Below are positions 1 to 56,992 of a DNA stretch of 56,992 bases, piece after piece. Numbering within the stretch: the first letter of the stretch is position 1; every line of letters starts with the position of its first letter. The DNA is taken from contig JAUXAP010000004.1 in the NCBI GenBank assembly GCA_030619865.1, positions 1 through 56,992 of the forward strand. Reading direction: 5' to 3'. A program made the translations under genes and the position numbers. Under the pieces are notes generated by a model, which was not told the DNA's origin, ran no database searches, and worked only from the letters and a program-made list of their open reading frames with translations. This DNA comes from Dehalococcoidia bacterium. Its GTDB lineage: Bacteria; Chloroflexota; Dehalococcoidia; Dehalococcoidales; JAUXAP01.

Positions 1-489
1 AGCCAAATCAGCTTCATTCAGAGGAGTGGAATCGTTACTGCCATGGTCGGTTTACTAAATGCCCCTCGCGGCACCAAGCTATACCAGCGTCTGAAAAAAG
101 AGAACCGCTTATTAAAGGGTATTTCCGGTGATAATACTGACTGTTCTATCAATTTCATTCCCAAAATGAACCATGAAACACTCATTAATGGTTATAAGCA
201 TATCGTGCAAACAATTTATGCACCCAAGCAGTATTACGAACGGGTCAAAACATTTCTAAAAGAGTATAAGCCTCAAAAAAGAAAAGGGGCACCCCGGATT
301 CAATTTTATCACATCAGGGCATTCTTTAAGTCCATGTGGGTTTTGGGAGTCAAGGAAAAGGGGAGGAGGTATTATTGGAAGCTGTTCGTTTCGACATTAC
401 TGAAATATCCTCGGTCTTTTCCCTTATCCATAAGCCTCGCCGTCTATGGACTCCATTTCCGCAAGGTTGCTGAGAAACTTGGGGGATAA
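1..489 (+). CDS. B12-binding radical SAM protein, C-terminal DUF4070-type part (5' end outside window)
   Basis: Frame is open from base 1: SQISFIQRSGIVTAMVGLLNAPRGTKLYQRL...NFIPKM, typical of the C-terminus of this family. Confidence 0.75.
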   Translation, partial: SQISFIQRSGIVTAMVGLLNAPRGTKLYQRLKKENRLLKGISGDNTDCSINFIPKMNHETLINGYKHIVQTIYAPKQYYERVKTFLKEYKPQKRKGAPRIQFYHIRAFFKSMWVLGVKEKGRRYYWKLFVSTLLKYPRSFPLSISLAVYGLHFRKVAEKLGG

Positions 490-553
490 ACAAAAATAAC
501 GCCAAGGATATTTAGCTACCCCAGGCGTTAGTGCTAATCAGGAGAGCAACCAG

Positions 554-1555
554 ATGAGCCCGACGCGAAGATTATTATGGGGAGTATGTGTTCTTGCTAC
601 TATCATAGCCGCTGGTGTTATTGGTTATGTGGTTATTGAGGAGTGGTCATTTGTTGACGCCCTTTACATGACCATCATAACCATAACTACTGTAGGCTAT
701 GCCGAGGTCCATCCACTTACTACTGCCGGGCAGGTCTTTAGCATCTTTTTAATTGTAGGGGGTGTCAGCGGGGCATTATATATCTTGAGCATTATTGCCG
801 TGTATATAATAGAGGGTCAGCTGCGTACTACGCTAGGGAGGCGACGAATGGAAACAAAGATAACAAAACTAAAGAACCACTTCATTCTCTGTGGTTACGG
901 CCGAGTAGGGAGAGATATAGCCCGTGTCTTTGCCGAAGAGGATGTGCCCTTTGTGGTCATTGACAAGGATGAGGAAAGTATTGCCACTGCTGAGAAGAAT
1001 GGTCACCTCTACATTCAGGCTAATGCCACCAGTGACGAGGGGTTAAAAGAGGCCGGTATTGAGCGGGCACGTGGTCTGGTAGTTGCAGTTGGTGACGATG
1101 CCGATAGCGTCTATATAACACTCTCAGCTCGCGGACTGCACCCGGATTTGTTCATTGAGGCTCGTGCCTCTGGTAGCGAAGCTGAGACTAAGCTCAAGAA
1201 AGCTGGTGCTAACCGCATTATATCTCCATATAGCCTTGGGGCTCGCCGCATGGCAGAGCTAGCTCTACGCCCAGCAGTAGTTGACTTTATTGACACTGTA
1301 ATCCGCCGTCGCGGCCGAGAGCTGCAGATGGAAAATATAACCATAAAGCACGATTCAGCCTTAGTCGGTCTAACTATAGAAGAAACTCGCCACCGCACCA
1401 AAGCTGCTATCCTGGCAATAAGTAAGAAAAGCGGCAAACTGGTGGCTAACCCACCTCAAGAAGAAACTATTGAAGGCGGAGACCGATTGATTGCCCTGGG
1501 CACTAGAAAACAACTAGTAGCACTGGAAGAAATTTGCGAGAGGTGTGTCCGATGA
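554..1555 (+). CDS. Potassium channel with RCK (TrkA-N/TrkA-C) domains
   Basis: Two TM helices, filter-like TTVGYAE, Rossmann CGYGRVG, C-terminal TrkA-C. Confidence 0.9.
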   Translation: MSPTRRLLWGVCVLATIIAAGVIGYVVIEEWSFVDALYMTIITITTVGYAEVHPLTTAGQVFSIFLIVGGVSGALYILSIIAVYIIEGQLRTTLGRRRMETKITKLKNHFILCGYGRVGRDIARVFAEEDVPFVVIDKDEESIATAEKNGHLYIQANATSDEGLKEAGIERARGLVVAVGDDADSVYITLSARGLHPDLFIEARASGSEAETKLKKAGANRIISPYSLGARRMAELALRPAVVDFIDTVIRRRGRELQMENITIKHDSALVGLTIEETRHRTKAAILAISKKSGKLVANPPQEETIEGGDRLIALGTRKQLVALEEICERCVR

Positions 1556-2592
1556 ATAAAACCAAGGTGGGCATCATCAATGTTACCGGTTATGCCGGTG
1601 TCGAGCTGGCCCGACTATTGCACCAGCACCCACAGGTGGAGCTTACTTCAGTTACGGGACGGAGTGCTGCCGGGCAGAAGTTAGGCAAGGTTTTCCCCCA
1701 CCTAGCTGGCATAGACCTGACTATTGAAACTGAGCTAGACGAAGTTGATTTAGTCTTTTCGGCTATGCCCCATCAGGAGAGTGCTAAAGAGGTCATAACA
1801 TTACTCGACCGCGGTATTAAGGTGGTGGATATTAGTGCTGATTTCAGGCTGAAGGATGCCACGGAATACCAGAATTGGTATAGTTTTACTCACCCTGCGC
1901 CGCAACTGCTTAAGCAAGCAGTATATGGACTAACCGAACTATATCGGTCTCAGGTTGCCTCCGCCCGATTGGTGGCTAACCCTGGTTGTTATCCCACTGG
2001 GGCTATTCTGGCTTTAGCCCCGGTAGTCAAGGAAGGCCTAATTGAACCTGACATTATTATTGATAGCAAGTCTGGTGTATCCGGAGCCGGCAGAACCCTC
2101 AGCCTGCGAACGCATTTCTCAGAAGTTAATGAAGATGTTACTGCTTACGCCTTAGACGGTCATAGGCATTTACCTGAGATTGTCCAGGAGCTAAAGCTGC
2201 TTCGCCCTGAACAGCCGCTTTCGGTAACCTTTGTTCCCCATCTGATACCGATGACCAGAGGGATATTGACTACTTGCTATGCCCCCCTAGCTTCAGGCAA
2301 AGTCGCTGCTGGCAAGAAAGCGGCAGAAGAGCTAAGGCAGCTCTACTTGGACTTCTACAAGGATGAACCCTTCGTCAAAGTGGTAGAATCCCCTCCCCAC
2401 ACCAAACACACCTGGGGAAACAACCTGTGTCTTATTCACCCTACTATTGACCCCAGAACAGGGAGGCTAATCGTCATCAGTTGCCTTGATAATCTGGTTA
2501 AGGGAGCGGCCGGGCAAGCTGTACAGAACATGAACCTTATGCTCGGCCTGCCTGAGACTACTGGGCTTGAGGCATTGGCAATTTACCCTTGA
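1552..2592 (+). CDS. argC: N-acetyl-gamma-glutamyl-phosphate reductase
   Basis: TGYAGVEL, DISADFRL, VANPGCY, DNLVKGAAGQAVQNMN motifs; ATG at 1552 overlaps upstream stop. Confidence 0.97.
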   Translation: MNKTKVGIINVTGYAGVELARLLHQHPQVELTSVTGRSAAGQKLGKVFPHLAGIDLTIETELDEVDLVFSAMPHQESAKEVITLLDRGIKVVDISADFRLKDATEYQNWYSFTHPAPQLLKQAVYGLTELYRSQVASARLVANPGCYPTGAILALAPVVKEGLIEPDIIIDSKSGVSGAGRTLSLRTHFSEVNEDVTAYALDGHRHLPEIVQELKLLRPEQPLSVTFVPHLIPMTRGILTTCYAPLASGKVAAGKKAAEELRQLYLDFYKDEPFVKVVESPPHTKHTWGNNLCLIHPTIDPRTGRLIVISCLDNLVKGAAGQAVQNMNLMLGLPETTGLEALAIYP

Positions 2593-2603
2593 AATGAACT
2601 ACT

Positions 2604-3659
2604 TCAGGGCTTTTCTGGCTCAGCACCCTTAAGCAAAATATAATCAAACATTGTGCCCTTGGCTCCCCTGAGCTCCAGGCAGTCAACGATACCTGTATAT
2701 TTACCCCCTAATAACCCCTCACCAATGATGTATGCCCCCTCGGCAGCCTCCTTGGCTACCCTAGCCTTTCTCCCCACCTTTCGCACCTTTCCAAATTGGG
2801 AAAGCCTAGCCGTCAGGGTCTCGGCAATCTCCGGGATTCCGGAGAGCCGGCCCGAAAGCAAAATCTCTCTAGGCTTCTCCACACTAACCATCATCGCCGC
2901 TACTCCTTTGACTATGCTTTCCAAGAGCATATTCCAGGCTGCCTGATATTTATGATGCTCCTTAGCCAGCTCCTCGGGAGTTAAATCATCTTTGCCACTG
3001 GCATCCTTGGCACCACCGCTAAAGAGTACTATCCCGGGGAATTTCCCCAGGCGCACCGCTAGCTCAGAATCCATACTCCCCAGAGTGATGAAACCGGGAC
3101 CCCCTGAGGTCCCGCCTAAACCATCAACTATCTTCCCACCCTCAACACCGATTACCGCATTGAAGGCATAACCTACCTCCACCAGAATGAAAGAGGTCTC
3201 ACTATAGTCTATATCATAAAGCTCGGCCTGGTCCCTGATTGCTAAGGCGATACAACATACCTTATCAGCGGTGCCCATATCCATCTTGTTCGCTTTCCTA
3301 TAGGCAGGCACGGTTTGGAGGTGAATGACCCCGGGGGTGAAATAAACCGGGAAGCCTTCATCTTTCATCAATCTGATAACCATCCTGATGCCATCATATA
3401 ACGGAATACTCTTGTCATCAGGTACCATCAGGGTTAGTGCCCTTTCGGTCATATCTCTGATAGGGGTTACCGGTAGGCCATAACCAGAGGGGCCGACTAT
3501 CATATCCAACGGGAAGACACTTCTCACCGTATCCACCAGCACCTTGGGGTTTTGGGCAACATCAGGCACAGGCACAGAAGTATCCAGGATAATCTTTTCC
3601 CCATCCATACCAAAGAAATCGAAGCTTCCAGTCCCAGGGTCAATACCGATAACTCTCAT
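2604..3659 (-). CDS. DUF1464-family ASKHA (butyrate-kinase-like) protein
   Basis: N-terminal GIDPGT phosphate-1 motif, GPSGYG, NKMDMGTADK, KEAAEGA. Confidence 0.75.
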   Translation of the reverse strand: MRVIGIDPGTGSFDFFGMDGEKIILDTSVPVPDVAQNPKVLVDTVRSVFPLDMIVGPSGYGLPVTPIRDMTERALTLMVPDDKSIPLYDGIRMVIRLMKDEGFPVYFTPGVIHLQTVPAYRKANKMDMGTADKVCCIALAIRDQAELYDIDYSETSFILVEVGYAFNAVIGVEGGKIVDGLGGTSGGPGFITLGSMDSELAVRLGKFPGIVLFSGGAKDASGKDDLTPEELAKEHHKYQAAWNMLLESIVKGVAAMMVSVEKPREILLSGRLSGIPEIAETLTARLSQFGKVRKVGRKARVAKEAAEGAYIIGEGLLGGKYTGIVDCLELRGAKGTMFDYILLKGAEPEKP

Positions 3660-4697
3660 TTAACCCTCCTCCTTGCCGACTAATTTGAAACTCAAAGGGC
3701 AAACAGGGTCAGAAGCGAACCAGTCCCCGGTAAGGACAAAGGTTCTGGAGCGGCACCCTTTACAGTCTCCTAAATACTGGCAACTCTGACAATACCCAGT
3801 TCTGGTTTTCGGGTCTTTAAGCTGGGAGAGAAAGGGTGAGGAAGACACCTCGTCCCATATTTCACCAAGAGATTTCTCATTGACATTACCTAAAACCATC
3901 GGGGCAAAGCTACAAGGTTTAACATCACCATCAGCCTCAATGAAAAGATATTCACCAAAAATGCACGCTGTAGTAGAGGGAGTTACAATCCCGGTGCTCA
4001 CCGCTGGCATCTGGGCAGGAAGACCTCTCTCCTTCACTGTAGCCCAGAAGAATGGCTCATCGAAGAAGAACTCGACTCCTGTTTTCTGCGCCCCCTCACA
4101 GACAAGCTTGATAGTTTCCCCATATTCCTCAGGAGTGAGCAGCTCCTCAGCATAATTTTGACATGGCTTGAGTCCAATGAAAGTTATCTTTCCTACTCCA
4201 ATTGAAGCAGCTAACTCGAAAATGGCTGGTATTTCAGTATAGTTCCTCTTCAAAAGGGTGAAATTTATTGCCTCCAGAAGCCCTTCTCCGACACAATTAC
4301 GCGCTGCTTGAATCACCCTCTCAAAGTTGGCACCATTCCTTATCGCCTCATAGGTTGCTGGGGTGGCACCATCAATGCTTATCATTACCCTTACCCCCAA
4401 CTGTTTAAGGGTGGTAAGTATCTGGGGACTTAGCAACATACCGTTGGTAATTAGATGAGCCTCTAACTGCTTTCGCTGCATCACCTCTAATAACTCAAAT
4501 ATATCCTCCCGAAGAAGTGGTTCTCCTCCTTCAATGATAACCCAACTAGGTTCCAGTTCAGCTATCTCGGTTATAAGTTTTTTGGCTCTCTCGGTTGAGA
4601 GTTCCCCCTCAGGAAAGCCGCGACAGTGCCGGCAGCTCAGGTTACATTTTCCTGTTACCGCCCAATCTACAAAATAGGGAAATTGACTTTTATTCAA
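3660..4697 (-). CDS. Radical SAM/SPASM domain protein (PqqE/AhbD-like)
   Basis: CNLSCRHC, GGEPLLR, C-terminal CxxCxxxxxCxGC...DPVC SPASM cluster. Confidence 0.88.
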   Translation of the reverse strand: MNKSQFPYFVDWAVTGKCNLSCRHCRGFPEGELSTERAKKLITEIAELEPSWVIIEGGEPLLREDIFELLEVMQRKQLEAHLITNGMLLSPQILTTLKQLGVRVMISIDGATPATYEAIRNGANFERVIQAARNCVGEGLLEAINFTLLKRNYTEIPAIFELAASIGVGKITFIGLKPCQNYAEELLTPEEYGETIKLVCEGAQKTGVEFFFDEPFFWATVKERGLPAQMPAVSTGIVTPSTTACIFGEYLFIEADGDVKPCSFAPMVLGNVNEKSLGEIWDEVSSSPFLSQLKDPKTRTGYCQSCQYLGDCKGCRSRTFVLTGDWFASDPVCPLSFKLVGKEEG

Positions 4698-4798
4698 AGA
4701 ATACCCTCTTTCCTCAAAAAAGTATATCTGGTTACCAGAGGTAAAATCAAGCCAGCCTTTAGCTTAAAACTTGGTTCAGGGCCTGTTTGAGGTGTGGG

Positions 4799-5419
4799 CT
4801 AGCTGAAAAAGCGTAATATCACATCCCACCCCCAAACGGCAACCAGCAAGACTGAACCTACATAATTTAAGGTTCTGCCCAACCAGCAGGCAAGGACAAA
4901 CTTCCATAAGGGGAAGCGAAGGGCACCAGCAACCATCCCAGCTATATCAAAGAAGAACGGCACCATGGCATTAATAAAGATAGGTATAACTCCCCACCTC
5001 TTCATCCACCCCTCCATTCTTGAATATATTTTCCTGTTCTCTATAACACCACGACCACTGTAGCCCAACAGATAGCTGGTCATCTCCCCAATCCCTGCTC
5101 CTGCCCCACCAGCCAACCCCACAAAAATTGGACCAACTAACCCCGTAGCTGGATAGATAATAACACCTATAGCACAGAGTACCGGTAGAACTGTAATCGG
5201 CATAAGAATAGTAGCGTTCCCAATCATACTAAACAGAAAAGCACCCAAATAGCCGTAGTTTTTCAGCTCTTCAATCCTCGCTGGATCCCGCACAAAAAAG
5301 AAAAGACCAACACTGATAGCCACCACAAAAAGCACCGTTAGCAGGGGAGGGATGAGCTTTTTTGCCCGTTCTCTTTTACTCACCCCAACCTGTTTATTGT
5401 TGTTAATCATATTACTCAT
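4799..5419 (-). CDS. VTT/DedA (SNARE-associated, YqaA-like) membrane protein
   Basis: Hydrophobic; GAGIGEMTSYLLG and FDIAGMVAGALR motifs. Confidence 0.8.
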   Translation of the reverse strand: MSNMINNNKQVGVSKRERAKKLIPPLLTVLFVVAISVGLFFFVRDPARIEELKNYGYLGAFLFSMIGNATILMPITVLPVLCAIGVIIYPATGLVGPIFVGLAGGAGAGIGEMTSYLLGYSGRGVIENRKIYSRMEGWMKRWGVIPIFINAMVPFFFDIAGMVAGALRFPLWKFVLACWLGRTLNYVGSVLLVAVWGWDVILRFFS

Positions 5420-5465
5420 TATAGCGTTGCTGGCTAACTCTGTCTCTGTTATACTTTATTCGCGT

Positions 5466-5541
5466 GCCCCCATCGTCTAGAGGCCTAGGACACCGGCCTT
5501 TCAAGCCGGCAACACCGATTCGAATTCGGTTGGGGGCACCA
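5466..5541 (+). tRNA. tRNA-Glu(TTC)
   Basis: Cloverleaf; anticodon arm ccggc-ctTTCaa-gccgg; TTCGAAT T-loop; encoded CCA. Confidence 0.97.
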
Positions 5542-5556
5542 ATGATTTACTCTAAC

Positions 5557-6030
5557 TTAAAATTTGCCCTTTAGCTTCTTATACGTTTCAGCCAGGGCTT
5601 CATTAATTACCTTAGTATCAGAGAGCACCGGCATAAAATTAGTATCACCCTCCCATCGGGGCACAATGTGAGTATGAATATGCTTATCAATACCGGCTCC
5701 GGCTATTCTCCCCACATTCATTCCTATGTTAAAACCATCGGGGTTAAACACCTGCCTTAAAACCTTGACGCTTCGGCTAACTATTTCAATATGCTCGTGG
5801 AGCTCCTCATCAGTTAGCTCTTCCAGATTAGCTATGTGTCGGTAGGGGGCTATCATCAGGTGACCCGAGTTGTAGGGATAGCTATTCATAATGACGAAGT
5901 TTTTGTCTCCCCGATACAGGATATAGTTTGTAGCATCACTATTCTGCCCGGGTTTTTCACATAAAATACAGCCTTCCGGTTTCTCCATCTGGATATATTC
6001 TATACGCCATGGCGCCCAAATCTGCTTCAT
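5557..6030 (-). CDS. HIT family hydrolase (Ap4A hydrolase/phosphorylase type)
   Basis: WAPWR N-terminus, CILC, HIHTHIVPRW triad; AAGGAG before ATG 6030. Confidence 0.92.
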   Translation of the reverse strand: MKQIWAPWRIEYIQMEKPEGCILCEKPGQNSDATNYILYRGDKNFVIMNSYPYNSGHLMIAPYRHIANLEELTDEELHEHIEIVSRSVKVLRQVFNPDGFNIGMNVGRIAGAGIDKHIHTHIVPRWEGDTNFMPVLSDTKVINEALAETYKKLKGKF

Positions 6031-6161
6031 ATCATTCTCCTTACTGAGTAAGTTACTTATCACTATTTTAGACGGCTCCTTTCAGGAGGTCAAAGGGGGT
6101 AAAGCAATTTAGCTTGTTGTAAAATAGTTAACAATATGTCAATTGGTTGGTCAATAGGGAG

Positions 6162-6190
6162 TTGACAATAACTTGAGCAATCCGTAAAAT
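6162..6190 (+). promoter_or_regulatory. Sigma70-type promoter of the transposase remnant
   Basis: TTGACA-17-TAAAAT, then GGGAGG RBS and GTG at 6215. Confidence 0.7.
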
Positions 6191-6214
6191 TTACGTGACG
6201 GCTGGGAGGATAGC

Positions 6215-6451
6215 GTGAGCAGTGTGATAAAGAGAAGAAGGGACAAGCAGTTTGCCTCAACGTTGCTTGACCGTAGTCCGTCTGTGGAGAGGGTTTTTTG
6301 CAGAATGAAAAATCATAGGCGCCTCAACAATATTACTGTTAGGCGTCGTCGTAGGGTTACAGTTCATAGTCTGATTCCAGTGATTGTGACGCAGGCTATG
6401 GCCTTGGCATATCCTGATGCACCGAGAAACTGCATTCAACAAAATAGTTGA
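6215..6451 (+). pseudogene. Internally deleted DDE transposase (C-terminal catalytic-Glu helix retained)
   Basis: SVERVFCRMK matches the ExxFxxxK helix of IS4/IS5/IS1182-like transposases; only 78 aa, just inside the left TIR. Confidence 0.7.
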
Positions 6452-6489
6452 CAAAATGACAATAATAGTATATAAGTAAAGTAACAGAA

Positions 6490-6561
6490 TAAGAAGAAAA
6501 CCGCTTTCCAGAGCGGTTTCCGGTTTGCCATCTATAAGGTGTGTTATATTATGCGCTTACT
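6490..6561 (-). ncRNA. Predicted ~70-nt antisense RNA to the TA operon leader
   Basis: Minus-strand TTGACA(6596-6591)-17-TACTAT(6573-6568) promoter and downstream hairpin aaaccgct/agcggttt (6498-6519) followed by a U-rich tail on the minus strand. Confidence 0.5.
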
Positions 6562-6631
6562 AATAATATAGTACACCCTGGGTGGCGTTTTGTCAAGTCC
6601 CCCGCCTACCCGTGGGTGGGGAGGCGTACAG

Positions 6632-7153
6632 ATGGCCGACATAGACTTTATGTTTAATCGAGCAAAAGCTATTGAGGTGATACTATATCTAGCTAGTAAG
6701 GTGTCAAATTCTGATATCTATGGTATTTGCAAATTACTCTATTTGGTAGATAAGACTAACCTTGAAAAGTACGGACGATTTATTTTTGGCGAATCATACG
6801 TTGCTATGCAGGAGGGTGCTACGCCATCAAATGCCTATGATTTATTAAAGGAGGCAAGTGAATCATCCGTAACTGGCTTAAGCGTTGATACGAATCAAGT
6901 CGTCGCCTTACGTGAGGCGAACTTAGATTATTTAAGTGAATCTGACGTAGAGTGTTTAGACCAGATTATCAGCATATATGGTAAAGCACCTAATTGGGTT
7001 AGAAGAAGAGATACCCATGATGATGCTTGGAAGAAAGCTTGGGCGAGTAGAGGAAATATGGGAAGTGTCAGAATCCCAGTTGAGAGTATCGCAAAACTTC
7101 TTTCTGACTCAGATGATATTATTAGTCACCTGTCTAACTCAGATGACGGATAG
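6632..7153 (+). CDS. Panacea-domain (DUF4065/SocA-like) antitoxin
   Basis: KAIEVILYL, KLLYLVDK..LEKYGRFIFGESYVAMQEGATPS..YD, THDDAW; GGAGG before ATG 6632. Confidence 0.85.
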   Translation: MADIDFMFNRAKAIEVILYLASKVSNSDIYGICKLLYLVDKTNLEKYGRFIFGESYVAMQEGATPSNAYDLLKEASESSVTGLSVDTNQVVALREANLDYLSESDVECLDQIISIYGKAPNWVRRRDTHDDAWKKAWASRGNMGSVRIPVESIAKLLSDSDDIISHLSNSDDG

Positions 7154-7158
7154 ATATC

Positions 7159-7527
7159 ATGCCGGATGTATGGCATTTTTTCCATGTCAAGAATTGTCCT
7201 CATACGAATCCCCCCAAAGATAAATTTACTGTTATTGTTTGTAAAGACTCAGAGTGCATGGGTTTCTTCGTAAATTCACATATCAATAAGTTTATCCAAA
7301 AAAGACCCAGTATGCTAGCATGTCAGGTCGCAGTAAAAGCATCAGATTATTGGTTCTTGTCCAGTGACTCATATCTAGATTGTAGCCAACTATACCCTTT
7401 TGACGATATTCTATTGGTAGATGGGCGTGGCTCCGTTACCGAACAAACAAAAGCTCAAATTAAACAAGTAGTACTTAATGCCAAGACAATTGAGAAACGC
7501 TACCAGAAGTTAATTTCTGAAGGGTAA
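7159..7527 (+). CDS. Putative toxin partner of Panacea antitoxin (possibly PemK/MazF-like fold)
   Basis: 122 aa, 5 bp after the antitoxin stop, inside the same element; PPKDKFTVIV, FFVNS, FL..DSYLDC pattern. Confidence 0.55.
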   Translation: MPDVWHFFHVKNCPHTNPPKDKFTVIVCKDSECMGFFVNSHINKFIQKRPSMLACQVAVKASDYWFLSSDSYLDCSQLYPFDDILLVDGRGSVTEQTKAQIKQVVLNAKTIEKRYQKLISEG

Positions 7528-7673
7528 GCTAACTTGAGCAACTTTATTGGTTATCGGGTGCATTTCGCAACAAGCTAAATTGTAAAAAAACAGCTATCCT
7601 CTATAGTTACATTAGCTATGAAATTTGACCTGTTACAATTGAACAGTAGCAATGAGCAGCCTAGAGAAACAAA

Positions 7674-9515
7674 TTGACCCATCTCAATGACATACTGCAT
7701 AAGGTTACCAAGCCCGCTCGCTATACCGGTGGCGAGTGGAATAGCGTTGTCAAAGATTGGGACAAAACCCCTATCAAGATAGCCCTTGCCTACCCTGATT
7801 TATATGAAATAGGCATGTCTAACATGGCTTTGCCTATCCTCTACGACCTACTTAATAGCCAGCCGGATGTTCTGGCCGAAAGGGTCTACGCCCCGTGGGT
7901 AGATATGGAAGCAGTAACGCGCTCAGAAGGTATCCCCCTGTTTAGCCTTGAATCCAAGCACCCACTAAAGGATTTTGATATTATCGGTTTCTCCCTAGGC
8001 TATGAACTCACCTATACCAATGTATTGAATATGCTTGACCTAGCTCAAATACCAGTCCTAGCCTCAGAGAGGAATGATTCCCACCCAGTAGTAATAGCCG
8101 GCGGTAGCTGCGCACTCAACCCTGAGCCTATGGCCGACTTTATTGACTTTTTCGCAATTGGGGACGGAGAAGAAGTGCTGCTTGAGTTACTTGATAGCTT
8201 CCGAGATTGGAAAAGACAGGGCAAGGAAGCCTCCAAAAAACAACTATTGCACCAAGTGGCTACTATCCCTGGCATCTATGTACCTAGCCTATATCAAGTG
8301 GAATACCAAGCCAACGGTTTATTTAAAAGCATTGCCCCCACTGTGACTCAAGCTCAACCTAGCATTCAACGGCGACTGGTGACCAAGCTGCCTCCTCCGG
8401 TCACTAAACCAGTAGTTCCTTACATTGAGGTAATTCACGACCGTGGGGCAATAGAGATTCAGCGGGGTTGTGGCCGTGGCTGCCGTTTCTGCCAGGCAGG
8501 GACTATATATCGCCCGGTGCGCGAGCGCCCTCAGCCGGAAGTGCTTCAAGCAGTAGCAGAGCTTATTAATAACTGCGGTTACAATGAGATATCTTTAGTT
8601 TCATTAAGCACCAGTGACTACCCTGAAATTGACAAGCTGGTAGCTAGCTTATTCCACCGTTATCAAAACTATAATCTTGTCCTATCACTGCCCAGCCTCC
8701 GCATTGATAGCTCCTCAGTAAAATTGGTGGACTCTCTTCCCTCCCACAGGAAGACAGGGCTCACCTTCGCTCCGGAAGCAGGAAGCGAGAGACTACGACG
8801 AATCATAAATAAGAACACCCATGAAGATGAAATCCTAGAAACGACTGCCACCGCGTTTGATAGGGGTTGGACAAGCCTCAAGCTATATTTCATGCTCGGC
8901 TTGCCCACAGAAACCATTGACGATATAGGGGACATCGTTCAACTAGTAAACAAGATTCGCTCATTGGGCAGAAAAGCTAAAGGGCGAAGACCCCAGCTAA
9001 GAATCAGCCTATCCACCTTTGTCCCTAAACCGCATACGCCCTTTCAGTGGGTAGCCCAAGAAAGTGAACAAGGGTTAAGCTCTAAACATGAACTCCTTAA
9101 GCAGGGGTTGCGCCAAAAAGGGATAAGGCTATCCTGGCAAGACCCTAAGGTCAGCCTGCTTGAGGCAGCATTATCACGAGGAGATAGGCGGTTAGGTAAG
9201 GTTATCTATCGGGCCTGGGAGCTGGGCTGCACCTTTGATGCCTGGAATGAACACTTTAACTACGAAAACTGGTCTCGCGCTTTTGAAGAGGCCGGTCTTG
9301 AACCCGGCTTCTATGCCCAACGGGAACGCTCCCTAGACGAACTCCTCCCCTGGGCTCATATTGATGTGGGGGTAACTTCTGCTTTCCTGCAGCGAGAATA
9401 TCAGCGTGCTTTAGAGGGTAAAGAAACCCTTGACTGCCGTCATCAAGCTTGTAATGTCTGCGGACTGGAACACTGGCAACCAGATTGTCAACAAAAGCAT
9501 CGGAGACTCAGCTAA
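7674..9515 (+). CDS. B12-binding radical SAM protein (TIGR03960-like)
   Basis: [40 protein letters not shown]. Confidence 0.9.
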
Positions 9516-11946
9516 AGCAGGCGATAGCCACCACCTTATCACCACTACCAAGCCTCATCAACCTCACTCCCTGAGTGCTCCTACCCTGAACGGTAATACC
9601 TTGTTTGGAGTCTTTTTCCTTCACTGGAGTACGGGTAACAATGCCATCAGCAGATATAATCATTATCTGTTGAGACTGAAAAACGACCTTAGCCCCAGTA
9701 ACCTTACCTGTTTGCTCAGTAATCTTAAAGGTTCTGATTCCACCGCCAGCCCGATGTTGCTGTGGATAGTTTTTAACTGGGGTGAGCTTACCGAAGCCAC
9801 CGCTGGTAACTATTAACAGGAAGGCATCGGGCTGAACAATATCCATACTAACCAGCCGGTCATCAGGGGCCAAGCGGATTCCCCTCACCCCACCACTGGT
9901 TCTAGAGCTAGCTCTTAACTCAGATACAGCAAACCTGATTGATTGTCCCTTTTGAGTCACTAATATGGTATCATCCTGCTTAGTAGCTAAACAGGCTGCC
10001 ACCAACTCATCCTCTGCCTCCAAATCCATAGCGATAAGTCCACTACTCCGCACTGAAGCAAATTTATCGGCAGCCGTCTTCTTTATTTCCCCTCGGCAAG
10101 TAGCCATCAATAAATAGCTCTCCGGGTGAAAATCAGTAAGGGCTACCATGGCTGTAACTGTCTCTTTCTCAGCAACCGGGAAGAGATTGACCACTGCCGT
10201 CCCTTTAGCTAACCGGGAGCTGTCAGGAGGGATTTCATAACACTTTATAGAGAAGACCCTGCCCCGATTAGTGAAGAACAGCAAGTTATCATGGGTATCA
10301 GTCACAGTAAGAAGCATCACTGCATCTTCTTCTCTGGTTGGCATACCCTTAATACCCTTGCCCCCACGATGTTGTGGCGAGTAAAGACGCGATGGCACCC
10401 TTTTGACAAACCCCCTATTACTGAGTGTCACCGCCACCCTTTGATGGGGAATAAGGTCTTCCTCACGGAATTCTGTCACTCCCTCCTCACTTATCTCGGT
10501 TCGCCGCGGGTCACTGTATTCAGACTTTAATTCATCTACGTCTTCTTTTATCAGCACAAGTATCCTCTTAGGATTAGCCAGCAGGTCTTCCAGATAAGCA
10601 ATGGTTTTTAACACCTCGGTATACTCGTCAAGTATCTTGCGCCGCTCTAGATTAGCTAGTCGGCGTAATTGCATATCAAGGATAGCCTGTGCCTGGGCCT
10701 GGGATAAACTAAATTCGGCCATAAGGCTCTGGCGAGCTACCTCAGCCGTTTTAGATTTCCGAATAGTAGCAATCACCTTATCTATATTAGTTAAAGCAAT
10801 TTTGAGCCCTTCCAGGATATGTGCTCTCTGCTTAGCCCCTTTCAGCTCAAACCGAGATCGCCGAGTGATAACCTCCCGGCGGAAATTTATATAATACTGA
10901 AGCGCCTCTTTAAGGCTAATCACTTGAGGTTGACCATCAACCAGAGCCAGCATGTTAGCGAAGAAGGCTGATTGCATTGAGGTATATTTATACAGGTTGT
11001 TGAGCACCTGCTGCGACTGAGCTTCCCGCCTCAACTCAATGACAATACGCATCCCCTGACGGTCTGACTCATCACGGAGTTCACTGATTCCCCCAATCTT
11101 CTTATCCTTGACCAGTTCAGCTATTCTCCCCACCAAAGCCGCCTTATTCACTTGATAAGGAAGCTCAGTAATCACTATTTGGCGATGTCCAGTCCCTGAG
11201 GCACTCACCAAATGAGCCTTAGCCCTTACTACTATCCTGCCATGTCCGGTAGCATAAGCATTCTTAATCCCTTCCTGCCCCAGGATGATGCCAGCAGTAG
11301 GGAAATCAGGCCCTTTAATAAACTGGGTAAGTTCATCAATCGTAGCTTCAGGGTTATCAATAAGGTAGGAGATTGCGTCACATACTTCACCTAGGTTATG
11401 CGGAGGAATATTGGTCGCCATTCCCACTGCAATTCCAGAGCTACCATTAACCAGTAAATTGGGTAACCGCGTGGGTAGAACTGAAGGCTCCTTAAGGCTA
11501 TCATCAAAGTTGGGCATAAAGTCAACGGTATTCTTATCAATGTCAACCAACATTTGTTCAGCAATGCGAGACAGGCGCGCCTCAGTGTAACGCATAGCTG
11601 CTGGAGGGTCATTATCCACACTGCCAAAATTGCCCTGCCCATCAACCAGTACATATCGCATAGAGAAATCCTGTGCCATACGCACCATCGCATCATAAAC
11701 AGAGGCATCACCATGAGGATGGTATTTACCTAACACCTCACCAACGATACGGGCACTCTTCTTATGAGAGGTGGTATGCTTAAGCCCCAGTCCATCCATA
11801 GCATAAAGAATTCGCCGGTGTACCGGCTTTAACCCATCTCGCACATCGGGTAAGGCACGAGAAACGATGACGCTCATCGCGTAGTCAAGATAAGAGCTTC
11901 TCATCTCATCTTCTATATTTACCGGTTTAACTGTGCCTGAAATCAA
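9508..11946 (-). CDS. gyrA: DNA gyrase subunit A
   Basis: [26 protein letters not shown], GyrA-box QHRGGKG, beta-pinwheel repeats. Confidence 0.98.
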
Positions 11947-11960
11947 TTTGCATTAACCTC

Positions 11961-12782
11961 CTATTCTTCGTCATTAGTACTTTCATCATCAATGTCAGGA
12001 GACTCTTCACGAAATACCTCTGTCTCCTCTCCACCTATTATGGTATAGCCGGGCTCCTCAGGTAATGCCCCCTCATACTCCAACTCACGCCTAATTATTC
12101 TATCACCAACATAAGGTCGAAGACCCCCAAACCCCTTTAAGGGGAAGGAAAGTAGCCCTGCCTGACTCGAGTCCTGATATACCTCTCTAATAATGACAGT
12201 TATCATCTCTTCTGTTGCGCTGACGATAGCTGCGGTATACTCATTGCCCCCCTTCATTAATTTAATAAGTCGCTGCCCATGCTTGGGTTCGACCTGTCCC
12301 AAATACTCCCCGCGGCAATTCTCCACTATCAAATTAGGCCCGTCTATCTTCAAATATACCCTATCACCAGCCACCGTTTTAGCCAGTATCTCCTGGGGCG
12401 CTAGGTGATGCAGGTTAATCACCCCAGCCTTCCCCATTTCCTCAATAAAATGCTGTGGCTCGACCTTACGAGAATCACCCTCTAAACTAACCAAGGCTTC
12501 CCCTAAATGGGATAACCGATGAAGATTTTTCTTAGCAATGGCATTGTAAGGGGCAAGTTCTAAAGCTCGGCTGTAGGCTTCCCTCGCCAGAGAGTATTCC
12601 CCTAGCTCCATATAGGCTCTACCCAAACGATTATAGGCATCGACATCATTAGGGAAGCTCTCTATTAGGCTCTTATTAGCCGCCACTGCCTCCCTCCACC
12701 GACCTTGCATAGCTAAGGCTATAGCCTGTTTGCTGGACCGACGTCTTAGCCTTGCCTGCTCCTCTTCCTGATATGATATCAT
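11961..12782 (-). CDS. Tetratricopeptide repeat protein with acidic tail
   Basis: DAYNRLGRAYMELGEY..AREAYSRALEL.P TPR consensus. Confidence 0.8.
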   Translation of the reverse strand: MISYQEEEQARLRRRSSKQAIALAMQGRWREAVAANKSLIESFPNDVDAYNRLGRAYMELGEYSLAREAYSRALELAPYNAIAKKNLHRLSHLGEALVSLEGDSRKVEPQHFIEEMGKAGVINLHHLAPQEILAKTVAGDRVYLKIDGPNLIVENCRGEYLGQVEPKHGQRLIKLMKGGNEYTAAIVSATEEMITVIIREVYQDSSQAGLLSFPLKGFGGLRPYVGDRIIRRELEYEGALPEEPGYTIIGGEETEVFREESPDIDDESTNDEE

Positions 12783-14003
12783 CTACTCTCCTCTTTCCAA
12801 CTCAAAAGCCTGGTGCAAAGCACGAACTGCATCCTTAACTCTATCTCCACTAATTATACAGGTTATTCTTATCTCCGAAGTAGTAATTAACTGGATGTTT
12901 ATATCTTTTTCACTGAGCACTCTAAACATCCTGGCCGCATAGCCGGGAGTATTTTGCATCCCCGGGCCGATAAGACTAACCGTACCCAACTTAGAATCGC
13001 TGACGCACTTTTTAGCCCCCATTGACTCAGCAATAGGTCTCACCAAACGTATTGCCTTACTCAACTGACTCCTAGCCACAGTAAAGGTTAAATCAGTGAT
13101 TTTCCCAAGGCCGGCATTCTGAACAATAGTATCTACACTGATACCTGCCTTAGCCAGAGACTCAAAAATAGCGGCAGCAATGCCAGGTCGGTCAGGAACA
13201 CCAACCACGGCTATCTTTGCCACATTAAGGTCATGAGCTATACCCCTCACTTTATTTCGCACTTCCATAGATGCTCCTCCATAAATTAATGTACCCGAAC
13301 TTTGAGTGAAGCTAGAGGCTACCAAAATAGGAATATTAAATAGCTCCCCCAGCTCAACCGCCCGGGGGTGCATCACCCTAGCCCCATAGCTTGCCAGCTC
13401 CATCATCTCTTCATAGCCAATCTCTGATAGCCGTTGTGCCTCAGGAACAAGGCGCGGGTCAGCGGTATAGACACCCTCAACATCAGTGTATATCTGGCAT
13501 ATTTCCGCCCCCAAGCTAGCTGCCAGAGCTACGGCTGTAGTATCAGAACCACCCCGCCCTAAGGTGGTTATATTCATCTCCTCAGTAACCCCCTGAAAGC
13601 CAGCCACAATGACAATATTCCCCTTATCTAACTCTCTAATTATTCGCTCGGGGTCAACCTCCACAATACGAGCCTGGCTATAGACGGCATCGGTCCGTAT
13701 CCCAGCCTGGGCTCCACTAAGGCTAATCGCCTCATAACCCATAGCCTCCAGTGCCATCGTTAGCAAGGTGCTGGAAACAATCTCACCGGTGGACAAAAGA
13801 ACATCAAGCTCCCTGTTGTCAGGCTGCTTACTAACCTGGTAAGCCAGCTTGATTAGCTCATCGGTGGTATCCCCCATAGCCGAGACCACTACCACCACCT
13901 GGTCACCCTTATCCTTAGCCTGGGCTATGCGCTGAGCCACATTCTTAATCTTCTCCGCATCCGCCACCGACGAACCGCCATATTTTTGAACAATTAGCGC
14001 CAC
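12783..14003 (-). CDS. lysC: Aspartate kinase
   Basis: VQKYGGSSV, TTLGRGGSDTTA, YTDVEGVYTADPR, two ACT domains. Confidence 0.97.
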   Translation of the reverse strand: MALIVQKYGGSSVADAEKIKNVAQRIAQAKDKGDQVVVVVSAMGDTTDELIKLAYQVSKQPDNRELDVLLSTGEIVSSTLLTMALEAMGYEAISLSGAQAGIRTDAVYSQARIVEVDPERIIRELDKGNIVIVAGFQGVTEEMNITTLGRGGSDTTAVALAASLGAEICQIYTDVEGVYTADPRLVPEAQRLSEIGYEEMMELASYGARVMHPRAVELGELFNIPILVASSFTQSSGTLIYGGASMEVRNKVRGIAHDLNVAKIAVVGVPDRPGIAAAIFESLAKAGISVDTIVQNAGLGKITDLTFTVARSQLSKAIRLVRPIAESMGAKKCVSDSKLGTVSLIGPGMQNTPGYAARMFRVLSEKDINIQLITTSEIRITCIISGDRVKDAVRALHQAFELERGE

Positions 14004-14009
14004 TTTTTA

Positions 14010-15200
14010 CTACATCCTTACTAGTCTACTCATAATAGTATATCCTGACTCAATAAAAAAGCCAGTATTTTTTGCCTCAGCCTCAGTGAATCTCCTCGCT
14101 CCGTTAGGGGTAAACCCCGCTCCCCACAGCATAAATGGGACGGGGTCATCAGTATGAGTCTGAATCTTGATCGGCGTTGAATGGTCGGGCATAATTAATA
14201 CCTGAAGGTCACCTGGTTGCCAACGGCGAAGCTGGTTAACGATTTCTCTATCCACTCTCTGGATAACCTCTACTTTATCATCAATTAAGCCAGCATGAGC
14301 CGCCTCATCCGTCGCTTCAACATGGATGACTACCAAATCATATTCTTTTAGTGCCACCAAGGCTCCGGCTGCCTGGGCGGTAAAATCATTGTCCATACCA
14401 TCTTTCACCCCCGGTATATCTAGCACCTCCATCTCTATAATTCGGGCCAAGCCCCGGATAATATCCACCGCCGATGTCACTGCCCCACTAAGACCATAAA
14501 TCTTTTTGAAAGCAGGTATATCAGACAACTGGCCACTGCCCCAGAAGAGCCATATCATTGTGGCTGGTATCTCACCTCGAGACCTCCGATCTACATTCAC
14601 CGGATGATTTTGGAGCACCGCTTCTGAGCGTTTCATCAGGTCTCGCAAGAGGTCGCTCCCCGGACCTTTGGGCAGAAAATCTTTTATCGATTTATTCGGG
14701 ATATCATGCGGGGGAGTACAAGTAGCCAAAAGGGTATCCTCTCGTCCTTTTATCTTGCAGATGTGCCGATAGCTGACGCCGGGGTAAAAGTGCACCGTAT
14801 CGCTACCCAGCTCCTCCTCTAGAGCAGCCACAAGCTGATGAGCCTCCTCAGTACTAATTTGACCCGAGTTAAAGCTCCACATTTTGCCGTCACGAACAGC
14901 GGTTAAATTGCAGCGGAAAACAGCGTCGCCAGCATCAATATTAATGCCCATGCCCCTGGCTTCAATAGCTGCCCGCGCTGGATAACGGACCGTTGGGTCA
15001 TAACCAAGTACTGATATACAGGCGCAGGAACTGCTAGGTTCCAACCCAGGTGGTATGGTGCGGATAAGTCCCAGAGTACTTTCCTGTGCCATAGCATCCA
15101 GATTTGGAGTTTGAGCCAGCTCCAGGCAGGTCTTGCTCCCACGCTCAGGTAGTGGCCAGCCAGAGGCACCATCAATTATCAAAACGCAATGTTTCATCAA
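14010..15200 (-). CDS. apgM: Cofactor-independent phosphoglycerate mutase (archaeal/ApgM type)
   Basis: IIDG, LELAQTPNLD, PGVSYRH, TPPHD, HVEATDEAAH, PDHSTP..HT. Confidence 0.85.
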   Translation of the reverse strand: MMKHCVLIIDGASGWPLPERGSKTCLELAQTPNLDAMAQESTLGLIRTIPPGLEPSSSCACISVLGYDPTVRYPARAAIEARGMGINIDAGDAVFRCNLTAVRDGKMWSFNSGQISTEEAHQLVAALEEELGSDTVHFYPGVSYRHICKIKGREDTLLATCTPPHDIPNKSIKDFLPKGPGSDLLRDLMKRSEAVLQNHPVNVDRRSRGEIPATMIWLFWGSGQLSDIPAFKKIYGLSGAVTSAVDIIRGLARIIEMEVLDIPGVKDGMDNDFTAQAAGALVALKEYDLVVIHVEATDEAAHAGLIDDKVEVIQRVDREIVNQLRRWQPGDLQVLIMPDHSTPIKIQTHTDDPVPFMLWGAGFTPNGARRFTEAEAKNTGFFIESGYTIMSRLVRM

Positions 15201-15261
15201 TTTCCACCACTAGTTTACAATAGTTGCCGAAGAGATTAAATCCACTTATAATACCAACTAT

Positions 15262-15339
<78 letters not shown>

Positions 15340-15345
15340 GTAATC

Positions 15346-16134
15346 TTATTTTTGAACCCTCTTCTTCGCCTCTTCCCAAAGAGCGTTTTGCTCATCAAAG
15401 GATAGTTCGCCAAAGTTCACCCCACGCTGGCGGCACACCTCCTCCATATAAGAGAAACGGCGGTAAAACCGCTTATTGGCCTCTCTCAGTGCTGCCTCTG
15501 AGTCAATCCCTACCCGGCGGGCAATGTTAGCCAGGGTAAAGAGCAAGTCGCCAAACTCTTGCGCTTTTCGTTCCTGACTTTCGGCTCGTTTAAGTTCACT
15601 AACCTCCTCAGCCAGCTTGTCAATAACACCGTCAATATCCTCCCAGTCAAAGCCAACCCGAGCCACCCGGCTTTGAACTCCTTGACTATAACTTAATGCC
15701 GGCAGTTGCTTGGGCACATTGTCCAGCATAGAGACATCAGCCCCCCTCTCCTTCTTCTTGAGAGCTTCCCAGTTAACCAGCACCTCCTCAGCATCCTTGA
15801 CCTTAAGTGAACCAAAGACATGGGGATGGCGTTGGATTAGCTTGGTGCTAATGTTTTTTATTACATCCCCTATCTCAAACTCGCCCGCCTCAGCCGCAAT
15901 CTGAGCATGGAGCACAATTTGCATCAGCAGGTCACCTAATTCCTCACCAAGCCTCTCTGTATCCCCCTCATCAAGAGTCTCCAGCACCTCATAGCACTCC
16001 TCCAGCAAATTATCTCGCAACGAGGCATGCGTCTGCTGCCTATCCCAAGGGCAACCATCAGGGGCTCGCAGTCTGGCAATAATATCCACCAGAGCAGCAA
16101 AGTTACTCAGGTCCTGTGATAAAGACAAAGCCAC
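15346..16134 (-). CDS. mazG: Nucleoside triphosphate pyrophosphohydrolase
   Basis: LRAPDGCPWDRQQT, EELGDLL, RHPHVF, second EFGDLLF domain. Confidence 0.96.
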   Translation of the reverse strand: MALSLSQDLSNFAALVDIIARLRAPDGCPWDRQQTHASLRDNLLEECYEVLETLDEGDTERLGEELGDLLMQIVLHAQIAAEAGEFEIGDVIKNISTKLIQRHPHVFGSLKVKDAEEVLVNWEALKKKERGADVSMLDNVPKQLPALSYSQGVQSRVARVGFDWEDIDGVIDKLAEEVSELKRAESQERKAQEFGDLLFTLANIARRVGIDSEAALREANKRFYRRFSYMEEVCRQRGVNFGELSFDEQNALWEEAKKRVQK

Positions 16135-16203
16135 CTCCTTATTACCTCAAATTATATAGGCTAGTCTGTAATTAGACAAATGAGGAAATTTCACCTTAGA
16201 TAG

Positions 16204-16231
16204 AGAGGGTAGATTTCTGATTCTACCCTCT
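16204..16231. terminator. Hairpin downstream of the nuclease gene
   Basis: agagggtaga / tctaccctct 10-bp perfect stem. Confidence 0.5.
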
Positions 16232-16267
16232 ATCAATATCTAGCCAATCTCAGTAGCATTGAAGAAG

Positions 16268-16543
16268 TTACTGCCCATAGCCATACCGTATCATAATATC
16301 GTTAACGTTTGTGCTGTTTAGCCATACTTCTGCAAGAGTTCGCCCATATGAGTCAATAGCTACTTGTTCATAGGTGATACGCTTATTTGGAATGAGGCTT
16401 TCCAATATAGTCTTTGCTCGTTGCCCACGTGACGTGCTTATAGGTGGAGCGCTTACTCGAGTAAGGCGTATTCGGACCTCCGTGTTAGTGACAAATGTAT
16501 CACCGTCTATGACAAGAACACAGATTGCACTTTGTTTAACCAT
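16268..16543 (-). CDS. Thermonuclease (SNase) family protein, short and possibly inactive
   Basis: VIDGDT, RIRL, DSYGRTLAEV, NVN..MI..GY; own promoter TTGACA-16-TATAAT (16592-16565) and GGAGGT RBS. Confidence 0.8.
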   Translation of the reverse strand: MVKQSAICVLVIDGDTFVTNTEVRIRLTRVSAPPISTSRGQRAKTILESLIPNKRITYEQVAIDSYGRTLAEVWLNSTNVNDIMIRYGYGQ

Positions 16544-16614
16544 AATCCACCTCCCTTAATGCGAATTATACTATTCTAATAGGTAGTGTCAAGATATGGT
16601 TGGCAATACAATGA

Positions 16615-16631
16615 GCATTTCGCAACAAGCT
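16615..16631. repeat. Second copy of the element right end
   Basis: gcatttcgcaacaagct is identical to 7560-7576. Confidence 0.75.
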
Positions 16632-16667
16632 GAAATGGGGACCATCGTTAAAAAGGGAAATAGTTAG

Positions 16668-17618
16668 CTAATTTGGCAATATCGTCCCGATGAATTGCCT
16701 CTGCCCCCTTAAAAATTCAGCGGCAGACATAGCCCGTTTCCCCTCTGGTTGAACCTTCAAAACCCCTAAAATTCCATCCCCCGTACAGACGCCAAACGCA
16801 GCCCCTGAACACTCTGCGGCTGGAGCCAGAGTTACTACCTACCCTACATCGTAGGTCCTTTCCTCAGGTAAGGGCACTACCTCAATAATCTTAAGTCGCC
16901 TTCCCCTCCACTTGGTGTAACACCCTGGCCAGGGTTGGAAGGCACGCACCCGTCGCCATATCTCTACAGCCGGCAGATGCCAGTCAATCTCGCCTTCCCC
17001 CTTGGAAATCGGGCCACAATAGGTAGCCTCAGCTTCATTCTGAGGTTGGGGGGTGATCTCACCCCTTACCCAGCGAGGTAAAACTTCCAAGAGCAACTGA
17101 GCCGCTATCTGGGACAGCTTGGCGGTAAGGGCACCTGTGGTGTCCTGTGATGAAATGGGAATCTGTTCCTTGGCTAGTATAGGACCGGTATCCAAACCCT
17201 TGTCCATCAGCATAATGCTTACCCCAGTGAACTCATCGCCAGCCAGGATAGCCGCCGCCACCGGTGAGACTCCTCGAAATCTGGGTAGTAGAGAAGGGTG
17301 AATATTAATACACCCGTAACGAGGGATATCTAAAACCGACTGCGGCAAAATTTGGCCAAAGGCAGCCACTACTATAACATCAGGGTGAAAGTCAGCTAAT
17401 TGTGCCACCACCTCTGGCTTCTTAAAACTCACTGACTGCACTACTGGCAATTCCAAAGCTATTGCCGCTTTTTTCAATGGAGGAAAAACCAAGGGGCGTC
17501 CCCTGCCCGCCGGTTTATCAGGTTGAGTATAAACAGCAACCACCTCATACTGATTAAGAACGAGGCGCTCAAGAGAGGGGACAGCAAACTCAGGGGTACC
17601 CATAAAAATAACTCGCAC
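16668..17618 (-). CDS. fmt: Methionyl-tRNA formyltransferase, interrupted by an in-frame TAG at 16841-16839
   Basis: FMGTPEFA, TQPDKPAGRG, INIHPSLLP; the frame after TAG continues with VVTL...TGDGILGVLKVQPEGKRAMSAAEFLRG, the Fmt C-terminus, giving 316 codons. Confidence 0.93.
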
Positions 17619-17955
17619 TTTAAGCCTCCTCACACCAAATTCTAACATTAAAAAGTTTTTTTTTATACTTTTTCCTTTTATATCTATGCTGAAATATCAG
17701 GGCAAAAAAAGAAGTCTAGCAGACTTTGTAAGGCAAAAGGGGGATTACAAACAGCCATCAATGGGCGCCAAAAACCTTGCCATTAAAAAAGCCCGGTAGT
17801 ATTCTAATGACATCCCTCTTGACCTCCTCCCTCCGCCTCAGTGAAGTCCGCTGGTCACCCCTGACCGCTAACTTAAAATGATATATCTATTTTACGATAT
17901 GACGCTGTAAATTTAAAAGGTTAATTTAAGTCAAACGGTAGGAGGGAGGAAATTA

Positions 17956-19317
17956 TTGGGACCTAGGTCAGCACAACAAATCTGGGAAACGGCCTTAGGT
18001 GAACTGCAAATCCAAGTCAACAAGGCAAACTACCGGACTTGGCTAAAAAAAACTGTAGGCTTGAGTTACCAAGACAATCAGTTTGTCGTAGGTGTACCCA
18101 ATACCTTCGTTGCCGAATATTTAGAGCAGAACCAGCGCTCTTTGATTGAAAAAGCACTCATCGGTCTTACTCACCAAGACATCAAAGTCCTTTTCCGCGT
18201 AGATGACAGACAGCAAAGTTCACCAAATAGTAACGGTGCTAGAGCCAGAGGTTACAAAAGGCAAGGAGACCCCTCCCAGACTCAGCAACCAAACCTCCCT
18301 TTATTTAATCCCAAGTACACCTTCGATTCCTTCATTGTTGGTAACTGCAATCGTTTAGCCCACGCTGCCGCTCTCGAGGTAGCTGAAAACCCGGGACATA
18401 GCTATAACCCACTATTTATATATGGGAAAATGGGATTAGGTAAGACACACTTGCTCCACGCTATTGGTCATGTAGCGCTGGCAAGCAATGTCCCGGTGCT
18501 CCATATTAGTGCTGAGCAGTTTACCAACGAGTTTATAACTGCTCTTAGGTACAAAAAAACAGAGGAATTCCGTAATAAATACAGAAATATTGATATGTTA
18601 CTGATTGATGACATTCAATTCATAAGTGGTAAAGGGCGGACAGGGGAAAGCTTTTTCCACACTTTCAATGAGTTACATAATGCCGACCGCCAGATTGTTA
18701 TTACCAGCGACCGTTCCCCTAAATCAATGACCCGATTAGAGGACCGCCTGCGCTCCCGCTTTGAATGGGGGTTAATTGCTGATATTCAACCGCCTGATTT
18801 TGAAACACGCCTAGCCATTTTGCAAACTAAGGCTAAACAGAATGGGATAAACATTGCCTTAGATGTCCTCGAGCTTATTGCCCACCGCATCCAGCAAAAC
18901 ATAAGGGAGCTGGAAGGTTCCCTGAACCGGGTTATTGCTTATACTAAGTTGGTTAGGGTTTCACTTACCCCTGAGTTAGCCGCTAAAGCACTTGAGGATA
19001 TAGTCAGTAAAGCTTCTAAAAGTGCTTCCCTCTCCCCCAATCTGGTGATGGAAGCCGTTGCTAACAGCTTCCAGCTATCTCTTGTAGATTTAAAAAGCCG
19101 CAAGAGAGATAAAGAAACTACCTTAGCCCGACAGGTAGCAATGTACCTTATCAGGCAGGAAACCAACTGCTCACTGGCTCAAATCGGCAAAGAGCTAGGG
19201 GACAGGGAGCCAATAACCGTTAGTCAGGCTTATAAGAAAATAGCCAGTGATATTGATTCCAACCCTGACCTAAGACACAGGCTGGCTGACATCCAACAAA
19301 AAATATATAAAAATTAA
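17956..19317 (+). CDS. dnaA: Chromosomal replication initiator
   Basis: NPKYTFDSF, YNPLFIYG..GLGKTHL, LLIDDIQF, RLRSRFEWGL, NIRELEG. Confidence 0.98.
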   Translation: MGPRSAQQIWETALGELQIQVNKANYRTWLKKTVGLSYQDNQFVVGVPNTFVAEYLEQNQRSLIEKALIGLTHQDIKVLFRVDDRQQSSPNSNGARARGYKRQGDPSQTQQPNLPLFNPKYTFDSFIVGNCNRLAHAAALEVAENPGHSYNPLFIYGKMGLGKTHLLHAIGHVALASNVPVLHISAEQFTNEFITALRYKKTEEFRNKYRNIDMLLIDDIQFISGKGRTGESFFHTFNELHNADRQIVITSDRSPKSMTRLEDRLRSRFEWGLIADIQPPDFETRLAILQTKAKQNGINIALDVLELIAHRIQQNIRELEGSLNRVIAYTKLVRVSLTPELAAKALEDIVSKASKSASLSPNLVMEAVANSFQLSLVDLKSRKRDKETTLARQVAMYLIRQETNCSLAQIGKELGDREPITVSQAYKKIASDIDSNPDLRHRLADIQQKIYKN

Positions 19318-19319
19318 AC

Positions 19320-19560
19320 AGCGGGAAACTATAAATCCATATACTTCTGCCCAAGCTGTTCTCCCTACTCCCTATAAACGAATTATAAGCCACCTATACA
19401 CCGGCTAAAGTAACCTACCTTGACTGCCAGCTTGAATCTCTCTCCTCACCTTAAAATATGTCTTCACCTATTATTACTATTACTAATTTAAATAGATAGT
19501 TAGTATATGTATTAGTGTATAATAATATACACCATTAAGAGTTATAGTAAGGTTATTTAA
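19320..19560. other. Putative oriC with DnaA-trio element and AT-rich unwinding region
   Basis: Gene-free gap after dnaA; ctattattactattacta (19468-19485, TAG/TAA trimers on the minus strand) followed by an AT-rich tract. Confidence 0.65.
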
Positions 19561-19563
19561 AGG

Positions 19564-20829
19564 ATGTTTGACAGAGTAGAAATAGTGGTGAAGGCGGGTA
19601 GCGGGGGTGACGGAGTGGTAAGCTTCAGGCGAGAGAAGTTTGTTCCCTTTGGCGGTCCTGATGGTGGTGATGGTGGTGATGGTGGTCATGTTATTATTAT
19701 GGCTGATTCCACTGTTACTAGCTTACGCAAATTCAAGCCCAAAAGGGTGTATAGATCGGCTGATGGTAAGGATGGAAAGGGTAAAAGGCAGCATGGCAAG
19801 AAGGGAGAAAACTTAATATTAACAGTTCCAGTAGGTACTGTAGTCGCATATAAGACACAAATAGGGGATGATACGCTTATTTCTGATTTGGAACAGCCTG
19901 ACCAGCAAATAGTGGTAGTTAAGGGTGGTAAAGGAGGATGGGGCAATGCCCATTTTGCTTCATCTACTAATCAGGCCCCACAGATTGCTCGGAAGGGAGA
20001 GGTTGGGGAGGAGCATTCCATAATATTAGAAATGAGGCTCATTGCTGATGTCGGTATCATTGGTCATCCTAACGCTGGCAAGTCCACCTTGTTGGCGACT
20101 GCTTCAGCTGCCAAACCTAAGATAGCTGACTATCCGTTTACTACTCGCGAGCCTATTTTGGGCGTAGCTGAAGTTGACCAACGAAACTTTGTCTTAGCTG
20201 AGATCCCGGGGCTAATAAATGGTGCCCACCTTGGGCGAGGGCTAGGCCACGATTTTCTGCGCCATATTATGCGTACCAAAATACTTATTCATTTGATAGA
20301 TGGTAGTTCTGTGTCTCCGGGGGAAAATATGATGCGAGTAAATGCTGAGCTTAGCCTATTTGATTCAGCTCTGGCACAAAAGCCACAGCTTGTGGTGATA
20401 AATAAAATTGATTTGCCCCAGGTGCAGGCTCGCTTAGCTGAGATAAAGGATACCTTTGGTAGCGCTGGAACTAAAGTCTTTTTCGTTTCGGCAGCAACCG
20501 GGGAAGGTGTTTCTCAGCTTATGGCTGAAACTTTAAAGTTGTTGAACCAGGTTGCTACTAAGGTAGAAACTGGTGGGAAGATTCCCAAGAAGGTCTTTCG
20601 CCCTCAGCCCAAGGATATTGATGCTAGTGTGCATAAGGAAGGAGATATCTTTGTCGTGGTGGCATCAGAGCTGGAGCACATGATTGTCAAGACAGATATG
20701 ACCAGACCTGAGGTGCGTTGGCAGCTCAAGGAGCAACTTGCCAGACTAGGGGTTAACAAGGCTTTGGAGAAGGCCGGGGTTAAGCCAGGGGACAAAGTTC
20801 GTTGTGGGAATTTAGAATGGAAATGGTAG
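19564..20829 (+). CDS. obg: GTPase Obg/CgtA
   Basis: FRREKFVPFGGPDGGDGG, GHPNAGKST, KIADYPFTT, NKID. Confidence 0.97.
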   Translation: MFDRVEIVVKAGSGGDGVVSFRREKFVPFGGPDGGDGGDGGHVIIMADSTVTSLRKFKPKRVYRSADGKDGKGKRQHGKKGENLILTVPVGTVVAYKTQIGDDTLISDLEQPDQQIVVVKGGKGGWGNAHFASSTNQAPQIARKGEVGEEHSIILEMRLIADVGIIGHPNAGKSTLLATASAAKPKIADYPFTTREPILGVAEVDQRNFVLAEIPGLINGAHLGRGLGHDFLRHIMRTKILIHLIDGSSVSPGENMMRVNAELSLFDSALAQKPQLVVINKIDLPQVQARLAEIKDTFGSAGTKVFFVSAATGEGVSQLMAETLKLLNQVATKVETGGKIPKKVFRPQPKDIDASVHKEGDIFVVVASELEHMIVKTDMTRPEVRWQLKEQLARLGVNKALEKAGVKPGDKVRCGNLEWKW

Positions 20830-20833
20830 TAAC

Positions 20834-21436
20834 ATGAATATGGGAGTACTGGGGGGGACTTTTGACCCCATCCATAATGGGCATCTTATTGTGGCTGAGG
20901 AGACAAGGACCCGGCTTAATTTGGCTGAGGTGCTGTTTGTGCCCGCTGGTCAGCCGTGGCTAAAGACGAACGTTTCTATTTTGCCTGCCGAACATCGTGT
21001 TCAAATGGTGCGCCTTGCTATTGCTGATAAACCCTACTTCAAGCTGTCTACTATAGAGATAGACCGGGCTGGTCTTTCCTATACTGTTGACACTATTGCT
21101 GAGTTGCAGGCTCAACTTGGTGCTGGGGATGAGCTTTTTTTCATTTTAGGTTGGGATAATTTAGCTGAACTCCCTCAGTGGAAGGAGCCATCCCGCCTTA
21201 TTAAAATGTGTCGTTTGTTGGTAGTCCCCAGAGTAGGCTATCCGATTCCCGACCTTAAACCTCTGGAAGCTATTATCCCCGGGTTATCTGAGCAGGTAGT
21301 TCTTCTGGATAAACCGGAAGTAGATATCAGTGCTTCCGTGATTAGGCAGCGAGCTGCCCAGGGCTTATCTATTCGCCACCTTGTCCCTAAGCCAGTAGAC
21401 GAATACATAAGACGACATAAACTGTATGTAACCTAA
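20834..21436 (+). CDS. nadD: Nicotinate-nucleotide adenylyltransferase
   Basis: GGTFDPIHNGH, SYTVDT, FILGWD, ISAS. Confidence 0.95.
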   Translation: MNMGVLGGTFDPIHNGHLIVAEETRTRLNLAEVLFVPAGQPWLKTNVSILPAEHRVQMVRLAIADKPYFKLSTIEIDRAGLSYTVDTIAELQAQLGAGDELFFILGWDNLAELPQWKEPSRLIKMCRLLVVPRVGYPIPDLKPLEAIIPGLSEQVVLLDKPEVDISASVIRQRAAQGLSIRHLVPKPVDEYIRRHKLYVT

Positions 21437-21449
21437 TAGGAGGTGTAGC

Positions 21450-22013
21450 GTGAAAGCTATTGGTGTTGTCGGTAGTCCGCGGAAGAATGGAAATACGGAA
21501 ATTCTAACCAAACACACCCTACAGGCTATAAAAGAGGAAGGATTGGACACAGAACTAATACGGTTGGCCGGCTTGGACATCCGACCGTGCGATGCCTGTA
21601 TGGTTTGCCGAGATGAAGAGCGGTGTCCTATCGATGATGACCTGTTCCCGCTGTATATTAAGATAAAAGAGGCTGAGGCTATAATATTGGCTTCGCCAGT
21701 ATACTACGGTTCAGCAACAGCTTTACTAAAAGCGTTCATGGAAAGAACCGGCTATATAGGTCAACGTAGGAAGGTGTTTGCCGGGAAGGTGGGCGGACCC
21801 CTGGTTGTAGCCCGCCGAGCCGGGCAGAATTTTACCTTCGCCCAGATTATGTATTGGTTTCATATCCTGGGATTCTTTATGCCCAGTTCCACATACTGGA
21901 ATATTGCCTTTGGCCGTGAGAAGGGGGAGGTTAGGGAAGATGAGGAAGGGATGACCACAGCCTGGAACTTCGGCAAAAATATAGCTTTTCTGGTGAAGAA
22001 GCTAAAGGCTTAG
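21450..22013 (+). CDS. Iron-sulfur flavoprotein (flavodoxin family)
   Basis: GSPRKNGNT, CDACMVC....C, ASPVYYG. Confidence 0.88.
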   Translation: MKAIGVVGSPRKNGNTEILTKHTLQAIKEEGLDTELIRLAGLDIRPCDACMVCRDEERCPIDDDLFPLYIKIKEAEAIILASPVYYGSATALLKAFMERTGYIGQRRKVFAGKVGGPLVVARRAGQNFTFAQIMYWFHILGFFMPSSTYWNIAFGREKGEVREDEEGMTTAWNFGKNIAFLVKKLKA

Positions 22014-22032
22014 TCCTTGGAGTGGGAAAGGC

Positions 22033-22353
22033 TTAACTTTCCGGCTGTCTACCTGTGCTAAAACTCCCCATCTGATGGATATGTTCTGGCACGTATGGTA
22101 ATAGGGCTAAGTGCCGTGCTCTCTTTATGGCCACCGCTAAGGCACGCTGATGTTTAGCGCAAGTGCCGGTTCTACGTGGGGGCTCTATCTTTCCTCTATC
22201 CGATATGAAGCGACGTAGCTTCTCAGGGTCTTTATAGTCTATCGTCTTGACCTTATTAACACAGAAGGAACAAGGCCTGCGCCTGGGTATATATCTTGCC
22301 CCATTTCGCCTTCTTCTGAACTTTGATTTGCTAGGTTGTTTTTGTTTAGCCAC
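22033..22353 (-). CDS. rpsR: 30S ribosomal protein S18
   Basis: [31 protein letters not shown]. Confidence 0.97.
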
Positions 22354-22389
22354 TCGTTTTAAACTTCTACTCCTTTAATCAACTAAATT

Positions 22390-22806
22390 CTAGTTTTCCT
22401 GAAAGGGGATATCCTCTGGTTCTATTTCACCAGCCTCACCTTCCTCAGTCTTCTCCTCAGGAAGTGGGGCTGCTGCCTGCCTATCAAGAAAAGTCACCCT
22501 ATTGGCTATTATTTCGGTTCGATAATGCTTTTGCCCATCCTGACTCTCCCAGCTGCGCGTATGTAGCCTACCCTCGGTGTAGACCAGCCGACCCTTAGTC
22601 AGAAACTGGTTGCATTGTTCGGCTAGCTTTCCCCAAGCGACTACAGTAAACCACTCTGTCTCTTCTTTACGCTCACCCTCAGGAGTAGTGTACACTCGAT
22701 TAGTAGCCACGCGAAACGAAGTTACCGGATTGCCTTTTGGGGTGAAGCGCATTTCAGGTTCACTCCCAAGATTACCGATAATCATTACTTTATTTAAACT
22801 TGCCAT
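22390..22806 (-). CDS. ssb: Single-stranded DNA-binding protein
   Basis: LNKVMIIGNLG, ETEWF, EGRLHTRSW, acidic DIPF tail. Confidence 0.97.
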   Translation of the reverse strand: MASLNKVMIIGNLGSEPEMRFTPKGNPVTSFRVATNRVYTTPEGERKEETEWFTVVAWGKLAEQCNQFLTKGRLVYTEGRLHTRSWESQDGQKHYRTEIIANRVTFLDRQAAAPLPEEKTEEGEAGEIEPEDIPFQEN

Positions 22807-22863
22807 TTTCTTAACACTCCTTTTGCCTTCCCAAACATCTTGGGAAATAGGCATTCCTCCCGA

Positions 22864-23196
22864 TTAACTACTCAATCTTATCAACAGGTGCCGCAGAACA
22901 TCTTCAGAAATCTGCAGATTCGCTTCCAGTTCTTTGCTTAATGTAGGCTTCAATTTGAACTGAGTCAACACATAATTACCCTCCATAAAATGTTCTATTG
23001 GATAGGCAAGTCTTCTTTTACCCCGCCGTTCTGTATTGGAAAGAGTACCTCCGTTCCCCGTAATAAACTGGCTTATGTTATCTATTATACTATCAAATTT
23101 CTCTTCTACAACCTCTGGATTAATAATTAATACTAGTTCGTAGTCCCGTAACTGCTCTTCTTTTACCTTTGCTCTTGTTCTTTTCTTAGATACCAC
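22864..23196 (-). CDS. rpsF: 30S ribosomal protein S6
   Basis: RDYELVLII.P, GKRRLAYPI, VLRHL; rpsF-ssb-rpsR order. Confidence 0.96.
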   Translation of the reverse strand: MVSKKRTRAKVKEEQLRDYELVLIINPEVVEEKFDSIIDNISQFITGNGGTLSNTERRGKRRLAYPIEHFMEGNYVLTQFKLKPTLSKELEANLQISEDVLRHLLIRLSS

Positions 23197-23347
23197 TTGT
23201 TCCTCCTAAAATTTCACACTGTATTATTTTATACTAAGGGATATGAGGAATACAAGTCCACACACACCGAATACTAACTAGCTTGACACAATATATTGCT
23301 CCTGATAGACTTTAGCTAACTAGAGGATTTAATTATTAAATCAGAAT

Positions 23348-23424
23348 GGCCCCGTGGTGTAGCGGACTAACATGCCACCCTGTCACGGTGGAGATCGGGG
23401 GTTCAAATCCCCCCGGGGTCGCCA
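23348..23424 (+). tRNA. tRNA-Asp(GTC)
   Basis: Cloverleaf; anticodon arm ccacc-ctGTCac-ggtgg; CCA end. Confidence 0.97.
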
Positions 23425-23567
23425 GATTGTGTAAACTTAGCTCTGCCAATCTTGCCTCACGTAACAGGTTTTGTTCTGGAATTAATCCCCCTCTGCTTAA
23501 CGAATGCCAAGACATAATAAACCTGTACTGTGGATTTTCGGTAAGAGGCAAAATCTATCGTAGCCTG

Positions 23568-26081
23568 CTAAAATTTCAGCTTGAAAGTTGCTATCTCAAA
23601 AGGTCTCAGTTCAATTACCTCTCCAGCTGGCTTTTCCTTCTCTTCCATAATGTTTGTGGCTAATATTTTTTTCGGTTTTTTCGAAAAGCTCAGGCTCAAC
23701 TTGGTCGGCTTGCCACACGTTTCATAGCACCTTAGTATGACACAAGTCCCATCTTCAGACTGCTTCAGACGCGAAATTATTATGTTCTCCGGAAGGCTCA
23801 AGAAGGAAGGCTTACCGGCTGATACCCTCTTCTCATGATTTTGTTCCGTAACATAGGCATGTGTCAGCGGGTTTACGAAATTTAGAGCTTCCCTCCAGAC
23901 TTTGTTGTCTACGCAGCTTCCCTCATGGGGATAGGCAGCAAAGCTAAACTCGTATTCCCTGTCCAGTTCCAGGGCATCTGGCACGGGTGTTATAGGACCC
24001 TTATCGCCGTGGGAGATAAGATTTACAGACCTTAAGAGCGTAAGGTAAATGTCCTCTCCGGTTACTTGATAGCCCGGGATTCCACGTGTGAACACCGTGA
24101 CTCTGCGGTCTTCGTTCCCATAGTCTACCCAATCCTCCATAGGGAAGTCTCTTGGCTCTCTTTTTCTTTCGATGATGCCGAAGGTTGTATTCGCAAAGCA
24201 CTTTCCCTCTGAGATGCCGGTGCCAAATTTCGCTCTAAGTCTTATATGGGGGAAGTGGCTTTTTAGCCTAACTTTAAACTCAACCCAGGGTATCCCTTCA
24301 TAGAGACGTGCTTCCTTCTCAATTGTCATCAGGTTTTGACGGCGAAGCTCTACCCCGTAGTGTTCTCTGAGCCTATAGGGCCAGTAGCAACCATAAACCT
24401 CCTCGGTGAGGAGTATCTTCTTACATACCTTGCCCTCTTCGACTCTGCAATCTGTAATCTCGAAAATAGGCTTGTGAGACGATATATCACCTTCAGCCCC
24501 AACAAGCCCGACCAGCTCTTTTGAGATATCCTTATGACTATAGACGGACCCAACCTCGTTCTCCAGTTCAAGCCTGACTTCACTTACAACTTCATTTCCT
24601 TTAGTATCGAGAATTCTGAATATTCCATTAAGTGGGTTAACCTCTAGCCTGAGGTGCGTGTTTTCGATAAAGCGTCTTCCGTGTATAGGTCTACTGGTGA
24701 AGGTTGTTGTTGATGGTGCTGGTAAAATTCGGTAAACTTTATAACCCAAGGGTGGGACCTGAGCGATAAAGCCTACTTTAGCTCTTCTAAGCCACCCATG
24801 CGTGTCGTCCCTATCCTCCTCGATAAGCTCCCATTCTGCATCCTCAATCCTAAAGCCCGTTAACCTTTCCTCCCTTGGGAAGTCGGCTTCCACTTCAACA
24901 TATCCCTTAGTCTCGAAGCTATTTGGATTGAACACGACGAAAGCCCTGTCTTCACAGTCTATTTGAGAGGCTATGTAATTCAGCGAACTTGCTAGAAGTG
25001 GAGCGAGAATGGCTTTCAAGGTTCCAAAGTCTTCTCTAACCTCCTCAAAAACTTCATCAATAGATGTGCCGGTGATGACATCGTGGAAGGCTAGGAAAAG
25101 AATCCTGTCCCAAGCCTCTTTGAGTTCCTCCCGTGGGTAGTGATTCCCAAGGAGCCAGGCAATGGTTGAAAACTTTTCCGTATTTAATATCAAGTTTTTG
25201 ACTTTGTAGTATTCCAGCTTTATCCACATCCGTGTGCTCCAGACACCATCGAACACTCTGTCCCCTTGGTACATCTCCCCCTCTTCAACCTTAAGCTTAT
25301 CAGCCTCTTTTTCTAAAGCATGGAAGAACTCCTGTGGTGAAGCCATTCTTATCTTGTAGCCGGAGCTTTTTGCATTAAGGTCATCGATTTCTTTGAGAAT
25401 CCATTCTGGAAACGGGCAACTACCAAAGCCGCAAGGCATGAGTATATTCTTCCCGGCAGCATATCCTTTCAACTCTTCTACGTTTTCGGCGAGATATTCG
25501 GCAAAGAGTCCAGCATGATAGCTCTGGTCTGAGGCGAAGTAGTGGCTCAGGATCTTTGTCCCATCCAAGCCTTTCCACCAAAACTCGCTTTTGCCAAGCT
25601 TTCTATCGTAACCTCTACCAAAGGCCAACCACTTATATCCAGTGTCCCTATAGATTTGGGGGATTTGGGCATTCAGTCCGAAGGAATCTGTTATCCACCC
25701 AACCTTAACATCCACCCCAAGCTTGTCCTTGGCATACCTTTTGCCCCTCAAAATCTCAGATATAAGAACCTCCCCGCCTGGCAAGAAGCAGTCTGCCATA
25801 AAGTACTGACCATCAATGATTTCAATTCTTCCTCTGGCTACTTCCTGCTTGACCTTTTTGAAGAGTTCAGGATCCAGACGCTCAATCTCTTCAAGCTGGT
25901 AGACATCTTCAACACCAAATCTAAACCCTGGGAAGAGGGAGCAAAGGGTTACTACCTGTCTGAAAAGCCTGAGGTTTATATAAGAGTAGTCTTTCCGGTT
26001 AAACTTCCAAACAGCGTCGTAGTGAAAGTGAGGAAAGAAGATAACCTGCTTAGCTTTTTCTCGGCTACGATTCTTATCCAT
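23568..26081 (-). CDS. Glycoside hydrolase family 38 alpha-mannosidase
   Basis: HFHYDAVW, W.TDSFG, FHDVITGTS, LTLLRS, LRPFEIAT. Confidence 0.9.
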   Translation of the reverse strand: MDKNRSREKAKQVIFFPHFHYDAVWKFNRKDYSYINLRLFRQVVTLCSLFPGFRFGVEDVYQLEEIERLDPELFKKVKQEVARGRIEIIDGQYFMADCFLPGGEVLISEILRGKRYAKDKLGVDVKVGWITDSFGLNAQIPQIYRDTGYKWLAFGRGYDRKLGKSEFWWKGLDGTKILSHYFASDQSYHAGLFAEYLAENVEELKGYAAGKNILMPCGFGSCPFPEWILKEIDDLNAKSSGYKIRMASPQEFFHALEKEADKLKVEEGEMYQGDRVFDGVWSTRMWIKLEYYKVKNLILNTEKFSTIAWLLGNHYPREELKEAWDRILFLAFHDVITGTSIDEVFEEVREDFGTLKAILAPLLASSLNYIASQIDCEDRAFVVFNPNSFETKGYVEVEADFPREERLTGFRIEDAEWELIEEDRDDTHGWLRRAKVGFIAQVPPLGYKVYRILPAPSTTTFTSRPIHGRRFIENTHLRLEVNPLNGIFRILDTKGNEVVSEVRLELENEVGSVYSHKDISKELVGLVGAEGDISSHKPIFEITDCRVEEGKVCKKILLTEEVYGCYWPYRLREHYGVELRRQNLMTIEKEARLYEGIPWVEFKVRLKSHFPHIRLRAKFGTGISEGKCFANTTFGIIERKREPRDFPMEDWVDYGNEDRRVTVFTRGIPGYQVTGEDIYLTLLRSVNLISHGDKGPITPVPDALELDREYEFSFAAYPHEGSCVDNKVWREALNFVNPLTHAYVTEQNHEKRVSAGKPSFLSLPENIIISRLKQSEDGTCVILRCYETCGKPTKLSLSFSKKPKKILATNIMEEKEKPAGEVIELRPFEIATFKLKF

Positions 26082-26308
26082 TTTTTACCTTGCCCTCCAA
26101 TTTATTTTGCTAAAGCCTTGCTCCTCACATACTGAGTGACCACGTTCCTAATTCTGCAGTGGAACCCTCAACTCGAGATTAACCCGGCTTGCCCGGCTTT
26201 CTTTGAGCTACTTGATTCTCACCTCAAGATGTTATTTCTAGAAGTCACAGAAGGACAAGTATCATGCGCTAAAAGGCTACATTTTTATGGGGCCGGCGGA
26301 ACATAATA

Positions 26309-27136
26309 TCAGGAGATACGGCCAAAGTGATACCCCATCCATCCAATAACCTTGATTATTACCGCTAGTAATAGAGTTTGGAGGCCAGCCACTATAGGAC
26401 GTCCAAAAGAGGGGCCGAATGCCATTTTCTTTCTAAGCAGATTCCCATAATACGATTTCTCGATAGCTCTCAGTGATGCTCCGTATCTATACTGTGTTTT
26501 CCAAAGCTTTCCCCAGTCAGGCTCTATGTCATAGATAGCATTTCGCAGACCACCTACCCTTTGTGAGACCTTGTAACTCTCATAGTAAATGGTGGCATGG
26601 TCAGGATGGATTGTGTCTGGTATTAACTCCTCAGGTATCGCAGCGAAGGCCTTTTCCAGAATCTCCCTTTTGAAGAACCTTGGTAGAAAAGGCCCTCTAG
26701 TTGGGTCAAAAGCACCGGGCTTCCCAAAGCGAGCATTAATTACCTGCTTTGAGGCACTATGTAGTTTCGGGATAAACCACTCAGTGTTGTAAGACTGTGT
26801 CTCGAAGACTACCATATCGTAGTCAGCCATCATACCTACAGCCCTTTCAATAGCCGTAGGTTCCAGGATTTGGTCGGTATCCACAAAGACTACAAATGAC
26901 CCTTTGGATTCCTTCAAACCTAGATATCTAGCAGCCAGCAGCTTTCCCTCGCATAAGATAACCCTAGCCTGATAACTGGCCGCAATATCTCTTGTGCTAT
27001 CTGTTGAGTGACTATCAATAACTAGGGTCTCAATATTTGGATAGGTCTGCTTGGCAACTCCTTCCAGGCAGGAAGGAATCATCTTCTCCGAGTTGTAACT
27101 TGGGATGGTTATTGATACCAGCGACGTATTTCCCAT
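26309..27136 (-). CDS. Glycosyltransferase family 2
   Basis: VSITIPSYN, IDSHSTD, FVDTD (DxD). Confidence 0.88.
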   Translation of the reverse strand: MGNTSLVSITIPSYNSEKMIPSCLEGVAKQTYPNIETLVIDSHSTDSTRDIAASYQARVILCEGKLLAARYLGLKESKGSFVVFVDTDQILEPTAIERAVGMMADYDMVVFETQSYNTEWFIPKLHSASKQVINARFGKPGAFDPTRGPFLPRFFKREILEKAFAAIPEELIPDTIHPDHATIYYESYKVSQRVGGLRNAIYDIEPDWGKLWKTQYRYGASLRAIEKSYYGNLLRKKMAFGPSFGRPIVAGLQTLLLAVIIKVIGWMGYHFGRIS

Positions 27137-27146
27137 TTCCCACTTC

Positions 27147-28091
27147 TCAAACTGGTTTCCCAGGCAGATTCCCAACAGCAACCCCAATAACTCTGTCAGC
27201 AGCACCATAGTATAGGGCTAGCTTGTCATCAAGGACAGCTGCCCCGCAGGAGAATACTACATTTGGCGTACCACTTAAGGGGGAGAATACTATACTTGAA
27301 GAACCGCTTGAGAGCTCATAATCTTCCACCGGCTCCAAAATAGGCTCATCACACCTCGCCTCTACAATCTCGGGATGGTCCTTATCTAGCAGGACACAGC
27401 CAAGGCGATATGTCCATGTCTCGGCTTTAACACCATGATAAAGTAGAAGCCATCCTTCTTCAAGTTCGATAGGCGGTCCTGCCACTCCCACCTTGGCGTC
27501 ATCCCAGCGAAAAGAGCGTGGTATCAGGATCTCCTTGTGGTCGTACCAGTGGATGCTATCGTAGCAGTACGAGAGCCATATGTTCTGTGCCATTGTGACC
27601 GGTCGGTGTAATAGTGCTAACTTGCCCTCAATCTTTCTCGGAAAGTAAGTAGCATTTCTGTTATGAATGCTAACCATTATCGGCAGGACAAGTCTGTGTC
27701 TGCTCCATCTCCATCTATTCTCTATGAAATCGCTTACAGAAATATGAGATTCGGCGACACGGGCCATATCTTTGTCTTTAGCTGCGTAAATCATGTATAT
27801 TCTGTCGTCAATGGCTACCAGCCGTGGGTCCTCTACCCCGCCAGCCTCAAACCATTCTTCTGGCGAGAAGACAGGATCGGTAAGACGCTCCTCTACCGCA
27901 TCTATATTTTTTAGCCTGGCATAACCCAGGCGTGCGATGCCATCCTCACCATGAGCACGATAGAGAAGATGAATCTTGCCCCCTAGTTGTATCACCCCGG
28001 GGTTGAAGACAAGTTTATTCTCCCACCACTTATCCGTAGGACCTAAAATTGGGTTCTTTTTACTCCTCGTAAGTTTTAAGTCAAGGTCCAT
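27147..28091 (-). CDS. GH130-like beta-mannoside phosphorylase/glycosidase (5-bladed propeller)
   Basis: NPIL, VFNPG, LLYRA, GVEDPR, LLHRP, WLLLYHG, NVVFSCG, YYGAAD. Confidence 0.85.
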   Translation of the reverse strand: MDLDLKLTRSKKNPILGPTDKWWENKLVFNPGVIQLGGKIHLLYRAHGEDGIARLGYARLKNIDAVEERLTDPVFSPEEWFEAGGVEDPRLVAIDDRIYMIYAAKDKDMARVAESHISVSDFIENRWRWSRHRLVLPIMVSIHNRNATYFPRKIEGKLALLHRPVTMAQNIWLSYCYDSIHWYDHKEILIPRSFRWDDAKVGVAGPPIELEEGWLLLYHGVKAETWTYRLGCVLLDKDHPEIVEARCDEPILEPVEDYELSSGSSSIVFSPLSGTPNVVFSCGAAVLDDKLALYYGAADRVIGVAVGNLPGKPV

Positions 28092-28256
28092 ATCTTCTCT
28101 AGGAAACAAATTTTGCCTCGAATAAACCCGCTTGCTACGGTGTGCTCATCTGAGGCAGCACACCGCCAGTATATCTGATGCTGAGGGTCAAAACAAGTCA
28201 ATAACGCGATGACAGGAAGTCACTATTTTATAGGGCTATTATGTCTCTGTTTATCT

Positions 28257-29591
28257 CTATGTCGGTGGAGTTGATACTAGGTGATAGTGTCTGCGGAATA
28301 AGAACAGGGCAGCTATTACAGCTATTAGGGTCTGAGTAGCTATCCAGCCCACTCCTACACCGAGAAGCCCCATGCTGGTCATCAAAATATACCCTGACCC
28401 CAGAGCAATACAAGCAATAGAGGCTGATACGAGTATCACCCCTGTGATATTCTTCTCCACCCTCAGCACACTCAAGTAAATGTAGTTGATGCCAACAGGA
28501 ATGGTGGAGAACGCTAGGATACGAAGGAGCGTAGTCCCACTTTCAGAGTAGGAGCTTCCGAAGAGAAGCAGTAACTTATCACTCAAGGTAAATAATGCCG
28601 CAATCACTGGAACCAGAATCAGCAGACATAGCTTCACAGACTTCAGGGTATTAGACTGGAGCAGGTACTCATTGTGAGATCCCTCGGCGAAGAGAGAATA
28701 AGATACTGCCATGGGGATGGCGAACAGCATCTGAGCGATAGCCCAGGGAATGTAAAAGTAGGCATTCGTCTCGGCACCAAGGGTGTTCACCACCATCAAA
28801 GGGAAAAGCATAAGAGGGGCAAACCACAGCAGTTCGGCAATGTAGTTGCCTAGTGAGAAGTGAGTCATATCCTTGACCGCCTTTTTGCTCACTAAAGGAA
28901 TAGGGATGTATCCTTGCTGCGCTCGGGGCAAGAACCACAACAGTGCTACAGCTAACGCCACGAATATAGCCAGCCCCAATGAAATGATGACGCCGAAGGC
29001 ACTGAGGGAAGCTACGAGCGCTATTGCAGCCACTATTTTGACCATGCCAGCGGCAGCATTCTTGAAGAGAACAAACTTGGCACGGCGTCTGGCGATAAAG
29101 GCTTGGTCTATAAGCATGAAGAGGGTGTATGCTATGGTGAGGAGTACAAAGAAGACGAGGAGCCCTGGGTCGCGAATATAAAGGAGGGCGGGTGACCACA
29201 GGTTGAGGCCAGCAATGAAGACTAACGCAGCCACCAGCGACGTTAGTCCGGCGACGGTGAAGCAGGAGTTTATCAAGGTGCTGGCCCTTTCTCCAGCACT
29301 GGGGAGGAAGCGTATCAAGCCATAGCCAAACCCCAGACCTGACAGCCTTGCTAGGAGGAGCACAGCCGCAATGGTAGCGGAAGCCAGCCCAACTTGAACA
29401 GGGGTGTAAAGCCTTGCTGCCAGTGCCCAAAAAGCAAAGCCGAGGAGGGAGACAATGACAGTATCCGCCACCAGGTAGCCGGCGTTGGCATAGAGAGGTA
29501 TGCTCAGGAGACCTTTCAGCCCTTCCCTGGAGGTGATTACTCTGACAGCATTAGCCAACATGCCATTTATATTCAAGCTCGGTACCTCCAC
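28257..29591 (-). CDS. Oligosaccharide flippase (Wzx/MATE-like)
   Basis: About 12 TM segments; LGFAFWALAARLY...VG, GLIRFLP. Confidence 0.85.
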   Translation of the reverse strand: MEVPSLNINGMLANAVRVITSREGLKGLLSIPLYANAGYLVADTVIVSLLGFAFWALAARLYTPVQVGLASATIAAVLLLARLSGLGFGYGLIRFLPSAGERASTLINSCFTVAGLTSLVAALVFIAGLNLWSPALLYIRDPGLLVFFVLLTIAYTLFMLIDQAFIARRRAKFVLFKNAAAGMVKIVAAIALVASLSAFGVIISLGLAIFVALAVALLWFLPRAQQGYIPIPLVSKKAVKDMTHFSLGNYIAELLWFAPLMLFPLMVVNTLGAETNAYFYIPWAIAQMLFAIPMAVSYSLFAEGSHNEYLLQSNTLKSVKLCLLILVPVIAALFTLSDKLLLLFGSSYSESGTTLLRILAFSTIPVGINYIYLSVLRVEKNITGVILVSASIACIALGSGYILMTSMGLLGVGVGWIATQTLIAVIAALFLFRRHYHLVSTPPT

Positions 29592-29595
29592 ACGC

Positions 29596-30555
29596 TCAGA
29601 GTGTCATTTTTGACTTAGTAGCATATCTTATCCCCCAGTTCATAGCAGCCCAGACCCAGCACAGATTTCTGATGGTGAAGAGCAACGGTAGTAGCAGGAC
29701 ACAAGCATCCCTCTTACTAATGAGAAGGCTGAAAGTCTTGGGCAAGTGGACAAAAGGTAGTAGGAGAAGTAGAAGTAGTGTCCCGGGAGATGCCAGGCTG
29801 CCGAGGCAGGCAGCAAGGAGCAAGGCTATGGTGAGGGGTACCTGGAGAATCATCCCCAGGCCAGTTACCTCATCGCTAGATTTACCTAACCTTCGAGCCA
29901 GTTCCATACGATAGTAGGCATAGTTATACTGCTGCCGAAGGTAGCCCTTGAGGTCATCTCTCCAGTAGTGTCGGCATCTAACATCCTTCCTCAGTATGAG
30001 ACGATAGCCAGCAGATTTCAGCCTCCGGCTCAGGTCAACGTCATATCCTGCCTTGAGTTCCTCATTGAGGAGTCCAACTTCAAGGAGAGTCTCACGGCGG
30101 CAGGCAGTATTCGTGGTGGAGAGGTGATCAGTATCCATTGGGACCCTGTCCAATCGTGATTCCACATCATAGCCCATAAGCTTCCCTATAATGCTCCTGT
30201 TTGCCGTCACTACATACCCCCACACAGCGGCTACGGCAGGGTTGTCAAAGGAGGGGATTATTTTCTCAAGCCAATCCTTCTCCAGCACGGCATCGGCATC
30301 AAGCAGAACCATCATATCGTGTTGTGCCCTCTTTATCCCGATATTGGTTGCTCGTGCTGCTCCCCCATGGGGCACATCGATGACCTCTACTCCAGGGAAG
30401 GAGGAGGCGATCTCAGCGGTCTTATCAGTACTACCATCGTTTACTACAATGACCTCAAGGTCACCGGTCCACTTCAGGTTGGTGGCAGCTTGGAGGCACT
30501 CACGGAGGGTGTGCTCGGCATTATAGGCCGGTATTACAATGCTTACGCCATTCAC
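29596..30555 (-). CDS. Glycosyltransferase family 2 with C-terminal TM helices
   Basis: SIVIPAYN, VNDGSTD, LDAD, YDVDL, YLRQQYNY. Confidence 0.9.
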   Translation of the reverse strand: MNGVSIVIPAYNAEHTLRECLQAATNLKWTGDLEVIVVNDGSTDKTAEIASSFPGVEVIDVPHGGAARATNIGIKRAQHDMMVLLDADAVLEKDWLEKIIPSFDNPAVAAVWGYVVTANRSIIGKLMGYDVESRLDRVPMDTDHLSTTNTACRRETLLEVGLLNEELKAGYDVDLSRRLKSAGYRLILRKDVRCRHYWRDDLKGYLRQQYNYAYYRMELARRLGKSSDEVTGLGMILQVPLTIALLLAACLGSLASPGTLLLLLLLPFVHLPKTFSLLISKRDACVLLLPLLFTIRNLCWVWAAMNWGIRYATKSKMTL

Positions 30556-30589
30556 TAGTCAATACTGTCCTTAATGGCTAAAGAATCCC

Positions 30590-31312
30590 CTAGATAGCAA
30601 GAATCATCACCACTTGAGTATAGACTATACCCATAAAAATGATGAACAGTACCCAGGTAACGGTGTTAAACCTTAACCTCACTCTCTTTAGGATAGCGAT
30701 AGTTTTCCCCTGAAGCAGTGGCTGGGTCAGCTCCGAGAAGATGAGCAGGGCGATGAGAACAATGGTGTAGAGCAACCCCACATTGAATCCTATATTGGTG
30801 CCCATGGTGCTCTGGTAGTAGGTCATGGTGGACATGGAGCTCATCACTGAGGTGGAGAAGGAGGCAAAGCTCACAAAGCTGCTCGCCACCTGAGGAGGAA
30901 AGGGTGGTGAGGATAGAAACTTCTCATAATCCCCTTGCTCCGATTGGGTCCTGACTATGAAGCTTAGCCGCTCCCCTAGCGGAACGGGATTCTTATAGGC
31001 ATACTTGTAGGTCTTGCCAAAGCTAGGGGCTATGGTGGTAATCCCCTCCTTTAGAAGCTCTCCATTGGCATAGAACTGGTAGCTGGTGATTAGGGCATCA
31101 GAGGATTGGTTGTTCAGTTTGAAGGTGGCTATTATAGGCTCACCCTCTCTGGGTACCTGGGGGATGACCGTTATGCTCACCGGGTCTGAGGCCCCCCTCA
31201 CCGTCAGCCAAAAGCTGCCGAGGAGAAGTATCGCCAACCAGACAGTGACCACCTTAAATCTTGTGCCCCTATCCTTGTTCTGTTCTGTTTTACTGTTCAT
31301 CATTCTTGACAT
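30590..31312 (-). CDS. Hypothetical membrane-anchored protein (N-terminal TM, beta-rich domain, Ser/Thr tract, two C-terminal TMs)
   Basis: 240-aa ORF abutting the exosortase stop; hydropathy pattern. Confidence 0.7.
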   Translation of the reverse strand: MSRMMNSKTEQNKDRGTRFKVVTVWLAILLLGSFWLTVRGASDPVSITVIPQVPREGEPIIATFKLNNQSSDALITSYQFYANGELLKEGITTIAPSFGKTYKYAYKNPVPLGERLSFIVRTQSEQGDYEKFLSSPPFPPQVASSFVSFASFSTSVMSSMSTMTYYQSTMGTNIGFNVGLLYTIVLIALLIFSELTQPLLQGKTIAILKRVRLRFNTVTWVLFIIFMGIVYTQVVMILAI

Positions 31313-32233
31313 TTATCGATCACTAATAATTGGTAGTTTCACGGCACGCCGTAGTCGCCCAAACTGCCGAAAGTAGATGTAGGCGAAGAGGAGATACCAC
31401 AGAGGGAACAGGATGTAGATTGACCAGAAGTGTGCCGTCCACAGGGCCTGCTCACCTAGGTAGTAGCCCACCAGCATCAGTATGACCAGCCTGATGAAGC
31501 TCTGAAACCAGGTGCCTACCACCCCAAAGAGGAAGAGCCCTGTTGCTTTTTTCAGCGGCAGGGGCATATCCAGCGTCATCAGGGCAAAGATAGCTAGGAA
31601 AACCCCCATGGTTGCTGGGCCGGCACAGGCTGCGGTGATGGCTACCGATATAGGCTCTCCTGTAAAGCTTGTAAAATGAACCCATTGCCCCTGGTTCTGG
31701 AGTGAGTAGCCCAGAGTGGTCAGCAGCCCTACCACCGGGGCAATGGCAGTCAGGGAGTAGGCATGCTCGGCAAAGCGCTGAACCGCCAAGGGGAAGGAAA
31801 TGGCAAAACTATATATGGCAAGGAGGATGGAGGGTATCTTGGCCCCCCTGCCAAAGAAAACGACAAATACCCCCAGCGATGCCAGCAGAACCTGAAATAC
31901 CAGGTAGTCTCGGGAAGAAGGCATAAGCAGAGCGCCTGCCATTAATGCTAATCCTATCGGGATAAAGACGAGGCTTTGACCTTGCCTCATCTTGTCCCAA
32001 ACTTGTTTCCTTTTAAGCCAGAGGAAGACAAAGCACAGGGCTAAGACTCCCCAGGGGGCGGCGTGGTGCTGCCCTAGAACCCAGCTTGGCGATAGCATAC
32101 CTGGCAGACTTGCCCAGAACTCTCGGAAGAAGATGACGGAGAGCGTGAGAGAGAAAACTAACCACAGCAGTAACCTCACCGGCACTTCAAGGTTCAAAGG
32201 GCCAGATGCTAAAATTGTTCTTGAGCTTTTCAT
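31313..32233 (-). CDS. Exosortase/archaeosortase family protein
   Basis: Multi-TM; catalytic Cys in ITAACAG, Arg in SFIRL, His in TAH. Confidence 0.8.
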   Translation of the reverse strand: MKSSRTILASGPLNLEVPVRLLLWLVFSLTLSVIFFREFWASLPGMLSPSWVLGQHHAAPWGVLALCFVFLWLKRKQVWDKMRQGQSLVFIPIGLALMAGALLMPSSRDYLVFQVLLASLGVFVVFFGRGAKIPSILLAIYSFAISFPLAVQRFAEHAYSLTAIAPVVGLLTTLGYSLQNQGQWVHFTSFTGEPISVAITAACAGPATMGVFLAIFALMTLDMPLPLKKATGLFLFGVVGTWFQSFIRLVILMLVGYYLGEQALWTAHFWSIYILFPLWYLLFAYIYFRQFGRLRRAVKLPIISDR

Positions 32234-32262
32234 TATTTAATTCTGGTCTCCTTCTTTCATGC

Positions 32263-33081
32263 TTAACCTAGCAGGTAAGGCAACACTGATACCAGGATCA
32301 CATTGTTTATTCCGTGAGCCACAATAGGTGCTACCAAGCTCTTCGTCTTGTAGTACAAACCTCCCAGGATAAGCCCAGCGAGGAAGACGAAGCCAAGTTC
32401 AGGAATCGACCTCCAGGTGAGGTGCATCACTGCAAATAGGCAGGAAGCACCGAGCACTCCCCACTTCCAGCCGAAGATATTCATCATGTCACGTTGAATC
32501 AAACCCCGGAAAAGTAGCTCCTCCCCAATGCCCACGAAGCAGAGCATATAGACCATGTCCCGGAAGAGGTATTTCACCTCGAAGGCAGGGAAGGCAGGAG
32601 CGGGGCGAAGGATGAAGTATTCAATTGTCCCCAGCGGAATGCCAATTGCCAGGCCTATGAGCGAGTATCTCAGCAGCTTTTCCTTACTGAAGCCAAAAAG
32701 CTCTTTCAGGCTCAGCTTCTTCTGATAGACATGCCACAGGCACAAGCCCAGAATACAAGAGTAGACTGCTGGCAGAAGATACTGTTGGTTAATGAAGAAC
32801 CAGGGTAGGGCGGCGGTGAACAGAATATACAACGGAATAAGGGCTAACGACTCACCACATTTGGTTATCCCCTCGTCGAGGTGAAAGAGGGATAACATGA
32901 GGTATATTATGGTAGCCAGGGCAAGTGCGATAATTATGCCGTAAGCCACATTTTGGTAGGCAAAGACATATTCGCAGGCAGCAATAGCTACCACAATGCC
33001 AGCGATGAATAAGACCTGCTGTGGTCTGAGCCTTCTCCTCTCAACCCACTCTCTCTGAGCTTTTTCTGCTATCGCCTGCAT
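32263..33081 (-). CDS. CPBP (Abi/CAAX) intramembrane metalloprotease
   Basis: GEELLFRG, FAVMH, AHGINN. Confidence 0.92.
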   Translation of the reverse strand: MQAIAEKAQREWVERRRLRPQQVLFIAGIVVAIAACEYVFAYQNVAYGIIIALALATIIYLMLSLFHLDEGITKCGESLALIPLYILFTAALPWFFINQQYLLPAVYSCILGLCLWHVYQKKLSLKELFGFSKEKLLRYSLIGLAIGIPLGTIEYFILRPAPAFPAFEVKYLFRDMVYMLCFVGIGEELLFRGLIQRDMMNIFGWKWGVLGASCLFAVMHLTWRSIPELGFVFLAGLILGGLYYKTKSLVAPIVAHGINNVILVSVLPYLLG

Positions 33082-33291
33082 TGTATCTCTTTAACCTCCC
33101 CACAAGTAATTAGTGGTCATAAGCCAGAATTCAGTCTACTTTAAATAATAGGTTACCTCTTCAAAGGGAACCTCTTCACCTTGCTCATAAATCTGGCATT
33201 AAATTTCTATAAAGGCCGTCCTCCTAAGCATGCTGTGCAGTATAGGTTCGCCATTTGGCAAATCTTTTGGTAAAAATTTTTTCAACTCATT

Positions 33292-33333
33292 AATTTGAAG
33301 TGCTTCTAGGGTTTTATTCTGCTCATCTTTCAT
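33292..33333 (-). pseudogene. 5' stub of a ferritin/rubrerythrin-like gene
   Basis: GGAGGTG RBS then MKDEQNKTLEALQI right after fur; resembles from memory the N-terminus of Dehalococcoidia ferritin-like proteins; similarity stops abruptly. Confidence 0.35.
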
Positions 33334-33349
33334 ACATACTCACCTCCGG

Positions 33350-33736
33350 TCACTTCTTAGCTTTCTGACACTCTCTGCATAACCCGTGAAACTCAAGTCG
33401 ATAGTATGAAATCTTAAAGCCTGTTTTCCGGGCTACACTCCCATTGAATTTCTGGCCTACTGGCTCATCAATATCAAAGACCTGGCCACATTTCTCACAC
33501 GTGAAATGGTCGTGATTATCTGTCCTAGCATCAAACCTGCTGGCAGTACCGTTAAGCTCTAGTTCTAAAATCTCCCCTCTTTCCTTTAATAGCCTAAGGT
33601 TGCGATAGACCGTTCCCAAACTGATGTTGGGTATCTCCTTCCTCACCTCGTCGTATATCCAGGTGGCTGTAGGGTGGGAAGCCGTACTTTTCAAGACCCT
33701 GAGAATAACTTCTTTCTGTTTGGTTTTCTTTAGCAT
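33350..33736 (-). CDS. Fur/PerR family transcriptional regulator
   Basis: TKQKEVIL, HPTA, SLGTVYRNL, HDHFTCEKC, GLCREC; true start is ATG 33736, not the longer ORF. Confidence 0.93.
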   Translation of the reverse strand: MLKKTKQKEVILRVLKSTASHPTATWIYDEVRKEIPNISLGTVYRNLRLLKERGEILELELNGTASRFDARTDNHDHFTCEKCGQVFDIDEPVGQKFNGSVARKTGFKISYYRLEFHGLCRECQKAKK

Positions 33737-33747
33737 TTCTTCATTTT

Positions 33748-33766
33748 GAGAATAATTATCATTATC
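33748..33766 (-). promoter_or_regulatory. Fur box
   Basis: GATAATGATAATTATTCTC, 17/19 to the consensus GATAATGATAATCATTATC, 11 bp upstream of the regulator ATG. Confidence 0.85.
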
Positions 33767-33854
33767 AGAAATATGGTAACGAAAGGTAGCCCTCTTGTCA
33801 AGGGGGCTACCGGGTACTTTGAGATAGTACTTTGGACCTATGTTATCATCAAGA

Positions 33855-34905
33855 TCAAGGGTGAAGAACGGTAACGACGGCTTCAGCAGATGCCTCGTTG
33901 CCGGCACAGTCATGGGCGGTAAGTCGGAAGATATAAGTGCGGCCGTCTTTGTCACCACCGTTGCACCACGCCTCCACCGAGACTGTTCCCGGAAGGGGAG
34001 AACCTAAATCCTGGTTAAACACCCCGTACTCGTCAATCAACACTGTGTTGATTGCGCCGTAGGGGAAGCCTGAAAGTGCGTCTTCAGCCGTACCACTGTA
34101 GTCAACAAGTACCATTTCACCCTTTTTTATTCTGTCTATCTCACTGGGGACAGCGGTCTCGGTTAAGGTAGGTGGTGTCTTGTCGATCTTAATTTTCTCA
34201 AATACTGGTGGCCCTTCATCGTTGCCAGCATTGTGCCATGACCTGGCTAGTACCAAATGATAGCCCTCGGCAGTGACGGTAAAGGGTGAGGTATAGGTAT
34301 TCCAGGTTTCGCCACTATCCAGGCTGTACTTGGTTTCGACCATGCCTGAGCCACCCTCGTTATCCGTAGCTGTTAGCGTTACCTCTACATCCGATACGTA
34401 CCAGCCATAGCCCCCCATCGTTCCGTTCGCGGATATAGTAGTGGTAGGAGCACTCTGGTCTGGCGGCTCACTGAAATTAATTGCCAGGTCGGCATTTATA
34501 ATTCCGCAGCCGAATCGGGTATCCCAGCCTGGTTCTCCCAAGTCCTCCGCCGAGTCCCTGAGCCGGTGCCGAACATCAACATTGTCGGTCAAGCCGGAGG
34601 CTATCAGCAGGGCGGCTACTCCAGCGCCGTGAGGCCCCGATGCTGAGGTACCGGTAAGGTAACCGTAGTCACCACCCATAGCCGTTGAGTAAATGTTGAC
34701 CCCGGGTGCTACCAGTTCCAGGGTGTAGCCGGTACTGGAGGAGGTATACCGAGCATTCTGTTCGTCGGTAGCCCCGACCGCGATGACCGACTCACACCGA
34801 GCTGGAGACCATACATTGTTTCCCTCACCACTGGCATCGCCTCCATTGCCGGCACCAGCCACGATGACAATACCAGCGTTGTAGGCGTTATCTAAAGCCT
34901 CTATT
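33855..34905 (-). pseudogene. 5'-truncated subtilisin-like S8 protease with C-terminal Ig-like domains
   Basis: AGAGN oxyanion, VIAVGAT, LVAPG, GTSAS Ser motif present; signal peptide, prodomain and catalytic Asp/His regions absent. Confidence 0.8.
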
Positions 34906-35175
34906 ACCACTAGTCTTATATTATAGAGCAAAAAATGTTAATTGTTAATACAAACCATCCTGCCCTAAGCACTAACAAGGTAACAACAGTGAAAAAAGTT
35001 CGGATTTTTGCCCTGGCTTCAACTTAATTTACTTGTTGCCTCAACAATACGAGCAAATTGGCCCAAGGCTCAGCTTGCATCTTAGACGGAGGTAAATTCT
35101 TTTATTGTTGACACCACTCGCATTTAGCTTTATTCTATCGGGAGAATAAAGTTCATAATGGGGGTAAGAAAGGTA

Positions 35176-35739
35176 ATGGAAGAAAGAATAGTTTATTTTT
35201 CAGATTCTGGCCGTGAGAACACAGAGGAGGTGCTTGGCATTGTTAAGCGTCGGGCAGAAGAGCTAAACATCAAGAGCATCCTGGTGGCTTCTACCAGTGG
35301 AGATACCGCAGTCAGGGCTATGGAAGTCCTTAAGGGAGTTAAAGTAATTGCGGTGAGCCACTCTACAGGTATGGGGGAACCCAATGTCCAGCAATTCACC
35401 GAGGAAAACAGGCAGAAATTTGAAAGCAAAGGTGGTATAGTGCTTACTACCATGCACGCCTTTGCTGGGCTGAGCAGGGCCATGCGCAACAAATTCAATA
35501 TGTATCTCTTTCCGGAAGTTGTAGCCAGTACGCTGCGTATCTTTGGGCAGGGAATGAAGGTAGCCTGTGAAATCACCCTGATGGCGGCTGATGCTGGCTT
35601 GGTACGCACCGATGAGGATGTTATTGTCATAGCCGGTAGTGGCAGGGGGGCAGATACTGCTCTGGTGCTGACACCAGTTAATTCTAATGACTTCTTCGAC
35701 CTTAAGATTAAGGAGATTCTCTGTAAACCCCACTTCTAA
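35176..35739 (+). CDS. Pyruvate-kinase alpha/beta (C-terminal)-domain protein
   Basis: G.ENTEE, VASTSGDTA, FGQGMKVACEI.LMAADAG, G.GADTA. Confidence 0.85.
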   Translation: MEERIVYFSDSGRENTEEVLGIVKRRAEELNIKSILVASTSGDTAVRAMEVLKGVKVIAVSHSTGMGEPNVQQFTEENRQKFESKGGIVLTTMHAFAGLSRAMRNKFNMYLFPEVVASTLRIFGQGMKVACEITLMAADAGLVRTDEDVIVIAGSGRGADTALVLTPVNSNDFFDLKIKEILCKPHF

Positions 35740-35751
35740 AGGAGGAGAGGC

Positions 35752-36060
35752 ATGAGTGATGTCTTAGATGAAGCCTACGAGTTAGTTCAGTGCAAGGAAT
35801 GCCCGTGGTATAAAGCCTGTGTAATGCCGATGAGGTTTACTTCTGAGGATATCCGCCGGCAGCTAGAGTCCTCAGCACCAGGGGTAGATATTTCTCATCA
35901 GGCTGACCTCGGCATACAAAATCTTCTATCCAGTATGGCAACTGCCGCTCAGAACTCACTGCTAGAAGGTTGCCCTGTTTTCATTAACCGCTTGCGGGCT
36001 AATCCCAAGCTCGCCCAGCGCCTAAAGGAAATAATGCAAAACTGGGGCAAGGAAGAATAG
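35752..36060 (+). CDS. Hypothetical Cys-motif protein
   Basis: Strong AGGAGAG RBS; CKECPWYKAC...EGCP. Confidence 0.7.
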   Translation: MSDVLDEAYELVQCKECPWYKACVMPMRFTSEDIRRQLESSAPGVDISHQADLGIQNLLSSMATAAQNSLLEGCPVFINRLRANPKLAQRLKEIMQNWGKEE

Positions 36061-36145
36061 ATGTACCCCCTGCTCAATTGAGCTAGGAGCGCTTGCCCAC
36101 ATCTCAAAATAACAAAGGCATTAATAAGAATTAGTGGAGCATTAA

Positions 36146-37717
36146 ATGACTGAAGACAGCCAAGCAAAGGAAAGACAGTTAGCTGAACTAAGGAAACGCC
36201 GGGAAAGAATAAAAGGGATGGGTGGAAAGGAGCGTGTGGAAATACAGAAAAAGAAAGGCAAACTAACGGCACGAGAGCGAATAGACCTCCTGTTGGATAA
36301 GGGGACATTTCGTGAGGTTGGGATGTTTGCTAAAAGTAGAGGTGCGGCTTCTTATGGAGAAGTGCTGGCCGATGCGGTAATCACTGGTTACGGGAAAATT
36401 GATGGAAGAAGAGTGTATCTCTTCTCCCAGGACTTCACCAGCATGGGTGGAACCCTATCAGAAATACATGCCAAAAAGATTTGCAATGTAATTGATAGTG
36501 CGCTAAGGGAAGGGTGCCCAATCATAGGCATAAATGATTCCGGAGGGGCAAGAATTCAGGACGGTGTGGATGCTTTAGCTGGTTACGGACAAATCTTTTT
36601 CAGAAATACACTAGCCTCGGGGGTAATTCCCCAGATATGCGCTATCATAGGACCATGCGCCGGGGGAGCAGTATACTCTCCAGCACTGATGGACTTCATA
36701 TTCATGGTTAAAGGCATAAGTTACGCCTTTATCACTGGACCTAGGGTAGTCAAAGCGGTAATGGGGGAAGAGATTAGTGAGGAAGAGCTTGGTGGGGCTA
36801 TTGTTGCCCAGAGAAAAGCAGGAGTTGTTTGCCGCTCTGAAAATAGTGAGGAGGAATGCCTGCAAAGCATAAAGGAATTATTGAGTTACTTGCCATCAAG
36901 TAATAGAGAAGGGCCAAAAAGAATTGATTGGGGAGATAATCCAGACCGTATAGAGGCGTCTTTATTTGATATTATTCCGGCCAATCCAAGCAAGCCATAT
37001 GACATGCATCAGATAATTGAGAAGATATTTGACCAGAGAAAGGGTGAGAAGAAAAATTACTTCGAGATATTCCCTATATTTGCTACTAATATAATTACCT
37101 GTTTCTCCAGGCTGAATGGGTGGTCAGTGGGTATAATAGCCAATCAACCGATGTCGAAAGCAGGATGCTTGGATATAGATGCTTGTGATAAGGCATCTAG
37201 GTTTATTAGATTTTGTGATGCCTTTAATATCCCCATTATCAATCTGGTTGATGTACCCGGATACCTGCCAGGAACAGACCAAGAGTGGGGTGGAGTAATC
37301 AGACACGGAGCAAAGATGCTTTATGCTTATTCAGAGGCAACAGTACCAAAGCTAACCCTTGCCATTAGAAAAGCGTATGGAGGCGCATATCTTGGCATGT
37401 GCAGTAAAGATTTGGGAGCTGATATTGTATTTTGCTGGCCTAGCACTGAGCTTGCGGTGATGGGGGCCGAGGGAGCAGCCCCAATAATATTCAGAAAAGA
37501 GCTGAAAAAGGCAGCGGACCCAGAGAAATTTTTACAAGAAAAGATAAAAGAATACAGGGAGGAATTTGCCAATCCATATCGAGCCGCTGAGCATCTACAT
37601 GTTGATGACGTGCTTGACCCAGCAGAAACAAGGCCGAGACTGATAGAGGCTTTAGAAATGGCAATGACTAAAGTAGGGAGAAAACCTGACAAGAAGCACG
37701 GGGTTATGCCTACATGA
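36146..37717 (+). CDS. Acyl-CoA carboxylase carboxyltransferase subunit (PccB/MmdA-like)
   Basis: GKLTARERI, DSGGARIQDG, GPCAGGAVYSPAL, RFCDAFNIP, RKAYGGAY. Confidence 0.93.
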   Translation: MTEDSQAKERQLAELRKRRERIKGMGGKERVEIQKKKGKLTARERIDLLLDKGTFREVGMFAKSRGAASYGEVLADAVITGYGKIDGRRVYLFSQDFTSMGGTLSEIHAKKICNVIDSALREGCPIIGINDSGGARIQDGVDALAGYGQIFFRNTLASGVIPQICAIIGPCAGGAVYSPALMDFIFMVKGISYAFITGPRVVKAVMGEEISEEELGGAIVAQRKAGVVCRSENSEEECLQSIKELLSYLPSSNREGPKRIDWGDNPDRIEASLFDIIPANPSKPYDMHQIIEKIFDQRKGEKKNYFEIFPIFATNIITCFSRLNGWSVGIIANQPMSKAGCLDIDACDKASRFIRFCDAFNIPIINLVDVPGYLPGTDQEWGGVIRHGAKMLYAYSEATVPKLTLAIRKAYGGAYLGMCSKDLGADIVFCWPSTELAVMGAEGAAPIIFRKELKKAADPEKFLQEKIKEYREEFANPYRAAEHLHVDDVLDPAETRPRLIEALEMAMTKVGRKPDKKHGVMPT

Positions 37718-37744
37718 ATTCTAGAAACAAGAAAGGGGGCCTTC

Positions 37745-38785
37745 GTGAAGATTATCGACCTGCGTAGCGATACGATAACTCTCCCCACGGAGGAGATGCG
37801 TAAGGCGATGTATGAGGCTGAGTTGGGGGATGATGTCTTTGGGGAAGACACCACGGTTAATCGGTTGGAACAAATGGCGGCTGAGAGGTTGGGGAAGGAG
37901 GCGGCACTTTTTACACCTAGCGGCACTATGAGCAACCTTGTCGCCGTCCTGACTCATACTCACCCCGGTGAGGAAATTCTGCTGGGTAGCGAGGCCCACA
38001 TTTTGTGGCATGAGGTGGGGGGTGCATCCACCTTGGGAGGGGTCGTGATGCGCACCATCCCTAACGACCAAGATGGCCGGGTGGACCCAGGTGTTATGGA
38101 GCAAACCATTCGGCCGAAACAGATGCAGTATCCTCAGACTACGCTGCTCTGCTTGGAGAACACCCATAACCGCTGTGGCGGCACTGTTCTCACCCCTGAA
38201 TACACCTCTGCTATTGCTGACCTTGCTCATCATCATGGGCTTCGGGTTCACTTGGACGGAGCCCGCATCTTCAATGCTGCCATTGCTCTTAATGTACCCG
38301 CTAGTGAACTGGCTAAGCCTGCGGACTCTGTCTGTTTTTGCCTCTCCAAGAGCCTCAGCGCTCCTGTGGGTTCTCTCCTTTGTGGGACTCAAGAGTTTAT
38401 AGGGAGAGCCCGTAAATGGCGCAAGATGTTGGGAGGAGGGATGCGCCAGGTAGGAGTCATTGCCGCCGCTGGCATCATTGCTCTCCAGGAAATGGTCAAT
38501 CGTCTGGCTGATGACCATGCTAACGCTCAGCACTTAGCGCAGGGTCTTGCCCATATCCCTGGCATCGCTATTCACCCGGAGAAGATTCAGACCGACATCG
38601 TGATGTTCGAACCTCCGACTACCATGTCTGCTCCTGAGTTTATTGAACAGATGGCTAGTAGAGGTGTCAAGTTTACCTATCCCGGCGGACGAAGAGTGCG
38701 GGCCGTCACTAATCGTATGGTTGGGACTGCGGATATAGACGAGGCTCTGAACCGCGTTGAGCTTTTTGTGAGAGAGCTGGGCTAG
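37745..38785 (+). CDS. ltaE: Low-specificity L-threonine aldolase
   Basis: IDLRSDT, GDDVFGED, SGTMSN, LENTHN, HLDGARIFNA, CLSK, GGGMRQ. Confidence 0.93.
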   Translation: MKIIDLRSDTITLPTEEMRKAMYEAELGDDVFGEDTTVNRLEQMAAERLGKEAALFTPSGTMSNLVAVLTHTHPGEEILLGSEAHILWHEVGGASTLGGVVMRTIPNDQDGRVDPGVMEQTIRPKQMQYPQTTLLCLENTHNRCGGTVLTPEYTSAIADLAHHHGLRVHLDGARIFNAAIALNVPASELAKPADSVCFCLSKSLSAPVGSLLCGTQEFIGRARKWRKMLGGGMRQVGVIAAAGIIALQEMVNRLADDHANAQHLAQGLAHIPGIAIHPEKIQTDIVMFEPPTTMSAPEFIEQMASRGVKFTYPGGRRVRAVTNRMVGTADIDEALNRVELFVRELG

Positions 38786-38821
38786 AAAGATTTACTGAAA
38801 TCGGAAGGAGATTCATAAGGT

Positions 38822-39754
38822 ATGTTATATGGTACTGGCAAATATAGGTATGAGCTAGTTGATGGTTGGGCGAAATGTCCTGAAGGGTGGTCATTCATGG
38901 ATGTCGGTGGCTTAGCCATCGATTCGGAAGACAGAATATATGTATTAAACAGAGGTGACCATCCGGTGATGATTTTCGACCGTGAGGGCAACTTGCTGGC
39001 TTCGTGGGGGGAAGGTTACTTCAAAAGCGCTCACGGCATCTACGTTAGCCCTGATGGTTTCATCTACTGCACCGATGATGGCGACCATACAGTATCCAAA
39101 TTCACCTCTGAAGGTAAGCTATTACTAACATTGGGCACCAAAGGCAAGCCTTCAGATACTGGTTTTGAGCAAAAAGCTACTCTCCAGGAGAGCTGGGATA
39201 CGATAAAGGGTGGCCCACCATTCAACCGCCCGACTGCTGTAGCCCTGTCTGCCGCGGGTGAAATCTATGTAACCGATGGTCATGCTAACGTACGGGTACA
39301 TAAATTCACTCCTGATGGCAAGTTGCTTTTCTCATGGGGCGAGCCAGGCAATGGTCCCGGTCAGTTCAGAGTTCCCCACTTCCCCTGGGTGGACAAGCAG
39401 GAACGGGTCTGGATTGCTGACCAGGAGAACCACCGAATTCAGATTTTTAATGAGAAGGGTGAATTTCTCAACCAGTGGACTGGGTTTAAACGCCCGAACT
39501 GTATATTTATCGATGATGAGGAAGTGGTGTATATCTCTGAGCTAGGCCGGCGAGTAAGCATATTCACCATTGATGGTAAGCTGCTGGCACGCTGGGGCAG
39601 CGAAGGGGAAGATAAGGGAAAAGGGTTGTTTCTTGGTCCCCACGCCATAGTGGTAGACTCCCGTGGCGACCTCTATGTTGGCGAGATACCCATGACTATG
39701 GCTAAAGTTGACCGAGGACTCAGAGCTGTATATAAGTTTGCCAGGAAAACTTAG
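38822..39754 (+). CDS. NHL-repeat protein, peptidyl-alpha-hydroxyglycine lyase (PAL)-like
   Basis: NHL repeats FNRPTAVA, GQFRVPH, ADQENHRIQIF; no signal peptide. Confidence 0.8.
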   Translation: MLYGTGKYRYELVDGWAKCPEGWSFMDVGGLAIDSEDRIYVLNRGDHPVMIFDREGNLLASWGEGYFKSAHGIYVSPDGFIYCTDDGDHTVSKFTSEGKLLLTLGTKGKPSDTGFEQKATLQESWDTIKGGPPFNRPTAVALSAAGEIYVTDGHANVRVHKFTPDGKLLFSWGEPGNGPGQFRVPHFPWVDKQERVWIADQENHRIQIFNEKGEFLNQWTGFKRPNCIFIDDEEVVYISELGRRVSIFTIDGKLLARWGSEGEDKGKGLFLGPHAIVVDSRGDLYVGEIPMTMAKVDRGLRAVYKFARKT

Positions 39755-39785
39755 GCGTTAACTTGAATTGATAGAGTAAAAGGTA

Positions 39786-40685
39786 TCAAGCCTTCAAGAG
39801 GCCCAAATTGACTAATGTCTGTCTGATTTGGGCTCTTTGTTGCTTATTGAGCGGTAGCAGAGGCTTCCTTGCCGGTCCTGCCGGCAGACCGAGCATCTCC
39901 ATAGCCTCCTTGCAGGGTTGCACATAACCGGGGTCATAGTCGAGAAATCGGTTCAGGTTTTGCAACTTATTATGGATTGATAGGGCAGTTTTGTGGTCAC
40001 CTTTAGTAAAGGCATTGAAGAGTTCGACTATTTGCCCGGGGACGATACAGGCGGCTGTTGAAAAAATACCGGTGCTACCGGCGCATAAACTGGGGTAGAA
40101 CTGACTGTCTATGCCGGTGAGGGCGGGGAACTTATTAGTCGTTAATCTTATTACTTCCACCAGTTGGCCCAGGTCGGAATTACTCTGCTTTAGCCCGATT
40201 ATTCCATCGAGGGCAGCCAGCTTAGCGATTAAGGCAGGACTCAGGTTATTCCCTGTGTAGAACGGATTATTGTAAATAACCAGAGGGAGGTTCACATTGG
40301 CGACAACCTCCACAAAATACTCATAGAGGCTTTCCTCATTGAGTGGAAAGTAGTATGGGGGGATGAGGATAGCGGCATCTGCGCCTGCTTCCTCGGCGTC
40401 TTTGGTAAGCAGAATAGCCTCCATAGTGGAGCAGGCAGCCGTGCAGGCTATAACCGGCACCTGACCTTTGACTACCTCTACTACAATGCGTGCCACCCTT
40501 TCTCTTTCTTCTCGCAGGAGGTGAGGGAATTCCCCGTTACCGCCGGTGGTCATGATGGCATGAACCCCGTTTTCAAGCACATAGTTCGTTATCTTCCTCA
40601 GACTATCCTCAGCCAGTTGTCCGTCCTGCTTGAAAGGTGTAACAAGCGCTGGTATGACTCCCCTTAGGTCTTGTGCAGTCAGCAT
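39786..40685 (-). CDS. DapA/NAL-family class I aldolase
   Basis: GVIPALVTPF, GGNGE (variant of GTTGE), PPYYF, IYNNP, GLKQS. Confidence 0.85.
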   Translation of the reverse strand: MLTAQDLRGVIPALVTPFKQDGQLAEDSLRKITNYVLENGVHAIMTTGGNGEFPHLLREERERVARIVVEVVKGQVPVIACTAACSTMEAILLTKDAEEAGADAAILIPPYYFPLNEESLYEYFVEVVANVNLPLVIYNNPFYTGNNLSPALIAKLAALDGIIGLKQSNSDLGQLVEVIRLTTNKFPALTGIDSQFYPSLCAGSTGIFSTAACIVPGQIVELFNAFTKGDHKTALSIHNKLQNLNRFLDYDPGYVQPCKEAMEMLGLPAGPARKPLLPLNKQQRAQIRQTLVNLGLLKA

Positions 40686-40743
40686 CTTTCGCCTCCTTGA
40701 AGATTTATAAAGAATAGCAGGCTGAGAGGGTAAAAAGCCCGTA

Positions 40744-42087
40744 TCATTTTAAGGCGTATACGATAATGTCGCAAACATTAGTTCCCGTATTGCCAGTTAC
40801 TATAAGAGACCCACCAATTTTCTTTAGTAATGTGTTGCTATCGTACCTATCAAGGTATGATTCCACATCTATCCCTTTGGCTCTAGCGGCAGCTAAGGAA
40901 TTATTATCAACTATCGCCCCAGCTACATCAGGTAAGAAATCTGAACCATCGGTCCCAACACTGGCGACGATCCATTCACCTTTGTATTCTTGCATTGTTA
41001 GCATAGATACGGCGGCATACTGTTGGTTTCTGCCCCCTTTTCCTGCATTGTCTGGTAATTTCGGGGTTGTTTCTCCACCGATGAGAATTACATCATAGCC
41101 CTTATATTTAGCGTTTAATATCTCCTTTGCTCTAATTTGAGCTATAGTAGTTGTTTCACCCTTTTGCTCAGCAGTGGCTATATATGGATTAAATCCCATT
41201 TCATTTGCCCTTTTGGCCATAGCTTCTAAAGCCAGTCTGTTCTCGCCAATTATATAATTATGGCAATTATCCAGAGTTTTGGGAGTCTCTTCTACCTCAC
41301 CTCGGCAACCCTTCATCAAAAAGTCGATAACAGTCTTTGGTGCTCTCGACAATAAGTCATATCTTTCCAGTACATTATAAGCATCTGAAAAAGTTGAGGA
41401 ATCCGGGAATGTTGGTCCAGACGCAATAACATCTAAGTCATTACCAATTACGTCAGATAATATCAAGGAGACAACAGTTGCCGGTGCATAAAAACGACCT
41501 AACCCCCCTCCTTTTGTCTTAGAGAGGTGTTTTCTTACCGTATTAATTTCATGTATCTCAGCTCCACAGCCTAATAATAATTCTGTTATTGTCTGTTTAT
41601 CTTTCAAATCTACGTTATCAACCGGGCAAGGCATTAAGGCGGAACCTCCGCCTGAAATTAAACATATTACCAGATCATTCTCACCTATAGAATAACGTTC
41701 TCTGAGGGCCAGCATCTGCTTTACGCCATCAATACCTCTTTGGTCCGGCACCGGGTGACCTGCTTCTATTATTTTTATTCGGCTCGTTTTGTAATCAATG
41801 GTCTTACAATTCACAATCCCAGCTGATATGTTTTCTGGCGTTATGATGTTTTCCAGGGTTTCGGCCATAAGACCCGATGCCTTACCCCCGCCAACAACAA
41901 ATATCCTGCCTTTAGACAGGGGATAAGCATAGTCATTCATAGTTAAAATCCGGCGAGCTGAATCATAGTTAACTGCGGATTTCATAGTAGCCGGAGGGAG
42001 GACTCGAGCAATACCAACTTCAATAAGGTCCCAAACCTGCTTTCTTAATTCAGTTGTAGAAAGCTCACGCTTGTTTTTTATAATCAT
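40744..42087 (-). CDS. Glycerate 2-kinase (MOFRL/GckA family)
   Basis: GGGKAS, GHPVPD, LISGGGSAL, SDVIGND, GGET, GGRNQ, GTDG, TGTNV. Confidence 0.9.
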   Translation of the reverse strand: MIIKNKRELSTTELRKQVWDLIEVGIARVLPPATMKSAVNYDSARRILTMNDYAYPLSKGRIFVVGGGKASGLMAETLENIITPENISAGIVNCKTIDYKTSRIKIIEAGHPVPDQRGIDGVKQMLALRERYSIGENDLVICLISGGGSALMPCPVDNVDLKDKQTITELLLGCGAEIHEINTVRKHLSKTKGGGLGRFYAPATVVSLILSDVIGNDLDVIASGPTFPDSSTFSDAYNVLERYDLLSRAPKTVIDFLMKGCRGEVEETPKTLDNCHNYIIGENRLALEAMAKRANEMGFNPYIATAEQKGETTTIAQIRAKEILNAKYKGYDVILIGGETTPKLPDNAGKGGRNQQYAAVSMLTMQEYKGEWIVASVGTDGSDFLPDVAGAIVDNNSLAAARAKGIDVESYLDRYDSNTLLKKIGGSLIVTGNTGTNVCDIIVYALK

Positions 42088-42114
42088 AGCCTTCTTCAGC
42101 TTCTACATACCTTG

Positions 42115-42495
42115 TTACTCGTTGCTCTCCTTCTCGATGGTGATTGCTGTTCCCGAAGCTACTTGTGTAAATGTAGTTGCATCACCAATGACTTTGCCAA
42201 AGACAGTAACCGGGCTGGCTGGGCGGATCTGGTCTCCCTGACTAACCGGAGTTAGCCCAAAGAATATGCAAAAGGCATTGCCCGGCGGCCAATAGCCCAG
42301 GTCCCCGATGCTTACCACTTCTTGTCCAGCCTCCTGCTCGAGTTTGACGGGAATTGAGAAATATATTTCTTCCCCCCACCGATTAGCCTGACCTTTGATA
42401 GGCAAGGCTTCCCAGATTGCTTGAGCCGTCTTGTTATCATTTAGCTCGGCTGTTGCCTCAATTGGAGCGGCTTTTATTCGAATTTTTCTTCCCAT
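42115..42495 (-). CDS. Cyclophilin-like fold protein
   Basis: TAQAIWEALP, WGEEIYF, GDLGYWPPGNAFCIFFG. Confidence 0.85.
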   Translation of the reverse strand: MGRKIRIKAAPIEATAELNDNKTAQAIWEALPIKGQANRWGEEIYFSIPVKLEQEAGQEVVSIGDLGYWPPGNAFCIFFGLTPVSQGDQIRPASPVTVFGKVIGDATTFTQVASGTAITIEKESNE

Positions 42496-42519
42496 GTTAA
42501 TCTACCTCCAAACATTATT

Positions 42520-42547
42520 AGCGAGCCTGAATATTTTCAGGCTCGCT
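42520..42547. terminator. Perfect 12-bp hairpin between glxR and the cyclophilin-like gene
   Basis: agcgagcctgaa-tatt-ttcaggctcgct. Confidence 0.55.
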
Positions 42548-42566
42548 TGATTACAAGACAATCCGC

Positions 42567-43454
42567 CTATCCGCTGACCTTGTGGTTGGCCAGCTTTTCC
42601 AGTGCCAGCACCAAAGCTGAATGGTCTAGGTCACTGTCGCCCTGTGCTGCCACCGCATTATATAGTTCCTGCGCTGTGGCGGTATTAGGCAGGCTCAATC
42701 CCAGGATGCGCGCCCCTTCCAGGGCCAAGTTCAGGTCCTTTTGCTGATGTCGGATGCGAAAACCAGGCGCAAAGGTGCGCTTAATCATTCGTTCACCGTG
42801 CAGGTCTAGAATCCGGCTTTGGGCAAACCCACCAAGTAGTGCTTCCCTCACTTTTGCCGGGTCAGCGCCCGCTTTAGAGGCAAATAAAAGGGCTTCACTA
42901 ATCGCTTCAATGGTTAAACCAACTACAATCTGGTTGGCTACCTTACAGGTCTGGCCATCCCCGTTGCCACCGATATGGATGATGTTTTTGCCCATAATCT
43001 CAAAGTAAGGCTTGATTTGGGCAAACACTTTGGGTTTGCCACCTACCATAATGGAAAGAGCAGCCTTTTCCGCACCTACTTGGCCACCGGAAACAGGGGC
43101 ATCCAGCATTTCCACACCCATAGCATCGAGCTTTTTGGCAAACTCCTTAGTAGCGATCGGGGAGATGGAACTCATATCTACTACGATGGAACTTGACCTG
43201 ACGCCCTCAGCTACACCATCCTTGCCAAACAAGACAGCTTCCACATCGGGCGTATCTGGTACCATGATAATGATTATATCGGATTTCTGGGCTACCTCTT
43301 TGCAACTGCTACAGGCCACTGCACCCTTTGAAGCCAGTTCCTTGATCGATCCCGGGATCACGTCATAGACATGAACTGTGTGCCCAGCGGCTAGCAGATG
43401 ACCAGACATCGGCTTGCCCATTATCCCTAATCCAATAAATCCAATATTTGCCAT
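42567..43454 (-). CDS. glxR: 2-hydroxy-3-oxopropionate (tartronate semialdehyde) reductase
   Basis: IGFIGLGIMG, MVPDTPDV, LDAPVSGG, GQTCKVANQ, HGERMIKRTF.PGFRI..HQKDL-like segment. Confidence 0.9.
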   Translation of the reverse strand: MANIGFIGLGIMGKPMSGHLLAAGHTVHVYDVIPGSIKELASKGAVACSSCKEVAQKSDIIIIMVPDTPDVEAVLFGKDGVAEGVRSSSIVVDMSSISPIATKEFAKKLDAMGVEMLDAPVSGGQVGAEKAALSIMVGGKPKVFAQIKPYFEIMGKNIIHIGGNGDGQTCKVANQIVVGLTIEAISEALLFASKAGADPAKVREALLGGFAQSRILDLHGERMIKRTFAPGFRIRHQQKDLNLALEGARILGLSLPNTATAQELYNAVAAQGDSDLDHSALVLALEKLANHKVSG

Positions 43455-43468
43455 TGTTTTCCTCCTTT

Positions 43469-44251
43469 TTAAAGATAAGGTTTGACCCATCCAAGGCCAT
43501 CTTCTGTCACGCCAGCGGGATTGTACTCACACCCAATCCAACCATCATACCCTGCCTCATCAATGAAACGAAACAGGTTGGGGAAGTTAATCTCGCCAGT
43601 TCCCGGCTCGTGTCGTCCCGGATTATCGCCGAGCTGAATATGCGCGATAAGGGGAAGGTTATCTAGTATGGTTTTCGTCAGATTACCTTCCATAATCTGC
43701 ATATGATAGATGTCATATTGAAGCCGAATATTGGGGTGACCTACTTCCTTCATCAGCTGGAGTGAGTCTCGTGTATGTACCAGGTAAAATCCGGGAATAT
43801 CTTGGGAATTTAGGGGTTCGATTAGTAAGGTAATGTTTTCCTTTCCCAGGGCGGTGGCGGCAAATCGAAGGTTATCCACCAGCGTCTGGCGAACTTTTTC
43901 CGGTGGCGCCTCCTTGGGAGTTATTCCAACAAGGCAATTCAGGCGAGAGCATCGCAAAGCTTTAGCGTAATTGATAGCTAATCCCACGCCCTCTTGGAAT
44001 TCTCCCTCCCGTCCTGGCAAGCAGGCAATACCACGTTCCCCACCGGCCCAGTCACCAGCCGGCAGATTAAACAATACCTGTTCCAGACCATGCTTATCCA
44101 GCCTTTCCGCTAGCTCCGCCGCTTTCCATTCATAGGGAAGTAAGAATTCAATTCCTTTAAAACCAGCTATGGATGCCCGTTCAAAACGGTTCAGGAAATC
44201 AACCTCTTTGAATAGCATGGTTAAATTAGCGCTGAATTTGAGCATAAGCAT
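43469..44251 (-). CDS. hyi: Hydroxypyruvate isomerase
   Basis: FSANLTMLF, FNLPAGDW..GERG, YDIYHMQ, DNPGRHEPGTGEIN. Confidence 0.95.
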   Translation of the reverse strand: MLMLKFSANLTMLFKEVDFLNRFERASIAGFKGIEFLLPYEWKAAELAERLDKHGLEQVLFNLPAGDWAGGERGIACLPGREGEFQEGVGLAINYAKALRCSRLNCLVGITPKEAPPEKVRQTLVDNLRFAATALGKENITLLIEPLNSQDIPGFYLVHTRDSLQLMKEVGHPNIRLQYDIYHMQIMEGNLTKTILDNLPLIAHIQLGDNPGRHEPGTGEINFPNLFRFIDEAGYDGWIGCEYNPAGVTEDGLGWVKPYL

Positions 44252-44365
44252 TCCTCCTCATGTATGATTATCCAATCGCTATATACCATTATGCCAAGCT
44301 GTATATAGGCTGTCAAACAAACCTAGCGTGGTCTTCTGGAAAAGTGGTTTCTATTGCGCCTTTAT

Positions 44366-45124
44366 CTATTTCACCGCACCTCGGGCCTTAGCCAGTGCCA
44401 TCTGCGCACCCTGAACCATAAAACTTTCAGCGCTACCCACAGTATTGAAGATGAAACCTTTCTCTAATGCCCAATCGATGTTATCGAAGGTGGCAAACAT
44501 GCCCGCTGGTTTGCCGCACTGCTTGGCTGTCGCCAACACCTGGTCAAAGGCTTCCAAGTACCGTGGTTCGTTCCATTTCGGGGGCATACCAAATCCCAAG
44601 TTGCATGATAAATCTGAGGGTCCCACATAGCAGACATCTACCCCTGGCACCGAGAGTATCTCACCCAGGTTCTCTATCGCTTTTGGTGTCTCTACCTGAA
44701 CAGCAATAAGAATCTCATCATTAGCTGTTTTAAAGTAATCCGGGTCAAACTTCTGCGCCCGTCTGCCTGCAAAGCCCCTGATTCCCTCTGGCGGATATTT
44801 GCAAGCCCTCACCGCCATTTCCGCCTCCTCCTTTGAGTTGACCCAGGGAACTAGAACTCCGTAGGCGCCGATATCCAGAACGCGCTTGATAACTACGAAG
44901 TCATTCCATTGGGGCCTAACGATGGGAATACAGCTGCTCCCACCCATTGACTGCATCATTCCCTTCATGGTCTCATAGCTCAAGGTACCATGCTCGGAAT
45001 CCAGCACAAGCCAGTCAAACCCGAGCCGGGAGATTCTCTCGGTTATATCCGGGTGACCGATAGAAACAAAAGTGCCGATAACAGCCTCACCCTTCTTCAG
45101 TTTCTCTTTTAGTGGGTTCTTCAA
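44366..45124 (-). CDS. HpcH/HpaI (GarL-like) class II aldolase
   Basis: GFDWLVLDSEH, IKRVLDIGA, YPPEGIRG, QVET, VGPSDL. Confidence 0.9.
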   Translation of the reverse strand: MKNPLKEKLKKGEAVIGTFVSIGHPDITERISRLGFDWLVLDSEHGTLSYETMKGMMQSMGGSSCIPIVRPQWNDFVVIKRVLDIGAYGVLVPWVNSKEEAEMAVRACKYPPEGIRGFAGRRAQKFDPDYFKTANDEILIAVQVETPKAIENLGEILSVPGVDVCYVGPSDLSCNLGFGMPPKWNEPRYLEAFDQVLATAKQCGKPAGMFATFDNIDWALEKGFIFNTVGSAESFMVQGAQMALAKARGAVK

Positions 45125-45330
45125 TGTCTGCCTCCTTTTAGCTTTACCTTTTGGATGGGTTTAAAAACCCGAAGTTCACTATATAAAGCCATTGCGTAAA
45201 TGTCAAGAAAGAGTTAAATTCAGCCGCATAATTATTGTGTAGCCCAAATATTTTGATGGCCTTAAAACTACCTATATGGGTTGAAATATGCTTTAATATA
45301 TAAAGACATTAACCTTAAAGGAGAGATGGG

Positions 45331-45987
45331 ATGGACCAAATAGAGTTAAAGGTTACTAGCCGGGAGATTCTGGGTAAGAAGGTCAGGTTTTTACGCCGCC
45401 AGGGGGTTATTCCGGTGCATCTCTATGGTCCCGGTATCGAGTCAATGGCGTTACAATGTGACACCACTGAGCTTCAGCGTGTGTTAGATGAGGCAGGAAA
45501 AACACAGCTTATCAGTCTTAAAATCGATAACGAAAAAAAACCAAGGACCGTTGTAGTTCATGAAGTTCAGATAGAGCCGCAAACAGGTGAATCACTCCAT
45601 GTAGATTTTTATCAGGTGAAAATGGCGGAGAAGGTGAAGGTAGAGATTCCTATTGTTCTGGTTGGAGAAGCGCCCGCCTTGAAGTTAAAAGAGAATATGC
45701 TGGTACAGGAGCTCAATACTCTGTCTGTTGAGTGCCTCCCCGCTAAAATTCCTCCCAGCGTAGAACTGGACCTCAATTCCCTCACCGAGTCAGAGCAGGC
45801 AGTGCGAGTGAAGGACATTGAGCTGGACAGGGAAGTTACTGTTCTTAACGACCCGGAACTAGTGATGGTGAAAGTTAGTGTACGACGTATAGAGAAGGTA
45901 GAAGAACCGGTGATAGCTGAAGAAGAAGAAGAGGTTGAAGTTCCTGAAGAAGCTCCGGTAGGTGAAGAGGAACCAAAAGAGGAATAA
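45331..45987 (+). CDS. rplY: 50S ribosomal protein L25 (Ctc type)
   Basis: GKKVRFLRRQG.IP..LYG, HVDFY, acidic tail. Confidence 0.95.
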   Translation: MDQIELKVTSREILGKKVRFLRRQGVIPVHLYGPGIESMALQCDTTELQRVLDEAGKTQLISLKIDNEKKPRTVVVHEVQIEPQTGESLHVDFYQVKMAEKVKVEIPIVLVGEAPALKLKENMLVQELNTLSVECLPAKIPPSVELDLNSLTESEQAVRVKDIELDREVTVLNDPELVMVKVSVRRIEKVEEPVIAEEEEEVEVPEEAPVGEEEPKEE

Positions 45988-46033
45988 TTATTTGTATGCT
46001 TGATACCTCTATGTAGTAATCGTGACGCTCAAA

Positions 46034-46612
46034 TCACTGCTCCATTGTGATCAGCACATCATCTATATGGCATGTCTCCTTACTATCTACCAGTGCTGAA
46101 CCATCAAACCTTAACCTGAAGTCAGAATTGAAGTATTGAGAATCAGTTATCTCTTCACTAAAATAGCACCACTCTTTGTCCTGGAAAGTGGGATATTCTA
46201 TCAAATCATACAAGGTATCATATGTGCTGCCATTATAGAGCTGGACAAGTATATCGCCAGTATCCAAACCATCTGGATTGAACCAGAAGGATACGGTAAT
46301 ACTAGTTGCTTCTGATGCATCTAAACTGTCAGAGGTGAGGTAACCGTTAGTGTTCTTTTTGCACTCGGCAGCGTAACTACCGCTATGAGGGTAGGCTTTC
46401 CTACCCCAGTTGGTCGTTCCATTGTCATCCCAGTTACTATCCCATGGGTCGACTTCAAAACCATCATTAAGCAAAGTCACGGTTGCGATTTCCCAGGCGG
46501 TGAAGCGGCTACCAGTCGAAGCCTCACTATCACTGAAATAACCGAAGGTGCTTTTAGTGACCATAACCAGGAGCATGGTAAAAGCTAACAGGAGAAATAA
46601 GATTTTTTTCAT
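46034..46612 (-). CDS. SipW-class signal peptide protein with C-terminal beta-sandwich (CBM/MAM-like) domain
   Basis: MKK-hydrophobic-TFG|YFSDSEAST; DGFE..W, SFWF, HIDDV. Confidence 0.7.
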   Translation of the reverse strand: MKKILFLLLAFTMLLVMVTKSTFGYFSDSEASTGSRFTAWEIATVTLLNDGFEVDPWDSNWDDNGTTNWGRKAYPHSGSYAAECKKNTNGYLTSDSLDASEATSITVSFWFNPDGLDTGDILVQLYNGSTYDTLYDLIEYPTFQDKEWCYFSEEITDSQYFNSDFRLRFDGSALVDSKETCHIDDVLITMEQ

Positions 46613-46655
46613 TTCTGGCACCTCCTTTTTATTTTAGTGATAACCTCTACTCTGC

Positions 46656-47192
46656 TTACGGATTGTTAACTGTTTGCTCGGCAATAAAGTTGAAAGTTAC
46701 ATTGGTACTTAGACCCTAGTATTCATTCCCCGTATCAGCCGGCAGGGTAATCCTGATAGCTAGATAATCTTCAGAGCCACCAGCCACAATCCTGTCCCCT
46801 GCTTGTTGCCCTTGAGCTGGGTCACCAATGTGAGCCCCGCTGAGAGAGCCATTATACAAGTCTATGCTATTTTCATAGTCGTAGAGTCGGCACTGCAACT
46901 GATTAGCCAACGTTGTTCCTGAAACCACATCAGTGGTCATGGCGTAGCGAAGTTGCAAAGTGCCATTATTGTTGATGCTTACCCTTGCCTCAACTGTTTC
47001 TCCTGGCGCTATTGAGCTCACATTAAAGGGAAGCGGCACACCACTTTCATTAGTCCAGGACAAATCTAATGTTCCAGCAGCCAGGGTATTCCCAGTTGAG
47101 GTCTCAGTATCTAGAAAGTAAGCCCAGGCGCCGATGACAGACAAGCTGACAATGAGTAAGAAAGCGATAGTCAAGCCAAGTATCTTCTTCAT
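46656..47192 (-). CDS. TasA/CalY-family protein, interrupted by an in-frame TAG at 46718-46716
   Basis: MKKILGL...AWA|YFLDTETSTGN.LAAGTLDL, APGE, NNGTL; after TAG the frame continues GLSTNVTFNFIAEQ, aligning with the paralogue C-terminus. Confidence 0.8.
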
Positions 47193-47230
47193 CAGCACCC
47201 TCCTTTGCTTACAGTGTTTTTCTGGTAGTA

Positions 47231-47262
47231 GGGGCTAAGGGTCTTATGGACTCCCTGGCCCC
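47231..47262. terminator. GC-rich hairpin after the first TasA-like gene
   Basis: ggggctaagggtc...gactccctggcccc imperfect stem. Confidence 0.45.
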
Positions 47263-47297
47263 GTTCAGTTGGTGTTACGTATCTGGTTTAGCCTATC

Positions 47298-47918
47298 TTA
47301 GTCGGCGGCTGCTTGTTCCAGGGTAAAGGTTATGTCGAAGCTTACGCTGTCACCCTGAATATCATTCCCGGCCGTAGTTGGAATGCGCCATAAGATGATG
47401 AAGTCATCAGCAGCTGAAGCAATTATTGTCTCTACGGCATCAAAACTGTCGCTGCCGTAGTTGTCTATGGCGGCATAGTCTAAGGCAGTTGGATTATTAT
47501 AGGTAGTACCATCTGACTTAAGACCAATATCTCCGCTGCTCCAATCACCACTCTGGTCCACATCAATGTAGACCGCTATCTCAGCATTAGCTCCAAGCTC
47601 TCCACTACCACCCTCATATTCCGTGCCGCCGGCTCCAGGGGTATTGGTAATAGCTGAAAATGTGACATCCAGTTCCCCATTAAGACTGCCAGCATTAGCC
47701 AGCGTGCTGCTGCCGTTACCGCTGTCACCGGGCGCCTTGTCTGTCACTGAGAATGTGGTAACAGCTGTATTTCCCCCATCGATATTGAGGTCCAGTGTTC
47801 CGGCGGTGAGGCTGTTGTCCGTGCTTGCCTCAGTATCGCTGAAGTAAGCCCAGGTACCACCGCCCACCAATGCCATTACAAGTAATGCTGCTACTGTTAA
47901 ACCGAGTATCTTTTTCAT
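47298..47918 (-). CDS. TasA/CalY-family protein (likely major subunit)
   Basis: MKKILGL...GTWA|YFSDTEASTDN.LTAGTLDL, APGD, NAGSL, GNDIQGD...FTLEQ; AGGAGG RBS. Confidence 0.85.
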   Translation of the reverse strand: MKKILGLTVAALLVMALVGGGTWAYFSDTEASTDNSLTAGTLDLNIDGGNTAVTTFSVTDKAPGDSGNGSSTLANAGSLNGELDVTFSAITNTPGAGGTEYEGGSGELGANAEIAVYIDVDQSGDWSSGDIGLKSDGTTYNNPTALDYAAIDNYGSDSFDAVETIIASAADDFIILWRIPTTAGNDIQGDSVSFDITFTLEQAAAD

Positions 47919-47985
47919 TCCTTTTCCTCCTTTTTTGTGTTAGTAGTTTGCGTTTCGGGTTGTTATCTAGCCCCACCTAGCTCCT

Positions 47986-48043
47986 TTTCATTCTAGTGTG
48001 TCAAAATTAATTACTCATAAAAACTGTATTTAGATTCCATTAA
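47986..48043 (-). promoter_or_regulatory. Copy 1 of a 58-bp upstream element
   Basis: Ungapped match to 48962-49019 with identical 18-bp core aaattaattactcataaa (48004-48021). Confidence 0.7.
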
Positions 48044-48046
48044 AAA

Positions 48047-48649
48047 TCATGCTTTGCCCAGTGCTTCTTTCACTATCTCCTTAGCAAGCAAGGCAACAAG
48101 TAATGTAGCCGGAAGAATAATCGTCAAGAACCAGCCGAGTTTGGTTCGGATGAAATTTAATGCATAACCTACATAAGGAAGCTTCAGCAGGTAAATGCCT
48201 CTAACATCAGATAAGGTAACTGGCCAAGGGTCAGTCTCTTCAAGGGCCTCACCCTTGGTCACCAAGGCGCTACCATCAACTGACACTACTCTATGGGTGA
48301 CCAGCCCCTTCCCGCGCTCGTAGGTTACAATTGCCTCTGGTTTTACCTCGCCGTTAAATGGGCCGTTTATAGGGCCGGTGATTACCATGTCTCCCATATT
48401 GATGGCTGGTTTCATGCTCTCGCTCCTCACCATATATATGTTGTAAGCGGGTGAAAAATGGATAAAGGCAAAAGCGCCAATAATAATAGCGAGCACTATT
48501 GAGGCTATCCAGGTGAGAATGTTCACCCATGAATTTCCATTTGTCCTTTCGGCCACTTTTACCCTGCTTGGCCGGCTTGCTGTTAAGGAGTAGTGGCACC
48601 ATTGACAATCGGTGCCTTGAATTATTTGTTCGCAGTTAGGACACATCAT
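48047..48649 (-). CDS. sipW: Signal peptidase I, SipW/archaeal type, with N-terminal zinc ribbon
   Basis: VRSESMKP..NMGD (Ser), VTHRV (His), TKGEA..D; starts ATG 48649 with ATGA overlap; CPNC-x8-CQWC. Confidence 0.82.
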   Translation of the reverse strand: MMCPNCEQIIQGTDCQWCHYSLTASRPSRVKVAERTNGNSWVNILTWIASIVLAIIIGAFAFIHFSPAYNIYMVRSESMKPAINMGDMVITGPINGPFNGEVKPEAIVTYERGKGLVTHRVVSVDGSALVTKGEALEETDPWPVTLSDVRGIYLLKLPYVGYALNFIRTKLGWFLTIILPATLLVALLAKEIVKEALGKA

Positions 48650-48933
48650 GCTATCACCAAACCAATAAAGTTCCATATACAAGCTATTGAAACCACAACG
48701 GTAACGGTCGTGAGGATTGCTAATTTGCGGTAACGGACTAACAGGAATGTCATGAGTGCTGGAAGAGCTATCTTCCAAACGAGAGACCTCCAGAATCCCA
48801 CCTCGATAACATAAGCCATTATCGGATTAGCCTCTACTCCGCCTTTACTAAGAACGCTCCAGGTAAGTAGAATATCGGTTGCGTTAACGAGTGTGAATAC
48901 CACCGCGAGTATCAGTAGCGTTTTCCGTTTCAT
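48646..48933 (-). CDS. DUF5658-like small membrane protein
   Basis: N..D.LLT......GG.EANP.M, three TM segments, WN near the C-terminus. Confidence 0.7.
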   Translation of the reverse strand: MKRKTLLILAVVFTLVNATDILLTWSVLSKGGVEANPIMAYVIEVGFWRSLVWKIALPALMTFLLVRYRKLAILTTVTVVVSIACIWNFIGLVIA

Positions 48934-48961
48934 TGTCCTTAACTGCCTTTTTAATCTCTAG

Positions 48962-49019
48962 TTTCATCCTAGTTCGCTGAAATTAATTACTCATAAAGCC
49001 CGTGTTAAGGTTTTGTTAA
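48962..49019 (-). promoter_or_regulatory. Copy 2 of the 58-bp upstream element
   Basis: Core aaattaattactcataaa at 48980-48997; minus strand begins TTAAC-N6-TTAAC. Confidence 0.7.
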
Positions 49020-49156
49020 TTCTTGCTTCTACGCCCTATATACGTGTTACCCTTTTAAGTTACACTGTCATTATGCTTGTTCTACTTGCCCCAAATTGAC
49101 ACCAAATCAGGAATGCCGTTAGAATATGACTTACTATTGATTAAGGGGGCAGGGCA

Positions 49157-50419
49157 TTGTATCAAAAGGCTACCTTGGATAATGGGCTGCGTATTGTCAC
49201 CGCCAACATGCCTCATACTCGCTCGGTATCTATCTGCATCTTTATTGGGGCTGGCTCCCGCTATGAGATTGAGGCACAGGCTGGCACTTCGCATTTTATC
49301 GAGCACATGCTATTTAAGGGTACCCAAAAGCGGGCAACAGCTAGGGAAATTTCGGAAACAATAGAAGGAGTGGGTGGAATTCTTAATGGGGGAACTGATA
49401 AGGAACTGACCCTCTACTGGTGCAAGGTGGCTCAACCTCATTTCTCACTAGCTCTAGATGTGCTGGCGGACATGTTACTCCATTCTAAGTTTGACCCTCA
49501 AGATATAGACAAAGAACGGCAGATTATTATTGAAGAAATTAACATGAGCCGAGATTCCCCGTCACAACGGGTTAATATGCTTATTGATGAACTCCTATGG
49601 CCTAATCACCCGTTGGGGCGCGATGTAGCCGGCAGTAAGGAATCAGTGGCTGCCATCACCAAAAACGTAATACTTGACTATTTAGCCAGTCAATATCTAC
49701 CTGCTAACGCGGTAGTTACTGTTGCCGGTGATATCCAGCATCAAGAGGCGATAACTGCGGTTAGCCAGACCCTGGGTAGCTGGACTAATCAGCGGACTCG
49801 TTCTGGATACCTGGCTTATAAGGAACAGCCAGCTCAGCAGCTGTGTACCGAGACGAGGGATATTGAGCAAGCCCACCTGTGCCTGGCACTACCCGGCTTG
49901 CCACTTCTCCACCCCAAGCGCTTCACCATAGACCTGCTTAATGCCATCTTAGGAGCGGGTATGAGCAGTCGCTTGTTTATTGAAATTCGCGATAAGCTGG
50001 GACTTGCCTACAGCATCCATAGCTATGTCGAACACTTTCTTGACTCCGGCTCGGTTACTATCTATGCCGGCGTGGAGCCTAAGAACCTGTCAACAGCCAT
50101 CAAGGCTATCCTGGAGCAACTTTCCCGGCTTAAGGAATCAGTCCCTGAATCTGAATTATCCAAGGCAAAGGAATTATCGAAAGGGCGCTTGCTACTACGC
50201 ATGGAGGACAGCCGCAGTGTAGCTGGCTGGATGGGAGGGCAAGAGATACTCACCAATCGCGTTCTTAGTGTTGATGAAGTCATGTCTATCATTGATACCA
50301 TCACTGCTGAGGAGCTTAGCCAATTAGCCCAAGAGCTGCTGATAGGCAGCCAGCTCCGCCTAGCCGTAGTTGGTCCTGCCACTAAATATGAACATCTGGA
50401 AGAGCTTCTGAAGCTATGA
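49157..50419 (+). CDS. M16 family zinc peptidase (pitrilysin-like)
   Basis: GSRYE, HFIEH inverted zincin motif, SSRLF.EIR..LGLAY. Confidence 0.93.
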   Translation: MYQKATLDNGLRIVTANMPHTRSVSICIFIGAGSRYEIEAQAGTSHFIEHMLFKGTQKRATAREISETIEGVGGILNGGTDKELTLYWCKVAQPHFSLALDVLADMLLHSKFDPQDIDKERQIIIEEINMSRDSPSQRVNMLIDELLWPNHPLGRDVAGSKESVAAITKNVILDYLASQYLPANAVVTVAGDIQHQEAITAVSQTLGSWTNQRTRSGYLAYKEQPAQQLCTETRDIEQAHLCLALPGLPLLHPKRFTIDLLNAILGAGMSSRLFIEIRDKLGLAYSIHSYVEHFLDSGSVTIYAGVEPKNLSTAIKAILEQLSRLKESVPESELSKAKELSKGRLLLRMEDSRSVAGWMGGQEILTNRVLSVDEVMSIIDTITAEELSQLAQELLIGSQLRLAVVGPATKYEHLEELLKL

Positions 50420-50431
50420 CTTCCCAATAAA

Positions 50432-50461
50432 AATAGCCGCGATCCAAAGACCACGGCTATT
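50432..50461. terminator. Bidirectional terminator between the M16 peptidase and groEL
   Basis: aatagccg...cggctatt stem between convergent genes. Confidence 0.6.
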
Positions 50462-50489
50462 CTCAATCTACTTGGGCAAACGTTGATTA

Positions 50490-52121
50490 CTACATACCCA
50501 TACCCATGCCACCACCCATTCCACCAGCCGGCATTGCTGGAGGTTGCTCCTTCTCTGGAATGTCGGTAACTAGTGACTCAGTAATCAAAACCATTGCTGC
50601 AATGCTAGCCGCATTTTCCAAGCTAGACCTTACTACCTTGGTCGGGTCAATGATACCCTTCTTTACCATATCACCAAAATCATCGGCTTCAGCATCGTAA
50701 CCGACCCCAGCCGGGCTCTTCTTAACTGCATCCATTATCACGGCGCCATCCCTGCCGGCATTGGCAGCAATCCACCGGATTGGCTCTTCCACAGCTTTCC
50801 TAACAATATCAACCCCGGTAGCTTCATCCCCAGTAACCTCCAGCTTATCCAGAACCGAAAGAGAATTGAGCAAGGCAACACCACCACCGGGTAGGATACC
50901 CTCTTCTACCGCGGCTCGGGTAGCTGATAAGGCATCTTCAACCCGGTGTTTCCTCTCCTTAAGCTCAGTCTCAGTAGCAGCACCTACCTTTATTACAGCT
51001 ACTCCGCCTACCAGCTTGGCCTGCCTCTCCTGGAGTTTCTCACGGTCAAAATCAGAGGTTGTCTCCTCCAGTTGAGCCTTAATCTGCTTTATTCTGTCCT
51101 TAATAGCCTCTTCCGAGCCTTTGCCCTCAATGATAGTTGTATTATCCTTATTAGCGGTTACCCGGCGAGCCCTACCTAGGTCTTCCACAGTAACCGAGTC
51201 CAGCTTGCGTCCTACCTCCTCCGAAATCACCTTACCGTCGGTGAGAATTGCCATGTCTTCCAGCATCTCCTTACGCCGGTCACCGAAACCAGGAGCCTTA
51301 ACCGTCAGAATATTTAACGTCCCCCGTAACTTATTGACCACGAGGGTAGCCAAGGCTTCACCATCCACATCCTCAGCCACAATAAGCAGGTTCTTTGACA
51401 CCTGCAGTATCTTCTCCAGGGCTGGTAAAAGGTCAGAAACCGCCGAGATTTTCTTATCGGTAATAAGGATGTAGGGGTCCTCTATTACCGTCTCCATCTT
51501 TTCAGCATTGGTAATGAAATAGGGGCTAATATAACCGCGGTCAAACTGCATTCCTTCCACATACTCGGTCTCATACTTTATGCCCTTGGATTCCTCAACA
51601 GTAATGACCCCATCCTTACCTACTTTCTCCATAACCTCGGCAATTAAATTACCAATATCACTGTCAACGGCTGTTATAGTCCCTACCTGAGCAATCTGCT
51701 TCCTGCCCCTTACCTTAATAGATATTCGTTTAAGCTCATCGATAATAGCCGCGGTCGCTTTCTCAATGCCCTTCTTTAGTTCCATAGGTTCGGCGCCAGC
51801 AGCCACATTCTTAAAACCGCCAGAAATAATAGCATGAGCCAGAATAGTAGAAGTAGTAGTCCCATCACCGCAAGCATCATTAGTCTTAGTGGCTGCCTCC
51901 TTAACTAACTGCACACCCATATTCTCAAAAGGGTCGGGCAGTTCAATTTCCTTGGCGATAGTAACTCCGTCATCAATTACTGTCGGTGCCCCCCATTTTT
52001 TGTCCAGTGCCACAGTGTGCCCTTTGGGCCCCAATGTTACCTTGACGGCATCAGTTAGAGCATCTATTCCTCTCTTTAAGGCGTGTCTGACTTCCTCATC
52101 AAAAATAATCTGTTTAGCCAT
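50490..52121 (-). CDS. groEL: Chaperonin GroEL
   Basis: [29 protein letters not shown] tail. Confidence 0.99.
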
Positions 52122-52155
52122 TTTCTCCTCCTTTCATACTAACCAGACTTGTCAT

Positions 52156-52449
52156 TTATCCCTTTTTAGCCAAAATATCGCTCTCACGCAGAATCACCAA
52201 CTCCTCGTCCTCAATCTTGATCTCAGTGCCTCCATACTTAGCATAAATCACTATATCACCAACCTTAACATCCATAGCTATCCGCTTCCCATCCTCAGAT
52301 AACCTGCCCTTACCAACAGCTATCACCTTCCCCTCCTGGGGCTTTTCCTTAGCTGTATCAGGCAAAACAATCCCCCCTTTTGTCACCTCTTCCTGTTCAA
52401 TAGGTTTGACTACCAGCCGGTCGGCCAGTGGTTGAAGCTTAACCGCCAT
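52156..52449 (-). CDS. groES: Co-chaperonin GroES
   Basis: [27 protein letters not shown]. Confidence 0.99.
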
Positions 52450-52492
52450 TTCGATCCTCCTTCCTCAATTAAATTAATCACAGCCCACTTTA

Positions 52493-52519
52493 TTAGCACT
52501 CCCACCCTGAGAGTGCTAA
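52493..52519. promoter_or_regulatory. CIRCE element (HrcA operator)
   Basis: TTAGCACTC-ccaccctga-GAGTGCTAA, exact consensus, upstream of groES. Confidence 0.97.
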
Positions 52520-52754
52520 CGACTTTATAATAGCGCAAGTAGCAAAATGTCGCAACTCAATAAATAGCTACTTACAGCTAATAACAGCAGCTAAGAGGCA
52601 TTCTAGGACTAAAATAGCCTTATATTCTCTATGAAATGTGCTTTTTATTCCATGTATTGCCCTGTTGTTGCCATCATTTATTAATCTTCTCTTAATAAAC
52701 AGCTTCAAGTACGCTGTATTGAAGTAGCGTAGGGTGGTTTGCTATAATGTGATG

Positions 52755-53603
52755 GTGATTATTGATTTTCACACCCATGTGTTTCCGCCCCAGGTAAAGA
52801 AAAACCGCAATAAGTATATTGATAGTGACCCCTGTTTTGCTATTTTGTACTCCTCTTCTGACGCCAAACTGGCCACTGCCGATGAACTCATTGCCAGTAT
52901 GGATAAGAACGGGGTTGATATCTCGGTTATTGTTAATATTGGCTGGACTACGCACGAGCTGTGTGTTGAGACTAACGACTATATTCTGGAGTCGATAGCC
53001 CGTTATCCCCGGCGCTTGATAGGCTTTTGTGCTGTTCAGCCAAACTCGTATGATGCGGCTATAGCTGAGATAGAGCGCTGTACCAAGGGAGGAGTAAGGG
53101 GGGTTGGCGAGATGAGACCAGACATACAATTATTCGACCTCAGGGATGACGAGGTGATGGAGCCTTTTATTAAAGTAATAAAGGAGCATAAACTAATTCT
53201 ACTTACTCATACCTCTGAGCCAGTAGGTCATGAATATCCGGGCAAGGGGGTGGTTACTCCCGAGATGCTCTACCCCCTTATTACCAGTTTCCCTGATTTA
53301 ATCATAGTCTGTGCCCATTGGGGTGGCGGTTTGCCATTCTATGCTTTAATGCCTGAAGTAAAACAGGCTATGGGCAATGTCTTTTTTGATACTGCAGCTT
53401 CACCCCTTTTATATAGTCCACAGGTATACGAGCAAGTCGTCCAGCTTGTTGGCGCTGACAAGATTCTTTTCGGTAGTGACTACCCTCTACTGGCACAGAG
53501 TCGGTTAATAAAAGAAATTGAGTCTCTGGATTTGCCTGAGGAAACGAAAAACTTGATTCTATCAGGTAATGCCCAGAAGCTACTGGGTATTAAGGGTAAG
53601 TAA
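52755..53603 (+). CDS. Amidohydrolase_2 family protein
   Basis: IIDFHTH, GVGE, CAHWGGG, FDTA, ILFGSDYP, GNA. Confidence 0.9.
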   Translation: MIIDFHTHVFPPQVKKNRNKYIDSDPCFAILYSSSDAKLATADELIASMDKNGVDISVIVNIGWTTHELCVETNDYILESIARYPRRLIGFCAVQPNSYDAAIAEIERCTKGGVRGVGEMRPDIQLFDLRDDEVMEPFIKVIKEHKLILLTHTSEPVGHEYPGKGVVTPEMLYPLITSFPDLIIVCAHWGGGLPFYALMPEVKQAMGNVFFDTAASPLLYSPQVYEQVVQLVGADKILFGSDYPLLAQSRLIKEIESLDLPEETKNLILSGNAQKLLGIKGK

Positions 53604-53612
53604 GGCTTGAGT

Positions 53613-54245
53613 ATGGAGCAGGTTCGCTCTTTTATTGCTATTGAGCTACCTGATGGGTTAAAAGCAGGGCTTGTTCAATTGCAGAACAAGTTGAAATCGG
53701 ACAAGCAACCCCCGGTGAAGTGGGTTGACCCGTATAGTATTCACCTGACATTGAAGTTCCTGGGCAATATGCCTATAGATAGGACTGATGATATAACCAA
53801 GGCAATGACCGAGGCTGCTCAGGGAATCTCCCCTTTCTGCTTGGAGGTCCAGAGACTAGGAGTTTTCCCAAATTTGAGGCGAGTTCAGGTCGTCTGGGTG
53901 GGGATAAGCGGTGAGATGGATAAGTTAGGTAAGCTTCAGCAGCGCATAGAGTCTAATCTGGCTCCGCTGGGCTTTGCTCCTGAATCACGACCGTTTACGC
54001 CCCATTTGACCCTGGCTCGGCTTCGCGACCGGGCATCATCGGATGAGCGGCAAAGATTTGGGCAGCTCATAGCTGGTACCAAGCTCGAGGCAGTTTATAA
54101 CTTTAAAGTAGATGCTATCAGCCTGATGAAGAGCCAGCTAACCAGAGAAGGCGCTATTTATAGTCGGATTAGTTTAGTCGAACTAAACAAAAGTGGTTTA
54201 TCAATCAAAACTTTGGAGGGAAATGGTGAAAGTAGTAAAAATTAG
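53613..54245 (+). CDS. thpR: RNA 2',3'-cyclic phosphodiesterase (2'-5' RNA ligase family)
   Basis: RSFIAI, HLTLKFLG, FTPHLTLAR (two HxT motifs). Confidence 0.92.
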   Translation: MEQVRSFIAIELPDGLKAGLVQLQNKLKSDKQPPVKWVDPYSIHLTLKFLGNMPIDRTDDITKAMTEAAQGISPFCLEVQRLGVFPNLRRVQVVWVGISGEMDKLGKLQQRIESNLAPLGFAPESRPFTPHLTLARLRDRASSDERQRFGQLIAGTKLEAVYNFKVDAISLMKSQLTREGAIYSRISLVELNKSGLSIKTLEGNGESSKN

Positions 54246-54576
54246 TGATGTCAAAGCTGAAGAAAGTACAAGCAAAATCTTCAGGGGGGGCAAGGTTAGT
54301 ATACAACGCCTTATTGGTGAGAGTGAGGATGTGCTTCGGGTTATTGAGGTGAACTTTAGCCCCGGCGCTGCGTGTGTGTTCCATACTCACACCTTTGAGC
54401 AAGTCTTATATGTCACTGGGGGAACAGGGATAGTGGCTACAGAGAACGAGGAGATAACGGTGACACCGGGTACCATTATCTTCATTCCGGCGGGTGAGAA
54501 GCACTGGCACGGTGCCACCAAAGATGCAACATTTTCGCATATTGCGATGATGACACCGGGAGAGACCAGCTTTTGA
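54223..54576 (+). CDS. Cupin domain protein
   Basis: FHTHTFEQ.LYV..G.G, IPAGEKHWHGA. Confidence 0.9.
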   Translation: MVKVVKISDVKAEESTSKIFRGGKVSIQRLIGESEDVLRVIEVNFSPGAACVFHTHTFEQVLYVTGGTGIVATENEEITVTPGTIIFIPAGEKHWHGATKDATFSHIAMMTPGETSF

Positions 54577-54728
54577 ACCAGAGAGACTTGGCTTCCTGTC
54601 GAGGGATAAATTATCAGGGAAGCGCTATTCATAGTTGAATTAGCTCAGTCAAACTAAAGAAGCCCTTGCCAGCAGCCGTTGTTTGGTGTATACTGTTAAA
54701 AATTAATTTCGGTTGGGAGGTGGACCTC

Positions 54729-54950
54729 GTGGAACAATTTAGTTTTCCCAAATGTCAAAAGTGTAAGTCTGGAGACCTGGTGCCCTTGTCTGATTTTGGC
54801 AGTCAAGGGGCGCCTATTGAGTACAAAGCCTGGGTTTGCACCAATCCTGATTGCGGCTACAACCTGAAAATCAGGAATGGCGATGTCTACATTGACGAAC
54901 CCATTATGAGTGGGGCACTCCACAGCCCCCGCTCTCGCCAAAACCCCTAG
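54729..54950 (+). CDS. Small zinc-ribbon hypothetical protein
   Basis: CQKC...WVCTNPDCGY; GGGAGG RBS; upstream TTGCCA..TATACT promoter. Confidence 0.7.
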   Translation: MEQFSFPKCQKCKSGDLVPLSDFGSQGAPIEYKAWVCTNPDCGYNLKIRNGDVYIDEPIMSGALHSPRSRQNP

Positions 54951-54976
54951 AAGTTCATCCTGAAGGATTATAGGGG

Positions 54977-55684
54977 GTGAACGTGCTTCCTCAATTAACT
55001 AGGCTTAAGGGGATAGCGCTCAATCTTTTGTTCCCACAGTGGTGTGTAGGCTGTGGCAAGGAAGGTAATTTTATTTGCTGCTCTTGCCGACACTCCTTAC
55101 CCCGAATTATGCCCGCGCTCTGTCCCAAGTGTGGTAGGCCCCAACTCAGTGGCATACTTTGTCCTAACTGTGTTGATTGGCAGGCAGAGATAGATGGTAT
55201 TCGTTCTCCGTTTCGATTTGATGGAGTAATACACAAGGCTATATATGAGCTAAAATATAGAAATCTTAGAGCCTTAGCTGCCCCCTTGGCTGAGTTGCTA
55301 CATGAGTATCTTACTGCAAACCCTGTGCCTGGAGAAACTCTGGTGCCAGTGCCCCTGCACCAGAAACGATTGAGGGAACGTGGCTACAATCAATCCCGCC
55401 TACTGACCAAGGAGCTAGGCAAGCTCATCAACTTACCGGTAGTAGATAGCTGTCTCATCCGGCAGCGGCATGCCCCTCCCCAGGCCAGAACACCGACCGT
55501 AAAGGAGAGGCGGAGCAATGTAGCTGACGCTTTTACCTGCCGTGACCATAGGCTGCGAGATAAGCAGGTGCTGCTCATAGATGATGTTTCCACCTCGGGG
55601 GCTACCCTTGATGCCTGTGCTGCGGCACTGAAAGCCGCTGGAGCCACCTCAGTGTGGGGACTGGTTCTAGCCAGGGAGATTTGA
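54977..55684 (+). CDS. comF: ComF family protein (zinc finger + PRTase)
   Basis: LFP..CVGC, VPVPLH..R..ERGYNQS, LLIDDVSTSGATL. Confidence 0.93.
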   Translation: MNVLPQLTRLKGIALNLLFPQWCVGCGKEGNFICCSCRHSLPRIMPALCPKCGRPQLSGILCPNCVDWQAEIDGIRSPFRFDGVIHKAIYELKYRNLRALAAPLAELLHEYLTANPVPGETLVPVPLHQKRLRERGYNQSRLLTKELGKLINLPVVDSCLIRQRHAPPQARTPTVKERRSNVADAFTCRDHRLRDKQVLLIDDVSTSGATLDACAAALKAAGATSVWGLVLAREI

Positions 55685-55696
55685 AGGAGTGAAGCG

Positions 55697-56242
55697 ATGG
55701 AGCTGCAGATAACTGGTAAGAATGTAAAATTAGTGCCAACAGCACGCCGCTACATTGAGCGTAAGCTGGGTAAGCTGAGTCGTCATCTACCTAACATTAG
55801 GGAGTCTAAAGTAGAGGTTGCCGAAGAAAAAACAAAGTCTCCCGAGCAGCGCTTTGTGATACAGGTAACGATAGACAGTAATGGCACACTACTCCGTGGT
55901 GAGGAGAGAGGAGAAAACTTGTTCGTCGCTATTGATAAGGTAGTGGCGGTTATGGATGGGCAAATTGAACGCTATAAAGGGAAGCTCTATGATAAGGGCA
56001 GAGGCAGCTCATTTGCCCGAAGTGAATTCAACCCGGAAGTAGAGGCAGCAGAACCTGAGAAAAAGGTTACTAGGATTAAGCGGTTTGCAGTTAAACCGAT
56101 GTCTGTGGATGAAGCTATAAGCCAGATGGAGCTTTTGGGTCATGATTTCTTCTTATTCTTTAATGCCGATACCGAGGGGCTTAACCTGTTATATCGGCGC
56201 AAGGATGGTAATTACGGTCTGATTGAGCCTGAGCTGGGGTGA
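55697..56242 (+). CDS. hpf: Ribosome hibernation promoting factor (long HPF/RaiA)
   Basis: ITGKN, AID, KPMSVDEAI.QMELLGHDFFLF, YRRKDGNYGLIEP. Confidence 0.95.
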   Translation: MELQITGKNVKLVPTARRYIERKLGKLSRHLPNIRESKVEVAEEKTKSPEQRFVIQVTIDSNGTLLRGEERGENLFVAIDKVVAVMDGQIERYKGKLYDKGRGSSFARSEFNPEVEAAEPEKKVTRIKRFAVKPMSVDEAISQMELLGHDFFLFFNADTEGLNLLYRRKDGNYGLIEPELG

Positions 56243-56246
56243 TGCC

Positions 56247-56765
56247 TTGAAAGACGAAGAGCTAAAATATGTTACTTTCAATACCGATATGGGTTGGCTG
56301 GGAATGTTGGCTTCAGCCAAGGGACTAGCGGGCACCACCTTACCCCAGCGTTCTGCTCAAGAGGCGCGCCAGCGATTGGGCGATAGTGTAAACCATGCTA
56401 CCTGGTCTCCTTCCTTGTTTGAGGACTTAGTGGGGCGATTCAAAGCTTACTTTAGTGGTCAAAAAGTGGACTTTCCTGATGAGCTTGACCTTTCCCGGGG
56501 TACTGCTTTCCAGCGTAAGGTGTGGGAAACAGCAAGGCTCATCCCTTACGGTGAGACCAGAAGTTACGGCTGGGTGGCTGAACGAGCAGGAAGACCAAGA
56601 GCAGCGCGAGCGGTGGGACAAGCCATGGGGAGAAACCCGCTGGCAATTATCGTGCCCTGTCACCGGGTTGTAGCCAGTGGTGGTAAACTGGGCGGCTTTG
56701 GTGGAGGACTGGAGATGAAGAGGCGTCTCCTTCGGCTGGAGGGCTCAGTTAACATTAGGTTATGA
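56247..56765 (+). CDS. ogt: Methylated-DNA-protein-cysteine methyltransferase
   Basis: FQRKVW, IPYGETRSY, RAVGQA, PCHRV, GGFGGG. Confidence 0.94.
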   Translation: MKDEELKYVTFNTDMGWLGMLASAKGLAGTTLPQRSAQEARQRLGDSVNHATWSPSLFEDLVGRFKAYFSGQKVDFPDELDLSRGTAFQRKVWETARLIPYGETRSYGWVAERAGRPRAARAVGQAMGRNPLAIIVPCHRVVASGGKLGGFGGGLEMKRRLLRLEGSVNIRL

Positions 56766-56814
56766 GAAGGTTAGCCTGAGCCGGTGTTTATCAGTTAGGA
56801 TGCAGGGTAGAAGA

Positions 56815-56992
56815 TTATCTGACTCTGGGAAACAATACGTCTTGGTTATCCACGCTTTTTATTTTGAAGTTTAAGAAATCCAGTTGGTATTTCTCAATTA
56901 GTCCTTCGTCAGCAAAGCTAAAGTATCTGTTGCCACCTATTATGATATGGTCTAACACCTTAATCTGAATAATCTCCCCGACAAAGACTAGG
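56815..56992 (-). CDS. radC: RadC/JAB-domain protein, 3' part (5' end outside window; not in the ORF track)
   Basis: Manual translation LVFVGEIIQIKVLDHIIIGGNRYFSFADEGLIEKY...VR*. Confidence 0.88.
   Translation of the reverse strand, partial: LVFVGEIIQIKVLDHIIIGGNRYFSFADEGLIEKYQLDFLNFKIKSVDNQDVLFPRVR

Follow-up and report, generated by a model that had tools for sequence, protein, structure and literature searches.

Insertion sequences (IS) of the IS5 subgroup of the IS5 family carry one DDE transposase of about 330 aa with DUF772 and DDE_Tnp_1 domains, short terminal inverted repeats (TIRs) and a 4-bp target duplication. Passenger genes are described in several other kinds of element in the parts of the literature cited here: transporter IS (tIS) are IS copies with passenger genes (PMC3129680), trans-mobilisation has been demonstrated for MIC231 of Bacillus cereus (PMC6199540, PMC3129680), and Tn3-family transposons are known with toxin-antitoxin (TA) passengers (Lima-Mendez 2020, PMC7157771). 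The same portion of the literature notes that TA systems with a Panacea antitoxin (PanATs) often lie near transposases (Kurata 2022, PMC8832971). We analysed a stretch of 56,992 nucleotides from a Dehalococcoidia bacterium, referred to below as the window, and conclude with a probability of roughly 0.85 that positions 6110-7577 derive from an insertion sequence of the IS5/IS1182 superfamily that carried cargo, here a toxin-antitoxin operon, and that this derivative is non-autonomous and probably fossil.

The stretch at 6110-7577 is a real TIR-bounded element of 1468 bp with a 4-bp AATT duplication, limits that rest on empty-site contigs and on the empty sites of relatives. Logan contigs from run X2 join 6109 to 7584 with GTA alone in between, and further Logan contigs from runs X1, X2 and X3 join 6099 to 7584 via GTAAAGCAATTGTA; both types read ...TAAAGCAATTGTAAAAAA at the junction. 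The empty site in public metagenome contigs (three runs) and in relatives is ...GCAATTGTAAAA, i.e. CAATTG with a single AATT, and among related genomes the insertion place reads CAATTG in G015, TAATTG in G031 and CGGTTG in G022, with flank homology to relatives ending at 6109-6112. The left copy of the duplicated AATT therefore lies at 6106..6109, given the single AATT of the empty-site contigs, and the right copy, placed by the same contigs and by the direct repeats of the family, lies at 7578..7581, at the -35 (TTGTAA, 7580) of the promoter of a downstream metallo-beta-lactamase (MBL)-fold gene.

A repeat search recovered inverted arms at 6105-6125 and 7562-7582 (21 nt, 90% complementary), and the TIRs are 17 bp long with the family consensus TAGCTTGTTGCGAAATG. 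At up to three mismatches this 17-mer matches the window three times (6110-6126, 7561-7577 and 16616-16632) against 0.12 matches expected from dinucleotide shuffles, and three matches occurred in 0 of 100 shuffles. The left TIR, TAGCTTGTTGTAAAATA (6110..6126, plus strand), agrees with the consensus at 14 of 17 positions and departs from it at three, and the right TIR (7561..7577, minus strand) is identical to it. The first-pass annotation had recognised the ends as inverted repeats, which the arms and shuffles bear out, but had taken the palindrome CAATTTAAATTG to be restored on removal of the element, with a duplication of the dinucleotide TA as an equivalent reading; the contigs and relatives give CAATTG instead of that palindrome, and the duplication is the 4-bp AATT. 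Both the empty sites and the full-length elements that it proposed to look for in relatives were found. The two TIRs and the AATT duplication have remained intact, which is what a unit that can still be mobilised would show.

These ends are those of an insertion sequence of the IS5/IS1182 superfamily that is restricted to Dehalococcoidia, a previously unnamed lineage from uncultured marine-sediment members of the class. Allowing up to one mismatch, the 16-mer end is present in 50 of the order's 363 genomes, with 68 matches where the reversed control gives 7; full-length transposases of 333-340 aa (DUF772 plus DDE_Tnp_1) are present in only five of the 363. Across 185,579 species genomes the exact 17-mer was found at 71 loci, 33 labelled Dehalococcoidia, -ales or -aceae and 38 scattered, where by our own arithmetic about 69 matches are expected by chance in 596 Gb. 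Full transposases lie between paired TIRs in elements of G260 (3244 bp), G059 (4571 bp) and JAUWYE...111 (4771 bp), and this recurrence of the ends around intact transposases in relatives upholds the core of the earlier annotation, a TIR-bounded, non-autonomous DDE IS derivative with a Panacea pair. Perfect 4-bp direct repeats flank seven of nine family TIR pairs. AATT accounts for four of these seven, usually within CAATT, so the idea that the element targets palindromes holds for a 4-bp A/T-rich target and fails for a 12-bp palindrome.

The Pfam DDE_Tnp_1 domain was found in two full-length transposases, those of G059 and G024, at E values of 8e-22 and 1.5e-25, and full-length relatives score 78-91 bits for DDE_Tnp_1 (cut-off 23) and 32-37 bits for DUF772 (cut-off 23.1). 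The transposases fall below every NCBIfam IS-family cut-off, including the IS5_1-4 and IS1182 models (IS1182, 106 vs 270 bits; IS5_3, 84.5 vs 110; IS5_4, 79.8 vs 140), and the assignment is therefore made at superfamily level only. The parent family shares with the IS5 subgroup a single DDE transposase with DUF772 and DDE_Tnp_1, short TIRs and a 4-bp duplication; unlike that subgroup it routinely carries cargo and its transposases lie below all IS5 and IS1182 NCBIfam cut-offs, and its TIR sequence is presumably unlike that of IS5. The open-access literature that we searched held no publication on this IS lineage or on TA-carrying IS5-type elements of Dehalococcoidia.

Cargo in this family sits directly 3' of the transposase stop codon and includes PanAT (in G100 and L112), HicAB (HicA/HicB), a dCTP-deaminase-like gene (DCD), SIR2 and PDC-M19 (PDC-M19A/B), as well as DUF3800 and HSDR_N_2; the DCD-like protein and a HEXXH protein had no PADLOC match. 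Homology ends 1-7 codons past ...PR(N/D/R)C in 11 separate elements of the family (from 13 locus rows, of which two are duplicates), and a cargo-free 3' end is seen in a contig that joins 6429 to 7559 via 13 nt, with the stop codon abutting the right repeat. Larger members carry passengers on both sides of the transposase. The family also decays into remnants, MIC-like and MITE-like forms, among them members without a transposase in which the two ends and the duplications persist: the cargo-bearing L085 of 1659 bp and MITE-like forms of 346-746 bp. At the very site occupied in the window, G028 has an element of 3.4 kb whose cargo differs, and in other contigs the site seems to be occupied in the opposite orientation; this occupancy may reflect one old insertion with later exchange or repeated independent insertions.

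The cargo of the window copy is a pair of genes. The first, at 6632..7153 on the plus strand, encodes a 173-aa Panacea-domain antitoxin, PanA (SocA_Panacea, PF13274, E 2.4e-14), whose 54.6 bits against a cut-off of 25.7 confirm the annotation's call of a Panacea TA pair; against the NCBIfam SocA equivalog it scored 16 bits and missed the cut-off of 190. Five nucleotides downstream, at 7159..7527 on the same strand, lies the gene for a putative 122-aa toxin, which had no Pfam, NCBIfam, PHROG or PADLOC match and did not reach membership of PemK_toxin in those searches (PADLOC had no match for PanA either). Its AlphaFold2 model (pLDDT 90.9) has MazF chains as top Foldseek matches (E 4.7e-6, probability 1.00, TM 0.69), and among 71 PDB matches at E <= 0.001 the top ones listed are MazF, MoxT or YdcE chains at TM 0.62-0.69, with 13-18% identity to solved MazF-type chains. 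By its predicted fold the protein is a MazF/CcdB-type SH3-like barrel of the MazF/PemK kind, and not a sequence member of MazF/PemK. All 22 members of the toxin family are annotated 'hypothetical'.

In 27 of 27 metagenome loci, five of them cut by a contig end, the gene immediately upstream of the toxin homologue encodes a PanA homologue, and the window's TIR ends were found at none of these 27 loci. Homology of the cassette to these loci starts at 6630-6632, and nucleotide homology is confined to the coding region 6630-7515. The predicted PanA-toxin complex scored 0.87 in three runs against 0.20 for the best control, a mark that 116 of 157 solved complexes attain, as do 2 of 215 mismatched pairs, with contacts agreeing to at least 98% and partner pLDDT of at least 92. 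We also considered PanA and the toxin of the G100 element as close relatives of this pair and rejected them, the PanA proteins being 19% identical and the toxin giving no significant match. Upstream of panA, a promoter-like site (TTGCCA-16-TATTAT, 10/12) at 6525..6577 on the plus strand lies inside a palindrome with 15-nt arms (6538-6552 and 6563-6577), likely the TA operator. The pair may preserve the relic by addiction or act in phage defence.

To the left of the cassette lies a 78-aa chimeric open reading frame (6215..6451, plus strand), made up of about 22 novel N-terminal codons and the last ~53 transposase codons. The 3' remnant of the transposase gene (6281..6436, plus strand) corresponds to residues ~275-332 of 333-340 and is 79-80% identical by blastn to G260, G028 and G100; together with the TIRs it is the only nucleotide homology of the window element to other family elements. 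It keeps the E(6)K part of the signature, and the arginine four residues before the glutamate is replaced by serine. The similarity to a DDE transposase that the annotation had seen is confirmed by BLASTP against the full-length G260 transposase (45/66 identical over its last 66 residues, E 2e-30) and by a Pfam match to DDE_Tnp_1_6 (E 4.5e-4) whose 20.9 bits fall below the gathering cut-off of 25.1. Alignment to intact transposases, which it had proposed as a way to map the deletion, places homology from codon 23 onward: codons 23-75 match the transposase 3' end at 79% nucleotide identity, and codons 10-22, at 41%, are not homologous.

The N-terminus proved to be of other origin. Antisense within the frame, at 6231..6275 on the minus strand, lies a fragment of an XRE-family gene (last codons and 3' UTR), 91% identical over 45 nt to G018:C7 2716-2760 (E 1.2e-11), and the match in G018 also reads as 85% over 60 nt. 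This XRE tail is the sole real relative of the left module 6110-6285 in 363 genomes, and 6127-6230, with the promoter, ribosome-binding site and start codon, has no relative among them (four weak matches, E 0.003-0.005, fall in unrelated coding regions). A join of transposase N-terminus to C-terminus was considered and discarded, the first 22 residues being unlike the N-termini of G260, G059 and G024. The frame is a deletion chimera with its N-terminus read from an antisense XRE-gene tail, and the annotation's N-terminus joined to a DDE C-terminal part stands for the C-terminal ~53 codons only. Its 'perfect' promoter is likewise present and near-consensus: a predicted sigma-70-like promoter, TTGACA-17-TAAAAT (11/12), at 6162..6190 on the plus strand, with GGGAGG 5 nt before the GTG at 6215. 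A 13-nt identity, TTGACAATAACTT, links this promoter area to the transposase promoter region of G059, a suggestive hint that alone is not significant (~0.3 chance occurrences by our own arithmetic). A direct repeat of 23 nt (20/23) of the sub-terminal left end 6121-6143 recurs at 6441..6463 on the plus strand, overlapping the stop codon of the frame and a TTGACA, and an Rfam search over 5300-7800 returned nothing except tRNA-Glu.

We suggest the following history for this copy. Its ancestor would have resembled the intact members, with a 333-340-aa DDE transposase, 17-bp inverted repeats and a duplication of four A/T-rich bases, mostly AATT, and with downstream passengers beginning immediately 3' of the transposase stop codon and extending as far as the right end. 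It inserted into CAATTG between a HIT gene and the promoter of the MBL-fold gene upstream of a radical-SAM gene. Its passenger operon, which has a palindromic promoter region to itself, encodes a Panacea antitoxin together with a toxin of MazF fold that probably cleaves RNA. Through one or more later deletions the transposase gene lost ~80% of its length, and the ~53 codons left at its 3' end came to adjoin antisense XRE-gene scrap, creating by chance the 78-aa frame behind a strong promoter. The left 170 bp may come from a second, oppositely oriented family member that entered at the regenerated AATT before a deletion fused it to the first. In its source genome the element occurs once, and a full-length transposase query against that genome, which is 58% complete, matched 6257-6436 only. 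With no intact transposase and no second copy found in an assembly of this completeness, the element is most likely a fossil in place and would no longer move in this genome; an intact transposase or more copies could lie in the unassembled part.

Other readings of the locus were weighed against this one. The shortness of the arms and the imperfect left one would suit a chance inverted repeat around a TA pair that is nothing more than chromosomal DNA of an intergenic region prone to variation, a reading without any mobile element that is already refuted: the empty-site contigs are precise, the 17-mer recurs in 50 of the 363 related genomes with matching duplications and transposases, and the observed count was reached in none of the 100 shuffles. 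More serious, though in our estimate unlikely, is a still-mobilisable mobile insertion cassette that arrived as the present 1468-bp unit and is moved in trans by an intact family transposase. The presence of both TIRs with a perfect AATT duplication agrees with such a cassette, as does the existence of transposase-free relatives with both ends and duplications (L085 and the MITE-like forms), but neither a second copy nor an intact transposase was found in the source genome (58% complete), no locus in 363 genomes shares the deletion junction (6271-6281) or the left-end module, none of the 27 loci with the same TA pair has these ends, and the left TIR deviates from the consensus at 3/17 positions.

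A strong promoter and a Shine-Dalgarno sequence stand upstream of the 78-aa frame, its last ~53 codons are intact with differences from G260 mostly at third positions (7/4/23 over codons 23-75), and many short reading frames with the same C-terminus exist in public data, all of which would fit a truncated transposase with a function of its own, perhaps as a dominant-negative inhibitor or DNA-binding regulator of the family transposase. We consider this very improbable. An N-terminus of 22 codons derived from antisense XRE-gene DNA counts against a purpose-built mini-transposase or regulator, and among 21 short relatives the N-termini are unrelated and the points of truncation vary, the pattern that random decay would leave. 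The copies in G028 and G070 contain in-frame stops, and a third-position bias is expected merely from a past within functional transposases. The sequencing runs listed with a share of this DNA, each at most 0.12, include no RNA run. A decayed cargo-carrying IS is the reading that we prefer.

More speculatively, and at rather less than even odds, this Dehalococcoidia IS lineage might be a dedicated shuttle of TA and defence cassettes, with a fixed cargo slot at the transposase stop codon, repeated insertion at a small, recurring set of AATT sites where promoters lie between housekeeping genes (HIT|MBL-rSAM, hrcA|MBL, mazG|fmt) and swapping of content. Insertion would regenerate its own target, so that successive insertions and deletions swap contents; if so, streamlined genomes would hold tiny exchangeable defence islets, whose turnover the window copy would capture at a single moment. 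Irrespective of that, the locus offers a boundary-resolved example (ends, duplication and empty allele) of a cargo IS decaying into a transposase-less cassette that keeps its TA pair, and adds a new MazF-fold toxin family as Panacea partner. In metagenome-assembled genomes, small islets of defence and TA genes can conveniently be traced by the 17-bp ends, and the value lies in annotation and in the study of defence-gene exchange in small genomes, without overturning current ideas.

Among described systems, MIC231 and related cassettes, as far as the cited parts of PMC6199540 and PMC3129680 describe them, share with the window copy two IS-type inverted repeats flanking passengers, the lack of a working transposase, a short conserved stretch of IS origin beside one end, and different passengers in different cassettes of one family. 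The repeats at 6110-6126 and 7561-7577 flank PanA and the toxin, and only 53-66 C-terminal transposase codons are left. Unlike MIC231, the window copy retains part of the transposase 3' end and occurs only once, and its parent IS belongs to the IS5/IS1182 superfamily rather than IS4/IS231. The intact members (G260, G059, JAUWYE...111 and L104) resemble tIS as outlined in the cited portion of PMC3129680, being IS-sized with one transposase and unrelated passengers inside the TIRs; the window copy differs in lacking a transposase, and the family's passengers are mostly TA or defence-type genes. With the Tn3-family transposons, in the account that the cited part of PMC7157771 gives, the element shares a TA system inside a DDE transposon and a proposed stabilising role, but it has another transposase superfamily and mechanism and no resolvase, and its TA pair occupies the cargo slot that follows the transposase stop codon. 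The window toxin family is not named among the PanAT toxins in PMC8832971, to the extent cited, yet the PanATs with PemK/MazF-like toxins described there are alike in pairing a Panacea antitoxin with a small toxin that has no CDD/Pfam match and is predicted to be MazF-like. Set beside these systems, the element is an ordinary, well-documented kind of mobile-element relic, a cargo-carrying IS or MIC-like derivative.

The DNA at window positions 6110-7577 has a HIT-family gene on the minus strand (5557-6063) to its left and a B12-type radical-SAM gene (7674-9515) to its right, and lies within an inverted repeat whose 21-nt arms (6105-6125 and 7562-7582) are 90% complementary. These two genes are adjacent in many genomes of the order, and the HIT-proximal spacer carries no insert in genomes G015 (...CAATTGTAAAAAA), G031 (...TAATTGTAAAAAA) and G022 (...CGGTTGTAAAAAA). 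Logan contigs from four marine-sediment and related sequencing runs, aligned to window 5900-7800, revealed further empty alleles: in one contig of run X2, 6109 and 7584 are separated by GTA, and in contigs of runs X1, X2 and X3, 6099 and 7584 are separated by GTAAAGCAATTGTA; all of them read ...TAAAGCAATTGTAAAAAA. The empty alleles therefore place the inserted DNA at 6110-7577 (1468 bp), with AATT duplicated at 6106-6109 and 7578-7581. The first-pass annotation had anticipated an empty site here, and one exists, though its sequence differs from the one proposed; the 12-bp palindrome and the TA duplication are arithmetically possible, but neither relatives nor Logan contigs support them. Perfect 4-bp direct repeats flank seven of nine family pairs of terminal inverted repeats (AATT in the window, G059, G337 and locus L085; ATTA in G260; AAAA in G252; AGAT in locus JAUWYE...111), and the remaining two, in G029 and G072, both have divergent right tips. 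The insertion point is the -35 hexamer (TTGTAA, 7580) of an MBL-fold gene promoter. G028, G031 and G001 have this hydrolase gene between the insertion site and the radical-SAM gene, and extra spacing implies that G015 and G033 have it too. What the window retains of it (7580-7678) is the promoter, ATG (7619) and about 50 nt, the rest being deleted; G022 has a partial loss resembling it. A tRNA-Glu (UUC) gene (5466-5541) lies just past the 3' end of the HIT gene, which separates it from the element. The 3' part of the tRNA gene is kept across the order, and the insertion site is elsewhere.

The ends belong to a wider family. The family-consensus 17-mer TAGCTTGTTGCGAAATG matches the window three times at up to three mismatches, at 6110-6126 (left repeat, 14/17, three mismatches), 7561-7577 (none) and 16616-16632 (one), where shuffles predict 0.12 matches and none of 100 reached three. 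Allowing up to one mismatch, 50 of 363 genomes from the order contain the 16-mer end (68 matches vs 7 for the reversed control). A search of 185,579 species genomes for the exact 17-mer gave 71 loci, of which 33 are labelled Dehalococcoidia, Dehalococcoidales or Dehalococcoidaceae; the other 38 are scattered among unrelated taxa, at or below the ~69 chance matches calculated for 596 Gb. Inverted pairs of ends on the same contig bound elements of 346 to 4771 bp. As the first-pass annotation expected, the ends recur around transposases, with intact ones inside the pairs of G260 (333 aa), G059 (340 aa) and JAUWYE...111 (337 aa) and another at L104. Full-length transposases of G059, G024 and JAUWYE...111 exceed Pfam cut-offs for DUF772 and DDE_Tnp_1, and those of G260 and G059 reach no NCBIfam cut-off for IS5, IS1182, IS982, IS4 or IS1634; judged by these proteins, the family forms a lineage within the IS5/IS1182 superfamily that has yet to be named. 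Since close full-length transposases occur in just five of the 363 genomes (G260, G059, G024, G238 and G341), most ends must represent non-autonomous or decayed copies.

MITE-like members of 346-746 bp were seen at L073 (G029:C5), L074 (G072:C65), L075 (G252:C80) and L076 (G337:C12), and in those of G029 and G072 an intact left repeat is fused straight to the final ~10 codons of the transposase. Several deletions, independent of one another, extend into the transposase gene from the opening 1-3 bases (TAG) of the left repeat (L014 5415-5440, L015 1100-1115, protein P0043 and the run X1 joint 6361/7584). Two end at one inner point, equivalent to window 6361, and one of these two adjoins the opposite flank. 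The pattern suggests that deletion was driven by microhomology or initiated by the transposase, and that both orientations occur at the HIT|MBL site.

Family members share a cargo slot. In 11 distinct elements (13 locus rows, two being duplicates), similarity ends 1-7 codons past ...PR(N/D/R)C at the transposase stop, followed by unrelated DNA up to the right repeat, and a run X1 contig that joins 6429 to 7559 via 13 nt, so that ...RNCVF-stop abuts the right repeat, represents the cargo-free form. In a survey of the 3 kb directly inward of each end, we detected PanA with a small ORF (G100, L112), HicA/HicB (G070) or HicB (L109), a dCTP-deaminase-like protein with a HEXXH protein and an XRE regulator (G028), DUF3800 (G260), a phosphoribosyltransferase (G059), DUF488 with a 260-266-aa protein (G059, L104), SIR2 (L083), a type-I-enzyme N-terminal domain (L085), NYN (L113) and, in family members, ArsR regulators; we give no cargo proportion because at solo ends some ORFs are host genes. 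The DUF488 and 260-266-aa proteins of G059 match candidate defence system PDC-M19A/B (1.1e-65). Insertion sites also recur: different elements of G100 and L085 share a GGTCAATT|TAG junction by an MBL gene and hrcA CIRCE operator, the G028 HIT|MBL junction holds a 3.4-kb element with cargo unlike the window's, and the mazG-fmt spacer is occupied twice, by a complete 4.6-kb element in G059 and by the window's second, one-ended remnant (16140-16632; right repeat with one mismatch at its tip). A 91-aa staphylococcal-nuclease-like ORF (16268-16543, minus strand) precedes that repeat, its NucI/EcnA-like match (E 4e-7) falling below cut-off. It is conceivable, though unproven, that this lineage acts as a shuttle for TA and defence cassettes at AATT sites used repeatedly in the streamlined genomes of Dehalococcoidia.

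The cargo of the window element is a toxin-antitoxin pair. PanA (173 aa, 6632-7153) carries a Panacea domain (54.6 bits), and 5 nt past its stop begins a 122-aa protein with 21 relatives, none named, and no Pfam, NCBIfam, PHROG or PADLOC family match. The AlphaFold model of this protein (pLDDT 90.9, pTM 0.82) has 71 structure matches at E <= 0.001, the best being MazF chains (4mzp_B, E 4.7e-6, probability 1.00, TM 0.69), and a language-model look-up gave the same MazF lead. Parts of a published account (PMC8832971) include PemK/MazF-like toxins among Panacea partners and place such systems frequently near transposases. Structure prediction supports binding of PanA and the toxin, with scores of 0.87, 0.87 and 0.88 vs 0.20 for the best control, contacts agreeing at least 98% and partner pLDDT at least 92; among solved complexes 116 of 157 attain this mark, and among mismatched pairs 2 of 215, counts that are rough because the predictions used our own alignments. 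In metagenomes, a PanA homologue (56-71% identity where not cut by a contig end) lies directly upstream of the toxin homologue at 27 of 27 loci, none of which has family ends (<=3 mismatches) or a family transposase, so the pair is a separable cassette that the element acquired. The promoter-like site at 6525-6552 falls within a palindrome (6538-6552/6563-6577), and this arrangement is plausibly an operator. On the minus strand, a promoter-like site (6596-6568, 10/12) faces a terminator-like hairpin and T run (6521-6496); together these (6486-6596) could give a putative ~70-nt RNA antisense to the panA leader, a stretch with no Rfam match.

The 78-aa ORF (6215-6451, plus strand) was first read as a hollowed-out transposase, and its transposase similarity is clear: residues 10-75 align ungapped with the last 66 of the G260 transposase (BLASTP, 45/66 identical, E 2e-30). 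The signal is confined to codons 23-75 (79% nucleotide identity; codon-position differences 7/4/23 of 53 each) vs 41% over codons 10-22, and nucleotide similarity to all other family members covers only the terminal repeats and 6281-6436. The N-terminal codons have another source, since 6231-6275 matches G018:C7 2716-2760 (91% over 45 nt, E 1.2e-11; 85% when extended to 60 nt), where a 135-aa XRE-family gene ends: the stretch is antisense to its final codons and 3' UTR. This makes the ORF a chimera, and only the C-terminal part of the earlier reading holds. The sources meet at 6271-6281 in a GT[TC]TG[CT]GGAGA microhomology common to both. In order come a strong promoter (11/12), GGGAGG, GTG, ~22 antisense XRE-tail codons and the transposase tail; the ORF has neither catalytic aspartate and has serine for arginine four residues before the glutamate. 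Another 21 short ORFs (50-116 aa) in public protein data end in ...HSLIPVIVTQAMALAFPDTPRNC with unrelated N-termini, a pattern that, from the sequences, is one of repeated 5' truncation and not a conserved mini-protein. Among the 363 genomes, nothing related to 6127-6230 was found. Direct repeats of 23 nt (6121-6143/6441-6463, 20/23; sub-terminal left end vs DNA just past the transposase remnant) and of an exact 12-mer, TAACTTGAGCAA (6169-6180 in the left promoter spacer, 7530-7541 just past the toxin stop), may represent binding sites or scars of recombination.

The gene closest to the right repeat in G028 and G059 is an XRE gene oriented towards it, so the window's left end looks like such a right end inverted. 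Two family members may have inserted oppositely at a regenerated AATT site, after which a deletion would have fused them. Among the 363 genomes we found no sister element with the identical junction. Its own assembly, G000 (823,101 bases, 27 contigs), carries the element once; no second copy or intact transposase was found there, and a transposase query matched 6257-6436 only. We lean towards the window copy being an in-place fossil that its TA pair retains. Alternatively, given the 58% completeness of G000, it may be mobilised in trans.

The G018 gene that supplied the match to the ORF opens a cluster resembling the cargo of the G028 element. In both (L021, G018:C7 2742-5912; L014, G028:C30 2183-5114), a conserved cluster comprises an XRE regulator, a 154-164-aa protein (154 aa in G018), a HEXXH protein and a dCTP-deaminase-like domain, the last two fused as a 692-aa protein in G018, its dCTP-deaminase-type end judged by eye, and separate in G028, where Pfam identifies the domain as DCD. 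PADLOC matched none of the catalytic parts, and we suggest the cluster as a candidate nucleotide-depletion defence system.

In build, the window element is a MIC-like derivative. As portions of the MIC231 description (PMC6199540) have it, two IS-type repeats surround passengers with a short IS-derived stretch beside one end, and the element's parent is of the transporter-IS type as outlined in part of PMC3129680. TA pairs within transposons are known from Tn3, according to the abstract of PMC7157771.

Follow-up and report, generated by a model that had tools for sequence, protein, structure and literature searches.

How a toxin–antitoxin operon is controlled when no DNA-binding domain can be detected in its antitoxin is the question raised by one Panacea locus in the window analysed here, a 56,992-nt stretch of a contig (JAUXAP010000004.1) from a Dehalococcoidia bacterium. 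The region directly in front of the antitoxin gene (6448–6631) carries promoter motifs on both strands and three hairpins, and an original prediction made from the letters had interpreted it as a counter-transcript system in which a short antisense RNA controls the operon, as in plasmids. Our analysis securely assigns 6448–6631 as the private promoter and 5′ leader of the PanA–toxin cassette. The motif anatomy of this leader is real and private to the lineage, and its regulatory role is predicted.

The antitoxin gene panA (plus strand, 6632–7153) encodes a protein of 173 amino acids whose Panacea domain (PF13274, 54.6 bits; cut-off 25.7) spans residues 33–134 and is the sole Pfam domain found; no helix-turn-helix or other DNA-binding domain was detected in PanA by Pfam. 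The N-terminus is alignable with 13 homologues. With a low-confidence structure model (pLDDT 59), no fold was matched at E ≤ 0.001, and the RTX-type chains that a PDB sequence search returned, at E ~0.05 only, were taken as chance. The ORF of the cognate toxin candidate (plus strand, 7159–7527, 122 aa) begins 5 nt past the panA stop and has no Pfam or NCBIfam match; an identical order of PanA and a small partner is found at locus L003. As judged from sequence, the operon is a Panacea type II toxin–antitoxin pair, in agreement with the original prediction. Feature look-alikes of the toxin candidate include a PemK/MazF-family toxin cluster (score 0.94), which is a lead only.

The operon rides as cargo in a decayed IS5-family element (6105–7582) bounded by 21-bp terminal repeats, a context that the original prediction did not recognise. 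The left terminal inverted repeat (6105–6125, plus strand) is complementary at 19 of 21 positions to the right one (7562–7582, minus strand; repeat I1). These repeats are shared with other copies, and a 15-nt core of the terminal repeat also lies beside transposase relatives at five loci (L038, L041, L042, L046 and L048). No intact DDE transposase is present at the locus; what is left is a C-terminal remnant, a 78-aa ORF (plus strand, 6215–6451; PF13751, E = 4.5e-4) with 68–77% identity to the tails of ~340-aa transposases, so that the element is immobile by itself. A full-length transposase copy at another locus (L040) matches PF01609 (78.4 bits) and DUF772. In front of the remnant lies a promoter-like TTGACA-17-TAAAAT site (6162–6190, plus strand, 11/12) that has the block TTGACAATAACTT in common with the region upstream of the L040 transposase; transcription from this site may read through into the cassette. 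A HIT-family gene and a radical-SAM gene flank the insertion and are neighbours in G003 and G004, and a check for a target-site duplication found the flanks TAAAG and TAAAA, with a repeat of at most 4 bp. Metagenome contigs contain a cargo-free form that joins 6429 to 7559, with divergence after ~7578; in runs X2 and X3, contigs span 6559–6609 with a depth of 16–72. None of the nine sequencing runs listed for the locus was an RNA run. The PanA–toxin cassette (~6437–7550) is securely placed, with the truncated transposase gene on one side and the right end of the insertion sequence on the other.

At the left cargo edge, the plus-strand TTGACA-17-TATAAG motif named in the original prediction is present as described (P1; −35 at 6448–6453, −10 at 6471–6476), and its −35 overlaps the TGA stop (6449–6451) of the transposase-remnant ORF. 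The −10 ends in G, whereas the promoter scan requires T, and P1 was consequently not listed; it is probably weak because this final T is replaced. A 19-nt block of P1 matches a block in L019 at 18 positions; the L019 block contains the −35 of a 12-of-12 promoter that precedes the PanA homologue. The scan did list a further plus-strand promoter, P2 (TTGCCA-16-TATTAT, 10/12; 6525–6552), which had previously been overlooked. P2 lacks an exact −35 and may alternatively be read as TGT-TATATT; it is similar to the TG-extended −10 of the family promoter that 14 of 26 homologue loci have. P2 is the likely promoter of the operon, with a start predicted at ~6557–6560 by the Escherichia coli rules that underlie every start site given here and that may not be those of Dehalococcoidia.

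The opposing minus-strand promoter, TTGACA-17-TACTAT (6596–6568), was listed by the scan at 10/12, with a predicted start at ~6561. Downstream of it on the same strand, the scan identified an intrinsic-terminator-like hairpin of 10 pairs (H1, 6521–6496) with the tail TTCTTATTCT. The energy of H1 is −14.2 kcal/mol on the minus strand versus −11.3 kcal/mol on the plus strand, whose tail after the stem has just three U; H1 is thus terminator-like in a good form on the minus strand and a poor one on the plus strand, in keeping with the earlier description of a U-tail on the minus strand. An opposite-strand promoter in the leader and a defined 3′ end are both present, as motifs only, and they delimit a predicted minus-strand transcript of ~75 nt (~6486–6561, fold z −2.4). 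The ORF list contains no minus-strand gene to the right that H1 could serve. A type I toxin–antitoxin arrangement was rejected, as the 31-codon minus-strand ORF at 6531–6436 has no ribosome site and has the terminator inside it.

H1 is among just 27 stringent terminators in the genome, three of which have a same-strand promoter-like site of at least 10/12 located 30–130 nt upstream, against 0.57 expected. A PyrR attenuator (RF00515, 54.2 bits; gathering score 54) is the second of these units, and the third is a leader that precedes a 555-aa gene. Because such tight promoter-to-terminator units are rare genome-wide, the minus-strand pair is plausibly a real transcription unit. Every 4.8 kb of strand has, on average, one promoter-like site of at least 10/12, and a local scan of 5500–8000 showed no excess over shuffled sequences either of promoter-like sites (9 versus 6.9 ± 1.9) or of terminator-like sites (3 versus 1.8 ± 1.7).

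The two facing promoters are joined by a 15-bp palindrome with a 10-nt loop (H2, 6538–6552/6563–6577; repeat I6, 13/15 complementary), the left arm of which holds the −10 box of P2 and the right arm that of the minus promoter; H2 overlaps both the P2 −10 and the predicted start site. The 823-kb genome contains 35 inverted repeats of this grade, compared with 7–13 in five Markov simulations, and ~0.002 would be expected per 184 nt; the palindrome is very unlikely to have arisen by chance. The arms fail to match at two neighbouring positions, 6543/6572 and 6544/6571, which in plus-strand RNA form a G-U and a U-G pair, and the stem has an energy of −14.2 kcal/mol on the plus strand and −11.5 kcal/mol on the minus strand. 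The coordinates and the two G-U pairs had been given correctly in the original prediction, which took the pairs as a sign of selection at the RNA level. That argument fails because both strands of 6477–6640 fold equally significantly (z −4.91 for plus and −5.16 for minus); moreover, two adjacent transition-type mismatches will both be G-U on a given strand in about 1 in 4 cases. Further downstream, the GC hairpin said to cover the antitoxin GGAGG is indeed found (H3, 6597–6626, plus strand, −19.6 kcal/mol). It lies over this Shine-Dalgarno sequence (6620–6624), and six of the seven positions of 6619–6625 are paired, with a probability of ~1, for any assumed start site. The leader folds at −36.1 kcal/mol, compared with −7.3 to −28.6 kcal/mol for the 26 homologue leaders, none of which is as structured.

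On the strength of these motifs, we tentatively favour one arrangement over the others, while regarding it as possible rather than probable: the operon would be driven by P2 behind a locked ribosome site, with a head-on minus promoter that interferes and a ~75-nt RNA that insulates. Most transcription of the operon would start at P2 and yield a leader of ~73 nt, and H3 would lock the ribosome site as a constitutive brake on PanA translation. The palindrome would be the shared core of the two face-to-face promoters. P2 and the minus promoter have predicted starts only ~2 nt apart, so both polymerases would need the same ~60 bp, and the minus promoter may throttle the operon through promoter competition, a form of transcriptional interference. 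The same spacing means that the predicted minus RNA would not overlap the P2 mRNA (by ~3 nt at most) or the ribosome site. Terminating at 6521–6496, the ~75-nt product would be complementary solely to transcripts that enter from upstream, either from the weak P1 or from the 6162–6190 promoter. Complementarity restricted to such transcripts would suit insulation of the cassette from read-through rather than a counter-transcript-like action on the ribosome site. A more ambitious version, in which the palindrome-driven head-on promoters, the shield of RNA and terminator and the locked ribosome site form a module free of any protein repressor, acquired when the pair became insertion-sequence cargo, appears quite improbable.

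To place these features in the family, we compared the leader with 26 unique PanA loci of 52–71% amino-acid identity. Upstream duplicates (L011, L012 and L075, equal to L006; L076, equal to L007; L017 and L079, equal to L009), truncated loci (L020, L026, L027 and L087) and loci of at most 39% identity (L028–L031, L004 and L005) were left out, and positions are approximate for L024, L082, L085 and L086, whose start codons are mis-set. The minus promoter with its terminator, the palindrome and the ribosome-site hairpin were found at none of the 26 loci; 14 of them have instead a strong TG-extended promoter ~30 nt before the start codon. A minus-strand promoter-like site of at least 10/12 is present in four of the 26 leaders, so this motif alone is common. 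Only the 19-nt P1 block of the leader aligns with a homologue leader, that of L019, and a MAFFT alignment of the leaders (44% mean identity) is not trustworthy.

Wider searches gave a similar picture. The leader DNA has no homologue within its own genome, and a search of 363 genomes of the order returned no foreign match longer than 49 nt of the 201-nt query. A 19–22-nt match in genus g39 has an unrelated 120-aa gene next to it and is no better than chance given 363 genomes. When 151 genomes and 33 loci were searched with a single-sequence covariance model of the minus RNA (R1), only generic terminators were found, none above 24 bits. The original prediction had proposed conservation among homologues and an Rfam search as checks on its antisense unit; the unit recurs at none of the homologue loci, the DNA and covariance searches gave no homologue, and the 4227 Rfam models run on 5900–7800 yielded no family match in the region, the sole match being a snoRNA model (E = 4) outside it. 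Viral contigs yielded neither a PanA relative nor an exact match to the H3 stretch. A tRNA 3′-end or attachment-site relic at 6586–6612 was rejected, as no tRNA is present at the look-alikes in L051, L052, L055 and L064.

This restriction to a single copy bears on the reading of the leader as a patchwork, in which the minus promoter, the terminator and perhaps the palindrome are leftovers without a present role and the operon is expressed from P2 or P1. Such a relic is possible if unlikely, and it is in line with features seen at 0 of 26 homologue loci. The capture junction also bears partial terminal-repeat-like fragments (6441–6463, D1; 7526–7536, D8 and I17; and the 12-mer D6), which point to a patchwork, parts of which may have no function. 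Divergent promoters occur beside some homologues as well, as at L023, where the PanA homologue is preceded by a 12-of-12 minus promoter that faces a divergent ORF (identified by eye). However, a relic is not expected to mirror the −10 of the operon in a 15-bp palindrome, nor to keep an intact promoter and a stringent terminator, one of the 27, 40 nt apart.

The same palindrome could be a DNA operator, bound by the PanA–toxin complex, the toxin or a host factor in the usual manner of type II autoregulation; the minus promoter would then be a by-product of symmetry and a chance −35, and H1 an insulating terminator. As in type II operators, the palindrome covers both the −10 and the start site of the operon promoter, and its centring on the predicted start is the classical operator position. 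The strand-symmetric fold signal fits a DNA palindrome, and homologous loci do use DNA operators: a perfect GAAC-N4-GTTC is present 88–100 nt before the start codon in 7 of 26, and the same box lies ~15 bp upstream of the LexA_DNA_bind match of the genome's own lexA. In contrast to those LexA-box (SOS) promoters, no such box was found within 200 nt upstream at this locus with one mismatch allowed. We nevertheless consider an operator rather unlikely. PanA has no helix-turn-helix by Pfam, and its low-confidence structure model gave no fold match; in the excerpted text of Ernits et al., the Panacea domain is argued to be probably no autoregulator (PMC10440598). A 40-bp hairpin-type palindrome is long for such a role and is absent from the 26 homologue loci, and symmetry does not explain a perfect TTGACA 17 nt from the mirrored −10.

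Less room is left for the counter-transcript model itself, in which an mRNA from P1 (start ~6483) would be paired by the minus RNA and refolded or cleaved as with plasmid counter-transcripts. P1 as a conserved element, the strong plus-strand fold of the leader (z −4.9) and the statistically unusual minus unit speak for it, and the short antisense unit stands as a reasonable minus-strand transcription unit. Control of the plasmid type does not follow from it: the predicted RNA lies upstream of the ribosome site, is not complementary to that site (6620–6624) or to the start codon (6632) and does not overlap the P2 mRNA, and H3 is closed for any start. With the −10 of P1 rejected by the scan, the G-U argument void and no conservation of the unit, the model is improbable. 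In a variant, a longer antisense RNA running to the same terminator would cover the ribosome site and the start codon from an intragenic minus-strand promoter-like site (6707–6680, 10/12) that is in the scan list. The −10-like part of this site overlaps I-L-Y codons of panA, and the candidate was rejected as unconserved, since none of the 26 homologues reaches 10/12.

An invertible promoter switch, in which inversion of 6462–6582 would swap the −10 boxes, bring the terminator to the plus strand and turn the operon off, is highly improbable: the 14-nt inverted repeat that contains both TTGACA −35 boxes (I7, 6448–6461/6583–6596) is 12/14 complementary and both spacings stay 17 nt after inversion (by reading), but chance alone should supply about one repeat of that grade over the 1.7 kb searched (an estimate) and no strand-changing joint was seen, with cover of the leader in four DNA runs consisting of one 154-nt contig (6399–6552) at a depth of 2.66.

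The favoured arrangement of interfering promoters and a locked ribosome site has a close counterpart in IS10/Tn10, where pIN and pOUT face each other inside the insertion sequence, RNA-OUT is a stem-loop antisense RNA of roughly 70 nt that covers the start codon and ribosome site of the mRNA for the transposase, and fold-back structures keep read-through transcripts untranslated. Face-to-face promoters in an insertion sequence, a short antisense RNA (here predicted) and fold-back structures are common to both. In the present element, by contrast, only ~2 nt separate the predicted starts, the predicted RNA does not reach the ribosome site, the cargo downstream is a toxin–antitoxin pair and the transposase is a remnant. 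Plasmid counter-transcripts of the R1 CopA and pT181/pIP501 types pair with an attenuator or ribosome site and are conserved within plasmid families. The predicted RNA resembles them in being short, terminated and opposite the leader of the controlled gene, and differs in that its overlap would be upstream of the ribosome site and limited to transcripts from P1 or from further upstream. To our knowledge, no regulatory RNA has been studied in Dehalococcoidia.

Antisense tuning of a type II system is in itself published, contrary to the impression in the original prediction that such control had not been described: aMEF, a cis-encoded antisense RNA of E. coli mazEF, was shown experimentally to stimulate mazEF, according to the portion of the report consulted (PMC8749433). 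The aMEF promoter is described there as poorly conserved yet functional, so missing conservation is no proof of noise. Our locus differs in its antitoxin family and in being known from sequence motifs alone. Within the portions of the published Panacea literature searched, the word 'antisense' never occurs, and to that extent such an RNA has not been reported for PanA.

If the arrangement works as proposed, a head-on promoter pair together with a locked ribosome site would be one way of regulating a PanA without a helix-turn-helix, and it would illustrate how a toxin–antitoxin cassette riding in an insertion sequence can be insulated. If the motifs are inert, the locus would have the smaller value of documenting an IS5-family element of marine-sediment Dehalococcoidia with varied toxin–antitoxin and nuclease-like cargo. 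The element is like passenger-gene insertion sequences in its 21-bp terminal repeats, its IS5-type DDE transposase and the placement of its cargo after the transposase gene and ahead of the right end, and the cargo of its relatives comprises a PanA pair, HicA, an NYN-domain protein and others.

The PanAT leader lies within a remnant of an IS5-family insertion sequence. The ORF at 6215–6451 encodes the C-terminal tail of a DDE transposase, 68–77% identical to the tails of ~340-aa proteins from other Dehalococcoidia, of which a full-length copy matches PF01609 and DUF772, the IS5 type. A 21-bp inverted repeat (19/21) bounds 6105–7582; five other genomes (loci L038, L041, L042, L046 and L048) have its core next to relatives of the transposase, and the window has it again at 16617. 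Several copies of the element keep only a short C-terminal transposase tail. In the relatives, the stretch from the transposase to the right-hand repeat holds different cargo: a Panacea pair oriented opposite to that of the window (L041), HicA with a partner (L042), an NYN-domain protein (L048) or a 245-aa protein (L038), the cargo of the 6105–7582 element being PanAT. Homology to related elements is limited to 6105–6136, 6281–6436 and 7551–7583; a cargo-free form found in contigs from one marine metagenome run joins 6429 to 7559 with 13 letters between them; and in genomes G003 and G004 the module's flanking HIT and radical-SAM genes sit next to each other, separated by only ~100 nt in G003. 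The studied region thus forms the leftmost 185 nt of a captured cassette (~6437–7550).

The antitoxin gene panA (6632–7153) encodes a 173-aa protein with a Panacea domain alone (PF13274, 54.6 bits, residues 33–134), and alignment of its N-terminus with 13 homologues identifies the ATG at 6632 as its start. The 122-aa candidate toxin ORF (7159–7527) has no match in Pfam or NCBIfam; a feature search placed it nearest to a cluster named as PemK/MazF-family toxins (score 0.94), a likeness that serves as a lead only.

Reading of 6200–6900 together with a consensus scan recovered, at the sequence level, all five motifs of the original prediction for 6448–6631. The plus-strand promoter P1 (TTGACA-17-TATAAG, 6448–6476) is absent from the scan list because a G closes its −10, while the opposing minus-strand promoter (TTGACA-17-TACTAT, 6596–6568) scored 10/12. 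Scan and folding agree on a hairpin of 10 pairs with a U-rich tail at 6496–6521, which is terminator-like on the minus strand only (−14.2 kcal/mol, vs −11.3 kcal/mol on the plus strand). Repeat search and reading gave the 15-bp inverted repeat at 6538–6552/6563–6577, with 13 Watson–Crick pairs and two adjacent mismatches that are G-U on the plus strand. The GC hairpin at 6597–6626 (−19.6 kcal/mol) pairs six of the seven positions 6619–6625 around GGAGG with a probability of ~1, whether the mRNA is assumed to start at 6483 or at 6557–6562. A further plus-strand promoter, P2 (TTGCCA-16-TATTAT, 6525–6552; 10/12), had been overlooked in the first reading; the left arm of the palindrome serves as its −10, which can alternatively be read as TGT-TATATT, resembling the TG-extended −10 of the PanA homologue family promoter. 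The direct repeat D9, CCCTGGGTGG/CCGTGGGTGG, occupies 6576–6585 and 6610–6619, 34 nt apart. Apart from lacking GGAG, its upstream copy is similar to the 3′ arm of the hairpin over the ribosome site; it may serve as a second partner for pairing or be the scar of a duplication. A promoter-like site (6707–6680, 10/12) also lies on the minus strand within the 5′ end of panA, and a transcript from it would span the ribosome site and start codon; none of 26 homologues reaches 10/12 there. A 31-codon minus-strand ORF (6531–6436) would encode a strongly hydrophobic peptide whose N-terminus is basic; it has no preceding ribosome site, contains the terminator hairpin and is probably just a side effect of the T-rich tail.

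We are confident that 6448–6631 is the private control region of the PanAT cassette within the IS5-family remnant, with its ribosome site locked. When start sites are placed 6–8 nt past each −10, P2 would start at ~6559 and the minus promoter at ~6561, facing each other from almost the same point; the minus RNA, predicted to run from ~6561 to 6488, would therefore not overlap the P2 mRNA. It would overlap only RNAs from P1 or farther upstream, and would stop short of the ribosome site (6620–6624) and the start codon (6632). We tentatively favour an arrangement in which P2 drives the PanAT operon and two mutually exclusive promoters have the palindrome as their common core, with a minus RNA that, ending at its terminator, can pair only with upstream read-through, so that the cassette would be throttled and insulated. 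Unlike a plasmid counter-transcript, the predicted minus RNA would insulate rather than act on the ribosome site. An arrangement of this kind is known from the insertion sequence IS10, where opposed promoters accompany an antisense RNA of ~70 nt. We know of no study of regulation in the HTH-less PanA family or in this clade, for which the arrangement, if true, would provide a regulatory example.

Nearly as likely is that the leader is an inert relic of cassette capture. Genome-wide, inverted repeats with at least 13/15 paired and a loop of 3–20 number 35 in 823 kb, vs 7–13 in five first-order Markov simulations, and promoter-like sites of at least 10/12 total 343, a density of one in every 4.8 kb of strand. 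Such a promoter lies 30–130 nt upstream on the same strand for three of the 27 stringent terminators, vs 0.57 expected. The other two units are leaders before genes, one a PyrR binding-site attenuator (G000:C19:54389–54484, locus L065 190–285; RF00515, 54.2 bits against a gathering score of 54) and one, unmatched in Rfam, preceding a 555-aa gene (G000:C20, about 14518–14665, minus strand), so the criterion picks real transcription units; only the 6596–6496 minus unit has no gene behind it. Pointing the other way, a scan of 5500–8000 revealed no excess of sites over shuffles, and a minus-strand promoter-like site of at least 10/12 is also present in 4/26 homologue leaders.

The two G-U pairs had been read as selection at the RNA level, which was not borne out: two neighbouring transition-type mismatches will both be G-U on any one strand about one time in four, and the strands of 6477–6640 fold alike (minus −59.0 kcal/mol, z −5.16; plus −63.9 kcal/mol, z −4.91). 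The fold signal is that of DNA palindromes, with neither strand favoured. That the palindrome is a protein operator is also nearly as likely as promoter competition, a reading weakened by the lack of a detectable DNA-binding domain in PanA and by the published view that the Panacea domain is probably not an autoregulator (PMC10440598).

PanA homologues of 52–71% identity from genomes and metagenomes yielded 26 unique loci once duplicates, truncated and distant loci were removed. In 14 of them a strong, TG-extended promoter, TTGAC(A/T)-16-TAnAAT, has its −35 at 48–63 nt before the start codon. Seven (L006, L007, L010, L013, L014, L018 and L084) have an exact GAAC-N4-GTTC box about 88–100 nt upstream of the panA start codon, which in the six read by eye (L006–L018) closely follows a TG-extended −10 and precedes the proximal promoter. 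These seven loci are probably under SOS control, because this genome's own lexA has the same box (G000:C21:35042) ~15 bp ahead of its LexA_DNA_bind match (PF01726, 66.7 bits); the PanAT copy in the window has lost it. In none of the 26 loci does a terminator follow a minus promoter, and no palindrome like that of the window was seen there, an absence that rests on reading the upstream sequences by eye because a scan for 12-nt arms missed the window's own repeat. None of the 26 leaders is as structured (−75 to +30: −7.3 to −28.6 kcal/mol, vs −36.1 kcal/mol in the window). The sole DNA shared with them is a 19-nt block at P1, 18/19 identical to one homologue locus (L019), in which a 12/12 promoter has its −35 within the block. 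The leader has no second copy in its own genome; across 363 genomes of the order, foreign matches to the 201-nt query covered at most 49 nt, and Rfam and viral contigs gave none; a covariance model of the minus RNA matched generic terminators only. This lack of conservation in homologues weakens the original prediction of a ~70-nt antisense RNA exerting counter-transcript control, which we consider unlikely; however, the available homologues are all distant. The aMEF study describes an antisense RNA on mazEF, a published antisense control of a type II toxin–antitoxin system, and cautions that antisense promoters may work without conservation (PMC8749433). That the region is an invertible switch is highly improbable.

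Further traces of the element lie in and around the module. The third terminal-repeat copy (16617–16637, minus strand), with no partner within 4 mismatches, is ~70 nt from a 91-aa ORF (16268–16543, minus strand) with an SNase domain (PF00565, E 7e-11), and 16268–16637 may be another small cargo remnant. Repeat D1 (6441–6463) is 20/23 like the inner part of the left repeat, D8 and I17 near 7526–7541 resemble the right repeat's outermost 11 nt, and the exact 12-mer D6 is common to the transposase promoter region (6169–6180) and the sequence just past the toxin stop; these fragments are signs of repeated rearrangement. A tRNA-Glu gene (5466–5541) adjoins the HIT gene, mostly inside a 95-nt match to G003 (5444–5537, 90.5% identical). 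Among the nine sequencing runs listed for the locus none is an RNA run, and the DNA runs compared cover the leader only sparsely. In two metagenome runs, contig depth rises at bin 6559–6609, to a summed 72.5 vs 2.35 in the preceding bin (X3) and to 16.1 vs 0 (X2); these abundant sequences match from the palindrome loop rightwards and not the upstream part.
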